Source: Lysobacteraceae bacterium (GTDB lineage: Bacteria; Pseudomonadota; Gammaproteobacteria; Xanthomonadales; Xanthomonadaceae). Taken from it: a stretch of 64,000 nucleotides of DNA. Position 1 is the first letter of the stretch. The number at the start of each line of letters is the position of its first letter. Below, piece after piece: positions 1 to 64,000 of this stretch. Both the position numbers and the translations under genes were made by a program. The stretch spans positions 1,557 through 65,556 of the forward strand of contig JANORD010000363.1 of the NCBI GenBank assembly GCA_031415095.1. Reading direction: 5' to 3'. Under the pieces are notes generated by a model, which saw only the letters and a program-made list of their open reading frames with translations, was not told the origin of the DNA and made no database searches.

Positions 1-98
1 ACGCGTTGGAAGAGAACACCGTCGCACAATGATCCCGGGCGCGGCCGCGCGCCGGCTGCGCTATCCTTTGCCGGTCGAAACTTAGCGGGAGTGGGCAC

Positions 99-329
99 AT
101 GGGCGGGTTGAGCATCTGGCACTGGGTAGTCGTCCTCGTGGTGGTCGTGCTTGTTTTCGGCACCAAGAAACTCAAGAACGTCGGCAAGGATCTGGGTGAG
201 GGTATCCAGGGCTTCAAGGACGGCCTGAAGGGCAAGGACGAGCCGCCGGCCCAGCTGGGCAGCGAACGCCGCGACGCGCCGCCGTCGGAAACCTCCAGCA
301 AGGTCGACAGCGATCGCAAGGACACCTGA
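99..329 (+). CDS. tatA: Sec-independent translocase subunit TatA
   Basis: MGGLSIWHW...LVFGTKKL single TM plus amphipathic helix; first gene of tatABC. Confidence 0.97.
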
Positions 330-356
330 GCCCGGCAGCGGGCGCGGGGCGCAGGC

Positions 357-794
357 ATGTTCGATATCGGCTTCAGTGAACTGCTGATGATCGCGGTGGT
401 GGCCCTGCTGGTGCTGGGCCCCGAGCGGCTGCCCAAGGCCGCGCGCTTCGCCGGGCTTTGGGTGCGCAAGGCGCGCGCGCAGTGGTATTCCGTCAAGACC
501 GAGTTCGAGCGCGAAATGGCCGCCGATGAGCTCACCCGCAGCCTGGCCGCGCCGGTGGCCGACCTGCGCCGCGAAATGGACGACGCCGGGAAAGCGCTGA
601 AGGACGCCGCGCTGGACGCCGAGCTGCTGGCGCGCGCTGATGTCGAAGCGGCTGCGGCGGTGCATTTGCCCGCTGAGGATGCCGCTGCTGACGGCGTTGC
701 TGATGGCACGGCTGATGCTGCGGCTGCGGATGCGGCCGACGCCGCTACGGATGCCAAGCCCGCGCCCACGCGCAGCGACCCGCCGCCGCCGTGA
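357..794 (+). CDS. tatB: Sec-independent translocase subunit TatB
   Basis: MFDIGFSELL...VLGPERLP signature; Ala/Asp-rich low-complexity tail. Confidence 0.97.
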   Translation: MFDIGFSELLMIAVVALLVLGPERLPKAARFAGLWVRKARAQWYSVKTEFEREMAADELTRSLAAPVADLRREMDDAGKALKDAALDAELLARADVEAAAAVHLPAEDAAADGVADGTADAAAADAADAATDAKPAPTRSDPPPP

Positions 795-1531
795 CCGGCC
801 GCACCGGCCAGCCCGAAGAAACCCTGATGGGCCACCTGCTGGAGCTGCGCTCGCGGCTGCTCAAGGCCGTGGTGGCGGTGCTGGTGGTGTTCCTTGCGCT
901 GATGCCTTTCGCAAATCGCCTTTACGCCGCATTGGCCGCGCCGCTGTTGGCCCAGCTGCCGGCCGGCGGCCAGCTGGTGGCCATTGACGTGGCCTCGCCG
1001 TTCTTCGCTCCGGTGAAGCTGGCGTTCTTCGCGGCCGTGGTGCTGACGATGCCGGTGCTGCTTTACCAGGCCTGGGCGTTCGTTGCGCCGGGGCTGTACC
1101 AGAATGAAAAACGGCTGGCGCGGCCCCTGCTGTGGGCGGCGGTGCTGCTGTTCTATATCGGCTGCGCGTTCGCTTTCTTCCTGGTGCTGCCGGCAGTGTT
1201 CGGGTTCCTCACCGCCATCACGCCCGCGGGCGTGGCGATGATGACCGACATCAGCCGCTACCTGGATTTCGTGCTGGTCATCTTCCTCGCCTTCGGGCTG
1301 AGCTTCGAAATGCCGGTGGCGGTGGTGGTGCTGGTGCTGCTGGGCGTGGTCACGCCGGCCCAGCTGCGCGAGTTCCGCGGCTACGTGGTGGTGGGCATTT
1401 TCATCCTGGCCGCAGTGATCACGCCGCCGGACGTGGTGTCGCAGCTGATGCTGGCGATTCCGATGTGCCTGCTCTACGAACTGGGCATCCTGGTGTCCTC
1501 GGTGCTGCGCCCCGCCCGCGCCGCGGCCTGA
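791..1531 (+). CDS. tatC: Sec-independent translocase subunit TatC
   Basis: HLLELRSRLL, APGLY, FEMP, ITPPDVVSQ motifs; GTGA overlap with tatB. Confidence 0.97.
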   Translation: MTGRTGQPEETLMGHLLELRSRLLKAVVAVLVVFLALMPFANRLYAALAAPLLAQLPAGGQLVAIDVASPFFAPVKLAFFAAVVLTMPVLLYQAWAFVAPGLYQNEKRLARPLLWAAVLLFYIGCAFAFFLVLPAVFGFLTAITPAGVAMMTDISRYLDFVLVIFLAFGLSFEMPVAVVVLVLLGVVTPAQLREFRGYVVVGIFILAAVITPPDVVSQLMLAIPMCLLYELGILVSSVLRPARAAA

Positions 1532-1535
1532 TCCG

Positions 1536-2228
1536 ATGAACGCGCCGGCTGGCTTTTGGCGCCGCTATGCCGCCTACAGCGTGGACGCACTGGCGCTGTG
1601 CCTGCTCGCCCTGCCGCTGCTGTGGCCACGCTTGCGCGCCGCGCCGGCCGCGCTGTTCGGCGAGTTCGAGCTGCTGCAGCAGCGCATGTGGGAGCTGATG
1701 GACGCCGCGCTCTACAGCGCGAACGATCCCTACACGGCGGCGCTGGGATGGGCCAGCGATCCCGCGCTGCTGGCCGGCCTGGCTGCTATTTCTCGGCAAA
1801 TGCTGGCGCTTTCAGCGGCCATCGCAGCCACCCTGTTCGCACTGGCCGCCGTCTGGTTCATCGCCAGCGAATCGTCGCGCTGGCAAGCCAGCCCCGGCAA
1901 GCGCCTGCTGGGCCTGCGCGTCACCACGCTCGACGGCGCCCGCTGCAGCGTCGGGCGCATCACGCTGCGCTTCTTCGCCGGCATCGCCTCGTGGGCGCTG
2001 TTGAACCTGGGCCATGCGATGGCAGGATGGAACCCCGGCAAGCGCGCGCTGCACGACTACATCGCCGGAACCCGGGTGGAACTGGCGCCCGGCGCGCCGG
2101 CGGCGATGCCCGCAGCCGCGCGCAGCTGGCTGCTGCTACAGGCCGCCGCCGCCTTCGGTGCACTCGCCTTCGTGATGCTGCGCTACCTGCAGCTGCTGCA
2201 GGATGCGCTGGACGCGGGCCGGTACTGA
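1536..2228 (+). CDS. RDD family membrane protein
   Basis: AGFWRRYAAYSVD, SPGKRLLGLRV, ALHDYIAGTRV. Confidence 0.88.
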   Translation: MNAPAGFWRRYAAYSVDALALCLLALPLLWPRLRAAPAALFGEFELLQQRMWELMDAALYSANDPYTAALGWASDPALLAGLAAISRQMLALSAAIAATLFALAAVWFIASESSRWQASPGKRLLGLRVTTLDGARCSVGRITLRFFAGIASWALLNLGHAMAGWNPGKRALHDYIAGTRVELAPGAPAAMPAAARSWLLLQAAAAFGALAFVMLRYLQLLQDALDAGRY

Positions 2229-2239
2229 ACCGCGCTGTT

Positions 2240-3145
2240 TCAGGCGACCAGCGCGTCCTCGGGCACGGCCACCGGCTCGCCGTAGATCGCGCGCCAGGCG
2301 TGGTAGTAGTAGCCAAACGCCACCACGTACATCACCAGCATCACGCCCAGGTAGATCGGCACGCCCACGGCAATGGCCAGGGCCGGGCTCATCGCCGCCA
2401 GCAGGCCCAGCACCAGCGCCGCAAGCACGGCGATGAGGACTGCAGCGATGGAGCCCGCCACGATCGCCGCCAGAGCGATCAGGGTGAACGGCAGCAGGTT
2501 CTTGAGCGTGCCCAGCAGCCCGTCCACGCAGGCGGCCAGCGGCCCGCGCTCATTGAGCGCCGCGCGGGCGAAGGACAGCATGTAGGCGTTTGACAGCACC
2601 AGCATCGCGGCCATGGCGCCCAGGAACCACAGCAGGAAGCTGGGCGGGAAATCCGGCAGGCCGGTCATGTCGGGCTGGCCACCGGGCGGCGTGGCGGCGG
2701 CACGGGTGAACAGCTCAATGAAGAAGTCCTTGCCCGGCAGCAGCGCGAACAGCAGCCCGAACACCAGCATGTAAACCAGCACCACCAACAGCGCGGTCAG
2801 GATCATGCGCAGCGCAAAGCCCGGCGTGCGCAAGCCAGCAAAAATATCCGAAGCCACTGCCGGCTGGCCGCTTTCACAGGCGTGCAGCAGGCGAAACGCC
2901 GAACCGGTGAGGGGCGGCATCAGCAGCAGGCTGACCACGGCGCTGATGCCGTAAACGGTGTACAGCAGCGTCGTCGAACCCGGGAACAGCGTCTGCCCGC
3001 CCAGTTGCAGCAACGATGGCAGGGCCCCCACCAGCAACAGCAGCATGAAGCCGCCAAACAGCGCTTTGGGCTGCTTGCGGCCGACATCCAGCGCCTTCAT
3101 CAGCCAGCCAAAAGGTGCGCCCATGCTTACAGTCCGTGCGGTCAT
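2240..3145 (-). CDS. Multi-pass inner-membrane protein (BPSS1780-like)
   Basis: Hydrophobic helices; start moved to ATG 3145 (MTARTVSMG), which overlaps the upstream gene stop as ATGA. Confidence 0.7.
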   Translation of the reverse strand: MTARTVSMGAPFGWLMKALDVGRKQPKALFGGFMLLLLVGALPSLLQLGGQTLFPGSTTLLYTVYGISAVVSLLLMPPLTGSAFRLLHACESGQPAVASDIFAGLRTPGFALRMILTALLVVLVYMLVFGLLFALLPGKDFFIELFTRAAATPPGGQPDMTGLPDFPPSFLLWFLGAMAAMLVLSNAYMLSFARAALNERGPLAACVDGLLGTLKNLLPFTLIALAAIVAGSIAAVLIAVLAALVLGLLAAMSPALAIAVGVPIYLGVMLVMYVVAFGYYYHAWRAIYGEPVAVPEDALVA

Positions 3146-3876
3146 GCCTTGCCTCCGTTGCGGGCGCGCTGCTGCGCCACGTGGATGAATCGTCGCAGCA
3201 CCCGCCGCGCCATCGGCGCCGGCCGCACTTCGCCCAGCAGGCGTCGGTGGCAGGTGCCTTCGTTTTCCAGCGCGTCCGAACGCGCCTGGATATAGCCCCG
3301 CATCATGCCGGTGCTGAACTCGGGATGGAACTGCAGGCCCCACGTGGCCTCGCCCCAGCGAAACGCCTGGCAGTCGTCGCGCTCCGAACGCGCCAGCACC
3401 TGCGCCTGCGGCGGCGGCACCACCACCGTCTGCAGGTGGGTGGTGTGGGCGGAAAACGGCGCGCCCAGGCCGGCGAACAGCGGGTCTTGCGCGGCGGCAA
3501 GATCGGCCGTAACCGGCACCGTGCCCATCTCGCGGCCGCGCGGGTTGTAGTCCACTTGGCCACCCAGCGCGTGCGCCAGCAGCTGGTGGCCGTAGCAGAT
3601 GCCCAGCAACGCATGGCCCGCCTGCGCGGCATCGCGCAGCCAGTCGGCGCTGCGTTCGCTCCAGTCGGCGCGTTCGGTCACCATCGCGCCCGATCCCGTC
3701 ACCAGCACGCCGGCGAAATCCGCGGCATCGGGCAGCGGCTCACCGTAGAGCACGCGACAGCACCGCATCTGGCGGCCGTGCAGGCCGGCGGCCACGCGGA
3801 TCCAATGGCCGAAGCTGCCGTGCCGGCGCAGGGCCGCGATGGGCGTGCCGGTTTCGAGAATCAGGAAGGGTTTCAT
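3142..3876 (-). CDS. Class I glutamine amidotransferase
   Basis: VTGSG, GICYGHQ nucleophile, QFHPE. Confidence 0.92.
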
Positions 3877-3944
3877 CAGGCGTAAAGCGAGCCGTGCTGC
3901 GGTTCGTCGCTATACTAACGCGCTTTGGACACGGCGAATTGGCG

Positions 3945-4845
<901 letters not shown>

Positions 4846-4853
<8 letters not shown>

Positions 4854-6924
4854 GTACCTACCCCTGCTGGTTGAAATCGGCACCGAGGAACTGCCACCCA
4901 AGGCGCTACCCGAACTGGCGCAGGCCTTCCACGACGGCGTGCTCAAGGCGCTGGCGGCGCGGCGCATCGCGCTGGGCGACGGCCAGGCTGGCCGCGCGCT
5001 GTATTCGCCGCGGCGGCTGGCGGTGCTGTTGCCCGCCGTGGCCACCCAGCAGCCGGAACAGCACAGCGAGGCGCTGGGCCCGTATCTCAACATCGGCCTG
5101 GACGCCGCCGGCGCACCCACCGCGGCGCTGCTCGGCTTTGCCCAAAAGAATGGCGTGGCGGTGGATCAGCTGGCACGCATCACCGACGCCAAGGGCGAGC
5201 GCTTCGTGGCGCGCAGCCTCCGCGCGGGCGCGCTAACGGCGTCCCTGCTTGGCGAGATCGTCAACGAAGCGGTGAAGGCGCTGCCCATTCCCAAGCCGAT
5301 GCGCTGGGGAAGCCGCGAGGTCGGCTTCGTGCGGCCGATGCACTGGCTGGTGATCCTGTTCGGCAGCGAGGTGGCGCCGGGGGAAGTGCTGGGCTTCAGC
5401 GCCAACCGCATGAGCCGCGGCCACCGCTTCCACCATCCCGCCCCGGTCTGGCTCCACGAGGCCGGCGGCTACGTCGATTCGCTGCGCGCGGCCTGCGTGC
5501 TGGTGGACCCGGACGAGCGCCGCGAGCGCGTCCGCAGCGAAATCGAAACGGCGGCGCGCCAATCCGGCGGCCAGGCGCGGGTGCCTGCGGCGCTGCTGGA
5601 AGAGGTGAATTGCCTGGTGGAATGGCCCAAGGCGATCGCCTGCAGCTTCGAGCCCGGCTTCCTGCGCGTGCCGCAGGAAGCGCTGATCTCGACCATGGAA
5701 AGCAACCAGAAGTTCTTCCCGGTGCTGGCCGCGGACGGCAAGCTCAGCGAGCACTTCATCGGCATCGCCAACCTCGACAGCAAGGATCCCGCGCAGATCC
5801 GCCAAGGATACGAACGCGTTATCCGGCCGCGCTTCGCCGACGCGCAATTTTTCTACGACGAAGATTTGAAGCAGGGGCTGGCGTCCATGGCGCAGGGCCT
5901 GGCCAGCGTCACCTACCAGCAGAAGCTGGGCAGCTACGCCGACAAGACCGCACGCGTGGCCGCGCTGGCGCAGGCCATCGCCGCGCAGGTGGGCGTGGAT
6001 GCCGCCCAGGCGCAGGCCGCAGCCGCGCTGGCCAAGGCCGACCTGCAGAGCCGCATGGTGGGCGAGTTCCCCGAGCTGCAGGGCACCGCCGGCCGCTACT
6101 ACGCCGCCGCCGCGGGCCAGCCCGCCGCCGTTGCCAATGCCATCGACCAGGCCTACCAGCCGCGCTACGCCGGCGACGCCATCGCCGCCTCCCCGCTGGG
6201 CCAGGTGCTGGCCATCGCTGAACGCCTGGACACGCTGGCCGGCGGATTCGCCGCTGGCCTCAAGCCCACCGGCAACAAGGACCCGTTCGCGCTGCGGCGC
6301 AGCGCGTTGGGGCTGGCGCGCACGATCATCGAAGGCGGCCATGAGCTGGACCTGACGGCGCTGCTGGCGACAGCCGCTCGGGCGCTGCCTTCGGGGCTCA
6401 CGCTCGACGCCGCCGAGCTGCAGGACTTCATCACCGACCGACTGCGCGGCTACTACGCCGACCAGGGCGTGCCGGGCGTGCAGTTCGACGCGGTGGCCGA
6501 CGTGCGGCCCGCCTCGCTGCTGGATTTCGACAGCCGCCTGAAGGCGATTGCGGAATTCGCGCGGCTGCCGGAAGCGGCGGCGCTGGCCGCGGCCAACAAG
6601 CGCATCCGCAACATCGTGCGCAAGGTGGAAACCCGCATTCCCGACGCCGTGGACCCGGCCAAATTGGTGGAACCAGCCGAACAGGCGCTGCATGCCGCCC
6701 TCGTGCGCGCACTGGCCGACACCACGCCGCTGCTGGCCGCGCGCGACTACGTGGGCACGCTCAAGAACCTGGCCGCGCTGCAGGCGCCGGTGGACGCGTT
6801 CTTCGCGCACACGATGGTGATGGCCGAAGACGCCGGCCTGCGCGACAACCGGCTCGCCCTGCTGCGGCAGGTAGCCGACCGCTTCGCGGCGGTGGCGGCC
6901 GTCGAACAGCTTTCGGCGGGCTGA
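4846..6924 (+). CDS. glyS: Glycine--tRNA ligase beta subunit
   Basis: [36 protein letters not shown]; start ATG 4846 overlaps glyQ end. Confidence 0.97.
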
Positions 6925-6977
6925 TGGCCCGGCCGCCGCGCACACGCTGCCCCGTGCGCGCGGTTTAAGCTCAGGCC

Positions 6978-8765
6978 ATGCCTATGGCCCCCGCCGCCCT
7001 GCTGCGCCTGCTTGCCCTCGGCCTGCTGCTGGCGGCCGTGGGTGGCACCGCGGCGGCGATGGAGCTGCGGACGGTGAAGGTGGAGGGCCTGAAAGACGAA
7101 GAAATGCGCGACAACGTCGAGGACGCGCTGTCGCTCAACCGCCTCAACCCCAAGCGCCGGCGCAACGTCAGCGACAGCCGGCTGGCCTACCTGCTGCGCC
7201 GGGCGCCGCGCGAAGTGCGCGGGGCGCTCGAGCCCTTCGGCTTCTACGAACCGCAGGTGGAAACCCGATTCATCCGCGACGGCGAAGCCGTGGACGTGAC
7301 GGTGACGGTGGTGCTGGGCGAACCGGTGCGCGTGCACAAGCTGGCCCTGGTGCTCACCGGCGAAGGCGAGGCCGACAGCGTGCTGATGCGGCGGCTGGAG
7401 CGCTTTCGCCCGCGCGAAGGCGAGGTCTTCCATCACGGTATCTACGAAGACAGCAAGTTGGCGATTTCGCGCTCGCTTTCCGACCGCGGCTACTTCGACG
7501 CCGAACTGCTGCGGCACCGCGTGGAAGTGACGCGGGCCCAGCGCCGCGCCGACATCGACCTGGCCTGGACCAGCGGCGCGCGCTACGCGCTGGGCGAGGC
7601 TACGTTCCAAGGCCATCAGTTCCGCCCCGGGCTGCTTGAGAAGCTGGTGCCTTGGACGCCGGGCGATCCGTTCACCCAGGCCAAGCTGCGCACCCTGCAG
7701 ACCTCGCTGGTGAACCTGGACTATTTCAGCACCATCGACATCCGCCCCGAACCGGACGTCTCGCAGGATCTCCAGGTTCCGGTGACGGTGAGCCTGGCGC
7801 CGGGCAAGCGCACCGTGTATTCGGCCGGCCTGCGCTACGGCACCGACACCGGCCTGGGCATCACCGGTGGCATCGACCGGCGCTGGGTGAACGACCGCGG
7901 CCACAAGACCCGCACGCTGGTGAGCCTGGCCGAGCGCCGCAATGACGCCACGGTGCAGTACAAGATTCCTGCCTTTGCCTGGCTCGACGGCTGGTACAGC
8001 CTCAGTGCCAGCCTTCGCGAGGAGAGCGTGGAGTTCATCGACAGCGAGTTGTTCGAGGTGGTGGGCAGCCGCAGCGGCAAGCTCGGGCGCTGGACCTTGA
8101 TTGCCGCGATGAATTTCCGGCGCGAGCGCTACGAGGACTTTTCGACCGGCACTGAACTTGGCTACAGCACGCTGGTGTTCCCGTCGCTGTTGGCACAGTG
8201 GTCGGACGCCGATGGCGAACTGTATCCGCGCAGCGCCAAGGCCCTGCGGGCCGAGATCAGCGGTGGCTCGGATGCCTTGGGTTCGGACATCAACTTCGTG
8301 CAGCTGCGCAGCGAAGTGCGCTGGGTGCTGCCGGCCGGCGAAAGCGACCGCGTGCTGCTGCGCGCCGAAGCCGGCACCACCTCGACCAACGACTTCAGCC
8401 AGTTCCCGCCGTCGCTGCGCTTCTTTGCCGGCGGCGATCGCAGCGTGCGCGGCTACGGCTACAAGGAAATCGGCCGCTTCCTGCTGGATGCCAACGGCCG
8501 GCGCTACGTGTTCGGTGGCAAGCACCTGCTGGTGGCCAGCGCCGAGTACGAGCGCATGTTCACCTCCGACTGGGGCGGCGCGGTGTTCGTGGACGCGGGC
8601 GATGCCTTCGATTCGTTTAACCAAGTGAGCTGGCAAGTGGGCGTTGGCGTCGGCGTGCGCTGGCGCTCGCCGGTGGGCCCGGTGGCGTTGGACATCGCCC
8701 ACGGTTTCGGCGAGAACGCCCAGCAGCAGGTCCGGCTGCATCTCAACATCGGACCCAACCTGTGA
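6978..8765 (+). CDS. tamA: Translocation and assembly module outer-membrane protein TamA (Omp85 family)
   Basis: Signal peptide, POTRA-like region, RFFAGGDRSVRGY, WRSPVGP barrel end. Confidence 0.93.
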   Translation: MPMAPAALLRLLALGLLLAAVGGTAAAMELRTVKVEGLKDEEMRDNVEDALSLNRLNPKRRRNVSDSRLAYLLRRAPREVRGALEPFGFYEPQVETRFIRDGEAVDVTVTVVLGEPVRVHKLALVLTGEGEADSVLMRRLERFRPREGEVFHHGIYEDSKLAISRSLSDRGYFDAELLRHRVEVTRAQRRADIDLAWTSGARYALGEATFQGHQFRPGLLEKLVPWTPGDPFTQAKLRTLQTSLVNLDYFSTIDIRPEPDVSQDLQVPVTVSLAPGKRTVYSAGLRYGTDTGLGITGGIDRRWVNDRGHKTRTLVSLAERRNDATVQYKIPAFAWLDGWYSLSASLREESVEFIDSELFEVVGSRSGKLGRWTLIAAMNFRRERYEDFSTGTELGYSTLVFPSLLAQWSDADGELYPRSAKALRAEISGGSDALGSDINFVQLRSEVRWVLPAGESDRVLLRAEAGTTSTNDFSQFPPSLRFFAGGDRSVRGYGYKEIGRFLLDANGRRYVFGGKHLLVASAEYERMFTSDWGGAVFVDAGDAFDSFNQVSWQVGVGVGVRWRSPVGPVALDIAHGFGENAQQQVRLHLNIGPNL

Positions 8766-11700
8766 ACGCGCGCGCCGATTCGACCGCTGCGGCACCCCGG
8801 CGCAGGCGGCCGCTGCGCTGGTTTGGCGCCGGCACGCTGCTGTTGATGCTGGCGGCCGCCGCATTGCTGGCCTGGCTGCTGGTGACCGCGGGTGGCCGCG
8901 ACCTGCTGCTCGCGCGGCTGCTGGCGGCACTGCCGCCCGGCACCTTGAGCTGGGAGCGGGCCGAGGGCACGGTGCGCGGTCCGCTGGTGCTGCGCGGGGT
9001 CCGCTTCGTCAACGGCGAAATCGAGGTGCGCGCCGACCGCTTGCTGCTGCAGGCCGAGCTGATACCCGCGCTGAGCCGCCGGCTTGAGCTCACCCGCGTC
9101 GAACTGGACAACGTGCGCGTGCAGCTGCCGGCGGCCGACGAGGACATCGAGTTGCCGCGCTGGCCCGAAATCCTGCCGCGGCTGGCGCTGCCGATGCCGG
9201 TGAGCAGCGCCGACACCGTGATCCTCGGGCTCGACATCCGCGAGGGCGAAGAGCCGCTGCTGCAGGCCAGCCGCGTCACCGCGCGCGGCCTGCGGCTGCA
9301 GCAAGAGGGCTTCGCGGTGGACGCGCTGGCCATCAACAGCCAGCAGGGCCGGCTTTCGCTGACGGGCAGCTATGCGCCGGCGCAAAATTTCCGCAGCTCC
9401 CTGTCGGGCCGCTGGACCTGGCCCGCCGAAGCCGACGCCGCCGCGTCGCATGTTCAATTCAGCGCCCAGGGCGATCTGGAGAAGCTGACGCTCGACGTCA
9501 CCGGCAATGCTCCCGGTCCGCTGTCGCTGCAGCTGGCGCTGCAGGGCCAAAGCGAGGCACCCGAGTGGTCGCTGGTGGCCAAGTCACAGGGCCTGCAGCC
9601 GGCGCTGTTCGGCGCCGAGGCGTCCGAGCCTTGGCGGTTCGACCTCACCGCCAACGGTACCGGCGGCAGCGCCCGCGTGCAGGGCGAGGTGGCGCAGGGC
9701 GAGTTCAAGGCGGGCATCGAGCCCTCGCAGCTGTCGCTTGAAGACGGCCGCCTGCGCGCGCAGCCGCTGCGGCTGGTGCTGGAGCAGGGCACCGTGGACA
9801 TCACGGGCCACGCCGAACTCGAGGGTGAGACGCCGCGCTTCGACGTGGTGATCGCCAGCGAGCAGCTGAGTTTGCTGCCCGAAAGCAGCGAGACGGGCAC
9901 CGCTGCCGTGCAGGCCAGCGGGCAGGTGCATGCCACCGGTCAGTTGGCCGACTGGACCGTGGAAGGCGACGCGGTGTTGGTGCGCCTGGGCCAGGAGGCG
10001 CGCGTGATCGTGTCGGGCCGCGGCGACGAAACCCAAATGCAGATTGACCGCCTGCAGGCCGACACGCCCACCGGCGCGCTGGACGGCAGCGGCACGCTGC
10101 GCTGGTCGCCCGCGCTGGCGCTGAGCCTGGAGGCCCGGCTGGATGGCTTTGATCCGGGCTATTTCCTGCCCGACTACCCTGGCGCCGTAAATGGCCAATT
10201 GCGGCTGCTGGCCGAACGCAGAGAAGGCGGCGTATGGAGCGGCGAAGCGCAGCTGGACGGATTGGGTGGCCAGCTGCGGCAGCGGGCGCTGGGCGGTCGT
10301 GCCCAGGCCCGCTGGGATGGCAGCAGCGGCAGCGGCGATGCGGCGCTGCGCATCGGCGAAAGCCGGATCACGGCTAGCGGGCGCTTTGGCGCGCGCTACG
10401 ACCTGCAGGCGCGCTTCGCGCCGCTGCGGCTGCCCGACGTGATGGCCGGCGCCAGTGGCCAGCTCGAGGGCACGCTGGCCGTGCGTGGCCCGGCCAGCGC
10501 GCTGGACTACACGTTCGACCTGGTCGGCCAGGACCTGGACTGGAACGGCAGCGTGGCGCAGGCGCTGCAGCTCGCCGGCACGCTGCCCGCGCGCGGTAGC
10601 GCGGGCCGTTTCCGGCTGCAGGCCCAGGGCGTGCAGGCCGGCGGCATTGCGCTGGAAGCGCTGGACCTGCGCGGCCAGGGCAGCCAGGCGGCGCTGGATT
10701 TCGAACTGGCCACGAACAGCACGCAGGCCAAGCTCGCGACCAGCGGCCGCATTGGTCGCCGCGGGGCCAACTGGGACGGCCGCATCGCCGCGCTTGAGCT
10801 CACGGCCGAACCCGGCCCCACCCTGCGCCTGCAGGAGAGCGCCAGCTTCCGCTTCGGTCCGCGCGTGGTTCAGCTAGACCGCAGCTGCCTGGTGGCCGAA
10901 GGCGTCGAAGGCCGTCTGTGCCTTAGCGCCACCGGGACAACGCTGCAGGCCACGGGCGAAGCGCTGCCGCTGGCGCTGGCGCAACCGTGGCTGCCTACCG
11001 ACGAAGCGGCGCCGTTGTTCATCTACGGCGCGGTGGACCTGGATGCACAGCTGCAGCAGGGCCGCGATGGCCGCTGGCGCGGCGAGGGTGAGCTGCGCTC
11101 GGCCAGCGGCGGCCTGCGCCTGGACTTGGAGTCCGATCGCGAGGTGTTCGGCTACCGCGACCTGCTGCTCAAGCTCACGCTGGCCGGCGACGCCATCAGC
11201 GCGCAGCTCAATGCCGCGCTTCCCGACGACGGCCGGATCGCGGCCACGCTGCGCACCGGCCTGGCCGCCACGTCGCCGCTGGAGGGCACGCTGCAGCTGG
11301 ACGTGCGCGACCTCACTTGGCTGGAGCTTTTTTCGCAAGACATCGCCGACCCTGCCGGCAAGCTCCAGGGCCAACTGACCCTGGGTGGCACCCGCGCAGC
11401 GCCCACCGTGGCGGGCCAGGCGCGGCTGGTGGAGTTCACCGCCGAACTGCCCGGCTTGGGCCTGAAGCTGCGCGAAGGCGAGTTCATGCTGCTGGGCAGC
11501 GTGGACGGCAGCGCGCGCCTGGAGGGCAGCGTGCGCTCGGGCGACGGCGTGCTGCGGCTCGACGGCAGCCTGAATTTCCGCGACGACACCGCACCGCTGC
11601 AGCTGGTGCTGCGCGGCGAGAACGTCACCGTGGCCAGCACGGCGGCCTTTTACGCCGTGGCCAGCCCGGACCTGACCCTGCGCTTCGTCGACGGCCTGAT

Positions 11701-12526
11701 GGAGCTGCGCGGCAGCGTGGTGGTGCCGGAGGCGCGGCTGGATTTGGAATCACTGGACACCAGCGTGGAGGTGTCGTCCGACGTGGTGGTGCTGGATCCG
11801 CTGGACCCTCCGCGCGAGCGTTCGCGGCCACTGGACATGGACTTCACCGTCACGTTGGGCGATGCGGTCACCCTCAAGGGCTTCGGGCTTGATGGCCGCA
11901 TGACCGGCAGCCTGGCGCTGCGCGAGCGTCCGGGCCGCGCGGCCAGGGCCTCGGGCGCACTCGACGTCACCGGCACGTACAAGGCCTATGGCCGCGTGCT
12001 CACCATCGAACGCGCGCGCCTGGGCTTTGCCAACTCGGCTTTCGATGACCCCACGCTCGATATTCTGGCGCAGCGCGTGTTCGACGACGTCACCGTGGGC
12101 GTGCAGGTGCGCGGCACCGCCAGCCGCCCGGAAACCACCGTGGTGTCCACGCCGGCCATGGACACCAACGAGGCGCTGTCCTGGCTGATCCTTGGCCGGC
12201 CGCTGGCCACCGCCACCGGCGGCGAGGCGGCGCGGGTGGACGCGGCGCAGATGGCGCTGGGCGCGGGCAGCACCCTGCTGGCGCAGCAGTTGGGCACGCA
12301 GCTGGGGCTGGACGTGGCCGGCGTCAGTGATTCGCGCAACCTGGGCGGCGCCACGCTGACGCTGGGCAAGTACATCTCGCCGCGGCTGTTCATCAGCTAC
12401 GGCGTATCGCTGATCGGCACCGGCCAGGTGGTCACGTTGAGGTACCTGCTGCGCCGCGGCTTCGACATCAGCATCGAGTCCGGCAACGAAAACGGCGCCT
12501 CCATCAACTGGCGCACTGAGCGCTGA
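8762..12526 (+). CDS. tamB: Translocation and assembly module protein TamB
   Basis: N-terminal TM anchor, long beta-rich body, C-terminal DUF490-like LGKYISPRLFISYG; overlaps tamA stop. Confidence 0.92.
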   Translation: MNARADSTAAAPRRRRPLRWFGAGTLLLMLAAAALLAWLLVTAGGRDLLLARLLAALPPGTLSWERAEGTVRGPLVLRGVRFVNGEIEVRADRLLLQAELIPALSRRLELTRVELDNVRVQLPAADEDIELPRWPEILPRLALPMPVSSADTVILGLDIREGEEPLLQASRVTARGLRLQQEGFAVDALAINSQQGRLSLTGSYAPAQNFRSSLSGRWTWPAEADAAASHVQFSAQGDLEKLTLDVTGNAPGPLSLQLALQGQSEAPEWSLVAKSQGLQPALFGAEASEPWRFDLTANGTGGSARVQGEVAQGEFKAGIEPSQLSLEDGRLRAQPLRLVLEQGTVDITGHAELEGETPRFDVVIASEQLSLLPESSETGTAAVQASGQVHATGQLADWTVEGDAVLVRLGQEARVIVSGRGDETQMQIDRLQADTPTGALDGSGTLRWSPALALSLEARLDGFDPGYFLPDYPGAVNGQLRLLAERREGGVWSGEAQLDGLGGQLRQRALGGRAQARWDGSSGSGDAALRIGESRITASGRFGARYDLQARFAPLRLPDVMAGASGQLEGTLAVRGPASALDYTFDLVGQDLDWNGSVAQALQLAGTLPARGSAGRFRLQAQGVQAGGIALEALDLRGQGSQAALDFELATNSTQAKLATSGRIGRRGANWDGRIAALELTAEPGPTLRLQESASFRFGPRVVQLDRSCLVAEGVEGRLCLSATGTTLQATGEALPLALAQPWLPTDEAAPLFIYGAVDLDAQLQQGRDGRWRGEGELRSASGGLRLDLESDREVFGYRDLLLKLTLAGDAISAQLNAALPDDGRIAATLRTGLAATSPLEGTLQLDVRDLTWLELFSQDIADPAGKLQGQLTLGGTRAAPTVAGQARLVEFTAELPGLGLKLREGEFMLLGSVDGSARLEGSVRSGDGVLRLDGSLNFRDDTAPLQLVLRGENVTVASTAAFYAVASPDLTLRFVDGLMELRGSVVVPEARLDLESLDTSVEVSSDVVVLDPLDPPRERSRPLDMDFTVTLGDAVTLKGFGLDGRMTGSLALRERPGRAARASGALDVTGTYKAYGRVLTIERARLGFANSAFDDPTLDILAQRVFDDVTVGVQVRGTASRPETTVVSTPAMDTNEALSWLILGRPLATATGGEAARVDAAQMALGAGSTLLAQQLGTQLGLDVAGVSDSRNLGGATLTLGKYISPRLFISYGVSLIGTGQVVTLRYLLRRGFDISIESGNENGASINWRTER

Positions 12527-12537
12527 GGCGCAAGAAC

Positions 12538-12574
12538 GGTGTCAGAGTGAGTTACGGGAACTCACACTTACACC
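12538..12574. repeat. REP-like imperfect palindrome
   Basis: GGTGTCAGAGTGAGTT-acggg-AACTCACACTTACACC hairpin between convergent genes. Confidence 0.5.
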
Positions 12575-12601
12575 CTTATTGCGCTGTCGCACTTGCGAGG
12601 G

Positions 12602-12637
12602 CCAAAGAAAAGCCGCCCAGGAGGGCGGCTTTCTTGG
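12602..12637. terminator. Bidirectional rho-independent terminator between tamB and the autotransporter
   Basis: AAAGCCGCCC-agga-GGGCGGCTTT stem flanked by A- and T-rich tails. Confidence 0.8.
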
Positions 12638-12654
12638 TTGCTTGATGCGATGGA

Positions 12655-14493
12655 TCAGAACGCGATGCGCATGCCGAAGCTGAGGCTGTCCATGTACTGG
12701 TAGTCGTCTTCGAAGCGGCCGCTGTAGGACGCGTAGCCGGTGATGTTCTCGCTGAGCATGAAATTCAGGCCCAGGTCGGCGCTGATCCAGTCCGACGACG
12801 GCGTGAAGCCGCCGATGGTGAAGCGGCCCGGCATGGAGTTGGAGCCGGCGTTCACCTGGATCTGGTCGTCCTCGCCCTCGTCGTTGTAGGCCACGCGCGC
12901 GAACGGACGGATGTGGCCGTCGGTGCCCATGCTGCCCTGCAGCTGGTAGCCCAGGCGCATCACGGCGGAGTCACGCTCGAAGTCCGCGAAGTTCATCGAG
13001 GTGCTGCGGCCGCTCTCTTCCGCGAAGCCGTCCACGTCCTGCTGCAGGTAGGTGTAGCCGGCGAACGGGCCGTGCTGGATGCCGTCGGTGGCGCCGAACA
13101 GCCAACCCGCGCCGAACTCGGCGCCCCACTGCTTGGCGTTGGTGCTGCCTTCCTCGCCGCGCACCGTGGGGCCCATGGTGATGTAGCGCTCGGTCTCGAC
13201 GCTGGTGGTGCCGCCGCTCAGCGCGCCGCTGACGTAGCCGCCTTCGCCAAAGCGGAAGGCGCCGTTGAGCGAGGCGATGACCGAGGTGGAGTTGAGGTTG
13301 GCGCTGGCCACGTCATTGTCGTGGCCACCGATGCTGATGCCCACGCCCCAGTAGGCGTTTTCACTGAAGCGGTTGTTGGCACCCACCGTGATACTGAGGG
13401 TGTCGGCGTCGCCGCCCAGGATGTTGGTGTTGCCGTTGTCTTCGTACTCGCTCTGGCCGAACTGCACGTTGGTGTAGCCGCGCACGCTGCCCACTTCCCG
13501 GTCCAGCTGGAAGTCCGACATCAGCTCGTCATTGATGGCGCGGCTGTGGATCTGTGCACCCTCGACGCCCGCCTCACCGGCATACGACATCTGGATGGGC
13601 GCGGCGATGGTGGACAGCACCACGCTGCCCAGGATCGCGTGGGCGCCACCGGTCGGGTGCACGCCGTCGGCGAACAGCCACGTGTTGTTGGTGCCCGCCG
13701 CATACGTGAACGGCAGGCCGGAGCCGGCCGGGCCGCAGGCCACCGAGCTGGAGCCAACGCCGCAGGCCTGGCCGGTGATGTTGGTGAAGCCGTAAAGGCC
13801 GGGGTTGAGCGAGATCTCGCTGATCAGGCCGAAGGTGTTGATTGGGATGATGCCGTCGCCCAACGTGGCCAGGCCGGCGCTGAGCGCCGAGTTGTAGACC
13901 ACCGTGATCTGCGACACCGAACCGGCGCTGGGGCCGGCGAACTGCGGCGTGGCTCCCAGGTTGGGCAGGTTGTACGCCACCACATAGCGGGCACCGGCCG
14001 CCTGCAGGCGACCGATCTGCTGCACGTAGGCGGTGGCAGCGGCCACCGTGTTGGCCTGGGCATTGGCCGGGGCCAAGGTCAGCGTGGCGAAGATGTCGTT
14101 GGCGCCGCCCCAGATGCTGTAGAGCGCATTGGGATCGGCACGGCCGCCGTTGAGCGCCAGGTACTGGGTCACCTGGGCCGGGATGTTCGGCACCGCGTTC
14201 AGGCACAGGCCGGTGGCGTTGACGCAGGAGCCGCCCCAGGCGTAGTTCGGGCCGCCAGTGAGCGACGGGCCGCTGGGCAGTCCAAAGCGGGCGGCGATGA
14301 TCTGCGCGGCCACCGGATCGAAATTGGTGGTGAAGCTGTTGCCGGCGGGCAGGCCCTGGGCGCGGGCGATGTTGCCGGAATCACTGAGGCTGTCGCCGAA
14401 CACGACGAAGCTGGAGAACTGCTGCGCCTGGGCGGCGCCGGCGCAACCGAGCGCCAGGGCAACGGCGCCGGCCAAACGATGGAAACGGGGCAT
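12655..14493 (-). CDS. Autotransporter GDSL lipase/esterase (EstA-like)
   Basis: Signal peptide, FGDSLSDSG block I, GGAND, DGVHP, C-terminal beta-barrel ending in F. Confidence 0.92.
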   Translation of the reverse strand: MPRFHRLAGAVALALGCAGAAQAQQFSSFVVFGDSLSDSGNIARAQGLPAGNSFTTNFDPVAAQIIAARFGLPSGPSLTGGPNYAWGGSCVNATGLCLNAVPNIPAQVTQYLALNGGRADPNALYSIWGGANDIFATLTLAPANAQANTVAAATAYVQQIGRLQAAGARYVVAYNLPNLGATPQFAGPSAGSVSQITVVYNSALSAGLATLGDGIIPINTFGLISEISLNPGLYGFTNITGQACGVGSSSVACGPAGSGLPFTYAAGTNNTWLFADGVHPTGGAHAILGSVVLSTIAAPIQMSYAGEAGVEGAQIHSRAINDELMSDFQLDREVGSVRGYTNVQFGQSEYEDNGNTNILGGDADTLSITVGANNRFSENAYWGVGISIGGHDNDVASANLNSTSVIASLNGAFRFGEGGYVSGALSGGTTSVETERYITMGPTVRGEEGSTNAKQWGAEFGAGWLFGATDGIQHGPFAGYTYLQQDVDGFAEESGRSTSMNFADFERDSAVMRLGYQLQGSMGTDGHIRPFARVAYNDEGEDDQIQVNAGSNSMPGRFTIGGFTPSSDWISADLGLNFMLSENITGYASYSGRFEDDYQYMDSLSFGMRIAF

Positions 14494-14686
14494 GGGAAAA
14501 CTCCTATCGGGCTAAGTGGACTGATTGACCTCGTGCCCAGGGTCTCCTTCGGCGCCACCGTGCGAATCGCCGGTGACGCTCCCTCCCCTTGAGCCGCTGC
14601 CTGCACCGCCGGCAGGCCGACGATACCGGCACACCTTAATCCAAAGCCCGCATCCGTACCACTGGGTACAGTGCCGTCCTTCCCGT

Positions 14687-15889
14687 TCAGGGAAGCACCC
14701 GGGCCCCTCGGAGCCGCGGTTGGCCGTCACGTACTTCGGTCCAGGCCAGCCAGGCCTCACCGCCGCGGACCTGCAGGCGCGGGAAGCCGGTGGCGCGGCC
14801 GCGACCCGCCAGTTCGGCGACCTGCACCCGGAACACTTCGCGGCCCAGGTCCGGGCTCAGCTTGGCCAGCCAAAGACTCTGCTGGCCCTGGGATTCCTGC
14901 AGCCAACTGACCCAGACGCCGGCGGCGTCGGCCGCCAGGGCCACGCGGCCCAGCTGGGCCACCCCGCTGGCCAGGGTCAGCGGCCGACTGAAATGAGCGC
15001 CCGCGTCGGCCGACCCGGCCAGCCGCAGCGAAGGCACGCCTCCGGCCTCGGTGTACCAAGCCACCCAGGCTTGGTCGCCGCGGGCGGCAATAGCTGGGCC
15101 GTTCACCGGGCAAGCCGGCATCACCCAGCCGTCGGCATGCACGATGGCCGGCGCCGTCCAAGACTCGCCGTCAAAACGGGTGAGCTTGATGTCGCGGACC
15201 TCGTTGGCGTCGCGGTCGCGGTAGGCCACCAGCACGCCGCGGGCGCCGACGGCTGCGTCGGTCTGGCAGCAGTCGCAAGTCAGCGAGTCGAGTTCGTGCT
15301 CGGCGAGCTTGTTTCCGTTTGCGCCGAACACCGCCGCACGCAGGCTCATGCCGCCGCCGCCCTGGCTGCCATGGTCATGGCCGCCGCCGGTATTACGGCC
15401 ATCCAGCCAGACGATGCCCAGTTCACCGCTGGACTGGGGCCAGAGGCTGGCGAAACCGTGTTCGGTGGGCGTGCCGTCGCTGTGCACGGGGTCCACCGTG
15501 CGCCAGCGGCGCCCGCCGTCGCGCGAGGCGTGCAGCTGCACGTCATAGGCGTAAGGCGCATCGCCGTTGCTGACCAGCGTGTGCGCCCACAGGCTGCCGT
15601 CGGGCAGGGCCTGAAGGGCGGGGAAGTCGGCCCAGTTCACGAACCAGTCGCTGCCTTGGGCGATCAGCTGCGGTGGCGACCATGTCGGGTTGCGCGCCGG
15701 ATAGCTTGCAAACATCAGGCGATGGCCCTCGCCTTTGCGTTCAATCCAGCTCAGCAGCAGGTCGCCATTCGGCGCCTGCGCCAGGTTGGGCTGGGCCGAG
15801 CCCGGCGGGGCCGGCAGCGGCCAGTCTTGTACCGTGGCGGCCGCAGCCAGCCCCGGCAGCAGCAGCAGCGCAAACAGCGCGCGCCGCAT
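14687..15889 (-). CDS. Secreted BNR/Asp-box (sialidase-like) beta-propeller protein
   Basis: Signal peptide; Asp boxes SRDGGRRW and SADAGAHF; FVNWADFP, CDCCQT, CPVNGP motifs. Confidence 0.75.
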   Translation of the reverse strand: MRRALFALLLLPGLAAAATVQDWPLPAPPGSAQPNLAQAPNGDLLLSWIERKGEGHRLMFASYPARNPTWSPPQLIAQGSDWFVNWADFPALQALPDGSLWAHTLVSNGDAPYAYDVQLHASRDGGRRWRTVDPVHSDGTPTEHGFASLWPQSSGELGIVWLDGRNTGGGHDHGSQGGGGMSLRAAVFGANGNKLAEHELDSLTCDCCQTDAAVGARGVLVAYRDRDANEVRDIKLTRFDGESWTAPAIVHADGWVMPACPVNGPAIAARGDQAWVAWYTEAGGVPSLRLAGSADAGAHFSRPLTLASGVAQLGRVALAADAAGVWVSWLQESQGQQSLWLAKLSPDLGREVFRVQVAELAGRGRATGFPRLQVRGGEAWLAWTEVRDGQPRLRGARVLP

Positions 15890-17763
15890 CAGGCCACGCG
15901 CCGGCCGCGGCGGCGCGTCAGCTGCACCAGCAGCAGGGAAATGGCGGCCGGCGTCATGCCCGGGATGCGCTGGGCCTGGCCGATGGTTTCCGGGCGCACC
16001 CGGCCGAGCTTGGCCTGCAGCTCGGCCGACAGGCCGGGCAGCGCGTAGTCGAAATCCGGCGGGATGGCGGCCGCCTCGTTGCGCTGGCTGCGGGCGATTT
16101 CCAGGTCCTGGCGCTCCAGGTAGCCGGCGTACTTCACGCCGATTTCCACCTGCTCGGCCACGGCGGCCTCGGCTACGCCCGGTCCCAGCCCCGGCAGCTG
16201 CATCAGCGCGGCGTAGTCGAGCTCGGGCCGCTTCATCAGGTCCAACGCGGTGGCCTCGCGGCTCAGGGCCACGCCGGTGCGCTGCTCAAGCTGCGCGGCC
16301 AGCGCGCCGCCCGGCGCCACCCACACCGCCTGCAGCCGCGCGCGCTCACTCGCCACGGCGTCGGCCTTGCGCGAATAAGCGTCCCAGCGCGCGTCGTCCA
16401 CCAAGCCCAGGTCGCGCCCGATCGGCGTCAGGCGGGCGTCGGCGTTGTCCTCGCGCAGCTGCAGCCGGTACTCGGCGCGGCTGGTGAACATGCGGTAGGG
16501 CTCGGTGGTGCCGTGGGTGATCAGGTCGTCCACCAGCACGCCCAGGTAGGCCTGGTCGCGCCGCGGTGTCCACGGCTCGCGCTGCTGCACCTGGCGCGCG
16601 GCGTTGATGCCGGCCAGCAGTCCCTGCGCCGCGGCCTCTTCATAGCCGGTGGTGCCGTTGATCTGCCCGGCGAAGAACAGCCCGGCCACCGCCTTGGTCT
16701 CCAGCGAAGCCTTCAGCCCGCGCGGATCGAAATAGTCGTACTCGATGGCGTAGCCCGGGCGCGTGATGTGCGCATTCTCGAAGCCGCGGATGGAGCGCAC
16801 CAGCGCCACCTGGGTTTCATAGGGCAGCGAGGTGGAAATGCCGTTGGGGTAGATCTCGTGCGTGTCCAGGCCTTCGGGCTCGATGAATACCTGGTGCGAG
16901 GCCTTGTCGGCGAAGCGCACCACCTTGTCCTCGATGCTCGGGCAATAGCGCGGGCCCACGCCTTCGATCACGCCCGTGTACATCGGCGACTGGTGCAGCC
17001 CGGCGCGGATGATGTCGTGCGTGCGCTCGGAAGTGTGGGTGATCCAGCACGACACCTGCTGCGGATGCTCGGCCGCGCTGCCCAGGAACGAGAACACCGG
17101 CACCGGCGTGTCGCCCGGCTGCTCCACCAGGCCGTCGAAATCAACGCTGCGGCCGTCAATGCGCGGCGGCGTGCCGGTCTTGAGCCGGGCCACGCCCAGG
17201 GCGCGCTCGCGCAGGCGCTCCGCCAGCGCAGTCGCGGGCGGATCGCCGGCGCGGCCGCCGGCGAAATTGTTCAGGCCCACGTGGATGCGGCCGGCCAGGA
17301 AAGTGCCGGCGGTTAGCACCACGGCGCGCGCGTGGATGCGCAGGCCGCTCTGGGTGATCACGCCAACGACGCGGTCGTTCTCGATCAGCAGATCGTCCAC
17401 CGCCTGCTGGAACAACTGCAGGTTGGGCTGTGCTTCCACCTGCCTGCGGATGGCGGCGCGGTAAAGGGAGCGGTCGGCCTGGGCGCGGGTAGCGCGCACC
17501 GCCGGACCCTTGCTGGCGTTGAGCGTGCGCCACTGGATGCCGGCCGCGTCGGCGGCGTGCGCCATCGCCCCGCCCAGCGCGTCGATTTCGCGCACCAGGT
17601 GGCCCTTGCCGATGCCGCCGATGGCGGGATTGCAGCTCATCTGGCCCACGGTCTCGATGCTGTGGGTGAGCAGCAGGGTGCGTGCCCCGGCGCGCGCGCA
17701 GGCCAGTGCGGCCTCGGTGCCCGCATGGCCGCCGCCGATCACTATGACCTCAGGGTTCAACAT
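15889..17763 (-). CDS. mnmG: tRNA uridine 5-carboxymethylaminomethyl modification enzyme MnmG (GidA)
   Basis: [53 protein letters not shown]. Confidence 0.98.
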
Positions 17764-17834
17764 GTGACGCAGTTCCTGTTTGGCGCGCGACCGCGATTAT
17801 CACGCGTCGTCGCGCGGGCCGCACAAGAAAAGTT

Positions 17835-17850
17835 TGGCACGCTTCCTGCT
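17835..17850 (+). promoter_or_regulatory. Sigma54 (RpoN) -24/-12 promoter
   Basis: TGGCAC-gcttc-CTGCT versus consensus TGGCAC-N5-TTGCW, correct spacing; points into a non-coding structured region. Confidence 0.7.
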
Positions 17851-17860
17851 TCATGCCCAT

Positions 17861-17979
17861 GGCACCTACCGCGGCCAACGCCGGGGGGCGTCGACCAGAC
17901 TGAACAGGGGCTGGTCAGGCGCGCGGTAGGGATGCCAGGGTCGGGAACACCAGCAAGGGAGTTCCCGACCCATTTTTTT
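17861..17979 (+). ncRNA. Putative sigma54-dependent sRNA with G-rich loops
   Basis: Starts about 12 nt after the -12 box; GGCACCTACCGCG/CGCGGTAGGGATGCC closing stem, two inner hairpins, 11-bp terminator stem followed by T7. Confidence 0.62.
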
Positions 17980-18013
17980 GGGGTTTTTTTGCCACGCGCA
18001 GCGCGCCGCAGGG

Positions 18014-18138
18014 AAAGAAAAGTCGGCGCCCGGCGGGTCTTGGAACAGGGGGAATCCAGGGGACCTGGTGCCGGACGCCGAACAAGCGATGCGGGGGCAT
18101 GCGCGCGCGTCACAATGCGACGCGGTGAGTCATTCAAC
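18014..18138 (-). ncRNA. Putative sRNA (or 3'UTR-derived RNA) with C-rich loops
   Basis: Minus-strand hairpins carrying GCCCCCG and CCCCCUGUUCC, ending in a long stem plus UUUUCUUU; own sigma70-like promoter upstream. Confidence 0.55.
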
Positions 18139-18144
18139 GCTCAG

Positions 18145-18173
18145 AGGATGCGCCGCTGTCGATGACGGTGCAA
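18145..18173 (-). promoter_or_regulatory. Sigma70-like promoter for the minus-strand sRNA
   Basis: TTGCAC-17 bp-CATCCT on the minus strand. Confidence 0.45.
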
Positions 18174-18193
18174 CGACTAATCAAGCTGTATCT

Positions 18194-19309
18194 CTACTCT
18201 TCGTCGCTGCGCGTTTCATTCTGTGACGGGCCGCTCATTTCCTGCGGCTCTGGACGTTCAAAGCGCGGCTCGGGCTGTGAGCGCTCCACCTCGCGCGGCT
18301 CGTAGCGCTCCACCTCACGCGGCTCATAGCGCTCGACTTCACGGTACTCGGCCCGAGGCGCGGGCTCGCCATAGTCTTGCTGCGGCTCAAACTGCCGGCG
18401 GTCTTCGCGCGGTGCGGTTTGGCGATAGTCTTCGAACCTTTCCTCTTCGCGATACGCCTCACGCGGCTCGGGCTGCGCGTACTCGCGAGGATCGGGCCGG
18501 TAGGGGGCTTCACGCGGCGGCATCGGCTGATAGCCCTGCTGAGGCACGTCGCGCTGGGCCTCGAAAGCCGGCTCGAAGCCAGGCTCGGGCAGCGGGCCGT
18601 TCGGGTCTTTGCCGAAACTCGCGCGCGGCATGCGCCGGGCATTTTCCTCGTCAATGCGCTGCGCCGGCGGTTTGCCGCCGGAGCGGAAATCCGCGCGTCG
18701 CACCGGCGCGATAGCCGTTCCGCCGATGGGCTCGGGCCGGGTGCCATTGCCGCTGCCATCTGGGCCGTAGCCAGGACCAAAACCGATGGGTTCGCCGCCG
18801 ATCGGCCTGGGCCGCGGCGTGCCGTTATACGAGTCGCTGAAGACAGGCGCCACGTTGTCCACTACGTACGGATCACGGTAGCCAGGCGCGGCGCCCGGAG
18901 GCGGCTGGCGCGGATGCGGACGGTGCGGACGGTGGCCGTAGTAGCCCGGGCCGCCCCAAGGCGACCATTGGTTGCCGTACCAGCCCCAGTAGCCGTAGTT
19001 GTAGTGGCTGCCGAACGAGAGATTCCAGCCTGAATACGGCCGGCCGTAGTAACCGTTCCAGAACGGCGAGCAGCTGTAGTAGCCGGCGCAGGAATAGCGC
19101 GACAGGCCCCAGAAGGGGGTGTAGGAATCGTAGTAGTAATTGGTCTGCGGCTGCCGGCCCTGGTAGTAATCACCGTAGCCGTCCTGCGCCGGATAGTAGT
19201 AGCCGCCGTCCCGGTATTGGCTCTGCCGGTAGTAGCTGTCGGTGTAGGTCACGCAGCCCGACAGGCCGACCATCAGAAGCGTAGCAAGCAGGACTAGGCG
19301 GCGCGTCAT
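18194..19309 (-). CDS. Low-complexity lipoprotein (Tyr/Gly-rich N-region, Pro/Glu/Arg-rich repeats)
   Basis: Lipobox LSGC; RBS GGGGA; REVERYEP repeats. Confidence 0.75.
   Translation of the reverse strand: MTRRLVLLATLLMVGLSGCVTYTDSYYRQSQYRDGGYYYPAQDGYGDYYQGRQPQTNYYYDSYTPFWGLSRYSCAGYYSCSPFWNGYYGRPYSGWNLSFGSHYNYGYWGWYGNQWSPWGGPGYYGHRPHRPHPRQPPPGAAPGYRDPYVVDNVAPVFSDSYNGTPRPRPIGGEPIGFGPGYGPDGSGNGTRPEPIGGTAIAPVRRADFRSGGKPPAQRIDEENARRMPRASFGKDPNGPLPEPGFEPAFEAQRDVPQQGYQPMPPREAPYRPDPREYAQPEPREAYREEERFEDYRQTAPREDRRQFEPQQDYGEPAPRAEYREVERYEPREVERYEPREVERSQPEPRFERPEPQEMSGPSQNETRSDEE
18281..18344 (-). repeat. 24-bp tandem repeat (about 2.7 copies) encoding REVERYEP
   Basis: gcgctccacctcgcgcggctcgta / gcgctccacctcacgcggctcata / gcgctcgacttcacgg. 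Confidence 0.85.
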
Positions 19310-19430
19310 GGTAGTTCCCCAAGATAACGGCGCCAGTCTCGACGCAGGGCGGTGAATCCGTGCTTAACCCTGACCGTTGCGAGGCGCGTGTTAATGTTCG
19401 CGCCCTTCACTCTACCCGTCCGGACCCACC

Positions 19431-20357
19431 ATGCCGCTGCACCAGGCCTCGGGCCGCTGGAAACGGGGCCTCGCGCTGGCCTTGGTCACCGCCGCCTGCT
19501 GGGCCACGCTGCCGGTGGCGCTCAAGCTCACGCTGGAACAGGTGGATGCGTACACCCTCACTTGGTTCCGCTTCCTGCTGGCCGCGGGCGTGCTGCTGGC
19601 ATGGCTGGGCGCACGTGGCGGCCTGGGCGGCTTCGCCACGCTCGATCGGCGCCGGTGGTGGCTGCTCTCGGTGGCGGCCCTGTGCCTGATCGGCAACTAC
19701 CTGCTGTACCTGCTGGGCGTGCAGTACACCACCCCCGCCAACGCCCAGCTGCTGATCCAGCTGGCGCCGCTGCTGATGGCCTTGGGCGGCATCTTTATCT
19801 TCCGCGAGCGCTTCAACGGCTGGCAGTGGGCGGGACTGGGCGTGATTGCCGTGGGCCTGGCGCTGTTCTTCAAGGACCAACTGGGCGCGCGTGGGCCGGA
19901 CTATCTCTGGGGTTCGTCGCTGGTGGTGGTGGGCGCCGTGGTGTGGGCGGCCTACGCGTTGATGCTCAAACAGCTGCTGCTGCGGCTGTCATCGAGCGCC
20001 ATCCTGCTGTTCGTGTGCGTCGCCGCCAGCGTGGTGCTGCTGCCGCTGGCCAAGCCAGCCGTTTTACTTCAGCTCGACGGCCTGCACTGGGCGCTGCTGC
20101 TGTTCTGCGCCCTCAATACCCTGGTGGCCTATGGCGCGTTTTCCGAAGCGCTGGTGCACTGGGAAGCGTCGCGGGTGTCGGCCGTTCTGGCCACCACGCC
20201 GCTGCTGTGCCTGGGCGCGGTGGCGGCGGTGCATGCGGTGTGGCCGGCCAGCATCGCACCCGAGCAAGTCACGGCGCTGGGCTACGCCGGTGCGGTGGCC
20301 GTAGTCGTCGGTTCGGTGCTGACCAGCATGATGGGCCAGCGCAAATCCAAGGCCTGA
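19431..20357 (+). CDS. DMT/EamA family transporter
   Basis: About 10 TM helices, WATLPVALK, TPANAQLLIQLAP, FRERF. Confidence 0.9.
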   Translation: MPLHQASGRWKRGLALALVTAACWATLPVALKLTLEQVDAYTLTWFRFLLAAGVLLAWLGARGGLGGFATLDRRRWWLLSVAALCLIGNYLLYLLGVQYTTPANAQLLIQLAPLLMALGGIFIFRERFNGWQWAGLGVIAVGLALFFKDQLGARGPDYLWGSSLVVVGAVVWAAYALMLKQLLLRLSSSAILLFVCVAASVVLLPLAKPAVLLQLDGLHWALLLFCALNTLVAYGAFSEALVHWEASRVSAVLATTPLLCLGAVAAVHAVWPASIAPEQVTALGYAGAVAVVVGSVLTSMMGQRKSKA

Positions 20358-20364
20358 GTGCGGC

Positions 20365-22977
20365 TCATGGCGCCCTGAGGCGCTGCAGCAAGTCGCGGCA
20401 ATCGGGGGACAGGCGCGCTGCCTCCATGTTGGCCAGCGCGGACTGCGCCAAGCCGCGCTGCGGGGCCGCCAGACGCCGCCAGCTTTCGAAGGCGCCCAGC
20501 AGGCGCGCGGCTACCTGCGGATTGATAGCGTCCAGCACCACGATCTGTTCGGCCAGCAGCGCGTAGCCGGCGCCGTCGCGGCGATGCAGGCCCAGCGGGT
20601 TGCTGCGCGCGAACGCGCCCAGCAGCGCGCGCACGCGGTTGGGATTGGCCGGCTTCCACCACGGCGAAGCCAGCAGCGCCGCCACCGCATCGCGGGTTTC
20701 AGGGTGTGGGCGCGTGGCAACCAGGCTGATCCATTTGTCGGTCACCAGCGGGTCCTGTGCGAACTGCTGGCGAAACACATTCAGCGCGGCCTCGGCGCCG
20801 GGTGCGTCAAAGTGCAGCAGGCAGCGCAGCGCCGCGAGGCGTTCGGTCATGGTGGCGGCCGCCTCGAACTGAGCCTGGGCCAGCGCGGCCGCCGGATCCA
20901 AACGCGTCAGCCACGCCAGGCAGGCATTGCGCAGCGCGCGGGCGGCCATCGCAGGCCCCGAAAGACCCCGCCCGGCCGCGTCGGCCAACGCCGCATAGCG
21001 ATGCTCCAGGCGCTGCACCAGATCTTCGGCCAACTGGTCGAGCAAGACCTCGCGCGCGCCTACCAAGGCCTCCACGTCCACGGTGTCCGCCGCTTCGGCC
21101 AACGTGTCGAAATCCGGAAGCGCCAGGCACTCGGCCACGAACGCCGGATCCGCCGATTCATCCTCCAGCAGGTCGGCCAGCGCATCGCTGAGCGCCGACG
21201 CGGCCGCGGCGCGCTCGGGGCCACCCAGCAGCGCGGCCATGGCCAGGCGCTGCACCAGGTCCCAACGGTTGAAGGGGTCGCGCTCGATGCGCGCCAGCCG
21301 CGCCAAGTCGGCCGCGCTGTAGTCGAAATGCAGCTTCACCGGCGCCGCGAAACCGTGGTTGAACGCCGGCAGTGGCCGCGCGGCAAGTCCCCGCCAGCGC
21401 AGCACGTGGCGCGCTGCCACCAGTTCCACCAGGCCGGCGTGCACCGTTGCGTCGCACTGGGGCAGCGTGGTGATGGCGGCCCCGCTGGCGTCGTAAAGCG
21501 CGTAACGCAATGGCACGAGCAGCGGCCGCTTGCCTTCTTGGCTTGGCGTGGCCGGCGTGTGCTGGTCCACCGTGAGGCTGTAGTCGCCAGTAGCCGCATC
21601 AAAGTCCTCCTGGATGCGCAGCTCCGGCGTGCCGCCTTGCGCATACCAGCGTGCGAATTGCCCCAGGTCGCGGCCACTGACGGCCGCGTGCGCCGCCAGG
21701 AAATCCTCCAGAGTGGCCGCCCGGCCATCGTTGTCCGCGAAATAGCGGTCCATGCCGGCGCGGAACACCGGCTCGCCCAGCAGCGTGTGCAGCAAGCGCA
21801 CGATCTCGGCGCCCTTCTCGTAAACGGTGAGCGTGTAGAAATTGCTGATCTCGCGGTAGCGGTCCGGCCGCACCGCATGCGCCAGCGCACCGGCGTCCTC
21901 GGCGAACTGCCGGCCGCGCATCAGCCGCACGGCCTCGATGCGCTTGAGCGCGCGCGAATGCAGGTCGGCGCTGAACTCGCTGTCGCGGAACACCGTCAGC
22001 CCTTCCTTCAGCGACAGCTGGAACCAGTCGCGCAGCGTCACCCGGTTGCCCGACCAATTGTGCAGGTACTCGTGCGCCACCACCGATTCGATGCCCATGA
22101 AATCGGCGTCGGTGGCCGTGGCTTCATCGGCCAGGATGTAGCGGGCATTGAAGATGTTCAGACCCTTGTTTTCCATCGCGCCCATGGTGAAGTCCTGGGC
22201 CGCCACCACGTTGAACACGTCCAGGTCGTAGCCGCGGCCGAAGCGCCGCTCGTCCCAGCGCAGCGCACGTTCGACGGCGCCCAAGGCATAGCGACATCTC
22301 GCCACGTCGGCCGCCTCAGCCCAAACGTTGAGCTCCACGCGGCGGCCTTCGAAGGTGTCCAGCGTCTGCGTCACGCGCTCCAGCGGCCCGGCCGCGATGG
22401 CGAACAGGTAAGCGGGCGTGGGGTGGGGATTCTCCCAAATAGCCTCATGGCGTCCGTCATCCAGGACCCGCGAGCCCACCGGATTGCCGTTGGCCAGCAG
22501 CACCGGGTAGGCATCACGCGGCGCACGCAGCACGATACGCCAGCGCGGCATCACGTCCGGGCGATCGGCGAAGAAGGTGATGCGGCGGAAGCCTTCGGCC
22601 TCGCATTGCGTCAGCAGCAGCGCGCCGCTGGCGTACAGGCCCTCCAGGCGCGTGTTGGCGGCCGGGTGGATGGCCACTTCGGTCTGCAGCGTGAAGGCCA
22701 CGGTGGCGCCATGGACGTGCAGGTGGCGGCCGTCGTAGCGGTAGCGGGCGGCGTCCAGCGCCACGCCATCAATGGCGATGGCGCGCAGGTCCAGCGCCAC
22801 GCCATCGAGCACCAGCGGCGCACCGGACTGCGCTGGATCGGGCACCAGCTGCAGGCGTGCGCGGACCAGCGTTTGCTGCGGATCGATATCAAATTCAAGT
22901 TCGGCGTGGACAACCTGCCAGGCAGGCGGCGTGTAGTCGGCAAGATGGACGAAGCCATCCTCGCGGGGGGCGCTCAT
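20365..22977 (-). CDS. pepN: Aminopeptidase N (M1 family)
   Basis: TQCEAEGFRRIT, GAMENKGLNIFN, HEYLHNW...KEG, NPNRVRAL; start at ATG 22977 (MSAPREDG). Confidence 0.95.
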   Translation of the reverse strand: MSAPREDGFVHLADYTPPAWQVVHAELEFDIDPQQTLVRARLQLVPDPAQSGAPLVLDGVALDLRAIAIDGVALDAARYRYDGRHLHVHGATVAFTLQTEVAIHPAANTRLEGLYASGALLLTQCEAEGFRRITFFADRPDVMPRWRIVLRAPRDAYPVLLANGNPVGSRVLDDGRHEAIWENPHPTPAYLFAIAAGPLERVTQTLDTFEGRRVELNVWAEAADVARCRYALGAVERALRWDERRFGRGYDLDVFNVVAAQDFTMGAMENKGLNIFNARYILADEATATDADFMGIESVVAHEYLHNWSGNRVTLRDWFQLSLKEGLTVFRDSEFSADLHSRALKRIEAVRLMRGRQFAEDAGALAHAVRPDRYREISNFYTLTVYEKGAEIVRLLHTLLGEPVFRAGMDRYFADNDGRAATLEDFLAAHAAVSGRDLGQFARWYAQGGTPELRIQEDFDAATGDYSLTVDQHTPATPSQEGKRPLLVPLRYALYDASGAAITTLPQCDATVHAGLVELVAARHVLRWRGLAARPLPAFNHGFAAPVKLHFDYSAADLARLARIERDPFNRWDLVQRLAMAALLGGPERAAAASALSDALADLLEDESADPAFVAECLALPDFDTLAEAADTVDVEALVGAREVLLDQLAEDLVQRLEHRYAALADAAGRGLSGPAMAARALRNACLAWLTRLDPAAALAQAQFEAAATMTERLAALRCLLHFDAPGAEAALNVFRQQFAQDPLVTDKWISLVATRPHPETRDAVAALLASPWWKPANPNRVRALLGAFARSNPLGLHRRDGAGYALLAEQIVVLDAINPQVAARLLGAFESWRRLAAPQRGLAQSALANMEAARLSPDCRDLLQRLRAP

Positions 22978-23142
22978 TTGCGGCAATTTCCGGGGGGATT
23001 CGGGCTCGCTTAGGCTAGCACGCACGCCTTCTCGGACCGAACATGATCGAAGGCCTACTGACGCGCTGGCTGCCACATTCCAGGGCCGGGACAAACGGCA
23101 TTCGCTCGCGTATTCTCGGCTAAACCCCAAGCGAGCCCTTCC

Positions 23143-23907
23143 ATGCGCCCGAACGCAGTCGTCGCCAAGTTGCTGATCCTTTGGATTGCGCTGTATGCCG
23201 GGCACGCCGGCGCGCAAGTGATCGACGCCCGCGACACCGGCAACACGCTGGGCGTGGGCTTGCTCGCGAATACCGAGCCCTACAAGGGCCTGGACAGCGA
23301 GGTGTACGTCTTCCCCACCATCACCTGGCAAATCGGCCGCGTGTTCGTGCGCGAGACCGGCCTGGGCGTGCAGATCCTGGGGGACGAGAGCTGGTCGCTG
23401 GATGGCTTCGCCGAATGGCGCTTCGACGGCTACGACGCCGGCGACTCCGATTTCCTGGACGGGATGGACGACCGCGACGGCTCTCTCGACGCCGGCTTGG
23501 CCTACGTCCGTAGCTCCCCAACCTTCGGCAAGGTCACGCTCTCGCTCGGCGCCGACACGCTCGATCGCCACGGTGGCTACCAGGCCGACATCACCTGGTT
23601 GAAGCTCACCCGCTTCGGCGTGCCGGCGGTGCGGATCGCGTACTACAGCTCCTCGCTGGCCGACTACTACTTCGGCGTCGAAGCCAATGAGGCGGCCGTG
23701 GGGCGGCCGGCTTACTCGCCCGGCGCCGGCGTGGTCATCAACGCCAACCACTCCATCGGCGGTCGGCTCACCGACCGGTGGGGCTGGGTGGGTAGCGTCG
23801 GCGCGGACTTCTATCCCGACGACATCAGCGACAGCCCGATCATGGAAGACAGCTACCGCGCCTACGTGTTCGTGGGCGCGTCCTATAGCTTCCCCAAGGA
23901 CCTCTGA
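23143..23907 (+). CDS. MipA/OmpV family outer-membrane protein
   Basis: Signal peptide, EPYKG, LDGMDDRD, DYYFGV, ISDSPIM, C-terminal YSF. Confidence 0.88.
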   Translation: MRPNAVVAKLLILWIALYAGHAGAQVIDARDTGNTLGVGLLANTEPYKGLDSEVYVFPTITWQIGRVFVRETGLGVQILGDESWSLDGFAEWRFDGYDAGDSDFLDGMDDRDGSLDAGLAYVRSSPTFGKVTLSLGADTLDRHGGYQADITWLKLTRFGVPAVRIAYYSSSLADYYFGVEANEAAVGRPAYSPGAGVVINANHSIGGRLTDRWGWVGSVGADFYPDDISDSPIMEDSYRAYVFVGASYSFPKDL

Positions 23908-24019
23908 ACCGATAGCTATCGCCCCGGCTCAGGCCGTTGCCGGCGAGACGCCGCGCGCGAGTAGCTCGTGCGCCAGTTCAAGCGCGGCGTACAGGCTCGC
24001 TGGGGCTGAAGGACTCGTC

Positions 24020-25000
24020 ATGGATGCCACCCTTCCCAACTACGCCGACGTGCTGGCTGCCGCCGCGCGCATCGCGCCGCATGCGCAGGTGACGCCGGTG
24101 CTGCGCTCGCGCTCGCTCGATGCGCTGACGGGTGCGCAGCTGCACTTCAAATGCGAGAACTTCCAGCGCGTGGGTGCCTTCAAATTCCGCGGGGCCTGCA
24201 ATGCGGTGTGGGCGTTGGACGAGGCCACGGCGGCGCGCGGCGTGGTTACTCATTCCTCGGGAAATCACGGCGCGGCGCTGGCGCTGGCGGCGCGCGACCG
24301 CGGCATCCCCGTGCATGTGGTGGTGCCGGACAACGCCGTGGGCAGCAAGCTGGCGGCCATCGAGCGCCTTGGCGCCACGCTGCACCTGTGCGCGCCCGGC
24401 ATCCCGGCGCGCGAAGCGGCCGCCGCGCGCGTGCTGGCACAAACCAGCGGCACGCTGGTGCATCCTTACGCCGACGCGCAGGTGATTGCCGGCCAAGGCA
24501 CCGCGGCGCTTGAGCTGCTGGCCCAGGCCGGGCCGCTGGACGCCGTGCTCACGCCGGTGGGCGGCGGTGGCCTGGTGAGCGGAACGGCCCTGGCCTGCCA
24601 CGGCCAGGATGAGAACATCAGCGTGTACGGCGCGGAACCCGAAGGCGCCGCCGATGCCCATGATTCGCTGCTGCGCGGCGTGCGCGTGACCGACGGCGTC
24701 GCCAACACGATCTGCGACGGCCTGCGCGGCGCCCTGGGCGAGGTGAACTTCACCCTGCTCAGGGCGCACCGCGTGCAGGTGCTACTGGTGAGCGACGACG
24801 AAACGGTGGACGCCATGCGCCTGGTGTGGGAGCGGCTGAAGATCGTCATCGAGCCGTCCTGTGCCACCGTGCTGGCGGCGGTGCTGCGCTACCCCGACCC
24901 CTTCGCCGGCCGCCGTATCGGGCTTATCCTGACCGGAGGCAACGTGGACCTGGACGCCCTGCCCTGGTCACCCCGCTCCCAAGGAAAACCCAATGGCTGA
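24020..25000 (+). CDS. PLP-dependent Ser/Thr dehydratase / serine racemase family
   Basis: KCENFQRVGAFKFRGA, SSGNH, PVGGGGL, TGGNVD. Confidence 0.92.
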   Translation: MDATLPNYADVLAAAARIAPHAQVTPVLRSRSLDALTGAQLHFKCENFQRVGAFKFRGACNAVWALDEATAARGVVTHSSGNHGAALALAARDRGIPVHVVVPDNAVGSKLAAIERLGATLHLCAPGIPAREAAAARVLAQTSGTLVHPYADAQVIAGQGTAALELLAQAGPLDAVLTPVGGGGLVSGTALACHGQDENISVYGAEPEGAADAHDSLLRGVRVTDGVANTICDGLRGALGEVNFTLLRAHRVQVLLVSDDETVDAMRLVWERLKIVIEPSCATVLAAVLRYPDPFAGRRIGLILTGGNVDLDALPWSPRSQGKPNG

Positions 25001-25439
25001 CGAAACCACCGAATGGACCGGCTCGCCCTCCCAGCTGCAAAACCTGGGCTGGTTCATCGCCTGCGTGCTGCTCATCCCCATTCCCTGGGCGCTGTGGCGC
25101 TGGCTGAAGACGCGCAGCACGGTGTACACGCTCACCGACCAGCGCCTGAACACCCGCCACGGCGTGTTCACTCGCGTCACCGAAGACCTCGAGCTTTACC
25201 GCGTGCGCGACACCAAGGTGGAGCAGGACTTCTTCGAGCGGATGTTCGGGCTGGGCGAAGTGATCCTCTACACCACCGATGCCAGCACGCCGGAAGTGCG
25301 CTTGGCTTACATCAAGGACGCCGTGCCGCTGCGCGAAACGCTGCGCCGCCTGGTGGAAGCGCGCCGCGATCTCAAGCGCGTGCGCCCGATCGAATCCGGG
25401 CACGACAGCCATCAGGGCCATGAGGACCTGGGCGCCTAG
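24993..25439 (+). CDS. Bacterial PH-domain membrane protein
   Basis: One TM segment, then YTLTDQRL...LELYRVRD...ERMFGLG. Confidence 0.78.
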   Translation: MADETTEWTGSPSQLQNLGWFIACVLLIPIPWALWRWLKTRSTVYTLTDQRLNTRHGVFTRVTEDLELYRVRDTKVEQDFFERMFGLGEVILYTTDASTPEVRLAYIKDAVPLRETLRRLVEARRDLKRVRPIESGHDSHQGHEDLGA

Positions 25440-25444
25440 CGCGC

Positions 25445-26173
25445 TCAGCCCGGCGGACTGCGCTCCAGCACTTCTTCCAGCACCCAGCGCAGCGAGCTGC
25501 CGTCGGCCGGCGGGTTGGCCACCGGCAGTTCGCGCACGCGGATGACGTACTCCACGCCCACCTGCCAGTCGAAGCCCTCGATCTCGCCGTAGTGCGCCTG
25601 CCAATCGGCGCCTGGCGTGCTGCGCACCTGCAGGCACAGCATGGGCGCGACGCCGGTGCAGGGCACGCGCTGGCCGGCCACCTGCAAGATGCGCTCGCGG
25701 CCCTCGGCGGGCAGCAGCTCGCGGCTGTCGAAGCGCCAGAGCCCGCCATCGGCAGCCACCAAGCGCAGGAACGGCCCTTCGAACTCGAGAGTGAACGGCT
25801 GCGCCATCGCCGCCAGCAGCGCCGCCTCGCGCTTCATGATTTCCGGCGGGCACAGCATCTTGGTGCTGGCCACGGCGCCGCCCTCCTTGCCCAGCGTCAG
25901 CTGCGCGCCGGTGCGCGTCCAGGCGCCGCCGTGGCGGTTGCAGGGGCCGCGCAGCGAAAACCGATCGCTCTGGAAGCTGAGCGTGGCGGCGCCGGCGCCT
26001 GAGAGCGTGACGCCGGGGCGGCTGTCGGGCGCCGAGATCAGCTGCCAGGAAACGCCCTCCAGGCTTTGCTTGCCCGATGTCATGGCCGTGGGCTCGATGC
26101 TTGATGTGGCGCAGCCGGCCAACGCCAGCGCGACCGCGGCGGCAAGCAAAAGGGGAAATCGGCAAGGGCGCAT
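25445..26173 (-). CDS. META + DUF4377 domain lipoprotein
   Basis: Lipobox LAGC; GPCNR, STKMLC (META); CTGVAPMLCLQVR, IEGF, PADGSS (DUF4377). Confidence 0.85.
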   Translation of the reverse strand: MRPCRFPLLLAAAVALALAGCATSSIEPTAMTSGKQSLEGVSWQLISAPDSRPGVTLSGAGAATLSFQSDRFSLRGPCNRHGGAWTRTGAQLTLGKEGGAVASTKMLCPPEIMKREAALLAAMAQPFTLEFEGPFLRLVAADGGLWRFDSRELLPAEGRERILQVAGQRVPCTGVAPMLCLQVRSTPGADWQAHYGEIEGFDWQVGVEYVIRVRELPVANPPADGSSLRWVLEEVLERSPPG

Positions 26174-26207
26174 GGGCAACTCCGTGGCGTAGTGCGACAC
26201 CGGCAGT

Positions 26208-27083
26208 CTAGCGCCGCCGCACCGCGATACGGTCGGCCGGGAAACTGGCCAGGTCGCCGCCACCCTCGCGCCGCGGCGCCCCGGGGTCCGGGCCCCAGGC
26301 CTGCGCCGTGATCACTTCCCAGGTGCTGGGCAGCACGCCGTCGCGGCGCAGGGTTTCGTAGTGCGCGGTCACGCGCTCCAGGCGCGCGCGGCCGCCCAGG
26401 CCGCGGCGGCGCGCGCTGCGGGCATCGCCGGCGCCAATCGCCCGCAGTTCGCGCATCAGCGCACGCAGGTCGGGGTAAGTGAGCGTGTAGCGGTCGCGGT
26501 CCAGCACCGGGTCCTTGAAGCCAGCCGCCAGCATCGCGTCGCCCACTTGCTGGATGGCGGCAAACGGCGACAGCGGCGGTTCTTCACCAGCGGCACGGTA
26601 GGCCTCGCGCAGCTCCAGCAGCGTGTCGGGCCCGAAGGTGGAAAACAGCAGCAGCCCGCCGGACCGCAGCACGCGCCGGAACTCCGACAGCACCGCCGGC
26701 AGGTTTTCCACCCACTGCAGGCACAGGCTGGAAAAAATCACGTCGGCGCACTGGTCGGCCAGCGGCAGCTGCGCCACGTCGGCGCACACGCGCCGCACCG
26801 GGCGCCAGAAGCGCGTGTGCCGCGGCACTTCGCGCAGCATGGGCAGGGCGGCATCCAGCGCGATCACCTCGGCCTTGGGCCAGCGCTTTTTCATCGCGCC
26901 GGCGGCGCGGCCCGGGCCGCTGCCCAAGTCCAGGATTCGCAGTGGCTGGCGGTCATCCAGATAGTCGAGCTGCTCCAGCAGCCGCGCTTCCACCTCGCGC
27001 TGCAGCGCGGCCACCGCGGCGTAGTTGGGCGCAGCGCGGCCGAAGGCGCGGCGCAGCTGGCGGCGGTCGAACAGCGCACTCAT
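26208..27083 (-). CDS. bioC: Malonyl-ACP O-methyltransferase BioC
   Basis: LDLGSGPG SAM motif, FSTFGPDTL; bio operon context. Confidence 0.95.
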   Translation of the reverse strand: MSALFDRRQLRRAFGRAAPNYAAVAALQREVEARLLEQLDYLDDRQPLRILDLGSGPGRAAGAMKKRWPKAEVIALDAALPMLREVPRHTRFWRPVRRVCADVAQLPLADQCADVIFSSLCLQWVENLPAVLSEFRRVLRSGGLLLFSTFGPDTLLELREAYRAAGEEPPLSPFAAIQQVGDAMLAAGFKDPVLDRDRYTLTYPDLRALMRELRAIGAGDARSARRRGLGGRARLERVTAHYETLRRDGVLPSTWEVITAQAWGPDPGAPRREGGGDLASFPADRIAVRRR

Positions 27084-27856
27084 GGCGGGCAGGCCGCGTG
27101 CAGTGCCAGCAATGCCTCGGCCACTTCGTCGGCGTGGCTGAGGAAGGGCGCATGGCCGCCGCTTTGCACGCTATGGATTTGCGAGCGCGGTGCCAGCGCG
27201 GCGGCTGACGCCATCGCCGCCGGCGACACCAGCCGATCGCGACGCCCCGCGATCCAGGCGCTGGGCATCGCCAGCCCGGGCAGCGCCGCGCGCAGGTCGC
27301 TGCCTTCCAGCAGCGCCAAGCCGTCGCACAGCACGGCCGCGTCGGGCTCGCCGTGGGCGAAGACTTCCGCGCGCAGCTGCCGCAGTTCATCGCGCACGTG
27401 GTCCGAGCCCTGCGCTTCGAGCATTAGGAAACGGTCCAGGGTGCCGCGGTAGTCGCGCTGAAGTTCGCTGGCAAACGTGCGGAATATCGCCGCGTCCATG
27501 CCCTGCGGCCAATCGGGCGCGCGGACGAAGCGCGGGCTGGCCGCCACCATGGCCAGGCCGCGCACGCGCGCGGGCAAGGTGGCCGCGGCCTGCAGGGCCA
27601 CCAGCCCACCCAGCGACCAGCCCAGCCAAAGCGCGCGTGCGGGCACCACCGCAGCCACGGCGGCGGCGGCCTTGTCCAAGGTGAGCGGCACGCCGGCATC
27701 GCGACTGCGGCCGTGGCCGGGCAGGTCCACCAGGTGCAGACTGAAGTTCGCCTCCAGCCGCGCCACCAGCGGCGCAAAGATGCCCGCGTGCATGGCCCAG
27801 CCGTGCAGCAGCACCAGGGCCGGGCCCTGGCCGCGCACCTCATGGAACAGGCTCAT
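27080..27856 (-). CDS. bioH: Pimeloyl-ACP methyl ester esterase BioH
   Basis: [19 protein letters not shown]; start ATG 27856 overlaps bioF stop. Confidence 0.95.
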
Positions 27857-29046
27857 GCGCTGATCGGGTCGGGCCGCGCCTGCACGGCTTCGGCCAGCGC
27901 CGCCAGCAGTCCGTTCACGTCGGCCTCGGTGTGGTCCACGCCCAGCGTGACGCGCAGGCGCGCCTGGCCGTCGGGAACGGTGGGGGGGCGGATGGCAGTG
28001 ACCAGGTAACCCTGGATTTCGAGCGAATGTGCAACGGCCAGCGCGCGCGCGTTGTCGCCCAGCAGGATGGGCTGGATAGGCGTGAATGATTCCTGCAGCG
28101 GCAGCCCCAGCGCCAAGGCGCCGCGGCGGAAGCGCGCCACCAGCGAAGCGAGCTTGGCCCGGCGCCACGGCTGGGTGCGGATCAGGCGCAGGCTGGCGCG
28201 CATGGCGGCGGCCATCGCCGGCGCCGGTGCGGTGGAAAAAAGATAAGGCCGCGCGGTTTCCGCGACGTGGCCAATCAAGGCGTGGCTGCCCAGCAGCATC
28301 GCGCCCTGGCCGCCGAAGGCTTTGCCCAGCGGCACCAGCAGCAGCGGCACTTCGCGTGCGCGCAGGCCGGCCACCGCCAGGCTGCCGCGTCCTTCCGGGC
28401 CCAGCACGCCGATGCCGTGCGCGTCGTCCACGAACAGCAGCGCGTCCTGCGTGCGCGCCACCAGCGCCAGGTCGGCAAGCGGCGCCTGGTCGCCGTCCAT
28501 GCTGAAAACGCCGTCGGTGGCCAGCATCGCGGCGCCGTCGCGGCGCGACATCAGCTGGCGCAGCGCCGCCTCCACGTCGGCGTGCGGGTAGCGCTTGAGC
28601 TCGCAGCCCGACAGCCGCGCACCGTCGATCAGGCAGGCGTGGTTCAACTTGTCCTGAACGCAGGTGTCGCCCTCGCCCAGCAGCGACTGCATCACCGCCA
28701 GATTGGCGAGATACCCGCTGCCGAACAGCAGGCCGCGCTCATAGCCCAGCCACTGCGCCATTTCCCACTCAAGGGCGGCGTGCTCGGCGTGGTGGCCGCT
28801 GACGCCGGCCGAACCGGTGCTGCCTACGCCGTGCCACGCCGCCGCTTCTTGCAGCGCGCTCACTACGTCCAGGTGCTGGCTCAGGCCCAGGTAGTCGTTG
28901 CTGCAGAAGCTGGTGAGCGTGCGGCCATCAATAAGTACGCGCGCGCCTTCGCGCGCTTCCACTTCGCGGCGCACGCGGGTGGCCGCGGTGGCCAAGCGCT
29001 GCGCGCGGGCCGCCGCCAAGCGTTCGGCGAGGCGAGTGCGCGCCAT
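27853..29046 (-). CDS. bioF: 8-amino-7-oxononanoate synthase
   Basis: [39 protein letters not shown]. Confidence 0.95.
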
Positions 29047-29047
29047 C

Positions 29048-30064
29048 TCAGGCGGCGCAGGCAGGGTTGGCGGGCACGGCGATCTCGGCGTGCACGGTGG
29101 TGGATTCGTGCACCACCTGCATCGGCCGCAGCCCCAGGCGTTGGAACAGCGCCTGGTCGGCCGCCACGTCGGGGTTGCCCGTGGTCAGCAGCTTCTCGCC
29201 GTAGAAGATGGAGTTGGCGCCGGCCAGGAAGCACAGCGCCTGCAACTCGTCATTCATCTCGGCGCGGCCGGCCGACAGCCGCACCATGGACGCCGGCATC
29301 AGCACGCGGGCCACCGCCACAGTGCGCACGAACTCGAAGGAGTCGAGCAGCGCGGTGCCCTGCAGCGGCGTGCCCTCCACTTGGACCAAACGGTTGATGG
29401 GCACCGAATCGGGATGCGCCGGCAGGTTGGCCAGCGCCTGCAGCAGGCCGGCGCGCTGGGCGCGGGTTTCGCCCATGCCGACGATGCCGCCGCAGCAGGT
29501 CTTCATGCCCGCGTCGCGCACGTGCCCCAGCGTGTCCAGGCGGTCCTGGTACTCGCGGGTGTGGATCACCTCACCGTAGAACTCGGGCGCGGTGTCCAGG
29601 TTGTGGTTGTAGTAGTCCAGGCCAGCGGCGCGCAGGGCCTGCGCCTGGTGGCCTTCCAGCATGCCCAGGGTGGCGCAGGTTTCCAGGCCCAGGGCCTTCA
29701 CTTCGCGGATCATCGCCGCCACTTTCGGGATGTCGCGGTCCTTGGGGCTGCGCCAGGCGGCGCCCATGCAAAAACGCGAGGCGCCGGCGGCCTTGGCGGC
29801 TCGGGCTTTCTCCAGCACGTCCTCCAGGCCCATCAGCTTCTGCGCTTCCACGCCGGTGCTGTAGCGCGCGGCCTGCGGACAGTAAGCGCAGTCCTCGGGG
29901 CAGCCGCCGGTCTTCACCGACAGCAGCGTGGACACCTGCACTTCGCTGGGATCGAAGCGCTCGCGATGCACCGCCGCGGCGCGCGCCATCAGCTCCGGGA
30001 AAGGCAGGTCGAACAGCGCGATGACTTCTTCGCGCGACCAATCGTGGCGGATGACAGCAGGCAT
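29048..30064 (-). CDS. bioB: Biotin synthase
   Basis: CPEDCAYC radical SAM motif, [20 protein letters not shown]; start ATG 30064. Confidence 0.97.
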
Positions 30065-30124
30065 GGCGAAATCCCGACGGCGCGCGGCAGCGCAGAGCGG
30101 CAGTCTGGTGAGCATGCCGAAAGC

Positions 30125-30156
30125 TGTCAACCAAACGCAGGGGCGCCGGGTCGACG
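30125..30156. promoter_or_regulatory. BirA-type biotin operator
   Basis: TGTCAACC-N16-GGTCGACG imperfect palindrome between divergent bioB and comF. Confidence 0.6.
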
Positions 30157-30172
30157 GCCACGGCGGGCGCCG

Positions 30173-30856
30173 GTGAGACTGGCGCAGTGGCTTGCGCAGT
30201 GCTTGCTGCCCGCGCGCTGCCTGCTCTGCGGCGAGCCGGGCAGCGGCGGGGTGGATCTGTGCGCCGCGTGTCGCGGCGAACTCCCGTGGGCGCGGTCCGC
30301 GTGCCTGGGCTGCGCGCTGCCGCTGCCGGACGGCGGGCAGACCTGCTGTGGCTGCCTGGCCGGCGCGCCGCCATCAGCCCGCACCTGCGCCACCCTGCTC
30401 TATCACCCGCCGGTGGACCGCCTGCTGCTGCGCTTCAAGTTCCACGGCGACCTGGCCGCGGGCGCCGTACTGGCGGCGCTGATGGCCGAGGCAATGGCCG
30501 GCGCCGAGCCACCGCAGGCGCTGGTGCCGGTGCCCCTCCATCGCAGCCGCCTGCGCCAGCGCGGCTACGACCAGGCGCTGGAACTGGCGCGGCCGCTGGC
30601 GGCGGCACTGGGCCTGCCGCTGCAGCCGCGGCTGCTGCGTCGCATCCGCGCCACCGCGCCGCAGTCGGAGCTGGGCGCTGCGGCCAGGCAGGGCAACGTG
30701 CGCGGTGCATTCGCGGCAGCGGCCACGCCCCTGCGCCACGTGGCGCTAGTGGACGACGTGATGACCACCGGCGCCACCGTGCACGCGGCCGCACGCGCGC
30801 TGCAGTGCGCCGGCGTGGCGCGGGTGGACGTGTGGGTGTGCGCGCGCGTGCCCTGA
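30173..30856 (+). CDS. comF: ComF family protein (Zn finger + PRTase-like)
   Basis: CLLC/CAAC/CLGC zinc sites, [23 protein letters not shown]; start (GTG 30173) uncertain. Confidence 0.9.
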
Positions 30857-30935
30857 GCCGCCCGGCGGCGACGTCGCCTATCCACGGCAGCGCGCCTTGC
30901 CGCATCATGCCCGCACCAATCAAAGGGGAAGCCGC

Positions 30936-31484
30936 ATGAACAGCACCGAAGCTCCAACCGTGTCGCGCAGCTGGTGGGTGGTGGTTTTCTTCGGCATCGT
31001 CAGCGTGCTGTTTGGCCTCTATCTGCTCTATCAGCCGGTGCGTGCCACCGCGGCGCTGGCGTGGGCGTTCGGCGTGCTGGCCTTGGCCGAGGGCCTGGGC
31101 AGCCTGTTCGCCGTGTTCGACCGCAGGGTGAAGCTGCCCAAGGCGTGGCTGCTGCTCTACGGCGTGTCGTCCATCGTGTTCGGCGTAGTGGCGGTCTCCA
31201 ACCCCTTGGCCGTCGCCGGCATCCTGCTGCTGTTCCTGGCCTCGTGGCTGATCGTGGCGGGCGTGTTCCGCATCCTGTTCGCCATCAAGGTGCGCAAGGA
31301 AATCGAGGGCGAGTGGCTGATTGCGCTCAGCGGCGTGCTGGCGATCGCACTGGGTGTCATGTTCCTGGCCAATCCGGCCCGGGCCATGGTGGCAGCCGCC
31401 ATCTGGATCGGCGTGGCCTCGCTGTTTTACGGCGCGCTGCAGATTGGCGCCGGCTTCCGGCTGCGGGGCCGCAAGGCCGCCTGA
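30936..31484 (+). CDS. HdeD/DUF308 family membrane protein
   Basis: SRSWW...FGIVSVLFG repeats of short TM pairs; RBS AGGGGA. Confidence 0.85.
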   Translation: MNSTEAPTVSRSWWVVVFFGIVSVLFGLYLLYQPVRATAALAWAFGVLALAEGLGSLFAVFDRRVKLPKAWLLLYGVSSIVFGVVAVSNPLAVAGILLLFLASWLIVAGVFRILFAIKVRKEIEGEWLIALSGVLAIALGVMFLANPARAMVAAAIWIGVASLFYGALQIGAGFRLRGRKAA

Positions 31485-31503
31485 GGCGCGTCACGCCGCG
31501 GGC

Positions 31504-32427
31504 TTACGGGCCCGCGGTTTCCGCCAGCGCGTAGTGGGCGGCGATGCCGGCGAACACCGCCAGCCCCACCCACTGGTTGGCCCGGAACGCCAGGAAACAT
31601 TCGTCACGCCCGCGCCCGCGGGCGATCCAGAACTGCAGCAGCACCACGACGGCGGCGGCCGCCAGGCCCAGCTGGTAGTACAGGCCCAGCTCCGCGCGCG
31701 CGCCCACCAGCCACATCGCCCAGAAAAACCCGGCGTAGATGATTCCCAGCGCCGCCAGGTCCGCTTCACCGAACAGGATGGCGGTGGATTTGGCGCCGGC
31801 GCGAATGTCGTCCTCACGGTCCACCATGGCGTACCAGGTGTCGTAGCCGGTGGTCCACAGCAGGTTGCCCAGGAACAGCAGCCAGGCAAGCGGCGGCACC
31901 GCGCCCTGCACCGCCGCGAACGCCATCGGGATGCCCCAGCCGAAAGCCAGGCCCAGATACACCTGGGGCAGGTAGGTGTAGCGCTTCAGGTAGGGATAGC
32001 TGGCGGCTAGAAAAACCGCCGCGACGCTGAGGTACACCGTGAGCCGGTTGGTCAGCAACACCAGCCCGAAGGCCACCCCCATCATCGCCGCGAACAGCAG
32101 CAGCGCCTCGCGCGGCGACACCGTGCCGGCCGCCAGCGGCCTGGCCTTGGTGCGGTCCACCTGCGGGTCCAGCCAGCGGTCGGCGTAGTCATTGATGATG
32201 CAGCCGGCCGAGCGCGTCAGCCATACGCCGGCGATGAAGATCAGCAGGGTGCCCAGCGGCGGAATACCGCCCGCCGCCAGCCACAGCGCCCAGGCGGTGG
32301 GCCAGAGCAGCAGCAGGGTGCCCACCGGCCGGTCGCCGCGGATGAGCTGCCAGAAATGCGGCAGCCGCAGCCGCCAGGTAGCCGGCACCGGATCGGGAAC
32401 CGGCGGGGAATAGCGTTCGTAGGACAT
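31504..32427 (-). CDS. ubiA: 4-hydroxybenzoate octaprenyltransferase
   Basis: [34 protein letters not shown]. Confidence 0.96.
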
Positions 32428-32542
32428 CGGCAAAGCCTAGCAGAGCGTCCCGGGCCGGCTGGCCGCCGCGCCCAGCCCTTGAACGGGCGGGTTCCTGGCC
32501 TCATTTTATTAATTCCTACAACCGCAACAGGAAGGCAAGACC

Positions 32543-32791
32543 ATGAGTCAGGGCCAGGGCTCCACCGGCAACATTATTGCCGCGATCGCCAGCTTCTTCA
32601 TCCCCGGACTGGGCCAGCTGTTCCAGGGCCGCTTCCTGTCCGCCGTGTTCTGGTTCGTGTTCGCCTGCCTGGCCTTCGTGGTGAGCTGGCTGCTCACGCT
32701 GAGCCTGCTGCCCTTCGGCTGGTTCGTGGTGAGCATCCTGGCCTGCATCAACGCCGCCACTTACACGCCGCGGCGCGCCGCCAGCGCCTGA
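32543..32791 (+). CDS. Small membrane protein (TM2-like)
   Basis: SFFIPGLGQ motif; RBS AGGAAGG. Confidence 0.75.
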   Translation: MSQGQGSTGNIIAAIASFFIPGLGQLFQGRFLSAVFWFVFACLAFVVSWLLTLSLLPFGWFVVSILACINAATYTPRRAASA

Positions 32792-32854
32792 TCCGGCCCT
32801 GAACCAGGCCGGCCCTTAGACCGGGGCCGGCTTCGGTGCCATAATTCCCGGCAC

Positions 32855-32931
32855 GCGCTCGTAGCTCAGCTGGATAGAGCACCACCCTCCGAAGGTGGGG
32901 GTCACAGGTTCGACTCCTGTCGGGCGCGCCA
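32855..32931 (+). tRNA. tRNA-Arg (anticodon CCG)
   Basis: 77-nt cloverleaf GCGCTCG...CGGGCGC-GCCA, anticodon loop CTCCGAA, T-loop TTCGACT; CATAAT -10 at 32840-32845. Confidence 0.98.
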
Positions 32932-32939
32932 ATTCCTTC

Positions 32940-32968
32940 TGTGACAACGTCTGTGCCTTGGTTGTGCC
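32940..32968 (+). repeat. Three TGTG(A/C)C direct repeats, integrase arm-site-like
   Basis: tgtgac 32940, tgtgcc 32952, tgtgcc 32963 (11-12 bp period) immediately after the tRNA. Confidence 0.5.
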
Positions 32969-32976
32969 AAGTCTTT

Positions 32977-32993
32977 TTTGGCGCGTCGCCGGC
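32977..32993 (+). repeat. 17-bp direct repeat, copy 1 (TTTGGCGCGTCGCCGGC)
   Basis: Identical to 36866-36882. Confidence 0.85.
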
Positions 32994-33010
32994 AATGAGT
33001 GGTGGCGCGT

Positions 33011-33430
33011 GTGACACCGCCTAAGGCCCGCAGGACCTCCCCCGCCTGGATCTTCCCCGTCCGGTTCCGTCGCGGCGCCTTAGGCTGGAAGTCCGACTTG
33101 GCCATCCGGCGCCTGGACGAAGCCACGGCCGAGACCCGCGCCCGGGTCCGTGCGGACCCGGTGGTGGCGGCCGAAGGGGCCGTGCGTCTCATTGAGAAAC
33201 TCTCGCCGGCCTTCGAGAACGTCGACGACTCCATCGGGCGCCTGCAGGCGGTCATCCGCGAGGTCTTCGAGCAGTTCGTGCCCGTGATCGGCACGGCCGA
33301 GGTGGTGGCCAAGACCCGCCGGGCCTGGCTGGGTCAGCTGTGGCACGCCATGGCAGTGGATGGATACTTGCGCCCCGCTCCCGTTCCGGGAGGGGTGCTT
33401 GACGCATTCTTTGGAGAATCAGTTGCGTAA
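33011..33430 (+). pseudogene. Probable N-terminal remnant of a helical hypothetical protein
   Basis: RFRRGALGWKS...DPVVAAEGAVRLIEKLSPAFENVD resembles the start of longer proteins (from memory); high-GC coding pattern ends near 33370. Confidence 0.45.
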
Positions 33431-34328
33431 ATCTTGGCTCGCCCTGGGTGCTGGCCTAACCGCGTTGGTGGCGGTCTGGGTTGCTTTCCATACAGCCCAT
33501 CAACCCGATACGTCGGCACTTTGTCGCGCCTCGCTTGATTCGTCCGCGCGAACGCCGGCTCATGCAGGCTGGGAACCGTCAGAGAAGCAGGCGTACGGAA
33601 AATGGTTCCTGCGCATCGAACCGTCTCGAGTTGCCCCGTACCATGTCCGGCTGACTTCTGTTCGGCCAGAGATGATTGGGCTAAGGACACCAGCCGTTTT
33701 GACAAGCGAAGCAGAGCCCACGGTCTTTCGCACCCAAGAAGTTCCATTGGCATCCGGTTTTTCGATTAAGTATCAAGGGTCGTTTGCAAACTTGAGCGCG
33801 CGTGGCGCAGCTGAGTTGAGCGCAACACGCCTCCCCGTTCTGTTTCCAGTCGTTGGTACGGTGACGATCACTCAGGCGGACGGACAGTTCTCAGGCCGCA
33901 TCACCCATACAAGGGGAAACGGTCAGTATCACGCCGTGGATATTGGTGCCGACTTGGGTACGCCGGTGCGTGCAGCCAAGAGGGGCGTGGTCGTCTTTAC
34001 TGAGGATCGCTTTGCAGACCTTGGTTGTCGGGATTCGCTTTACGCCTCTGTCGACAATGTAGTCACCGTTCTACATGACGATGGCACTGAGGCGATCTAC
34101 GGGCACCTTCGACAAGGCTCGGCTCGAGTAAGCGAGGGTGAGCGCGTCGAGGCTGGAGACCTTATCGCCCAGGTGGGGAACTCGGGAGCAAGCGATGGTC
34201 CGCATTTGCATTTTCAGGTGGGGGGCCTGACAGGCAGTGGTTACATGACCCTACCGCTATCCTTCAAGTGCGAACGCGGTACTGCTCAGTTTTTGCCTGC
34301 GCCTGGTCCTGTTGCTTGTAGAGGCTAA
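33423..34328 (+). CDS. M23 family metallopeptidase with N-terminal membrane anchor
   Basis: HAVD, YGHL, GNSGASDGPHLHF; TTG start with GGAGA RBS; AT-richer codon usage. Confidence 0.88.
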   Translation: MRKSWLALGAGLTALVAVWVAFHTAHQPDTSALCRASLDSSARTPAHAGWEPSEKQAYGKWFLRIEPSRVAPYHVRLTSVRPEMIGLRTPAVLTSEAEPTVFRTQEVPLASGFSIKYQGSFANLSARGAAELSATRLPVLFPVVGTVTITQADGQFSGRITHTRGNGQYHAVDIGADLGTPVRAAKRGVVVFTEDRFADLGCRDSLYASVDNVVTVLHDDGTEAIYGHLRQGSARVSEGERVEAGDLIAQVGNSGASDGPHLHFQVGGLTGSGYMTLPLSFKCERGTAQFLPAPGPVACRG

Positions 34329-34344
34329 CGCTAGCTTGGCTGGT

Positions 34345-34368
34345 GCATGAGCATGAGCATGAGCATGA
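34345..34368. repeat. (GCATGA)x4 microsatellite
   Basis: Four exact hexamers between convergent genes. Confidence 0.9.
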
Positions 34369-34536
34369 GAGCGTTCCTACAATTCCAGGCTGGAGAGTGC
34401 GACCTGATTGTTGCCGCGCGCTGGTAATCGATCGCAGAGGGAGTGAGATCGCGAGCCAACAGCGCGCGGAGGCCGACCTCTGCGGCCTCGGTCGAGCAGA
34501 CGGGCCGCGACACCTTGAGTCTGCGCGCAAGCGATT

Positions 34537-35418
34537 TTACTGCGTGCCGGACAGGGAAGACAGGTCGCTGAAGCCGTTCGGTCGCCACGTCATGCCAGTC
34601 TCCACCAGTGGTGCGCAGCCAATGGATTCCATCAGCATGTTGATAACGGGATTTCCATCGACGTAGCGGCGCTGCCACTCTGCCCTGGAGAAGTGCTCCT
34701 CTATTTGCCGCATCATGATCCCTGAATAGGAATACCCGATCGGTGGACCGAGCTTTTTCCTGAATGCGTCTAGCGCCGGTGATTCGACCGCCCCAAATAC
34801 CGCGGCACCCGCGTAGGCGTCTGCTGGCCATTCAACGTGTGAAATGGAATCGACGTGCGACTTCTCGGCCTTTGACAAAGAGCTGAAGAGAGAGTGAATT
34901 GGTCTGCAGGCAGGCGCCTGCGTTGCTTGGCGATCGTGGCCTGCTACTGAATCCTGAAGTATTTCCCAGAATTCTCTGATGGCCTCGGTCTCTACTCCGC
35001 GCTGGTGTGCCGCCATTCGCATGCGCGATCCCATTTGCTCCACGAGCAGGTGAAACGCCTCGTGGTGCGCTGTGAACAGCACGTCTGTAGGCTCGCGTAT
35101 GCCGACTGTGTCGAGGCCGCTGACGACGATTGCGGGCTCGCCACATAGCAGTCCGAGCCTTACCCGGGGTTTGCCAGGCTCTTTGGGGATAACGATGGGT
35201 TTGGCCAGGCAGGGGACATGCACCACTTGTGGCCCGGAGAAAAAATCGACGTGCCTACTGTGTCTAGGCCATCGGATCAGGCTTCCCTGAGTCCAGGCGG
35301 ATGCATCAATCTCTATCTTCAGTCTCGCACCGCCCACCTCAGCGCGCACCTGATGGGTACAAGACGCACCGGCCACGAGAATCGCGGCCAGCGCGAGGAG
35401 TCGAAATGAGCTTTTCAT
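34537..35418 (-). CDS. Exported HEXXH zinc-metallopeptidase-like protein
   Basis: Signal/lipoprotein-like N-terminus MKSSFRLLALAAILVAGASC; HHEAFH plus downstream EWPADAY. Confidence 0.6.
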   Translation of the reverse strand: MKSSFRLLALAAILVAGASCTHQVRAEVGGARLKIEIDASAWTQGSLIRWPRHSRHVDFFSGPQVVHVPCLAKPIVIPKEPGKPRVRLGLLCGEPAIVVSGLDTVGIREPTDVLFTAHHEAFHLLVEQMGSRMRMAAHQRGVETEAIREFWEILQDSVAGHDRQATQAPACRPIHSLFSSLSKAEKSHVDSISHVEWPADAYAGAAVFGAVESPALDAFRKKLGPPIGYSYSGIMMRQIEEHFSRAEWQRRYVDGNPVINMLMESIGCAPLVETGMTWRPNGFSDLSSLSGTQ

Positions 35419-35422
35419 CGGT

Positions 35423-35611
35423 TCAGCTGCTACCGCCGCCGCACCTGAGGTAGCCGCCGGTCGCCGTCTCAAAGGAAACGAGCTTTGCTTCGGTGCTTCC
35501 AGTGCACACGGCCCCAAGAATTAGGTCTCGAACAGCGCCCTCACCTGGGTTGGTCAAGCCGCCATCCCAACCGAAGATACGAGCCTTATCAATCCCAAAA
35601 AAGAGTCTCAC
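35423..35611 (-). CDS. 62-aa ORF, probably a chimeric remnant
   Basis: GTG overlaps upstream TGA, GGGAG RBS 7 nt upstream, stops 4 nt before the next ATG. Confidence 0.35.
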   Translation of the reverse strand: MRLFFGIDKARIFGWDGGLTNPGEGAVRDLILGAVCTGSTEAKLVSFETATGGYLRCGGGSS

Positions 35612-36624
35612 GAGCCATCTCCCTTGGTGGATTCGCGCGACGAGATGTTTCCCATCAGGGATTGCAAGGCGAGCTGCACGCGCTCATCCATGACCTCGCC
35701 CAAGCTCAGTTTTAGAGAAAGGGGATCCACGCAGCCCCGGTCCGCCGTGGCCTCAGGCGCGTAACGCCACAGCTCCACGACGCACGTCCCGGTGTCCGGC
35801 GTCGGGATGGTCCTGGGCGCATCTTGCTTCGGCCAAAGCCGGCTGGCGAGCGCGTACTCGGGCTCCGCAGGGTCGGCCAGGTCGGTCAATGCCGCCAGCG
35901 CACTCTCGCCGGCACGCAAGGTGACCCCAGCCGGAAGCTCCGCGATCCGAATTCGCAGTCGCTGCCGCACCGGGCTTCTCAGCAACGGCTGCGCCCGTTG
36001 CCACGCCACATCGCCCGTGGCGGCCAGGTGCAGCAACCGCTCCCGGCCCCGCACGTCGGTGCTAATCAGTCCACCGGCTTCGAGCTCCTTGACGGCCTGG
36101 CTCACGCCCGCCGGCGTACAGCCAAGCGCCCCTGCGGCGGTTGTGACGGTGATGGGCGGAAGCACACGCTGCAGCAGCAGCGCGATTAGCAGCTGTTGGG
36201 CGACCGGCCCCAGTAGCCGCACAGGCTGGGGGCGCAAGCGTTGTGGTCGCTGGGTTGTTTCGGCACTGCCGATGGCTGGCCAGAAGAGCTGGCGGCCCGG
36301 GACGACGAAGGGCTGCCCCAGTTCGACCAGGCGCCTGCGGACGTAGGGCGAAAGGTGGTCGGCGACCAGGCACACGCCCGCCGGGCCAGGATCGGGCAAG
36401 GCCGCCAACTGCCCGAGCTGCTTGATCAACTGCAGCGGCGGTGGCGGTTCAGCCTGGCGAAGAAACGCCGCCAGCCAAACCTGGCCGGCCAACCTGACCG
36501 GAAGTTGCTCGTAGCGCTGCTTCAGGTACCCAGGCAGGGCCGGGCCAATCCAAGGCTGCACAACCGGTTCGATGCCGGCGAGTTGCTGGACGTAAGCTAG
36601 AAATGGGGCAGCCAGGGGATGCAT
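35608..36624 (-). CDS. wHTH (MarR-like) / AbiEi-type antitoxin-like regulator
   Basis: RRRLVELGQPFVVPGRQLFWP, central HTH (AAGALGCTPAGVSQAVKEL), AGESAL, VELWRY, VDPLSL..S...DERVQ. Confidence 0.7.
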   Translation of the reverse strand: MHPLAAPFLAYVQQLAGIEPVVQPWIGPALPGYLKQRYEQLPVRLAGQVWLAAFLRQAEPPPPLQLIKQLGQLAALPDPGPAGVCLVADHLSPYVRRRLVELGQPFVVPGRQLFWPAIGSAETTQRPQRLRPQPVRLLGPVAQQLLIALLLQRVLPPITVTTAAGALGCTPAGVSQAVKELEAGGLISTDVRGRERLLHLAATGDVAWQRAQPLLRSPVRQRLRIRIAELPAGVTLRAGESALAALTDLADPAEPEYALASRLWPKQDAPRTIPTPDTGTCVVELWRYAPEATADRGCVDPLSLKLSLGEVMDERVQLALQSLMGNISSRESTKGDGS

Positions 36625-36645
36625 GGTGCCAGCTTACTATCAATT

Positions 36646-36670
36646 ACACTAAATTAAATATATTTAGTGT
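36646..36670. promoter_or_regulatory. AT-rich perfect inverted repeat, likely autoregulatory operator
   Basis: ACACTAAAT-taaatat-ATTTAGTGT, 21 bp upstream of the regulator ATG. Confidence 0.65.
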
Positions 36671-36695
36671 CACCAAATTTCCGCTCCCCTGTTGA

Positions 36696-36857
36696 CGCGC
36701 AACCAGAGTTGACCACCGCTGCGCGTTTGAGAATGACCATTTCAGCGGTCGGAGTTTCGTCCTTGCGGGCGTCTGTTGGCCCGCAACGCGATGAGAATCA
36801 TTCTGATCAGTTGGAAGCGCGCAGAAATCCTGCTTCCTGGTCAACTCTCATCGCGCG
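36696..36857. other. Nested inverted-repeat element
   Basis: AGAGTTGACCA/TGGTCAACTCT, CTGCGCG/CGCGCAG, AGAATGA/TCATTCT, TTGCGGGC/GCCCGCAA. Confidence 0.55.
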
Positions 36858-36865
36858 CCGACAGC

Positions 36866-36882
36866 TTTGGCGCGTCGCCGGC
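36866..36882 (+). repeat. 17-bp direct repeat, copy 2
   Basis: Identical to 32977-32993. Confidence 0.85.
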
Positions 36883-36900
36883 TTCCAGCCCAAACGCACT

Positions 36901-36970
36901 CATACCCCTCAGGGTTTATTTACAATTTATCCCTCCTAAGGTATAAATCCGGAAACCTCCCTCCAGGGTA
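36901..36970 (+). promoter_or_regulatory. hipBA promoter with HipB-type operators
   Basis: TTTACA-17-TATAAA (36919-36947); TATCC-N8-GTATA at 36928-36945 (consensus TATCC-N8-GGATA) plus two degenerate copies. Confidence 0.65.
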
Positions 36971-36976
36971 TCCGCC

Positions 36977-37228
36977 ATGCGACTTCGCGCCGACACTCCC
37001 GAACAGCTGGCCGCCATCCTGCGCGGGCGCCGCCAAAGCAATGGCCTGACCCAACGGCAAGCCGGCGCCCAGGTAGGCCTGCTGCAGAAGACGGTTTCCA
37101 GCCTTGAAACCGACCCCTCTGGCAGCAGCATCGCCAGCCTCTACAGGCTGCTCTCGGCGCTGGAGTTGGATCTGGTCCTCGAGCATCGGCCGCCGGGCGT
37201 GCGCGAGCCCAAAGGCTCGGGCTGGTGA
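36977..37228 (+). CDS. hipB: HipB-like XRE antitoxin
   Basis: Cro/C1 HTH LTQRQAGAQVGLLQKTVSSLE; C-terminal Trp as in HipB. Confidence 0.88.
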   Translation: MRLRADTPEQLAAILRGRRQSNGLTQRQAGAQVGLLQKTVSSLETDPSGSSIASLYRLLSALELDLVLEHRPPGVREPKGSGW

Positions 37229-37229
37229 C

Positions 37230-38558
37230 ATGGCGCGTCCCCGCACCACAGGCCAGCTGGCCGTCTGGATGAATGGCGAGCGGGTCGGCACCTGGTCCCT
37301 GCGCAGCGGCAACGCGCATTCGTTCACCTATGAAGAAGATTGGCTGGCATCGCCCGCATCGCGCCCCATCTCGCTATCGATGCCCCTGAGGCCGGCAGAT
37401 GCGCCTTACACGGGCGAAGTTGTCGAGGCCTTCTTCGACAACCTGCTGCCCGACAGCCAAGCAATCCGTCAGCGTATCCAAGCGCGATTCGGCACCACCA
37501 GCAGTCGCGCCTTCGACCTGCTGGCGCAGATCGGCCGAGACTGCGTGGGAGCCATTCAACTGTTGGCCGTGGGCCAAGAGCCAGAGGGCGTGGACAGGAT
37601 CAGCGGCGAACCCATGGACACCGCCGCCGTCGCTGCTTGGCTCCGCGCTACGCCATCCCTGGCAGGAATAGGCCGGCAGGACGACGATGACTTCCGCATC
37701 TCGCTGGCCGGTGCACAGGAAAAGACCGCACTGCTCTGGCATCGCGGCCAATGGCACCGGCCGCGCGGCGCCACTCCGAGCACCCACATTTTCAAACTCC
37801 CCATGGGGCGCGTCGGCAACATGCAGGCCGATTTCCGCAGCTCGGTGGAGAACGAATGGCTGTGCGCCCGGATTGTCGGCGCTTACGGACTAGCAGTGGC
37901 CGATTGCCGCATCGAATCCTTCGAGGACCAGAAAGCCTTGGTCGTGACCCGGTTCGACCGACGGCTCGCCGCCGCCAACACACACTGGCTGCGCCTGCCT
38001 CAGGAAGACCTGTGCCAAGCCACGGCAACCCCGCCGGCCATCAAGTACGAATCCGACGGTGGCCCCGGCATCGTGCGCGCCATGGATCTTCTACTGGGCT
38101 CGGCCAACGCGGCGGCGGACCGCGAGACCTTCTTCAAGACGCAGCTGGTGTTCTGGATGCTCTGCGCCACCGATGGCCATGCCAAGAACTTCAGCGTCCG
38201 TATCGAATCCGGCGGGCGCTATCGCCTGGCCCCGCTGTACGACATCTTGTCGGCCTACCCGATCCTGGGACACGGAGCGAACCTGCTGGCGCCCGAGCGG
38301 GCGCGTATGGCCATGGCCGCCATCTCGAAGAACCGGCACTACGAATGGTCGAAGATCCTGCCCAGGCATTGGGATGCGACCGCAAAGCGGTGCGGCCTGT
38401 CCGAGCAGCGGGCGCAGGCGATTCGTGTCGAACTTGCGGCTTCAACAGCAGGCGTGGTGGCGCGGGTCGCAGCCGAACTGCCGCGCGGATTCCCTGCCCA
38501 CGTGGCCGAAACAATACTCACCGGACTCACGCAGGCGAGCGAACGCCTCTCGCCGTGA
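37230..38558 (+). CDS. hipA: HipA serine/threonine kinase toxin
   Basis: SLAGAQEKTAL, HIFKLP, TDGHAKNFS, APLYD all intact; ATG 37230. Confidence 0.95.
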   Translation: MARPRTTGQLAVWMNGERVGTWSLRSGNAHSFTYEEDWLASPASRPISLSMPLRPADAPYTGEVVEAFFDNLLPDSQAIRQRIQARFGTTSSRAFDLLAQIGRDCVGAIQLLAVGQEPEGVDRISGEPMDTAAVAAWLRATPSLAGIGRQDDDDFRISLAGAQEKTALLWHRGQWHRPRGATPSTHIFKLPMGRVGNMQADFRSSVENEWLCARIVGAYGLAVADCRIESFEDQKALVVTRFDRRLAAANTHWLRLPQEDLCQATATPPAIKYESDGGPGIVRAMDLLLGSANAAADRETFFKTQLVFWMLCATDGHAKNFSVRIESGGRYRLAPLYDILSAYPILGHGANLLAPERARMAMAAISKNRHYEWSKILPRHWDATAKRCGLSEQRAQAIRVELAASTAGVVARVAAELPRGFPAHVAETILTGLTQASERLSP

Positions 38559-38564
38559 TCCTGC

Positions 38565-39362
38565 TCAACTCCCGCCAACCGGCACCATCAACGTCTGGTA
38601 AACCGCCTCGAACGCGTCGGCCGAAACGCTGACCTCACCGCGGAACGGGTAGTCCATAGCCGCAACCTGGAAGATCACCAACCCCAGGAACCCGCCCACC
38701 AAGGCCGTGAGGATCACATGGGTGTTGCGCGCCATGTCCAGCATCCACATCAGGAACACGTTGACGAAGGCGCCGGCCAGCACGACCCCCCACAGCAAAG
38801 ACGGGATGCCGCCATTCACGCCCAGCAGGCGCGCTTGTCGCGTCTGCACCATTTCATTGGCCAGGGTGAGCGCGTCGGACTGGATGTTTTGTTCGCGCCG
38901 GGTGGTGGGTTCGAACCGATGCAGGCTATCGATGTAGGCCGACACCAAGGGCGACGCTCCCGCGGGCACGATGCCAACGCGCTGGGCCGGCCAGCTGCGG
39001 TCGATCACTTCGCGGGTGTAATCACGCAGCTGGCGTTCGAGGTCGGAACCCACCGGTTCGGGCAGCGCGCCGCTCACCCGGTAAAGCGCCGAGAGCACCG
39101 AGGCTTCCTTGGTCACCAGATCCGACGTGGCCGAGAAGCCTTGGTACGCGGCGACCGCCAGCAGGCCCAGCAGCAGGCCGTAAAGCATGGAGAAGCTCGC
39201 CATCGAAAAGCCGACCATTTCATTGACGCGCGGATCGCGGTGCAGCCAGCGGTGGCACAGCCTGCGGAACAGCATCAGGCCAACGATGGAAACGGCGGCG
39301 AAGCTGAGCGTGAACAGCACCGCCATCAGCCAGGTGGAATAGTCGTAAATCCAATAAAACAC
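38565..39362 (-). CDS. DUF4239 (bestrophin-like) membrane protein
   Basis: LYGLLLGLLAVAAY, YTREVIDRSWP, MDYPFRGEVSVS; start uncertain (GTG 39362 or TTG 39383). Confidence 0.75.
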   Translation of the reverse strand: MFYWIYDYSTWLMAVLFTLSFAAVSIVGLMLFRRLCHRWLHRDPRVNEMVGFSMASFSMLYGLLLGLLAVAAYQGFSATSDLVTKEASVLSALYRVSGALPEPVGSDLERQLRDYTREVIDRSWPAQRVGIVPAGASPLVSAYIDSLHRFEPTTRREQNIQSDALTLANEMVQTRQARLLGVNGGIPSLLWGVVLAGAFVNVFLMWMLDMARNTHVILTALVGGFLGLVIFQVAAMDYPFRGEVSVSADAFEAVYQTLMVPVGGS

Positions 39363-39415
39363 GCGGGAACCCCCTGAAATCAAGCTCTCAGGATAACAGG
39401 GGCCTCAGGCCTGGC

Positions 39416-39670
39416 CTAAAGCTTCAACCCCCGCTGCCCCGGGCTCCAGCGCGCCACGTCCACCTGCAGCGTGCCCACGCCCAGGCCGCGCAGCCAGCGC
39501 GCCACCGCATCGAGCGAACTCCAGGTGCGCGGCTGGCCCTTGCCAGTGAGCGCGACGTGCGTCACCGCGCCGGCGTCGGCCTCCACGTGAAAGGTGGCGC
39601 CGTCAGCGACCGCGCGCACGCGCTTCACGGCGCCGGCTTGCACCAGGGCGCGCAGGGTTTTCTCATTCAT
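39416..39670 (-). CDS. Small mobile-element protein (resembles plasmid/ICE proteins annotated ParC-like)
   Basis: LRALVQAGAV...GQPRTWSSLDAVARWLRGLG; overlaps the RHH gene by 8 nt. Confidence 0.6.
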   Translation of the reverse strand: MNEKTLRALVQAGAVKRVRAVADGATFHVEADAGAVTHVALTGKGQPRTWSSLDAVARWLRGLGVGTLQVDVARWSPGQRGLKL

Positions 39671-39857
39671 CGCCTGGGTCCTTGAAGAGCTCGGGCTGCT
39701 CGGGGATTTCGATGCCGGCCGCCACGCAGTGCTGGCGGATCAGCCACTCCATCAGGTTGGCCACGCTGCGGTGCTCGCGCAGGGCGGCGATGCGCGCGGC
39801 TTCCTTGATGGCGGGGTTGATGCGCAGGTTCAGGGTGCTGGTCTTGGTGGGGCTCAT
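39663..39857 (-). CDS. Ribbon-helix-helix DNA-binding protein
   Basis: TSTLNLRINPAIKEAARIAALREHRSVANLMEWLI. Confidence 0.75.
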   Translation of the reverse strand: MSPTKTSTLNLRINPAIKEAARIAALREHRSVANLMEWLIRQHCVAAGIEIPEQPELFKDPGDE

Positions 39858-39988
39858 GCCGGGGGCTGCTTTGCGCTTGTGATTTCAATGTAACGCAGAA
39901 TACACTGCATTCGCTCCGATTCAAGGGGCGTCGCAGCCGGTGCGACAGCGCGGGCGCACCGTCACCGCCATCGAAACCAGGAGGCGGT

Positions 39989-40819
39989 ATGCGAGTCGTG
40001 TACAGCGAGGCAATGGTGGCTCCGGCCCAGGGCTATTCGCCCAGTGCCGCCAAGCCGGCGGCGGTGATGCAGGCCTGGCGGGAGCATTGGCCAAATCTGG
40101 TGCAGCGCGAGCCGGTGCCGGTGAGCCGCGACGACTTGGCGCTGGCGCACGACCGGGCCTACGTGGAGGGCGTGCTGGCCCTGCGCCGCCCCAATGGCTT
40201 CGGCACCTATGTGCGTGAGGTCGCCGATTCGCTGCTTTACACCACCGGCGCCCTGCTCGACGCCGCGCGCTGGGCGCTGGCCGAAGGTGGCGCCGTGGCC
40301 GCACCGGTGTCGGGCTTCCATCACGCCCGCTGGGGTTCGGGCGGCGGCTACTGCACCTTCAACGGGCTGATGGTGGCGGCGCTGGTGCTGCAGCGCGAAC
40401 GGCCCGGGCTGCGCATCGGCATCCTGGACTACGACTTCCACTACGGCGACGGCACCGACGACATCCTGGACAAGTTGGCGGCGCCGGATATCGTGCACGT
40501 CACCGCCGGCGAACGCTGGCATGAGCCCGGCCAGGCCATCGGCTTCCTCGAAAATATCGCCAGCGACCTGGCCGCGCTCCGGGGCTGCGACCTGGTGCTT
40601 TACCAAGCCGGCGCCGATCCGCACATCGACGATCCGCTGGGCGGCTTCCTCACTACGGCGCAGCTGGCCCAGCGCGACCGGCAGGTGTTCGCGGGGCTAC
40701 ATGCGCAGGGCATCCCCACCGCCTGGGACCTGGCCGGCGGCTACCAGCAGCCGCTTTCCAAGGTGATCGAGATCCATGTGAACAGTTTCCGCGAGAGCCT
40801 TCTACACCCTGCAATCTGA
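39989..40819 (+). CDS. Compact histone-deacetylase-family Zn amidohydrolase
   Basis: GFHHA, GYCTFN, DYDFHYGDGT, GADPHIDDPLG, AGGY; RBS AGGAGG. Confidence 0.92.
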   Translation: MRVVYSEAMVAPAQGYSPSAAKPAAVMQAWREHWPNLVQREPVPVSRDDLALAHDRAYVEGVLALRRPNGFGTYVREVADSLLYTTGALLDAARWALAEGGAVAAPVSGFHHARWGSGGGYCTFNGLMVAALVLQRERPGLRIGILDYDFHYGDGTDDILDKLAAPDIVHVTAGERWHEPGQAIGFLENIASDLAALRGCDLVLYQAGADPHIDDPLGGFLTTAQLAQRDRQVFAGLHAQGIPTAWDLAGGYQQPLSKVIEIHVNSFRESLLHPAI

Positions 40820-40930
40820 TCGCTTAGCCGCCGGCGCTTAGGCAGCCGGCAGCGGCTTGCGTCACAAGCTGCGTGCTATACGATTCGGCAGCAGTGCAGC
40901 CGCGCTGCCACGGCCGACCCGGGGCGCACC

Positions 40931-42082
40931 ATGACCACTCTTCTCCAAGCTTCAGCGGCCACACGCAGCCGCGCTGCTGGCCGTCTTTTTCAAGCCGCGG
41001 TGCTCTCATCCCTGCTCGTCTGCGGGCCGGCAATGGCCGACTCCGAACCCGACCTGCGCGCCACCGCACTGATCAGCGAACTGGGCCTGCAGGCCGGCAG
41101 CCAACCCACGCGCGACCTGCCGGGCTGGCAGCGGCCCACCAAAATCGTGGTGGCGCGCGCCAACGCCGAGCAGCTGGCGCAACTGCAGGCCAGCGTCCCC
41201 GGCGTGACGCTGGTGGCCGCGGCGCAGGGCGAGGCGCTGGCCGCGCAGCTGGCCGGCGCGCAGGCCACCATCGGCCTGTGTGATGCGGCCACCTTGGCCG
41301 CCGCGCCGCAGCTGCGCTGGATCCAGGCGCTCAGCGTGGGCGTCGAGAACTGCGTGGTGGTGCCGGGCTTGCTCGAGCGCGGCATCGTGCTCACCAACAT
41401 GCAGCGCACCAGCGGCCCGCCCATCGCCGAACATTCCATCGCCATGGCCATGGCCCTGGCGCGCGGGCTGCCGCAATTCAGCCGCCGCCAGGTGGCCGGG
41501 CAGTGGGACGAAACCAATCCGGGCATGCGCGAACTGGGCGGACGCACCCTGCTGGTGGTGGGCCTGGGCGGCATCGGCACCGAAGTGGCGCGCCGTGGCC
41601 ACGCGCTGGGCATGCGCGTCATCGCCGTGCGCAACTCCAGCCGCGAGGGCCCGGACTACGTGGAAAAAGTGGGGCTGCCGGGCGAGATGCTGGCGCTGGC
41701 CGCCGAAGCAGACGTCGTGGTGAATGCGGTGCCGCTCACGCCCGAGACCACGAACATCTTCAACCGCGCCTTCTTCGATGCGCTGCCGCGCGGCGCGTAT
41801 TTCATCAACGTCGGCCGCGGCCGCAGCGTGGTCACCGACGACCTGGTGGCGGCCCTGCAAAGCGGCCAGTTGGGCGGCGCCGGCCTGGACGTGACCGAGC
41901 CCGAGCCACTGCCGGCGGGCCACCCGCTGTGGGCGATGCCCAACGTGCTGATCACACCGCACGTGGCCGCCACCTCCGACACCCAGGGCGCGCGCTATTG
42001 GATCCTGATCGCGGAGAACCTGCGCCGTTACGCCGCCGGCGAGCCGCTGCTCAACGTGGTGGACATCAAGCGCGGCTACTGA
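40931..42082 (+). CDS. D-2-hydroxyacid dehydrogenase with apparent signal peptide
   Basis: GLGGIG, NVGRG, LDVTEPEP, TPHVA; N-terminal basic/hydrophobic/AMA segment. Confidence 0.88.
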   Translation: MTTLLQASAATRSRAAGRLFQAAVLSSLLVCGPAMADSEPDLRATALISELGLQAGSQPTRDLPGWQRPTKIVVARANAEQLAQLQASVPGVTLVAAAQGEALAAQLAGAQATIGLCDAATLAAAPQLRWIQALSVGVENCVVVPGLLERGIVLTNMQRTSGPPIAEHSIAMAMALARGLPQFSRRQVAGQWDETNPGMRELGGRTLLVVGLGGIGTEVARRGHALGMRVIAVRNSSREGPDYVEKVGLPGEMLALAAEADVVVNAVPLTPETTNIFNRAFFDALPRGAYFINVGRGRSVVTDDLVAALQSGQLGGAGLDVTEPEPLPAGHPLWAMPNVLITPHVAATSDTQGARYWILIAENLRRYAAGEPLLNVVDIKRGY

Positions 42083-42109
42083 GTCCTCGTATTCCAAAAA
42101 GGCAACCGC

Positions 42110-43438
42110 ATGAGCGAAGCCAGCACGCCCGCCAGCACCGACCGTCCCAGCGCGCTGCAGCAATTGCTCAGCGTGCGTCCGGACGAACGCACCCTGCTTG
42201 CCCTGTCGGCGCTGTTCTTCTTCCTGGTGATGGCGGGCTATTTCATCCTGCGACCCATCCGCGACCAGATGGGCTTGGCCGGCGGGGTGAAGAACCTGCC
42301 GTGGCTGTTCACCGGCACGCTGGTGGCGATGCTGGTGATCAGCCCGCTGTTTTCGCTGCTGGTGTCGCGCTGGCCGCGAAAGCGCTTCGTGGCCTTCAGC
42401 TACCGCACGCTGATGCTGTGCCTGCTGGGCTTCTACTTCGCGCTGGTGGCGCTGCCCGAGGCCAGCGGCGTGTGGGTGGGCCGCACGTTCTTCATCTGGG
42501 TGAGCGTATTCAACCTGTTCGCGGTGTCGGTGTTCTGGGCGGTGATGGCCGACGTGTTCAAGAGCGAGCAGTCGCGCCGGCTGTATGGCGTCATCGCCGC
42601 AGGCGGCAGCTTGGGCGCACTGGTGGGCGGCTTGATCACGTCGGGCCTGGTAGCCAGCATCGGTGCGCCGGCGCTGCTGCTGGTGTCGCTGGTGCTGCTG
42701 GAGCTGGCGCTGTGGTGCATGTTCGCCATCCACCGCCGCGTGGACCTGGCGCTGGCGCCGGAAGCGCGCACCGAGCCCGAGATCATCGGCGGCAGCGCTG
42801 CCGACGGATTCCGCCTGGCGGTGCGCTCGCCCTACCTGCTGGGCCTGTGCGGCTACATGTTGCTCTACACCATCGGCTCCACTTTCCTGTATTTCCTGCA
42901 GGCGCAAATCGTGGAGGCCACCATTGACGGCGATGCCGCGCAGACCGCCTATTTCGCCAGCGTGGATATCTGGGTGAACGGGCTCACGCTGTTCCTGCAG
43001 CTCTTCCTCACCGGCCGGCTGATGGCGCGCGTGGGCGTGGGGCTCACGCTGGCGGCGGTGCCGCTGGTGAGCATCGTCGGCTTCCTGGGCCTGGGCCTGG
43101 TGCCGGTGCTGGGCGCGGTGGTGGTGTTCACGGTGGCGCGCCGGGTCACTAATTTCGCGCTGTCGCGGCCGGCGCGCGAGGCGCTGTTCGTGCCGCTCAC
43201 GCGCAGCGAAAAGTACAAAGCCAAGAACCTCATCGACACTGTGGTGTACCGGGTGGGCGACCAGTTGGGCGCGTGGACCAACGGCGTGCTGCTCTGGCTG
43301 GGCCTGGGCATCGCCGGCATCGCCTACAGCGCGGTGCCGCTGGCGGCGCTGTGGCTGGGGCTGTCGCTGTGGCTGGGCGCGCGCTACCGGCGCCTGCAGG
43401 CCGGTGCGCCGGAGCGCACCGACCCACCCGCGCACTGA
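42110..43438 (+). CDS. NTT/TLC (ATP:ADP antiporter-like) MFS transporter
   Basis: YFILRPIRD, FFIWVSVFNLF...FW, RPAREALF, KYKAKNLIDTVVYRVGD. Confidence 0.85.
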   Translation: MSEASTPASTDRPSALQQLLSVRPDERTLLALSALFFFLVMAGYFILRPIRDQMGLAGGVKNLPWLFTGTLVAMLVISPLFSLLVSRWPRKRFVAFSYRTLMLCLLGFYFALVALPEASGVWVGRTFFIWVSVFNLFAVSVFWAVMADVFKSEQSRRLYGVIAAGGSLGALVGGLITSGLVASIGAPALLLVSLVLLELALWCMFAIHRRVDLALAPEARTEPEIIGGSAADGFRLAVRSPYLLGLCGYMLLYTIGSTFLYFLQAQIVEATIDGDAAQTAYFASVDIWVNGLTLFLQLFLTGRLMARVGVGLTLAAVPLVSIVGFLGLGLVPVLGAVVVFTVARRVTNFALSRPAREALFVPLTRSEKYKAKNLIDTVVYRVGDQLGAWTNGVLLWLGLGIAGIAYSAVPLAALWLGLSLWLGARYRRLQAGAPERTDPPAH

Positions 43439-43444
43439 CGGCCG

Positions 43445-43834
43445 CTACAGCGCAGGCAGCACGAAGGCGAACGTGGCGCCGGCCGCGGTGGCCAGTACAG
43501 CGAGCCACCACACCACCACGCTGAAGCGACGCAGCCGGGCACAGGTGCGCGCCAGCGCGGCGTCAGCCGGGCAAGGTAGCCGCCGTGCTTGCCACAGCAG
43601 CACGCCTGACAGCCCCAGCATCACGCCGGCCAATCCAAACACCAGGCCTTTTTGCTCGGACAGCCACACCAGCTGCGGCACCGCCGTGACCAGGCCGGCC
43701 AAGGCGGCGCCGGCGCCCAAGGTCACCATTACCGCCGGCAGCACGCAGCACACCAGGGTGCCGCCGGCCGCCGCCAGCGCCAGCAGGCTCACGCCGGCGT
43801 TGCGCTTGAGCGGTGCGATTCCAGGCTCAGTCAT
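43445..43834 (-). CDS. MerT/MerC-like metal transport membrane protein
   Basis: TM1 Cys pair LVCCVLP; loop PCPADAALARTC; 3-4 TM helices. Confidence 0.72.
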   Translation of the reverse strand: MTEPGIAPLKRNAGVSLLALAAAGGTLVCCVLPAVMVTLGAGAALAGLVTAVPQLVWLSEQKGLVFGLAGVMLGLSGVLLWQARRLPCPADAALARTCARLRRFSVVVWWLAVLATAAGATFAFVLPAL

Positions 43835-44159
43835 CGGTGGCCTCCGCGGTCTTGCGCAGCGTGTCGAGCGCCGCGTCGGTGCGGCGGATGGCTACGACCG
43901 TGTAACCCGCATCGGTGATGGCTTGAGTCAGCTCGGCATCGGCGATGTCGCTGCCATCCTTCAGCTGCACCGCCACCAGACGGGTTTCGAGGCTCACGAA
44001 GACGTCGGCCGTGGCCTCGAATCCCTTCATGGTTTTCTCGATACCTTGGGCGCAGAACGCGCACACCAGGCCGTTGACGTCCATCTCGATGGTCTTGGCG
44101 AAAGCGGCAGGTGCCAGCGCGAGCAGTGCCGTGAACAGCAGGGTCTTGAGGGTTTTCAT
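43827..44159 (-). CDS. Periplasmic heavy-metal-associated (HMA, MerP-like) protein
   Basis: Signal peptide ending AFA; VNGLVCAFC; ITDAGY. Confidence 0.88.
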   Translation of the reverse strand: MKTLKTLLFTALLALAPAAFAKTIEMDVNGLVCAFCAQGIEKTMKGFEATADVFVSLETRLVAVQLKDGSDIADAELTQAITDAGYTVVAIRRTDAALDTLRKTAEATDD

Positions 44160-44173
44160 TGGGTTTCTCCGAT

Positions 44174-44827
44174 TCAGAAGTTAAACATGGCCATGGCTTG
44201 GAAATTGCCGTCGGTGGTGGCGCCGAACTCGACCCAGGTGCTGCCCTTGAACAGGCGGACCAGCAGCGCGGTTTCGGTGCCGTCGTACAGGCCGCCGGTG
44301 TACTGGCGGCCCTGCACCAGGATCCAGGTGGCCAGGGTGTCGTAGTCGTGCTCGTAGGGTGCGATGCCCAGTTGCAGCGTGTCGATGCGGTGGGAGTAGT
44401 GGTCGCTTTCCTGCAGGTCCAGCCGCAGCGCGGAATAGACGCGACGCGTCTCGTAGTCCAGCTGCAGGCCTGCGTTGCGCGCCAGGGTGCTGCCGCTGAA
44501 ATCGCTGCCGGTGGCGCGGCCCAGGCCGCCCCAGACGAACACGTTGGCCTGTGCTCCCGGCATGTTCCAGCGTTTGGCGAGCAAGTTGGCGCGCACGGTG
44601 ACGATGTCGCGGCGCAGGTCGCCGCTTTCGTCCTTGAGCTCCAGCCAGCCGCCACCCGCCGACCACCAGTACTTGGGCGCGTAGAACGCCTGCACTTCGG
44701 CCATGTTGCCGCCGCCGTACTCGGCCATCACGGTGCTGCCGCGGGCGAAGGAAATAGGCTTGGCCGCGGCCGATGCGCTGGCTGCGCACAGCGCCAGGGC
44801 CAAGAGCCCAAGGGGAATCGCTTTCAT
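44174..44827 (-). CDS. Putative small outer-membrane beta-barrel
   Basis: Signal peptide, alternating amphipathic strands, C-terminal MFNF. Confidence 0.62.
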   Translation of the reverse strand: MKAIPLGLLALALCAASASAAAKPISFARGSTVMAEYGGGNMAEVQAFYAPKYWWSAGGGWLELKDESGDLRRDIVTVRANLLAKRWNMPGAQANVFVWGGLGRATGSDFSGSTLARNAGLQLDYETRRVYSALRLDLQESDHYSHRIDTLQLGIAPYEHDYDTLATWILVQGRQYTGGLYDGTETALLVRLFKGSTWVEFGATTDGNFQAMAMFNF

Positions 44828-44894
44828 GTGTCTGCTCCGTCAACGCCGCAATGCGGCGAGGCCCGCACGCGTGCGGGTGTTGGCTAACGCGGAG

Positions 44895-45248
44895 TCAGGC
44901 GATGGGTGGGCGTAGGGCAACACCAAGTTGTGCGGCGGCGTCAGGCACGGCCGTCGGGGCAGGCTGCAGACGCACTGGACCGGCCATAAAGAGCGGCGCC
45001 GACACGGCCACCATCAACGCCGGCGCCATGCGGCAGGCGCCGGGATCGCAGCTGGCGTCCGCGCAGCAGCCGCTGTCGCAGGCCTCATCGGTGGGCGGCA
45101 GCGGCGCGCCGTGGCAAGGCGGGTCCATCGCATCCGCCGCAGCGGCGGCCTGCGCCTGCGCCGACGGCATGGCCAACGCCGGCCCGGCCGCCAGCGTGAG
45201 CGCCAGCAGCAGGTTCAGGGCAAATCGCAGGGCGCTTGCGGTCGTCAT
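44895..45248 (-). CDS. CopL/DUF2946-like Cys-rich leader protein
   Basis: Hydrophobic N-terminus, PPCH, CDSGCCADASCDPGAC, C-terminal LRPPIA. Confidence 0.72.
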   Translation of the reverse strand: MTTASALRFALNLLLALTLAAGPALAMPSAQAQAAAAADAMDPPCHGAPLPPTDEACDSGCCADASCDPGACRMAPALMVAVSAPLFMAGPVRLQPAPTAVPDAAAQLGVALRPPIA

Positions 45249-45270
45249 CCGAGGCTAGGGTACACCCGCC

Positions 45271-45978
45271 TCAGGGTTGGGCGGTCACCGTCCTGGCATT
45301 GTCCAGTCCCTGGCGCAGGGCCTGGGCCCACGCGCGCGCCGCGATGCGTGCCTGCGTCACGTTGTCGATGCGGGTGGTGAACTGCGGATTCATGGACTCG
45401 CGGCCCACGCGCCGGTCGAAGGCGCGCATCAGCAGCTCGCCGCTGCTGGAGTCGCGCAGTTCAGCCACCAGGGTCATCTCGCCCACCGACGTGGTGTACA
45501 CGCGCACCCGGCCGGGGGCGCTCAAATCGGGGGCGTTGATGTTGAGGTTCACGATGTCCATCTGGACGGCCAGGACGTCCTCACCGGCGTCCTCCACCAG
45601 GGCGTAGCCGCCGCGCTCCAGCTCTTCGCGCACCACGGTTTCCACCAGCGTGGCCAGCTGGGCGCGGATGCGCTCGACGTCGGCGGCGCGCACCCGGATG
45701 CGGGTGCCGGTGGTGGCCCCACGCTCCCAGTTACGGCGGAACGCCACTGACACCGGCGCCAGCTGCACCTTGGTGAATCCCTCCAGGGTGGCCCCGGGGC
45801 GAACGAAGACGATATCCAGCCCACGCACCTGCCTGCGCTCCAAACCGTCCTGGGTGAACTCCGCGGTGGCCTGCCTGGCGCTGGTGGGCGGCGCGGCGGC
45901 GGGGGCGGTTTGTGCGGTGGCGGCTCCGGCAACAAGAGCCAATGCGGCGGCCAACGCAAGCAGTGGGGAATTTTTCAT
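45271..45978 (-). CDS. DUF3313-like exported protein
   Basis: Signal peptide, DGLE, INAPD, GEMTLVAELRDSSSGELL. Confidence 0.72.
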   Translation of the reverse strand: MKNSPLLALAAALALVAGAATAQTAPAAAPPTSARQATAEFTQDGLERRQVRGLDIVFVRPGATLEGFTKVQLAPVSVAFRRNWERGATTGTRIRVRAADVERIRAQLATLVETVVREELERGGYALVEDAGEDVLAVQMDIVNLNINAPDLSAPGRVRVYTTSVGEMTLVAELRDSSSGELLMRAFDRRVGRESMNPQFTTRIDNVTQARIAARAWAQALRQGLDNARTVTAQP

Positions 45979-46023
45979 GATGGCGGTCCTAGGTGCAGGT
46001 CTGGGAGATCGGAGGTGTCGGAT

Positions 46024-47073
46024 TCAAGGTGCCGGGGCCTCCACGGTGTAGCCAAGCTTTTCCAATTCCACAAGATAGCCCTTTTCACCAACCACCCGCG
46101 CCATGGACAGCACGGCGAAACTCTCGGCGTGGGTCGCCAGCGCTTTCTGCGCGGCGTCCATCCAGGCGGCCTGCACCCGCGCCGGGAGGTCGCTGAAGCC
46201 GCTGCGCTTGGCCAGGCTGGTCCCCAGCAGGGCGTCGGTGCAGGCCTGGCTGTTGTCGGTGTAAGGCAGCTCGCGCAGCATCGCTACTTCGCCCTGGGCC
46301 CAGGCATTCGCGCGCGTGGCGAGGGTGTCGAGGTCGTTTTCCACTTGGTCGAGCGTCTTTCGGAAGCAGTCGAGGTCGTCCACCGGGCTGGCGGCGAACT
46401 CCTTCACGGCGGCCTTGGCGTCTTCCACCACCAGCGCCACCGAGGGCGTTTCCATGGGCACGTCGTGCTGCTTGGCGGACTTCTTCACCACGCGCACCAC
46501 CACGTCGCGCCACGACAGGTCGTGCTTATCGAATGCGGCCTCGCGCAGCTCCATGGCGGCCAGCATGGGACGTCGCTTTTCGAGGCCGTCGTCGCGCGGC
46601 AGGTAACGCGCGCGCAGGGCCTGCCAGCGGGCGTAGTCGGCGGGCGGCAGCACCTGCTGCAGGCGCTCCTTGTCCGGGTTGTTGCGCGCGCGCAGCAGTC
46701 TGGGCACCAGGAAAATACCGCCCAGCGCGGCGCCCTTCGCCGCCACCTGCACCGTCGGCGGCATCAGCACTACGCCCGAGGCGGCGATCTTGGCCTCCAC
46801 TTCCGCTGAATTCCACTCCATGCGCTTGGGCAAGGGCGCCACCGTGCCCAGCACCCACAGCACGCGGCCATCGCGCGACACTTTCCAAAGGCCAGGTCCG
46901 GGCTGCACGCCGCTCACCACCATCGTCTCCAGCACCTGCAGGCCGGTGTCATTGACGAACGCCTCCTCGGGCGGCTCCGGCTCGGGTGCCTGCGCGCTGG
47001 CCGCAGCGCAGGCCAACAGGGCGACGCAGGCCCACGCGGGGTAACGCAGCAGGGCGGGCCAACGGTGGCTCAT
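46024..47073 (-). CDS. TraB/GumN family protein
   Basis: VVSGVQPGPGLWKV, LWVLGT, RANAWAQG. Confidence 0.82.
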   Translation of the reverse strand: MSHRWPALLRYPAWACVALLACAAASAQAPEPEPPEEAFVNDTGLQVLETMVVSGVQPGPGLWKVSRDGRVLWVLGTVAPLPKRMEWNSAEVEAKIAASGVVLMPPTVQVAAKGAALGGIFLVPRLLRARNNPDKERLQQVLPPADYARWQALRARYLPRDDGLEKRRPMLAAMELREAAFDKHDLSWRDVVVRVVKKSAKQHDVPMETPSVALVVEDAKAAVKEFAASPVDDLDCFRKTLDQVENDLDTLATRANAWAQGEVAMLRELPYTDNSQACTDALLGTSLAKRSGFSDLPARVQAAWMDAAQKALATHAESFAVLSMARVVGEKGYLVELEKLGYTVEAPAP

Positions 47074-47184
47074 CGGGATACTCGCGCAGGGCGACCGCAG
47101 GCTGCGGCCAGAGCCGAACTTACCGCGCTGGAGTTTCCTTCACCGCTGCCGAAAGTCAGGGCGGTCAGGTGCCGGTCAGGCAGC

Positions 47185-47964
47185 TCAGCTGCTGCGGCGA
47201 GCCTGCTGGATCAACTGGGCGATGTGGGTGTCGCCTTTTTCCAGCAGCTCCACCGGTGTGAACTGGAAGCCAGTGAGCACCATCGCCTCGCCCACGCACC
47301 ACTCGCGCTGCTCGCGCGTGAAGGTGGCCGCGCCGACGGCGGCGGCGGCCAGCAACTCAGCGCTGGGCACGGTGTCCTGCGGCTCGGGTGCGCGTGGGGT
47401 CGCCGGGCCGGCGTTCGCGACCGCGGCTTTTTCGGCGGCGGCCTTCAACCAATGCACACGTGCCAAGGCCACGGCCAACCGGTCGCCGCCGTCCTTGAGG
47501 CTGGGCACGGCGGTGGCGAGAGCGCCCAGCAGGGCGTCGCGCTCCAGCGTGACGGCCTGCAGTGCGGCGCTCTGCGCCACCTGCGCATCCTGCTGGCTGG
47601 CGACCTGCTGCTCCAGCTGCACGATCTCGGTGGCCGGATCCACCAGGGTCTTGGCCGCCAGCAAGCGCATCACTTTTTCGCCGAGCCGGGTGTAGATGGC
47701 GGGGTCGCTGAACTTGAGGTCGCGCGAGGCGGTTTGCCACGCCAGGGCCACCTGGCTGACGGTCTGGGACCGCTCCGGCGGCGCGCCCGGGGCCGCCTCG
47801 TTCACCGGCGCGGCGCCGGGCGCGGCGGCCGGCGCGAGGTTGGCGTTGGCGACGGCCTGGATGGCCAAATCAAGGCGGTCGCAGAGCTCGGTCTTCTGGA
47901 AGTCGCGCGCCAGCTTGCGCAACTCGATGCGGCAGACGATGAGCAGGGCGCGCAGATCTTTCAT
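47185..47964 (-). CDS. Hypothetical alpha-helical protein
   Basis: Clean ORF with host-like codon bias; no family recognised. Confidence 0.65.
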   Translation of the reverse strand: MKDLRALLIVCRIELRKLARDFQKTELCDRLDLAIQAVANANLAPAAAPGAAPVNEAAPGAPPERSQTVSQVALAWQTASRDLKFSDPAIYTRLGEKVMRLLAAKTLVDPATEIVQLEQQVASQQDAQVAQSAALQAVTLERDALLGALATAVPSLKDGGDRLAVALARVHWLKAAAEKAAVANAGPATPRAPEPQDTVPSAELLAAAAVGAATFTREQREWCVGEAMVLTGFQFTPVELLEKGDTHIAQLIQQARRSS

Positions 47965-47998
47965 GCCGCCATTCTATGCCCGGCGGCGGGCGCGGCGC

Positions 47999-49360
47999 TC
48001 ACGGCGCCAGCAGGAACTTGAGCAGGTTGTTCTGGAAGTAAGGGTTCACCGAAAGCTGGTCGTGGGTCTCGCACAGGAAGAAGCTCTGCGCGGTGGGGTA
48101 CACGCCGCGGGGACCGCCGGCGCCCTCGGGCAAGCCCAGGCCCAGCTGCGACTCGCGGGTGACCAGGCTGTCGCCAGGCAGCAGCATCAGGCGCTCATAG
48201 TCCACGCCCTCCACCCGCGCCTGCACTTCTTCGGGACGAATCACCAGGCGCTCGCCATCCTCACCGCGGTCCAGCACCGCGCGGGCCGAGGTGAGCAGGC
48301 AGTCGCCCCCGAATACCGCAATCCGCACGCCGTTGGTGCTGATCGGCGCACTCACCGCTTGCTGGAAGCGCTTGGCCCGCACCAGGTGGCGAACAAACAG
48401 CGCCTGCAGCTCCGCCATCTGCAGCGCGCCAGTGGCAGGGTCAGGCGCCGCCTCCAGGACGCGCGCTTCCAACTCGGGTGAAAACACCGACCAGCGCCGG
48501 CTGCGCCAGTTCTCCGGGTCGTAGAAGTCAAAATCAAGCAGCTTGCCGTCGGGCGAATACAGCACCGGTGCGTCCGGATGCGGCAGCGCCTCGTAAACCG
48601 TGGCGAACGTGGCCAGCACTTCCACGGGAACCGTGCGCCAAGCAATCTTGAAGCCCTGCTGCAGGCGTTCGAAGCTGGTGACCGCGCCCAGGCTGGGCGT
48701 GCCCAGCAGCACCATGCGCCGGATGCGCTTGGAGCCTTCGTCCCACGGGGTGAGCTCACCCTGGGTCAGCACGTCGTTGGGGCCGTAGCGCAGGTAATAG
48801 TTGGCGATCAGGCCGCCGTTGCTGTGGGCCAGGATATCCACGCGCAGCTTCGGGTCGCCGTAGTCGCGGCGGATCTGCTCCACCATCGCGTGCAGCTGGC
48901 CCACGGCCACCAGGTTTTCCTTGCGCCAGTCGTACAGCAGCACGTAGTAGCGGCGACGGTCGCTGCTATCCACCGGCTCGCCGGGCGTGCCGCGCTTGAA
49001 GCGACCCACGGTCTCCAGGCTGCCGGTGAGCGCGGCGTAGAAATCGGTGCGGCCCACGCCATAGAAAAGATCGCCGGGCACCAGGCCGCCGCCGCTTTCC
49101 TCGACCGCGCGCATGCGCACTAATTCGCGGTACTCACTAAAAGCCAGCGAGCCGATCGAGCCGGGCCAGAACTCCTTGCCGCTGCTGCGCTCCACCAAGG
49201 TGGAGCCCATCAGGCCATGGATTACGATCACCGGCGGCTGCGCTTCGTTTTGCGCGTCTGCTTCGTACAAACGCTCCAGGTCCGGGCGCACCGGAGCGCT
49301 GCAGGCAACCATCAAGGCAGCCAAGCCCAAAGCGGCAAGCAGTCGGATCGCACCCGTCAT
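47999..49360 (-). CDS. Lipoprotein lipase/acyltransferase (LCAT/PGAP1-like alpha/beta hydrolase)
   Basis: Lipobox MVAC, IHGLMGS, YDWR, AHSNGG, LGTP. Confidence 0.82.
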   Translation of the reverse strand: MTGAIRLLAALGLAALMVACSAPVRPDLERLYEADAQNEAQPPVIVIHGLMGSTLVERSSGKEFWPGSIGSLAFSEYRELVRMRAVEESGGGLVPGDLFYGVGRTDFYAALTGSLETVGRFKRGTPGEPVDSSDRRRYYVLLYDWRKENLVAVGQLHAMVEQIRRDYGDPKLRVDILAHSNGGLIANYYLRYGPNDVLTQGELTPWDEGSKRIRRMVLLGTPSLGAVTSFERLQQGFKIAWRTVPVEVLATFATVYEALPHPDAPVLYSPDGKLLDFDFYDPENWRSRRWSVFSPELEARVLEAAPDPATGALQMAELQALFVRHLVRAKRFQQAVSAPISTNGVRIAVFGGDCLLTSARAVLDRGEDGERLVIRPEEVQARVEGVDYERLMLLPGDSLVTRESQLGLGLPEGAGGPRGVYPTAQSFFLCETHDQLSVNPYFQNNLLKFLLAP

Positions 49361-49425
49361 TTTTGAATTCTCTCATCGCCGGCGCGGCCCGACCATGGCC
49401 GCAACGGCACTTGCATTGCCATGAT

Positions 49426-50514
49426 TCAACCGGCGGCAGCAGCCTCCGCGTGCGGGGACGGCGGATAGTCGGAATAGCCTGCGGCGCCGGGGGTATATAG
49501 CGTAGCCGCATCAAGGTCGGCCATGGCTGCCCCCGTACGCAAGCGTTCGGGGAAATCCGGGTTGGCGATGAAGGGGCGGCCGAACGACACCAGATCGGCC
49601 ACGCCACTGGCCAGGTCGGCCTCGGCACGGGCGGCATCGTAGCCACCGTTGAGCATCAGGCTGCCCGGGAACCGCGCGCGCACCTGCGCCAGCAGATCGC
49701 CAGTGACGCTGCCGCCGGCCAGGTGCAGGTAGGCAATGCCGAGCTCGGCCAGGCCGTCCACCAAGGCCAGGAACTGCTCCGCCTCGCCCTCGAAGTTGGC
49801 CTCCAGGTCGTTGAAGGGATTGAACGGCGACAGCCGCACGCCCACGCGCTCGCCGCCAATGGCTGCCACCGTCGCCGCCACCGTTTCAAGCACGAAGCGA
49901 TTGCGGCGCTCGGCGCTGCCGCCGTAGTCGTCGCCGCGCTGGTTGCTGCGCGGGTTGAGGAACTGGCCCAACAAGTAGCCATTGGCGCCGTGCAGTTCGA
50001 CGCCATCCACGCCGTTGGCCACCGCCAGCTTCGCCGCGTGCACATGGTCGGCGCGCAGTCGCTGCAGGTCGTCGGCATCGGCCGCCCGCGGCACCGGATG
50101 CGGCTGCATGCCGGCGCTGTCAGTCCAGATTTCACCGGCGGCGGCAACGGCCGAGGGCGCAACCAGGCTGGCGCCGGCAGGCAGGTTGGCGGGGTGGCCA
50201 ACGCGCCCGGTGTGCATCAGCTGGATGAAGAAGCGACTGCCGCGCGCCTGCACCGCGCGGGCGATTTCGCCCCAGGCGGCGCCCTGCTCGGCGGTGAACA
50301 GGCCGGGGATGCGGGCGTAGCCCAGGCCCTCGGGCGCGGTGGCCGTGCCCTCGCTGATGACCAGGCCGGCGCCGGCGCGCTGGCGGTAGTACTCGAGCAT
50401 CAGGGCATTGGGCAGGTTGCCGGTGGCCCGCGAGCGGGTGAGCGGCGCCATGACGATGGCGTTCTTCAGCAGGATGGGGCCGAGGTGGGTGGGGGCGAGC
50501 AGGCGCTGGGTCAT
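49426..50514 (-). CDS. Old-yellow-enzyme alkene reductase (NemA-like)
   Basis: MAPLTRSRA, ELHGANGYL, RLSP, FGRPFIANPD. Confidence 0.93.
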   Translation of the reverse strand: MTQRLLAPTHLGPILLKNAIVMAPLTRSRATGNLPNALMLEYYRQRAGAGLVISEGTATAPEGLGYARIPGLFTAEQGAAWGEIARAVQARGSRFFIQLMHTGRVGHPANLPAGASLVAPSAVAAAGEIWTDSAGMQPHPVPRAADADDLQRLRADHVHAAKLAVANGVDGVELHGANGYLLGQFLNPRSNQRGDDYGGSAERRNRFVLETVAATVAAIGGERVGVRLSPFNPFNDLEANFEGEAEQFLALVDGLAELGIAYLHLAGGSVTGDLLAQVRARFPGSLMLNGGYDAARAEADLASGVADLVSFGRPFIANPDFPERLRTGAAMADLDAATLYTPGAAGYSDYPPSPHAEAAAAG

Positions 50515-50597
50515 GACGGTCTCCGTAGGTCAGTTAGCTAGATGTGCACCTAGCGTGTCGAAACAAAGTGATGCCGCCATGACGTATCGTTGCCCGC

Positions 50598-51542
50598 ATG
50601 GAACGCCTCATGACGCCACACCCACGGCCTGCGCGCTGCAATCGCGTCGTGAACTTCGCTCGCGCCGTGCTGTTGCTGCTGATGCCGATGCTGGCCGCGC
50701 CTGCGCTGGCCGAAACCGCGCCGTTCGCCAATTCACGCTTCGAAACCATCGCCGGGGTGCGGGTACACGTGCGGCACTGGCCGGCCGGACCGATCGCCAC
50801 CGGCTGCCCGGTGCTGCTGGTGCACGGCTTTGCCGGGTCCACCTACTCGTTTCGTGAGCTCGCTCCGGCGCTGGCCGCCGCCGGGCACGACGTCTGGGCG
50901 CTGGACCTGCCGGCTTATGGCTACAGCGCGCGCGTCTCTTTCCCAGGCACCGCCGGCGATGCCCTGATGCCCTGGCTGCGCGAGCGCGGCAGCGGCTGGT
51001 GCCTGCTGGGCCATTCCATGGGCACGCGGGTGGTGGGCGAACTGGCGCGGCGCATGCCCCAGGACCTCCACGCGGTGGTGTACGTGGCGGGCAACCCGAT
51101 CCTGTCGCCCAAAGAACTGCGCAGCCGCGAACGCTACAAATCCCCGCGCATCCGCCGCTTCCTGGCGGCGCTGGCCGAAAGCCGCTACCTGGACGACTCC
51201 GAAAAGGTGGGCGAGCTGCTGTCGAAGGCCTATGGCCGTGCCGCCAGCGAAGCGGAAGTCAGCGGCTACTACGCGCCGCTCAGTCCGCACGGATCGGCGC
51301 TGGCCATCATGAATGGCTACTCCGCGGTGTGGCCGCCCAACCCCACCGGCGCGCAGCTGCAGGGCGTGCCCACCCTGATCCTGTGGGGCGAAAAGGACGC
51401 TTGGGTGAAGCCCGAAGTCGCCGACCGCCTGCAGGCCGCACTGCCCGACGCCAAGCGCGTCACCATTCCCGGCGCCGGCCACATGCCCATGGAAACCCAC
51501 CCCGGGCCAACCCGCGACGCGGTACTGGCGCACTTCCGCTGA
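50598..51542 (+). CDS. Exported alpha/beta hydrolase
   Basis: VHGF, DLPAYGYS, GHSMG, WGEKD, AGHMP. Confidence 0.88.
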   Translation: MERLMTPHPRPARCNRVVNFARAVLLLLMPMLAAPALAETAPFANSRFETIAGVRVHVRHWPAGPIATGCPVLLVHGFAGSTYSFRELAPALAAAGHDVWALDLPAYGYSARVSFPGTAGDALMPWLRERGSGWCLLGHSMGTRVVGELARRMPQDLHAVVYVAGNPILSPKELRSRERYKSPRIRRFLAALAESRYLDDSEKVGELLSKAYGRAASEAEVSGYYAPLSPHGSALAIMNGYSAVWPPNPTGAQLQGVPTLILWGEKDAWVKPEVADRLQAALPDAKRVTIPGAGHMPMETHPGPTRDAVLAHFR

Positions 51543-51545
51543 CGC

Positions 51546-54518
51546 TTACTTCAGGGCTAGCTCCAGCGACACCTTGCCGTCCTTGGCCGGTAGCGGCGCA
51601 ACGCCGGTGACGAAGACGCGCGCGGGGTCGAGTTCGCCGGCGGTCAGCAGCGCCGACTGGATGGCTTCGGCGCGGGCCTGGCCCAGGGCCGTCAGCTCGG
51701 CGTCGGTGGGTGCAAAGCGCGGCAGCAGTTCGGCCGTCAGCCAGGTCACCTCGTGCGCGTCGCGCAGACCGCGCTTGGCGGCACGGTCGGCGTCCTCTGG
51801 CGGCTCCGCGGCGTCGGGAATCTTTGCGCGCGAACCGAACTGCTCCTTGTAAAGATCGCGCAGCAGGTCAATCCGGTCCTCGGGCTCAAGCGCGTCCAGC
51901 GCGAATGTCTCGCCCTCGGGCGTTTTCGCCAAGGCGCCCAGCGCGGCCAGGAAGCGCCGTTCGGTCAAGGCCTCGGTGTCCAGTTCGGGCACCGGTGCCG
52001 CCGGCACTTCGATGCGCAGCTGCGGGCGATCGGCCAGCCCCTTGGCCAGGGCAGCCAAGCCCTGCTGCTGCTCCGGTGTCAGCGTTGCATCCCCGGGCGT
52101 GAACACCACGAACTGCGCGTCCTCCGCACCCTCGAACAGCGAGCCCAGGAAAGCGAACGGCGCCGTGACTATTTTCACCACCAGGTTCTTCACGATCTGC
52201 CACACCACCGGCCCGATCCGGAAGCTGGGATCGTCCAGCGTGCCCGCCACCGGGAAGTTGATGTCGATCACGCCATTGCGGTCCTTGAGCAGGCTGGTGG
52301 CCAGACGGATGGGCAGCGACACTTTTTCCTGGCTTTCGGTGGCCTCGCCCCACTCCAGCTGGTCGAGCACGATGCGGTGGCCGGCTTCGAGCTTGCGGTC
52401 GCGGATCTTGTAGTCCAGCTCGGTGGTGAGCTTGCCTTTGGCGATGGCAAAGCCGGCGTAGCGCCCCGAGTAGGGGTTGAAAACCGGCAGGTCGATATTG
52501 CGGAACGCCAGCTTCAGGTCGGTCTGCTGGTCGTAGCGGAAGGGGTTGAGTTCGCCATGGATAGTTACGGGCGAGAACTTGTTCACCACGAAGCCCTCGA
52601 GGTCCACTTTGGCACGGCTGTTGGGCTGGGTGGACAGGCCGCGAATGCTGCCGTCGAGCGATTCGATCCGCGCCTGGAAGTTCGGCTGGATGAAGTTGTC
52701 GGCAAAGCTCAAGGTGGCGCGCTGCAGGCGAATCTCATCAATCCGGATCGTCATCTCGGGCGCTGTGGTGGGTGCCGCGGTCTGCACCGCTACAGCGGGT
52801 GCCGAGACTCCCGTTTCGGGCGATATCACCCGCACCAGGTTGATGCTCTGGTCCGGAGCGATCACGGCGCGCAGGAAGGGCTGCTGGAAGGTCATGCGTT
52901 TCACGATCAGCGCGTCGGGCCAAAGCGCCAGGTCCATGCCTTCGATCTGAAGCTGCTTCCAGCTGACCAACTCTTCTTTCTGCGCGCGGTCCACCGCTTG
53001 GAACTGCGCCACCGTGGCCTCGCCGGCGAAGCGCAGGTAGGGCTCGGCGTCGGGCGCGGCCAACGAGGCCTTGCCGGTGGCCGACAGCGTGCCCCGGGCC
53101 ACGTCCACGGCGGCCATGTCGGCAAAGTAGGGCTGCAGTTTTGGCAGCGGCAGGCCGGCCAGGGCCACGTCCAATTCGGCCGCCAGTGTTTCGGGAATCA
53201 CCTGGCCCTGCGCCTTCAAGCTGGCGACGCCGTCAAGGGTGGTCTCTAGCGTGATCGGCACCGGCTGGTTCATGTCCAAGCTGAGGTCGCTGGCTTCCAA
53301 GGCCAGTGGCGCCAGCTTGAAATCCACCGCGGGCGTGACCGTGCGGTCCTGCAAATCCACCTGGGCGTTGGTGATCGCGAGGCGCTTGAGCTGCAGCTTC
53401 CATTCGGGCGCGGCGGCGGCGGCCGCGGCGGCCGGCGTCTGCACTTCGGCACCCTCCGCGGCGGTGCCCGCGGCCGGCGTGGCGGCGCGGGATTCCGGCG
53501 CAGGGGCAGGCGCACCGGCCAGCAGGCGGTCGATGTTCAGGCTGCCGTCGGCCTCCTGCCAGGCCTGCAGTTGGGCACCGTCCAGGGTTACCGAGGCGAT
53601 GTCCACGGTGCCCTTGGCCAAGGACAGCGCCACGTCGGCCACGTCCAGCTTCGGCAGCCGCACCCAGTCCTCGGTATTGCCGACTTCGCGCAGCGCCAGG
53701 CCGGTACCGATGATGTGCGGAAGCTTGACCTCGAGCTGCATCGGTTCATTGAGGCGGAACTCGTACTGCCCGGCCAGGTCCAGCGCACCGGCCGATATCT
53801 CGAACGGCAGCTGCTCGCTGCCGAACTCCCACAGGCTGCGCGCCTTGAGCTTGCGGATGCTGAACTGGCCCTGCGAACTCACCGGCTGCAGGGACAGCTG
53901 CCCCTGCCACTCGAAGCCTTCGCCGGTGTCGCTGAGCGCCGTGAGCTTGAAGCCGCCGCCTTCGGGCGTGGTGCGGAAGTTGAGCAGCTCGAACTGGATG
54001 GGCGCGAGGATTTTTTCCGGCTTCTGGCGCCTGCTGCGATCGGCGAAATTCACCTGGCCGCGGCTCACCACCAGCTGCTGTACCCACACCGCGGGCAGCG
54101 GTTCCTCCTCCGACACCACCGCTGGGCCCGGCTCGGGGATCAGCGCCGCCAGGTTCAACGCACCGTCCTGGCCAATGATGGCGCGCGCAAACGGGCCATT
54201 GATGCGCACAGTCTTGAACACCCACGCCCGCTCCCACAGCGAGGCGAGCTGCAGGTTCACGTACAGGCGCTCGAGCGCCAGCAGCGGCTGCGTCGGATCC
54301 GCGACGCGCACGTCGCGCACGGTCATTTCCAGCGTGAAGGGATGGGTGATCACCTCGCCCACCGTCACCGGCACGCCCATGGCGGCGCTGCCCTGTTCAA
54401 CGATGGCGTTGCGCACCAGCGAGGGTGCCCACCAGAAGCCGACCGCGGCATACAGGCCGATGGCCAGCAGGGCCGCCCCGGGGATCCAGATGCGCTTGCG
54501 CTTGATCCAGGCCGGCAT
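51546..54518 (-). CDS. DUF748 domain envelope protein
   Basis: N-terminal TM, repeated AsmA-like strands, PYSGRYAG, LLKDRNGVIDI, IVTAPFAFLGSL. Confidence 0.85.
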   Translation of the reverse strand: MPAWIKRKRIWIPGAALLAIGLYAAVGFWWAPSLVRNAIVEQGSAAMGVPVTVGEVITHPFTLEMTVRDVRVADPTQPLLALERLYVNLQLASLWERAWVFKTVRINGPFARAIIGQDGALNLAALIPEPGPAVVSEEEPLPAVWVQQLVVSRGQVNFADRSRRQKPEKILAPIQFELLNFRTTPEGGGFKLTALSDTGEGFEWQGQLSLQPVSSQGQFSIRKLKARSLWEFGSEQLPFEISAGALDLAGQYEFRLNEPMQLEVKLPHIIGTGLALREVGNTEDWVRLPKLDVADVALSLAKGTVDIASVTLDGAQLQAWQEADGSLNIDRLLAGAPAPAPESRAATPAAGTAAEGAEVQTPAAAAAAAAPEWKLQLKRLAITNAQVDLQDRTVTPAVDFKLAPLALEASDLSLDMNQPVPITLETTLDGVASLKAQGQVIPETLAAELDVALAGLPLPKLQPYFADMAAVDVARGTLSATGKASLAAPDAEPYLRFAGEATVAQFQAVDRAQKEELVSWKQLQIEGMDLALWPDALIVKRMTFQQPFLRAVIAPDQSINLVRVISPETGVSAPAVAVQTAAPTTAPEMTIRIDEIRLQRATLSFADNFIQPNFQARIESLDGSIRGLSTQPNSRAKVDLEGFVVNKFSPVTIHGELNPFRYDQQTDLKLAFRNIDLPVFNPYSGRYAGFAIAKGKLTTELDYKIRDRKLEAGHRIVLDQLEWGEATESQEKVSLPIRLATSLLKDRNGVIDINFPVAGTLDDPSFRIGPVVWQIVKNLVVKIVTAPFAFLGSLFEGAEDAQFVVFTPGDATLTPEQQQGLAALAKGLADRPQLRIEVPAAPVPELDTEALTERRFLAALGALAKTPEGETFALDALEPEDRIDLLRDLYKEQFGSRAKIPDAAEPPEDADRAAKRGLRDAHEVTWLTAELLPRFAPTDAELTALGQARAEAIQSALLTAGELDPARVFVTGVAPLPAKDGKVSLELALK

Positions 54519-54626
54519 GGTCGCTCCCCCGTTGGTCAGGCCGCCATCATGGTCGGCCCCCGATACGACGGCAATACGACCCTTGGGCTAATCTGATCGC
54601 CAACCGTCGCTCCGGGAATCGCGCCC

Positions 54627-54968
54627 ATGACCGCATCACGTTCACTGCTGCTGGGCCTGCTGGTCGCCCTGGCGGGCGCTGCCTGCGCCGGCACCGGCAC
54701 CCTGCCCACCGCCGCCACCGCGCCCGCGCTGGCGGACCTTCCCACCGCCGCCGAGGAGCCGCCCATGACCTGCCAAGCCGACAAAGGCCAGTGGGCCCTG
54801 GGCCAAACCGCCGAGGACACCGTGGTGGCCAAGATCGTGGCCGACACCACCTCCGAGCGGGTGCGGGTGATCCGCCCCGGCATGGCTGTCACCATGGATT
54901 TCCGCGAGGAGCGGGTGAACGTAGACGTGGACGCCGAGAACCGCATCGTCTCCGTGCGCTGCGGTTGA
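54627..54968 (+). CDS. Peptidase inhibitor I78 family exported protein
   Basis: RVIRPGMAVTMDFREERVNV...CG. Confidence 0.9.
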   Translation: MTASRSLLLGLLVALAGAACAGTGTLPTAATAPALADLPTAAEEPPMTCQADKGQWALGQTAEDTVVAKIVADTTSERVRVIRPGMAVTMDFREERVNVDVDAENRIVSVRCG

Positions 54969-55037
54969 GTTGGCCGCGCTTCGCGGAGCGTCCTGCGCCT
55001 GACGCCACCTTCATGCCCGCCGCCGCACTGTGCGCCG

Positions 55038-55913
55038 GTGAAATCTGCCCTGGCTGCCCCCCTGCGCGCTTGGATGCTGCGCGCGTTCCCGCGCGGAGAC
55101 GGCGATATTGACTACGACCAGCCCGCCGGCGATCCGGGGCTGTTCGGGCCCGGCACGATCACGTGGCGGGTGCACGCAGACTTCCCCGGCATGCTCAGCG
55201 GGGGCCTGTGCGCGCTGATGCTGCAGACCCTGCACCCGGCGGCGCTGGCCGGCGTCTGGGACCACTCCAATTTCCGCCAGGACCTGGTCGGCCGGCTGCG
55301 TCGCACCACGCACTTCGTGGCCGGCACCAGCTACGCCCCACGCGCCGAGGCCGAACGGCTGGTGGCGCGCGTGCGCCGCATCCACTCCAAAGTCCGAGGC
55401 ATCACGGAGACAGGCGCGCCCTACTCCGCCGACGATCCGGCCCTGCTCACTTGGGTGCACGTGACCGAGGCCTATGGCTTCCTGCAGGGCTATCGCCGCT
55501 ACTGCGCGCCTGTGACGCGCGCGGATGCCGACCGCTACTACGATGAAACGCGCGCGGTTGCCGAAGCCCTGGGAGCGCGCGACGTGCCGCGGACCGAGGC
55601 CGATGTGGAGGAATACTTCCGGCAGGTGCAGCCCACGCTAGCTTTCACCGAGCGCTCCCGGACCGTGCTGGAAATCCTCGCAGTGATGCGGCTGCCGGTG
55701 CCCATGCCGGGTTTGTCGCGCGACGTCTTCCTGGGCGCAGGGGCGGCGCTGCTGCCGGCCTGGGCCGAACAGCTGCTGCGCCGCAGTCCACGCCAGGCCC
55801 AAAGCGCGCAACTGGGCGCGGCTGCGCTCCGGGCCGTGGCGCCGCTGTTTCGCGCCGCGCTCAACGATGGCCCGGCCGCACGCGCCGCACGGCGCATGGC
55901 AGGCGCCGGCTGA
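55038..55913 (+). CDS. MpaB-like oxygenase (DUF2236)
   Basis: GLFGP, LQTLHP, HSNFR, IHSKVRG, LTWVH. Confidence 0.88.
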   Translation: MKSALAAPLRAWMLRAFPRGDGDIDYDQPAGDPGLFGPGTITWRVHADFPGMLSGGLCALMLQTLHPAALAGVWDHSNFRQDLVGRLRRTTHFVAGTSYAPRAEAERLVARVRRIHSKVRGITETGAPYSADDPALLTWVHVTEAYGFLQGYRRYCAPVTRADADRYYDETRAVAEALGARDVPRTEADVEEYFRQVQPTLAFTERSRTVLEILAVMRLPVPMPGLSRDVFLGAGAALLPAWAEQLLRRSPRQAQSAQLGAAALRAVAPLFRAALNDGPAARAARRMAGAG

Positions 55914-55949
55914 AACGCTGCGCACGCAGCGACGGGCGCCAAAGGCCGA

Positions 55950-57542
55950 TCAGCCGGCGCCGGATTCCGAGTCGAACTCGATGGCGTGGCGCTGCCCGTG
56001 CTCCAGCGGCGCCTGCCAATAGCGGCCGCGTTCGGCCAGCACGCGGTCGGAGATAGCGGGCAGCGGCAGCAGCGGTGGCAGTTGCTGGGAGTAGGGCGAA
56101 AACTCGATGTCCATCTGCAGCGACACCGCATGCCCCAGGCCTGGCCGCGGCGCCACCTGCAGCTGCAGCGCGAACCGCCGCACCGTTTCCAGCCGCACCG
56201 CTTCGCGCACCGCCACCTGGCAGATGCGATACAGCGCGGTGCGGGCGTCGTCGTCCAGCATGTCCACCGGGCCGCTGAAGCTGGCCTCGAAGGTGATGCC
56301 GCCGTCTTCCAGCATTTCCCGCAGCGGGCCGTTGTCCAGCGCATGGCGCAGCCCGTGGCTGTCCAGGATGGTCGGGCGCAGCTGGCGCAGCGCGCGGCGC
56401 AGGCTGTCCTGGATCTCGCGCACCTGTTCGCGCATCGATTCCAGGAAGCGCGTGCCCTGGTCATCGCGGACGTCGCGAAAGGCCAGGCTGATGCGCGTGC
56501 CCAGCGCATGGATGGCGTGGCCCAGCTCGTAATCAAGCTCGCTGGCGAGTTCGCGCTGGCCTTGCTCCTCGATGCGCACCAGACGCTGGGTTACGTGCCG
56601 CAGTTCGCCGGCCAAGGCGCCCAGCTCGGCGTTCTTTTCGGCCAATTCACGATGCCGCAGGGCCAGCACTTCATGGCTCAGGCGCAGGGCCGTGCTGGCC
56701 GCGCCCAGCACCAGCGCGCCGCCGCCCACCACCCCCAGCACCAGCTGCAGCATGGTGACGCTGACGGTGAGCAGGCCCGACTGCACCAGCCCCTGGATCA
56801 CTACGCCCAGCGCGGCGGTGCCCAGCGCCGCGCCTTCCCAGCCGTGGCGGAAGCCGAGGAAAAACAGCGGGGCGAACGCCAGCAGCAGCACGTAGGTCGC
56901 CAGGCCAACATAGGCCTGCAGCAGCAGGAACACGCACAGCGCCCCCACCAGCACCAGCCCCAGGTCGCGCCAGAATCCGGAGCGGCGGCGCGAGTACAGC
57001 CCGTAAAGTGCGGCAATCAGCAGCGGCGCCAGCACCAGCTGGCCAATCAGGTCGCCATAAAGAAAGGCGAACATGCTGGCCAGGGTGTCGGCCGTGCTCA
57101 TCGGTACCGTGACCAGGAACAGCCAAAGCAGCGGCGACACGCCCGCGGCCGCAAACAGCCCCGCCAGCAGGAACACCAGCATCCGGGTCGGGCTGTCGAA
57201 GCCGGCGCCGGCCTGCGGGCCGCGCATCACGAACACCACCGCGGCGTAGATGAACCATGGCACCACGCACACCGCCAGGAAGGTGGTGCTGAACAGGGAG
57301 TAGCCCAAGATCAGCGACTTGATCGCCTGCGCCGCGATCTCGGAGGCGGCCAGCCAACCCCAGCGCTTGGTGGGCGTCAGCCACAGCAGGGCCAAACGCA
57401 GCCCCGCGGGCAGGAACCACAGCTGCGCCGACAGCTGCTCCATGGCCAGCCAAGCCAGCAGGGCCGCGGCGGCAACGCCCGCCCAGCGCCACGATTTCCC
57501 GGGAGCGGGGTCCTGCAGTAATTGCAGCGGATAAAACGCCAT
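55950..57542 (-). CDS. MASE1 sensor fused to a degenerate HisKA_3-type kinase
   Basis: WFLPAGLR MASE1 region; ELASELDYELGH, QLRPTILDSHGL, LYRICQ. Confidence 0.8.
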   Translation of the reverse strand: MAFYPLQLLQDPAPGKSWRWAGVAAAALLAWLAMEQLSAQLWFLPAGLRLALLWLTPTKRWGWLAASEIAAQAIKSLILGYSLFSTTFLAVCVVPWFIYAAVVFVMRGPQAGAGFDSPTRMLVFLLAGLFAAAGVSPLLWLFLVTVPMSTADTLASMFAFLYGDLIGQLVLAPLLIAALYGLYSRRRSGFWRDLGLVLVGALCVFLLLQAYVGLATYVLLLAFAPLFFLGFRHGWEGAALGTAALGVVIQGLVQSGLLTVSVTMLQLVLGVVGGGALVLGAASTALRLSHEVLALRHRELAEKNAELGALAGELRHVTQRLVRIEEQGQRELASELDYELGHAIHALGTRISLAFRDVRDDQGTRFLESMREQVREIQDSLRRALRQLRPTILDSHGLRHALDNGPLREMLEDGGITFEASFSGPVDMLDDDARTALYRICQVAVREAVRLETVRRFALQLQVAPRPGLGHAVSLQMDIEFSPYSQQLPPLLPLPAISDRVLAERGRYWQAPLEHGQRHAIEFDSESGAG

Positions 57543-57703
57543 TGGGCTCGCCTGCTTCCCCCGGGGCCGGCCAGCCCCCTGCAGCATGCTACCGAATCAC
57601 GCCACGAAGGAAGGGCCGCGCCCTGCCTTCCGCGCGACTCGCTGGGCCGATATAATCGGGACTTGGTAAATCCACGGGCTTCGGCCCCCGTCCGGGCAAA
57701 ACT

Positions 57704-58219
57704 GTGCGCAACCACGATCTGGTATTCCTCAAGCAGTTCTCCCAAATCATTGCGATCCTGGTGGCCATCACCCTCGCCCTGATCTTGGTGGGCATTTACG
57801 TCAACGGGCGCCTGGCCCCCGAACCCAACCCGGTGGCCATTGCCGCTACCGAGGCGCGCGTTCGCCCCGCGGGTGCGGTGTTCGCCGGCGCCACTGGCGC
57901 GGCCGCCCAAGCCGCCGCCAAAGCCGCGGCGGCCGCCGCGGCCGTGGGCCAAGTGGCCTACGACGGAACGCTGGACGGTTCGGTGATCTACGCCAACCTG
58001 TGTGGCGCCTGCCACACTGCCGGCGCGGGTGGTGCGCCCAAGCTTGAAGCGGCCGCTTGGACTGCGCGCATCGCCCAGGGCGCCGAGACGATGCATACGC
58101 ACGCCATCGTGGGCTTCCAAGGCGCCGCGGGCATCATGCCGGCCAAGGGCGGCAACCCGGCACTGACGGACGAGCAGGTCATCGCCACCGTCGACTGGAT
58201 GGTCGACAACCTCAAGTAA
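57704..58219 (+). CDS. Cytochrome c5
   Basis: CGACH heme motif, GAPK, MPAKGG. Confidence 0.93.
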   Translation: MRNHDLVFLKQFSQIIAILVAITLALILVGIYVNGRLAPEPNPVAIAATEARVRPAGAVFAGATGAAAQAAAKAAAAAAAVGQVAYDGTLDGSVIYANLCGACHTAGAGGAPKLEAAAWTARIAQGAETMHTHAIVGFQGAAGIMPAKGGNPALTDEQVIATVDWMVDNLK

Positions 58220-58239
58220 GCTCGGGTCTTGCCCCTGCC

Positions 58240-58269
58240 CAGCGCCGCCTCCGGGCGGCGTTGTTGTTT
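58240..58269 (+). terminator. Probable rho-independent terminator
   Basis: CAGCGCCGCC-tccg-GGCGGCGTTG followed by TTGTTT. Confidence 0.55.
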
Positions 58270-58308
58270 CTGCCCCCTGACACCCTGCCTGCACTCCGGA
58301 GTTTCCTC

Positions 58309-60072
58309 ATGCGCATCCGCCTGCTGCTGCTCGCACTCCTGGTCACGGCTGGCGGCCGTTCCCCAGACAGCCTGGCCCAGGTCGCGGCCAGCGCCCCGGA
58401 AGCCTGCTTTTCAAGCCTTGGCCCGCTGCAGGGCGCGGGACTGCGCAGCCCGATGGAAGGGCAAACGGTTTGCGTGGAGGCGCTGGTGGCGGCCAACTTC
58501 AGCGGCGGCCTGGGCGGCGTCTTCCTGCAGTCCCTCGCCGACGATGGCGATGAGGCCACGTCGGAAGGGCTGTTCCTGCCCCGCAAGCCCGCCGCCGAAC
58601 CCAAGCTGCGCGTGGGCGACCGCGTGCGCGTGACGGGCGTGGTGACCGAGTTGGGTGACGGCGATGCAAGCCTGACCGCCCTGCTGGCAGACAGCGTCGT
58701 GGTGCTGGGCAGCGGGGCAGTGCCGCGTATCACCGCGCTGGCGCAGGCGCCGGCCGATTGGGAGCGCTACGAAGGCATGCCGCTGCAGCTGGACGCGCCG
58801 CTCACCGTCACCGGCAATGATGGCCTTGGGCGCTACGGCGAACTGATGGTCAGCTTCAGCGGCCGCCTGTTCGCGCCCACCGAACTGGCACCGCCGGGTC
58901 CGCAGGCCGACGCCATCGCTACGCAGAACGCGCGGCAGATGCTCAGGCTGGACGATGGCCGCGGCCAGCCCGAACCCAAGACACTCTGGATGCTGCCCGA
59001 AGGCTGGGACGACGCCCAGCCGCTGCGCACGGGCAGCGTGGTGACCGGCGTGCACGGCGTGCTGGACCAGCGCTACGGCAGCTACCGCCTGCAGTTGACC
59101 CAGCCGCTGGGCGCCATCGAACAGGCGCCGCGCCCGGCGCCACCCACGGTGCCGGGCAACCGCCGCATCGCCGGCTTCAACGTGCTGAATCTTTTCAACG
59201 GCGATGGCCGCGGCGGCGGCTTCCCCACCGAACGCGGCGCGGCCACGGCCGAGCAGCATGCGCGCCAGCTCGCCAAACTGGTGCGCGTGGTGCAGGCGCT
59301 GGACCCGGACGTTGCGGCGTTGATGGAGTTGGAGAACGACGGCTACGGGCCGGAGTCGGCGCTGGCGCAGTTCGTGGCCGCGCTCAATGCCGCCGGACCG
59401 CATCGCGACTGGCGCTTCGTGCAGACCGAGAATGGTCCAGGCAGCGACAGCATCCGCGTGGGCTTGATCTATCGAAGCAGCCGAGTGGCCACGGTTGGCG
59501 CGCCGGCCACGGTGGCGGACGGCCCGTTCCAGCGCTACAGCCGCGCGCCAATGGCGCAGGCGTTCCGCGCCGGCAGCGGGCCGGTGTTCGTGGTGGTCGC
59601 CAATCACTTCAAGTCCAAAGGCGGCTGCCCCGAGGCCAGCGGCGGCGATGCTGACGCCGGCGACGGCCAGGCCTGCTTCAACGCCACCCGCGTGGCCAGC
59701 GCCGAAGCGCTGCACGCCTGGTTGGCCACCGATCCCACCGGCAGCGCGCCAGCAGGCGGCCTGATCATCGGAGACCTCAACGCCTACGCGCAGGAAGATC
59801 CCCTGCGCGCGCTGTACGCGCTGGGCTGGCGCGATGCGTTCGCCATCACCGGCGCGCAGCGTCCCTATTCCTACGTTTGGGCCGGGCAATCGGCTCGGCT
59901 AGACCACGCGCTGCTCGACGCCGGTTTGGCGGCGCACCTGCGCGGCGCAGCGGAATGGCACAGCAACGCCGATGAGTCCGAGCGCTTCGACTACCGCGCC
60001 GATGACGGCAGCGACCCGTGGCGCGCATCCGACCACGACCCCGTGCTGCTCGGTCTTGACCTGGCCCGCTAA
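58309..60072 (+). CDS. ExeM/NucH family extracellular endonuclease
   Basis: Signal peptide, OB fold (TSEGLF), FNVLN, ELEN, NHFKSK, GDLNAY, SDHDP. Confidence 0.92.
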   Translation: MRIRLLLLALLVTAGGRSPDSLAQVAASAPEACFSSLGPLQGAGLRSPMEGQTVCVEALVAANFSGGLGGVFLQSLADDGDEATSEGLFLPRKPAAEPKLRVGDRVRVTGVVTELGDGDASLTALLADSVVVLGSGAVPRITALAQAPADWERYEGMPLQLDAPLTVTGNDGLGRYGELMVSFSGRLFAPTELAPPGPQADAIATQNARQMLRLDDGRGQPEPKTLWMLPEGWDDAQPLRTGSVVTGVHGVLDQRYGSYRLQLTQPLGAIEQAPRPAPPTVPGNRRIAGFNVLNLFNGDGRGGGFPTERGAATAEQHARQLAKLVRVVQALDPDVAALMELENDGYGPESALAQFVAALNAAGPHRDWRFVQTENGPGSDSIRVGLIYRSSRVATVGAPATVADGPFQRYSRAPMAQAFRAGSGPVFVVVANHFKSKGGCPEASGGDADAGDGQACFNATRVASAEALHAWLATDPTGSAPAGGLIIGDLNAYAQEDPLRALYALGWRDAFAITGAQRPYSYVWAGQSARLDHALLDAGLAAHLRGAAEWHSNADESERFDYRADDGSDPWRASDHDPVLLGLDLAR

Positions 60073-60088
60073 GAGCTATCATCCCGCC

Positions 60089-60760
60089 ATGGACGCCTTG
60101 CCCGCCTTTCCGGCCGAATCCGGCCCGCTGCTGCTGCCCGGCCCCGCCGGCATGCTGGAGCTGATGATCGACCTGCCCGAACCCGGGCAGGAGCGCGCCG
60201 GCGTAGCCGTGGTCTGCCACCCCAACCCGCCCGACGGCGGCACCCTGCACAACAAGGTGGTCACCATGACCGCCCGCGCGCTCAGTGAGCTGGGCCTGGC
60301 CGCCGTGCGCTTCAACTTCCGCGGCATCGGCCAGTCCGAGGGCAGCTTCGACGACGGCCGTGGCGAAACCCTGGACCTGCTCGCCGTCACCGACTGGCTC
60401 AAGAAAGTGCGGCCGGGCGACGCGCTCTGGCTCGCCGGTTTTTCCTTCGGCAGCTGGGTGGCGCTGCAGGGCGCGCGCCACCTGCCGGTGAAGCAGATGA
60501 TCTCGATCGCGCCGCCAGTGGGCCTGCGCGAGTTCGCCGGCGTGCTGCCGCCGCCCTGCCCCTGGCTGCTGATCCAGGGCGAAGCCGACGACCTGGTGGA
60601 CCCGAACGCGGTGTATGCCTGGGTGGATTCGCTGCGCGACAAACCCACCCTGGTGCGCATGCCCGACACCGGGCATTTTTTCCACCGGCGCCTGATGGAC
60701 CTGCGCGGCGCCATCAAGAACGGCGTACGCAAGAACCTGCCCCCGCCGCGCCATGGCTAG
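60089..60760 (+). CDS. Alpha/beta hydrolase
   Basis: CHPNP..GGT..NKVV, RFNFRG, GFSFG, HFFH. Confidence 0.9.
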   Translation: MDALPAFPAESGPLLLPGPAGMLELMIDLPEPGQERAGVAVVCHPNPPDGGTLHNKVVTMTARALSELGLAAVRFNFRGIGQSEGSFDDGRGETLDLLAVTDWLKKVRPGDALWLAGFSFGSWVALQGARHLPVKQMISIAPPVGLREFAGVLPPPCPWLLIQGEADDLVDPNAVYAWVDSLRDKPTLVRMPDTGHFFHRRLMDLRGAIKNGVRKNLPPPRHG

Positions 60761-61862
60761 ATCCACCGCGGGCCTGCCGCCGTCGGCGGTGTACGGCAAC
60801 GGCGTCACCACCCGCCGCTGGCAGCGCGATCCGGCGCAGCAGCAGGCGTTGGCCGAACTCGACCGCATACACCGCCAGGTGCCGGCGCGCCTACGCAAGC
60901 CGCTGCTGCGGCGCTGGCTGTGGAAGCTGCGGCCGCCAACGCCGGTGCGCGGCGTGTACCTGTGGGGCGGCGTGGGCCGCGGCAAGACCTTCCTCAACGA
61001 CCTGCTGTTCGAACAGCTGGGCGACCTGCCGCGGCGGCGCTGGCATTTCCATCGCTTCATGGTGGAAGTGCACGCACGCCTGCTGGCCCTGCCCGAAGGC
61101 ACCGCCGACACCGTGGCGGTGGTGGCCGACGCGCTGGCGGATGAAATGCGCCTGCTGGTGCTGGACGAGTTCATCGTCAGCGACATCGCCGACGCGATGA
61201 TCCTGGGGCGGCTGCTGGAGCGCCTGTTCGCGCGCGGCGTGGTGCTGGTCACCACGTCCAACACCGCGCCTGAAAATCTCTACCGGGACGGGCTGCAGCG
61301 TGCACGCTTCCTGCCGGCCATCGCCTTGATCCAGCAGCACTGCGCGGTGCAGCACCTCGACAGCCCGCTGGACTACCGCCTGCGCCAGCTCACGCGCGCG
61401 CCCACCTACCTCACGCCGCTGGGCGAGCCGGCCGAGCGTGCGCTGGCCGAGCATTTCGAACACCTGGCCGCGGACAGCCCGCGCGAAGAAGGCCCGCTGG
61501 TGGTGAACGGGCGGCCCATCCCGGCGCGCGCCCTGGCCGAGGGTATCGCCTGGTTTGATTTCAGCGCGCTGTGCGAGGGCCCGCGTGCCGCCGCCGACTA
61601 CATCGAGGTGGCGCGCAGTTTCCACACCGTGCTGGTGTCGGGCGTGCCCACGTTCGACATCGCGCATGAGAATGCGGCACGCCGTTTCGTGCACCTGGTG
61701 GACGAGCTGTACGACCGCAACGTGAACCTGCTGCTGAGCGCGGCGGCCGAGCCGCTGAGGCTTTATGGCGGCGACAAGCTGCGCCAGGAGTTCGAGCGCA
61801 CGGCGTCGCGGCTGGTGGAAATGCGCAGCGAGGAATTCATGGCGCGCGAGCACCGGCCGTGA
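60753..61862 (+). CDS. zapE: Cell division ATPase ZapE (AFG1 family)
   Basis: GGVGRGKT Walker A, HFHRFM, LDEF, RTASRLVEM. Confidence 0.93.
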   Translation: MARSTAGLPPSAVYGNGVTTRRWQRDPAQQQALAELDRIHRQVPARLRKPLLRRWLWKLRPPTPVRGVYLWGGVGRGKTFLNDLLFEQLGDLPRRRWHFHRFMVEVHARLLALPEGTADTVAVVADALADEMRLLVLDEFIVSDIADAMILGRLLERLFARGVVLVTTSNTAPENLYRDGLQRARFLPAIALIQQHCAVQHLDSPLDYRLRQLTRAPTYLTPLGEPAERALAEHFEHLAADSPREEGPLVVNGRPIPARALAEGIAWFDFSALCEGPRAAADYIEVARSFHTVLVSGVPTFDIAHENAARRFVHLVDELYDRNVNLLLSAAAEPLRLYGGDKLRQEFERTASRLVEMRSEEFMAREHRP

Positions 61863-63172
61863 AGCGCGCGGCGCCCTGGCTGGCGGCGGCGCTGGGCTTG
61901 GCGCTCACGCTGGGGGTGTTTTGGCCCGGGTACCTGAGCTGGGATTCGGCCTATCAATGGTGGCAGGCGCGCACCGGCGAACTCGACCCGACCCATCCGC
62001 CGGTGATGGTGCGGCTGTGGCAAATGTCGCGAATGGTGCTGCCCGATCCGGGCGGAATGCTGGCGCTGCAGGCAGCGGTTTGGTGGGGCGCGCTGGCGGC
62101 GTTCTCTTCAGCCTTGGGTGGCAGTGCGGTGCGGCGCGTGCTGCGGGTGCTGGCGCTGGGCTTCTGGCCGCCGCTGTTCGCGCTGCTGCCGCATCTGTGG
62201 AAAGACATCTGGATGATCGGGCTGTTCACGCTGGCCGTGGCCTGCCTGGCGCGGGACCTGCGCGCGCCGGGCCGGCGCTGGCGGGTCGCGGCGCTGCTGG
62301 CGCTGGTGCTGGCCTGCGCGTTCCGGTTCAACGCGCTGCCGGGCGCGCTGCCGCTGCTGGCGTGGATAGGCTGGCGTGAATTCCCGGGGCGTCGCGTTGC
62401 CGCCACTCTGGCAACGCTGGGCGGCACCGCGGTGGTGTGGCTGGTGGGCGCAGCGCTCAACTACATGCCGGGCCAGCGGCCGGTGCCGGTGTGGCCGGTG
62501 GTGGCGATGTGGGACATCGCTGCGGTGTCGATAGCGCAGGACCGGCTGCTGTTTCCGCCGGAATGGGTGAGCGACGATTTGACCGTGGCGGACCTGCGGC
62601 GCGATTTCCAGCCCTACGTCAACGTGCCCAGCTTCGAGAGCGGGCAACTGCGGCTGAATCTTTACTACGACTACACGCCGTCGCAATTCGCTGACCTTCG
62701 GGTCGCATGGCTGGGGCTGGCGCGCGCGTTTCCGCGCGATTACTTCGCGCATCGGCTGGAAGTTTCGGCGTACCTGCTGGGCCTGCGTCAGGACGCCCAG
62801 CCCGATGGCCTGGTGCTGCAGCCGGGCGTGGTGGCGTTTCGCGACAATCCGGCGCTCGCCACCCACACCGGCGCCTTGCATTCCGCGCTGCTGCCGCGCC
62901 TGGCGCGGGCGGTGGACACGCCGCTGTTTGCACCCTGGCCCTACCTGCTGCTGGCGGTGGCGCTGCTGCTGTCGGCTGCGATGCCGTCACGCCGCCGGGG
63001 CCTGCCGGGCTTGGCGGCGGCCGTGTCCGCCTCCAGCCTGGGGCGGGCGCTGCCGTTGGTACTGCTCGCCCCGAGTTCGGATTTCCGCTACCTGGGCTGG
63101 TGCGTGATGGCCGCGCTGCTGGCCGCCCTGCTGGCGTGGCCGCGCGCCGCGGAGGGCCGCGCATCCCGCTGA
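61859..63172 (+). CDS. Polytopic membrane protein, possibly GT-C-like
   Basis: PGYLSWDS, HPP, WKD, DFRY; multiple TM helices. Confidence 0.6.
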   Translation: MKRAAPWLAAALGLALTLGVFWPGYLSWDSAYQWWQARTGELDPTHPPVMVRLWQMSRMVLPDPGGMLALQAAVWWGALAAFSSALGGSAVRRVLRVLALGFWPPLFALLPHLWKDIWMIGLFTLAVACLARDLRAPGRRWRVAALLALVLACAFRFNALPGALPLLAWIGWREFPGRRVAATLATLGGTAVVWLVGAALNYMPGQRPVPVWPVVAMWDIAAVSIAQDRLLFPPEWVSDDLTVADLRRDFQPYVNVPSFESGQLRLNLYYDYTPSQFADLRVAWLGLARAFPRDYFAHRLEVSAYLLGLRQDAQPDGLVLQPGVVAFRDNPALATHTGALHSALLPRLARAVDTPLFAPWPYLLLAVALLLSAAMPSRRRGLPGLAAAVSASSLGRALPLVLLAPSSDFRYLGWCVMAALLAALLAWPRAAEGRASR

Positions 63173-63221
63173 GGTCGGTACGCGCAGTGCTAGCATCGGT
63201 CGTCCATTCCAAGGGAAACCC

Positions 63222-64000
63222 ATGCGCACGATCCTGCTCGCTTCCTGCATTGCCGCGGCTCTTTGCGGCACCGCCCAAGCCGCCACGCCCAACGTGGACG
63301 CACTCGCCACCACCGTGGACGCCAAGGTGCAGGCCTGGCGCCGCGACATCCACCAGCATCCGGAGCTCGGCAATCGCGAAGTGCGCACCGCGGCGCTCGT
63401 CGCCGCACACCTGCGCGCGCTGGGCCTCGAGGACGTGCGCACCGGCATCGCCACCACCGGCGTCACCGCCGTGCTGCGCGGCGGCAAGCCCGGCCCGCGC
63501 ATCGCCCTGCGCGCCGACATGGACGCGCTGCCGGTCACCGAGCGCAGCGGCCTGCCCTTCGCGTCCAAGGTAACCACGCAGTTCAACGGCCAGACCACCG
63601 GCGTGATGCACGCCTGCGGCCACGATGGCCACACCGGCATCCTGATGGGCGTAGCCGAGGCATTGGCGTCGATCAAGGCCGAACTGCCCGGCGAGATCCT
63701 CTTCATCTTCCAGCCGGCCGAGGAAGGCCCGCCGGACGGCGAACTGGGCGGTGCCAGCGAGATGCTGGCGCAGGGCATCTTCGAGCGCTTCAAACCGGAA
63801 GCCGTTTTCGGGCTGCACGTGTGGAGCACGCTCAGCGTTGGCCAGGTGGGCTACCGCAGCGGGCCGTTCATGGCCGCCTCGGACCGCTTCAACATCGTAG
63901 TGAAAGGTCGTCAGACGCACGGCTCGCGGCCCTGGGGCGGCGTGGATCCGATCGTGGCCGCTGCCGAGCTGGTGGGCAGCGCGCAGACCATCGTCAGCCG
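63222..64000 (+). CDS. M20 family amidohydrolase (runs off window end)
   Basis: Signal peptide, RRDIHQHPEL, RADMDALP, MHACGHD, FQPAEEG. Confidence 0.92.
   Translation, partial: MRTILLASCIAAALCGTAQAATPNVDALATTVDAKVQAWRRDIHQHPELGNREVRTAALVAAHLRALGLEDVRTGIATTGVTAVLRGGKPGPRIALRADMDALPVTERSGLPFASKVTTQFNGQTTGVMHACGHDGHTGILMGVAEALASIKAELPGEILFIFQPAEEGPPDGELGGASEMLAQGIFERFKPEAVFGLHVWSTLSVGQVGYRSGPFMAASDRFNIVVKGRQTHGSRPWGGVDPIVAAAELVGSAQTIVS

Follow-up and report, generated by a model that had tools for sequence, protein, structure and literature searches.

asX1 (RF02235) was described in Xanthomonas euvesicatoria as an RNA of 110 nt, verified by northern blotting and classed as cis-antisense; the available text of that report (PMC3300014) gives neither a function nor a promoter type. 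The accessible parts of two further papers report its expression in X. campestris (PMC4652430) and in Xylella (PMC12189769). A full-text search, mainly of papers outside the subscription journals, found no function for this RNA. sX13 (RF02232), another structured sRNA of the Xanthomonadales, uses C-rich loops against G-rich mRNA motifs; according to the available portion of its description, it represses mRNAs bearing such motifs, many of them for type IV pili and pilJ among them, independently of Hfq (PMC3771888). The nearest antagonist pair we found is CJnc180/CJnc190 of Campylobacter, whose members overlap and are perfectly complementary in the accessible account (PMC8687705); no sequence relation to it is claimed. 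In the trans-encoded sponges of Vibrio, Caulobacter and Bacillus, as far as the available excerpts describe them, an independent RNA under its own control imitates the site that an sRNA targets.

The locus presented here lies in a window of 64,000 nucleotides, the whole stretch of DNA that was analysed, and resembles each of these systems in part. Its first RNA, RNA1, matches the whole asX1 model and has the same hairpin layout and the same GAACAGGGG loop. Whereas asX1 was described as a cis-antisense RNA without function, the "gene" it overlaps is here a variable ORF on a separate, terminated sRNA, RNA2. To the earlier description we add a sigma54-type box, a partner that does not overlap, and homologues in at least three further families, reached with a model of asX1 plus its promoter. 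RNA2 shares the CCCCUG sequence and the C-rich loop with sX13, but it consists of one C-loop on a long stem at mnmG, in contrast to the three hairpins of sX13 at polA. Unlike CJnc180 and CJnc190, asX1 and RNA2 do not overlap, so that their complement of 6-11 bp must be selectively kept. The presumed sponge differs from the trans-encoded ones in that it is strongly folded, apparently with several G-loops available to two related C-loop sRNAs, in lying tail-to-tail with its partner, and in having a candidate enhancer inside the partner's gene. An RpoN-dependent sRNA pair described elsewhere (PMC11187230, available part) has no bearing on the pairing. RNA1 is thus a known RNA and RNA2 a new one, and comparison of their sequences makes the coupling between them well supported.

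Two convergent RNAs upstream of mnmG

A gap of 430 bp (17764-18193) separates mnmG from a 371-codon ORF. The first-pass annotation had read it as two convergent, non-overlapping sRNAs, and this reading holds: every motif it listed was recovered in place when the window letters were read again (Table 1), and RNA1 ends at 17979, RNA2 at about 18014. At this locus asX1 therefore does not overlap its partner as a cis-encoded antisense RNA would. Against shuffled sequences both RNAs are far more stable (z -8.3 for RNA1, -4.4 for RNA2). A consensus promoter and terminator scan of 17500-18500 returned 0 promoters and 0 terminators. mnmG adjoins the locus in nearly all loci of the window's family, and also in loci of families f3, f4, f11 and f12. 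The 371-codon ORF (18194-19309, minus strand) begins like a lipoprotein, is rich in Tyr and Gly at its N-terminus and ends in a repeat-rich tail; it gave no match in a Pfam search, occupies the place of XCV0393 in Xanthomonas, and is conserved at the genus level only in its N-terminal 100 residues.

Table 1. Features of the asX1/RNA2 locus, in window positions
Feature	Position	Strand	Basis or remark
mnmG (gidA)	15889-17763	-	Pfam GIDA, E 1e-172; neighbour on the asX1 side
Sigma54-type -24/-12 box TTGGCACGCTTCCTGCT	17834-17850	+	predicted +1 at 17861
RNA1, asX1 homologue	17861-17979	+	two hairpins inside a 5' stem, followed by terminator and U-run
asX1 loop 1 (GGGG)	17883-17886, within GGGGGGCG 17883-17890	+	predicted unpaired
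asX1 loop-2 seed GAACAGGGG, core CAGGGG	17902-17910	+	complementary to RNA2 loop
asX1 terminator hairpin and U-run	17938-17979	+	fold and alignment of relatives
RNA2	about 18014-18137	-	sRNA without Rfam family; the orthologous transcript bears the CDS annotation XCV0392
RNA2 core hairpin, covarying outer stem	18022-18082	-	covariation
RNA2 apical element GGAUUCCCCCUGUUCC	18042-18057	-	closing pairs GGA/UCC and CCCCUGU conserved
UGCCCCCG hairpin, proposed second contact	18092-18099	-	lineage-specific
Three-half-site DNA motif TGAC-N7-GTCR-N5-TGAC	18108-18134	-	+4 to +30 of RNA2
RNA2 promoter TTGCAC-17-CATCCT (-35 TTGCAC, -10 CATCCT)	18173-18145	-	orthologous elements in Xanthomonas

RNA1 aligns with RF02235 from 17863 to 17977, over model positions 1-115 of 115, at 67.4 bits (E 1.1e-9). 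This full-length match falls below the gathering threshold of 70 bits, and it was found only by an E-value scan; at the gathering threshold the sole Rfam match in the window is a tRNA gene (32855-32928, plus strand). Since 24 of 62 genus genomes pass 70 bits at the orthologous locus, RNA1 can be taken as a slightly diverged asX1 orthologue. It also sits where asX1 was described, between mnmG and the XCV0392 transcript. The first-pass annotation had missed this identity; RNA2, for its part, is without an Rfam match. A weak match to P11 (E 0.16) derives mostly from the sigma54 box. The terminator loop of asX1 (17949-17960) is ACCAGCAAGGGA-like here and carries a run of 4-7 G in most relatives; this genome seems to have lost a third G-loop. 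One relative (locus L083, genome G171) has a long insertion in hairpin 1 of asX1, yet keeps an 11-bp complement to RNA2, and has a second GAACAGGGG near the 3' end of RNA2.

No Rfam family matches RNA2, either here or in 15 related loci. Searched against 151 genomes of the order, a model built from 17 sequences has matches in 85, spread over 8 of 12 families, and a refined version matched none of 149 genomes from other families of the same class. The outer stem shows two-sided changes in 7 of its 13 pairs on a MAFFT alignment that was not model-fitted, and all 13 covary on a model-fitted alignment of 88 sequences. Every one-sided change produces a G-U wobble on the minus strand, which fixes the strand of RNA2. 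The apical GGA...CCCCUGUUCC is nearly invariant. RNA2 thus has the makings of a C-rich-loop sRNA, namely a conserved C-rich apical loop that is predicted unpaired and a covarying stem. It is nevertheless not sX13: RF02232 has no match on RNA2, and this genome carries a separate sX13 on another contig.

Transcription of the RNA2 orthologue has in effect been published. Position 447445(-) of X. euvesicatoria is given, in the available text, as the primary start of the hypothetical gene XCV0392 (PMC3300014); on the named locus L059 it maps 7 bases past the -10 element orthologous to CATCCT of the window. The mapping is validated by the ATGs of XCV0392 and XCV0393, which lie at exactly the published distances. 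The RNA2 orthologue is therefore transcribed in X. euvesicatoria, and the minus-strand origin claimed for RNA2 is borne out both by this start and by the minus-strand G-U changes. Orthologues of the promoter elements are present in 23 of 23 named Xanthomonas loci, and a separate terminator hairpin follows RNA2 in 22 of the 23. In contigs of RNA-seq run X15, an unstranded data set from one study that we do not count as evidence, cover stops at the asX1 terminator and resumes at the RNA2 terminator; the same uncounted contigs include a 36-nt piece on the RNA2 3' arm at a depth of 10933. In full texts, again mainly from outside the subscription journals, we found no mention of XCV0392 and no description of an asX1/RNA2 pair. 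The available parts of three Xanthomonas sRNA papers (PMC3039613, PMC2996969, PMC8336823) did not reveal RNA2; six motifs of both RNAs are absent from the accessible supplements of the first, and the Xoo3 and Xoo6 primers given there are unmatched in the 23 named Xanthomonas loci (best 15/21).

Loop complementarity and coupled loss

GAACAGGGG occurs a second time at 18043-18051, where the minus strand reads CCCCUGUUC; RNA1 17902-17910 is thus the exact complement of this part of RNA2, as had been claimed, and the complement is conserved in five families. In this genome alone the match carries little weight: among 3000 dinucleotide shuffles, 11% gave a perfect 9-nt complement, and plain co-folding of RNA1 with RNA2, which is blind to loop-loop contacts, returned two separate folds. 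The folding checks accordingly confirm two strongly folded RNAs, while co-fold and single-genome shuffle are not significant, and the weight rests on conservation and coupled loss. The net energy, hybridisation plus opening cost, is -8.5 kcal/mol for ACAGGGG/CCCCUGU and -8.1 for the 9-mer.

Our survey covered 101 RNA2 loci, 82 in families f1, f3, f4, f11 and f12 and 19 in f2, f8 and f10. Among the 82, a facing sigma54-type box is present in 79, a Watson-Crick helix of 6-11 bp on the RNA2 loop in 78 and CAGGG in 77; when only the 48 loci are counted that the RNA2 model detects by itself, the helix occurs in 45 and CAGGG in 44. The register of the helix differs between families. It is extended 5'-ward in the window's family and in f4 (GGAACAGGGG/CCCCUGUUCC). 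Mostly only (A)CAGGGG is kept in f3 and f12, where helices of 6-7 bp are individually not significant (shuffle p 0.05-0.55). In f11 a short RNA of different structure carries a complement of 8-11 bp in a shifted register at 10 of 12 loci, with the helix extended 3'-ward (CAGGGGGAAUC/GAUUCCCCCUG). These f11 RNAs (for example L105:939-1029 and L143:909-996, both plus strand) replace asX1 by about 50-60 nt behind a sigma54 box, often TGGCCCG, with a G-rich leader and a terminator; asX1 models do not match them, and at L143 RNA2 has a U-to-C change opposite a partner G. Conversely, all 50 genomes matched by the asX1-plus-promoter model carry an adjacent RNA2. The 19 loci of f2, f8 and f10 have an intact RNA2 loop and no detected partner beside it: the asX1 model found none, none lies upstream of mnmG in 5 of 5 genomes, and searching by pattern returned 10 matches, compared with 4 in the control.

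The covariation expected of interacting loops is present in part. The RNA2 stem covaries; between the seeds, these alignments showed no compensatory change on both sides, as the RNA2 loop is nearly invariant. One further occurrence of GGAACAGGGG, the 10-mer of the asX1 seed, runs from the variable loop into the T-stem of tRNA-Glu(CTC) (G000:C92:6242-6317, minus strand), and mnmG is a tRNA-modifying gene; the match is probably due to chance, as the G-run is paired in the tRNA.

The fate of the two seeds within the window's genus is more telling. Of the 58 genomes in which we read the region upstream of mnmG, 30 carry both seeds; in 13 asX1 is seedless and RNA2 absent, one has both seeds mutated, 10 have neither RNA, and four are uninformative owing to contig ends or an insertion. 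The 13 RNA2-less genomes retain the sigma54 box, the asX1 stems and loop 1, and 12 of them the terminator and U-run as well; loop 2 has become GCAA, GAAA, UUAC or some other unrelated loop. In G361, the doubly mutated case, RNA2 has decayed (CCUCUGUUCU) and the asX1 seed is altered. Not one of the 58 has an intact asX1 seed without RNA2, or the reverse. The 10 genomes without either RNA form one clade. On an MnmG tree of 38 rows (12 of 14 seedless genomes, leaving aside the long-branched G007 and G020, together with 18 of the 30 genomes that carry both seeds, 4 of the 10 that have neither RNA, and 4 outgroups) the seedless state requires five changes, at least three of them forced by well-supported branches, the backbone being weakly resolved. 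Neighbouring genes often disappear together, and related genomes are not independent observations. Four genomes (G366, G351, G013 and G360) have an altered RNA2 loop, and the alteration falls solely at a C that asX1 leaves unpaired.

Taken as a comparison of sequences, this pattern indicates that loop 2 of asX1 is kept for RNA2, and the RNA2 loop for other targets. asX1 has what a sponge should have, an accessible complement to the seed of its partner that is maintained together with that partner. The RNA2 loop persists without asX1, and genomes that have lost RNA2 show no asX1 seed; the likely regulator is therefore RNA2, with asX1 as its antagonist. The first-pass annotation had assigned the roles in the same way, and the outliving of RNA1 by the RNA2 loop, together with the vanishing of the RNA1 seed along with RNA2, speaks for it.

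A second contact that had been proposed, GGGGGCG with UGCCCCC, is not supported. The letters are present, but on the RNA1 side a stem takes up three of the seven bases, and the contact has a net energy of +0.4 kcal/mol; moreover, the GCCCCC hairpin occurs in 12 of 46 RNA2 loci, all of one genus subclade, and loop 1 of asX1 is kept in all 13 genomes without RNA2. Loop 1 is thus not dedicated to RNA2, and a likelier partner may be sX13, which is present here, in 18 of 18 other genomes of the family and in 5 of 5 RNA2-less genomes tested. The sX13 homologue at G000:C348:10747-10862 (minus strand; L151) scores 47 bits, below the Rfam cut-off of 50. sX13-like matches reach families f12, f8, f4 and f11, a wider range than described.

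The sigma54-type promoter, its associated motif and candidate targets

Ahead of RNA1 a sigma54-type box had been proposed, and comparison upholds it: all 22 of the diverse loci that were aligned keep GGC and TGC unchanged, the box precedes asX1 in 23 of 23 named Xanthomonas loci, and the published read cluster of asX1 in X. euvesicatoria begins 3 bases past the predicted +1. The 5' "hairpin" of RNA2, for its part, has the behaviour of a DNA site tied to the sigma54 promoter, a property that the first-pass annotation had missed. Its letters form the motif TGAC-N7-GTCR-N5-TGAC on the first 30 bases of RNA2 in 45 of 46 loci of the family. The motif is kept in 14 of 14 genus genomes in which RNA2 is lost or decayed, and in 0 of 10 without asX1; it thus follows the sigma54 promoter and not RNA2. 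Where RNA2 has been lost, it can shift to within about 130 bases of the sigma54 box. Partial motifs occur in 15 of 17 f12, 9 of 15 f3 and 1 of 12 f11 loci.

Which activator might bind there is suggested by other occurrences. With a weight matrix the motif of the window ranks first in its genome, and second comes a site on the contig that holds pilS-pilR, where a sigma54 box follows it at a distance of about 80 bases, at the contig's end. The exact pattern gave 13 matches in five other genomes (control 2), five at the asX1 locus, four before the pilin sigma54 promoter (in three genomes) and four elsewhere. PilR (77-80% identity) is present in three of five motif-bearing seedless genomes; no orthologue was found in the other two, both fragmented assemblies. 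In the motif-less clade without asX1, 5 of 5 genomes have PilR only as diverged copies, whose identity is at most 59%. In this small-genome clade (L188 = G016; G024, G004, G365, G358, G346) both RNAs and the motif are lost, and the PilR-like protein is shortened and diverged; an activator domain of G016 is without the GAFTGA loop. Sigma54 activators can act from downstream; our literature search found no passage on downstream sigma54 enhancers, and no binding, rpoN or pilR experiment on asX1 or RNA2. In Lysobacter, PilR binds the pilA promoter at a site said, in the accessible part of the paper, to have diverged from the Pseudomonas consensus (PMC8035640).

Sites of the Clp/CRP type were seen as well. 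GTGA-N6-TCAC lies about 35-55 bases upstream of the asX1 sigma54 box (L059) in 22 of 23 named Xanthomonas loci, and the RNA2 promoter has Clp-like sites nearby in 11 of 12 f11 and 8 of 11 f8 loci. For Rhodanobacter, the available text of a preprint names pilin as a common target of Clp and PilR (bioRxiv 10.64898/2026.06.06.730518).

pilJ is the sole gene among 2346 roughly predicted ones with ACAGGGG at -25 to -3. Its leader carries CAGGG in 28 of 36 RNA2-positive genus genomes versus 0 of 11 in which RNA2 is missing or decayed, the positives being mostly of one clade and clustered on the tree. A universal role for pilJ was rejected, as CAGGGG is found in 6 of 66 leaders across the order and is absent from Xanthomonas-type rows, and the leader site fits sX13 equally well; pilJ is accordingly a candidate target of RNA2 for this clade only, judged by its leader sequence. 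Other matches to the seed in the genome gave no convincing target, and no universal mRNA target was found. Many of the ACAGGGG matches stem from a repeated intergenic element ending in CCCTCCTACAGGGG (G000 contigs C103, C105, C197, C306 and C360).

Alternative readings and a possible pilus switch

The explanation we favour, and hold to be somewhat more probable than all others together, is that RNA2 represses mRNAs whose ribosome-binding regions are G-rich through its C-rich loop and that asX1 would be a sigma54-dependent decoy neutralising that loop. Its parts deserve different degrees of confidence. The two RNAs quite probably meet loop to loop, CAGGGG with CCCCUG, whereupon the contact would extend into the closing stem of RNA2 in a direction set by the family, 5'-ward in the window's family (GGAAC/GUUCC) and 3'-ward in f11 (GAAUC/GAUUC). 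Given such pairing, we have strong grounds to expect that asX1 antagonises RNA2 and not the reverse.

Improbable, though the likeliest of the alternatives, is the idea that both RNAs are independent. asX1 would then be a G-loop RNA aimed at sX13 or at C-rich mRNA sites, and the complement would be either the remnant of an old inverted duplication or a by-product, arising because RNA2 and sX13, with their C-loops, read one and the same G-rich motif. Loops 1 and 3 of sX13 do carry the CCCCUG that it has in common with RNA2, partners in f3 and f12 match just 6-7 bases, and asX1 survives without RNA2 in 13 genomes; those 13, however, lost precisely the loop-2 seed and kept loop 1 and the promoter. 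sX13 is present in the five RNA2-less genomes tested, where a seed that served it should have persisted. In f1, f4 and f11, in addition, the complement runs 9-11 bases into RNA2-specific sequence that is absent from sX13.

We consider it less probable still that the roles are reversed, asX1 being a sigma54-induced regulator of mRNAs and RNA2 a constitutive sponge that sets its threshold. A complement is symmetric, a universal mRNA target of RNA2 was not found, and the deep short RNA-seq piece on the RNA2 3' arm is what an abundant buffer might give, a weak indication at best. A regulator's seed should, on the other hand, outlast its sponge, and it is the RNA2 loop that stands unchanged in 19 partnerless loci, whereas the asX1 seed is gone wherever RNA2 is missing.

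RNA2 could also be a short mRNA, XCV0392, whose peptide asX1 controls in trans, a reading to which we give very little credence. Its published start is the primary start of XCV0392, and an ATG-started frame of 24 codons occurs in 15 of 23 named Xanthomonas loci. That frame nevertheless ranges from 24 to 120 aa inside one genus, the longer versions running through asX1, which explains the "antisense" label. Third codon positions in the loop are invariant, and the stem changes in compensatory fashion. The ATG is ACG in L028, and shifts or stops interrupt the frame in L016, L017, L020 and L037 (alignment A1); with start or frame often broken outside Xanthomonas, a protein gene was judged unlikely. 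Hardly credible, finally, is a plus-strand direct repeat, whether a protein-binding DNA site or two plus-strand hairpins, with no minus-strand RNA: there are indeed two plus-strand copies of GAACAGGGG, 141 bases apart, but the one-sided stem changes give G-U pairs if the minus strand is read and would give A-C mismatches if the plus strand were, the minus-strand start is published, the copies stand anywhere between about 110 and 220 bases from each other in the family, and other families retain no more than CAGGGG of the first one.

If asX1 is indeed a decoy for RNA2, one could envision the following circuit. A sigma54 activator, most likely PilR, would occupy the three half-sites on the first 30 bases of RNA2, switch on asX1 from about 250 bases downstream, and perhaps block the RNA2 promoter at the same time; to judge from the distribution of the motif, the case for this activator is evenly balanced. 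It is also conceivable, at rather less than even likelihood, that the other G-rich loops of asX1 titrate the related C-loop sRNA sX13. That RNA2 acts on mRNAs of type IV pili, with pilJ as an example for this clade, is a more tentative suggestion, and would mean that turning on pilin transcription lifts C-loop repression of pilus mRNAs. It is tempting, though rather unlikely to be right, to combine these elements into a pilus switch operating throughout the order, in which PilR bound within the RNA2 gene shuts off RNA2 and enhances asX1, the latter serving as a modular sponge whose G-loops are divided between RNA2 and sX13, a virulence regulator, with the f11-type RNA as a sponge rebuilt on another scaffold and in a shifted register.

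These observations propose a testable function for asX1, which is among the most widely conserved sRNAs of Xanthomonas and has been unexplained since 2012. RNA2, conserved still more widely, has been hidden beneath a hypothetical-gene annotation. Pairs of sRNA and sponge are normally found by ligation experiments. In the present case the pairing can be read from evolution alone, in that the seed is missing only where the partner is lost, and in that two registers and two scaffolds occur; the same pattern of coupled loss of seed and partner could be searched for in other bacteria. Should the link to PilR prove true, it would join sigma54-dependent transcription of pilin to the post-transcriptional C-loop control that sX13 is already known to exert, and this in a group with plant pathogens, an opportunist and biocontrol strains among its members.
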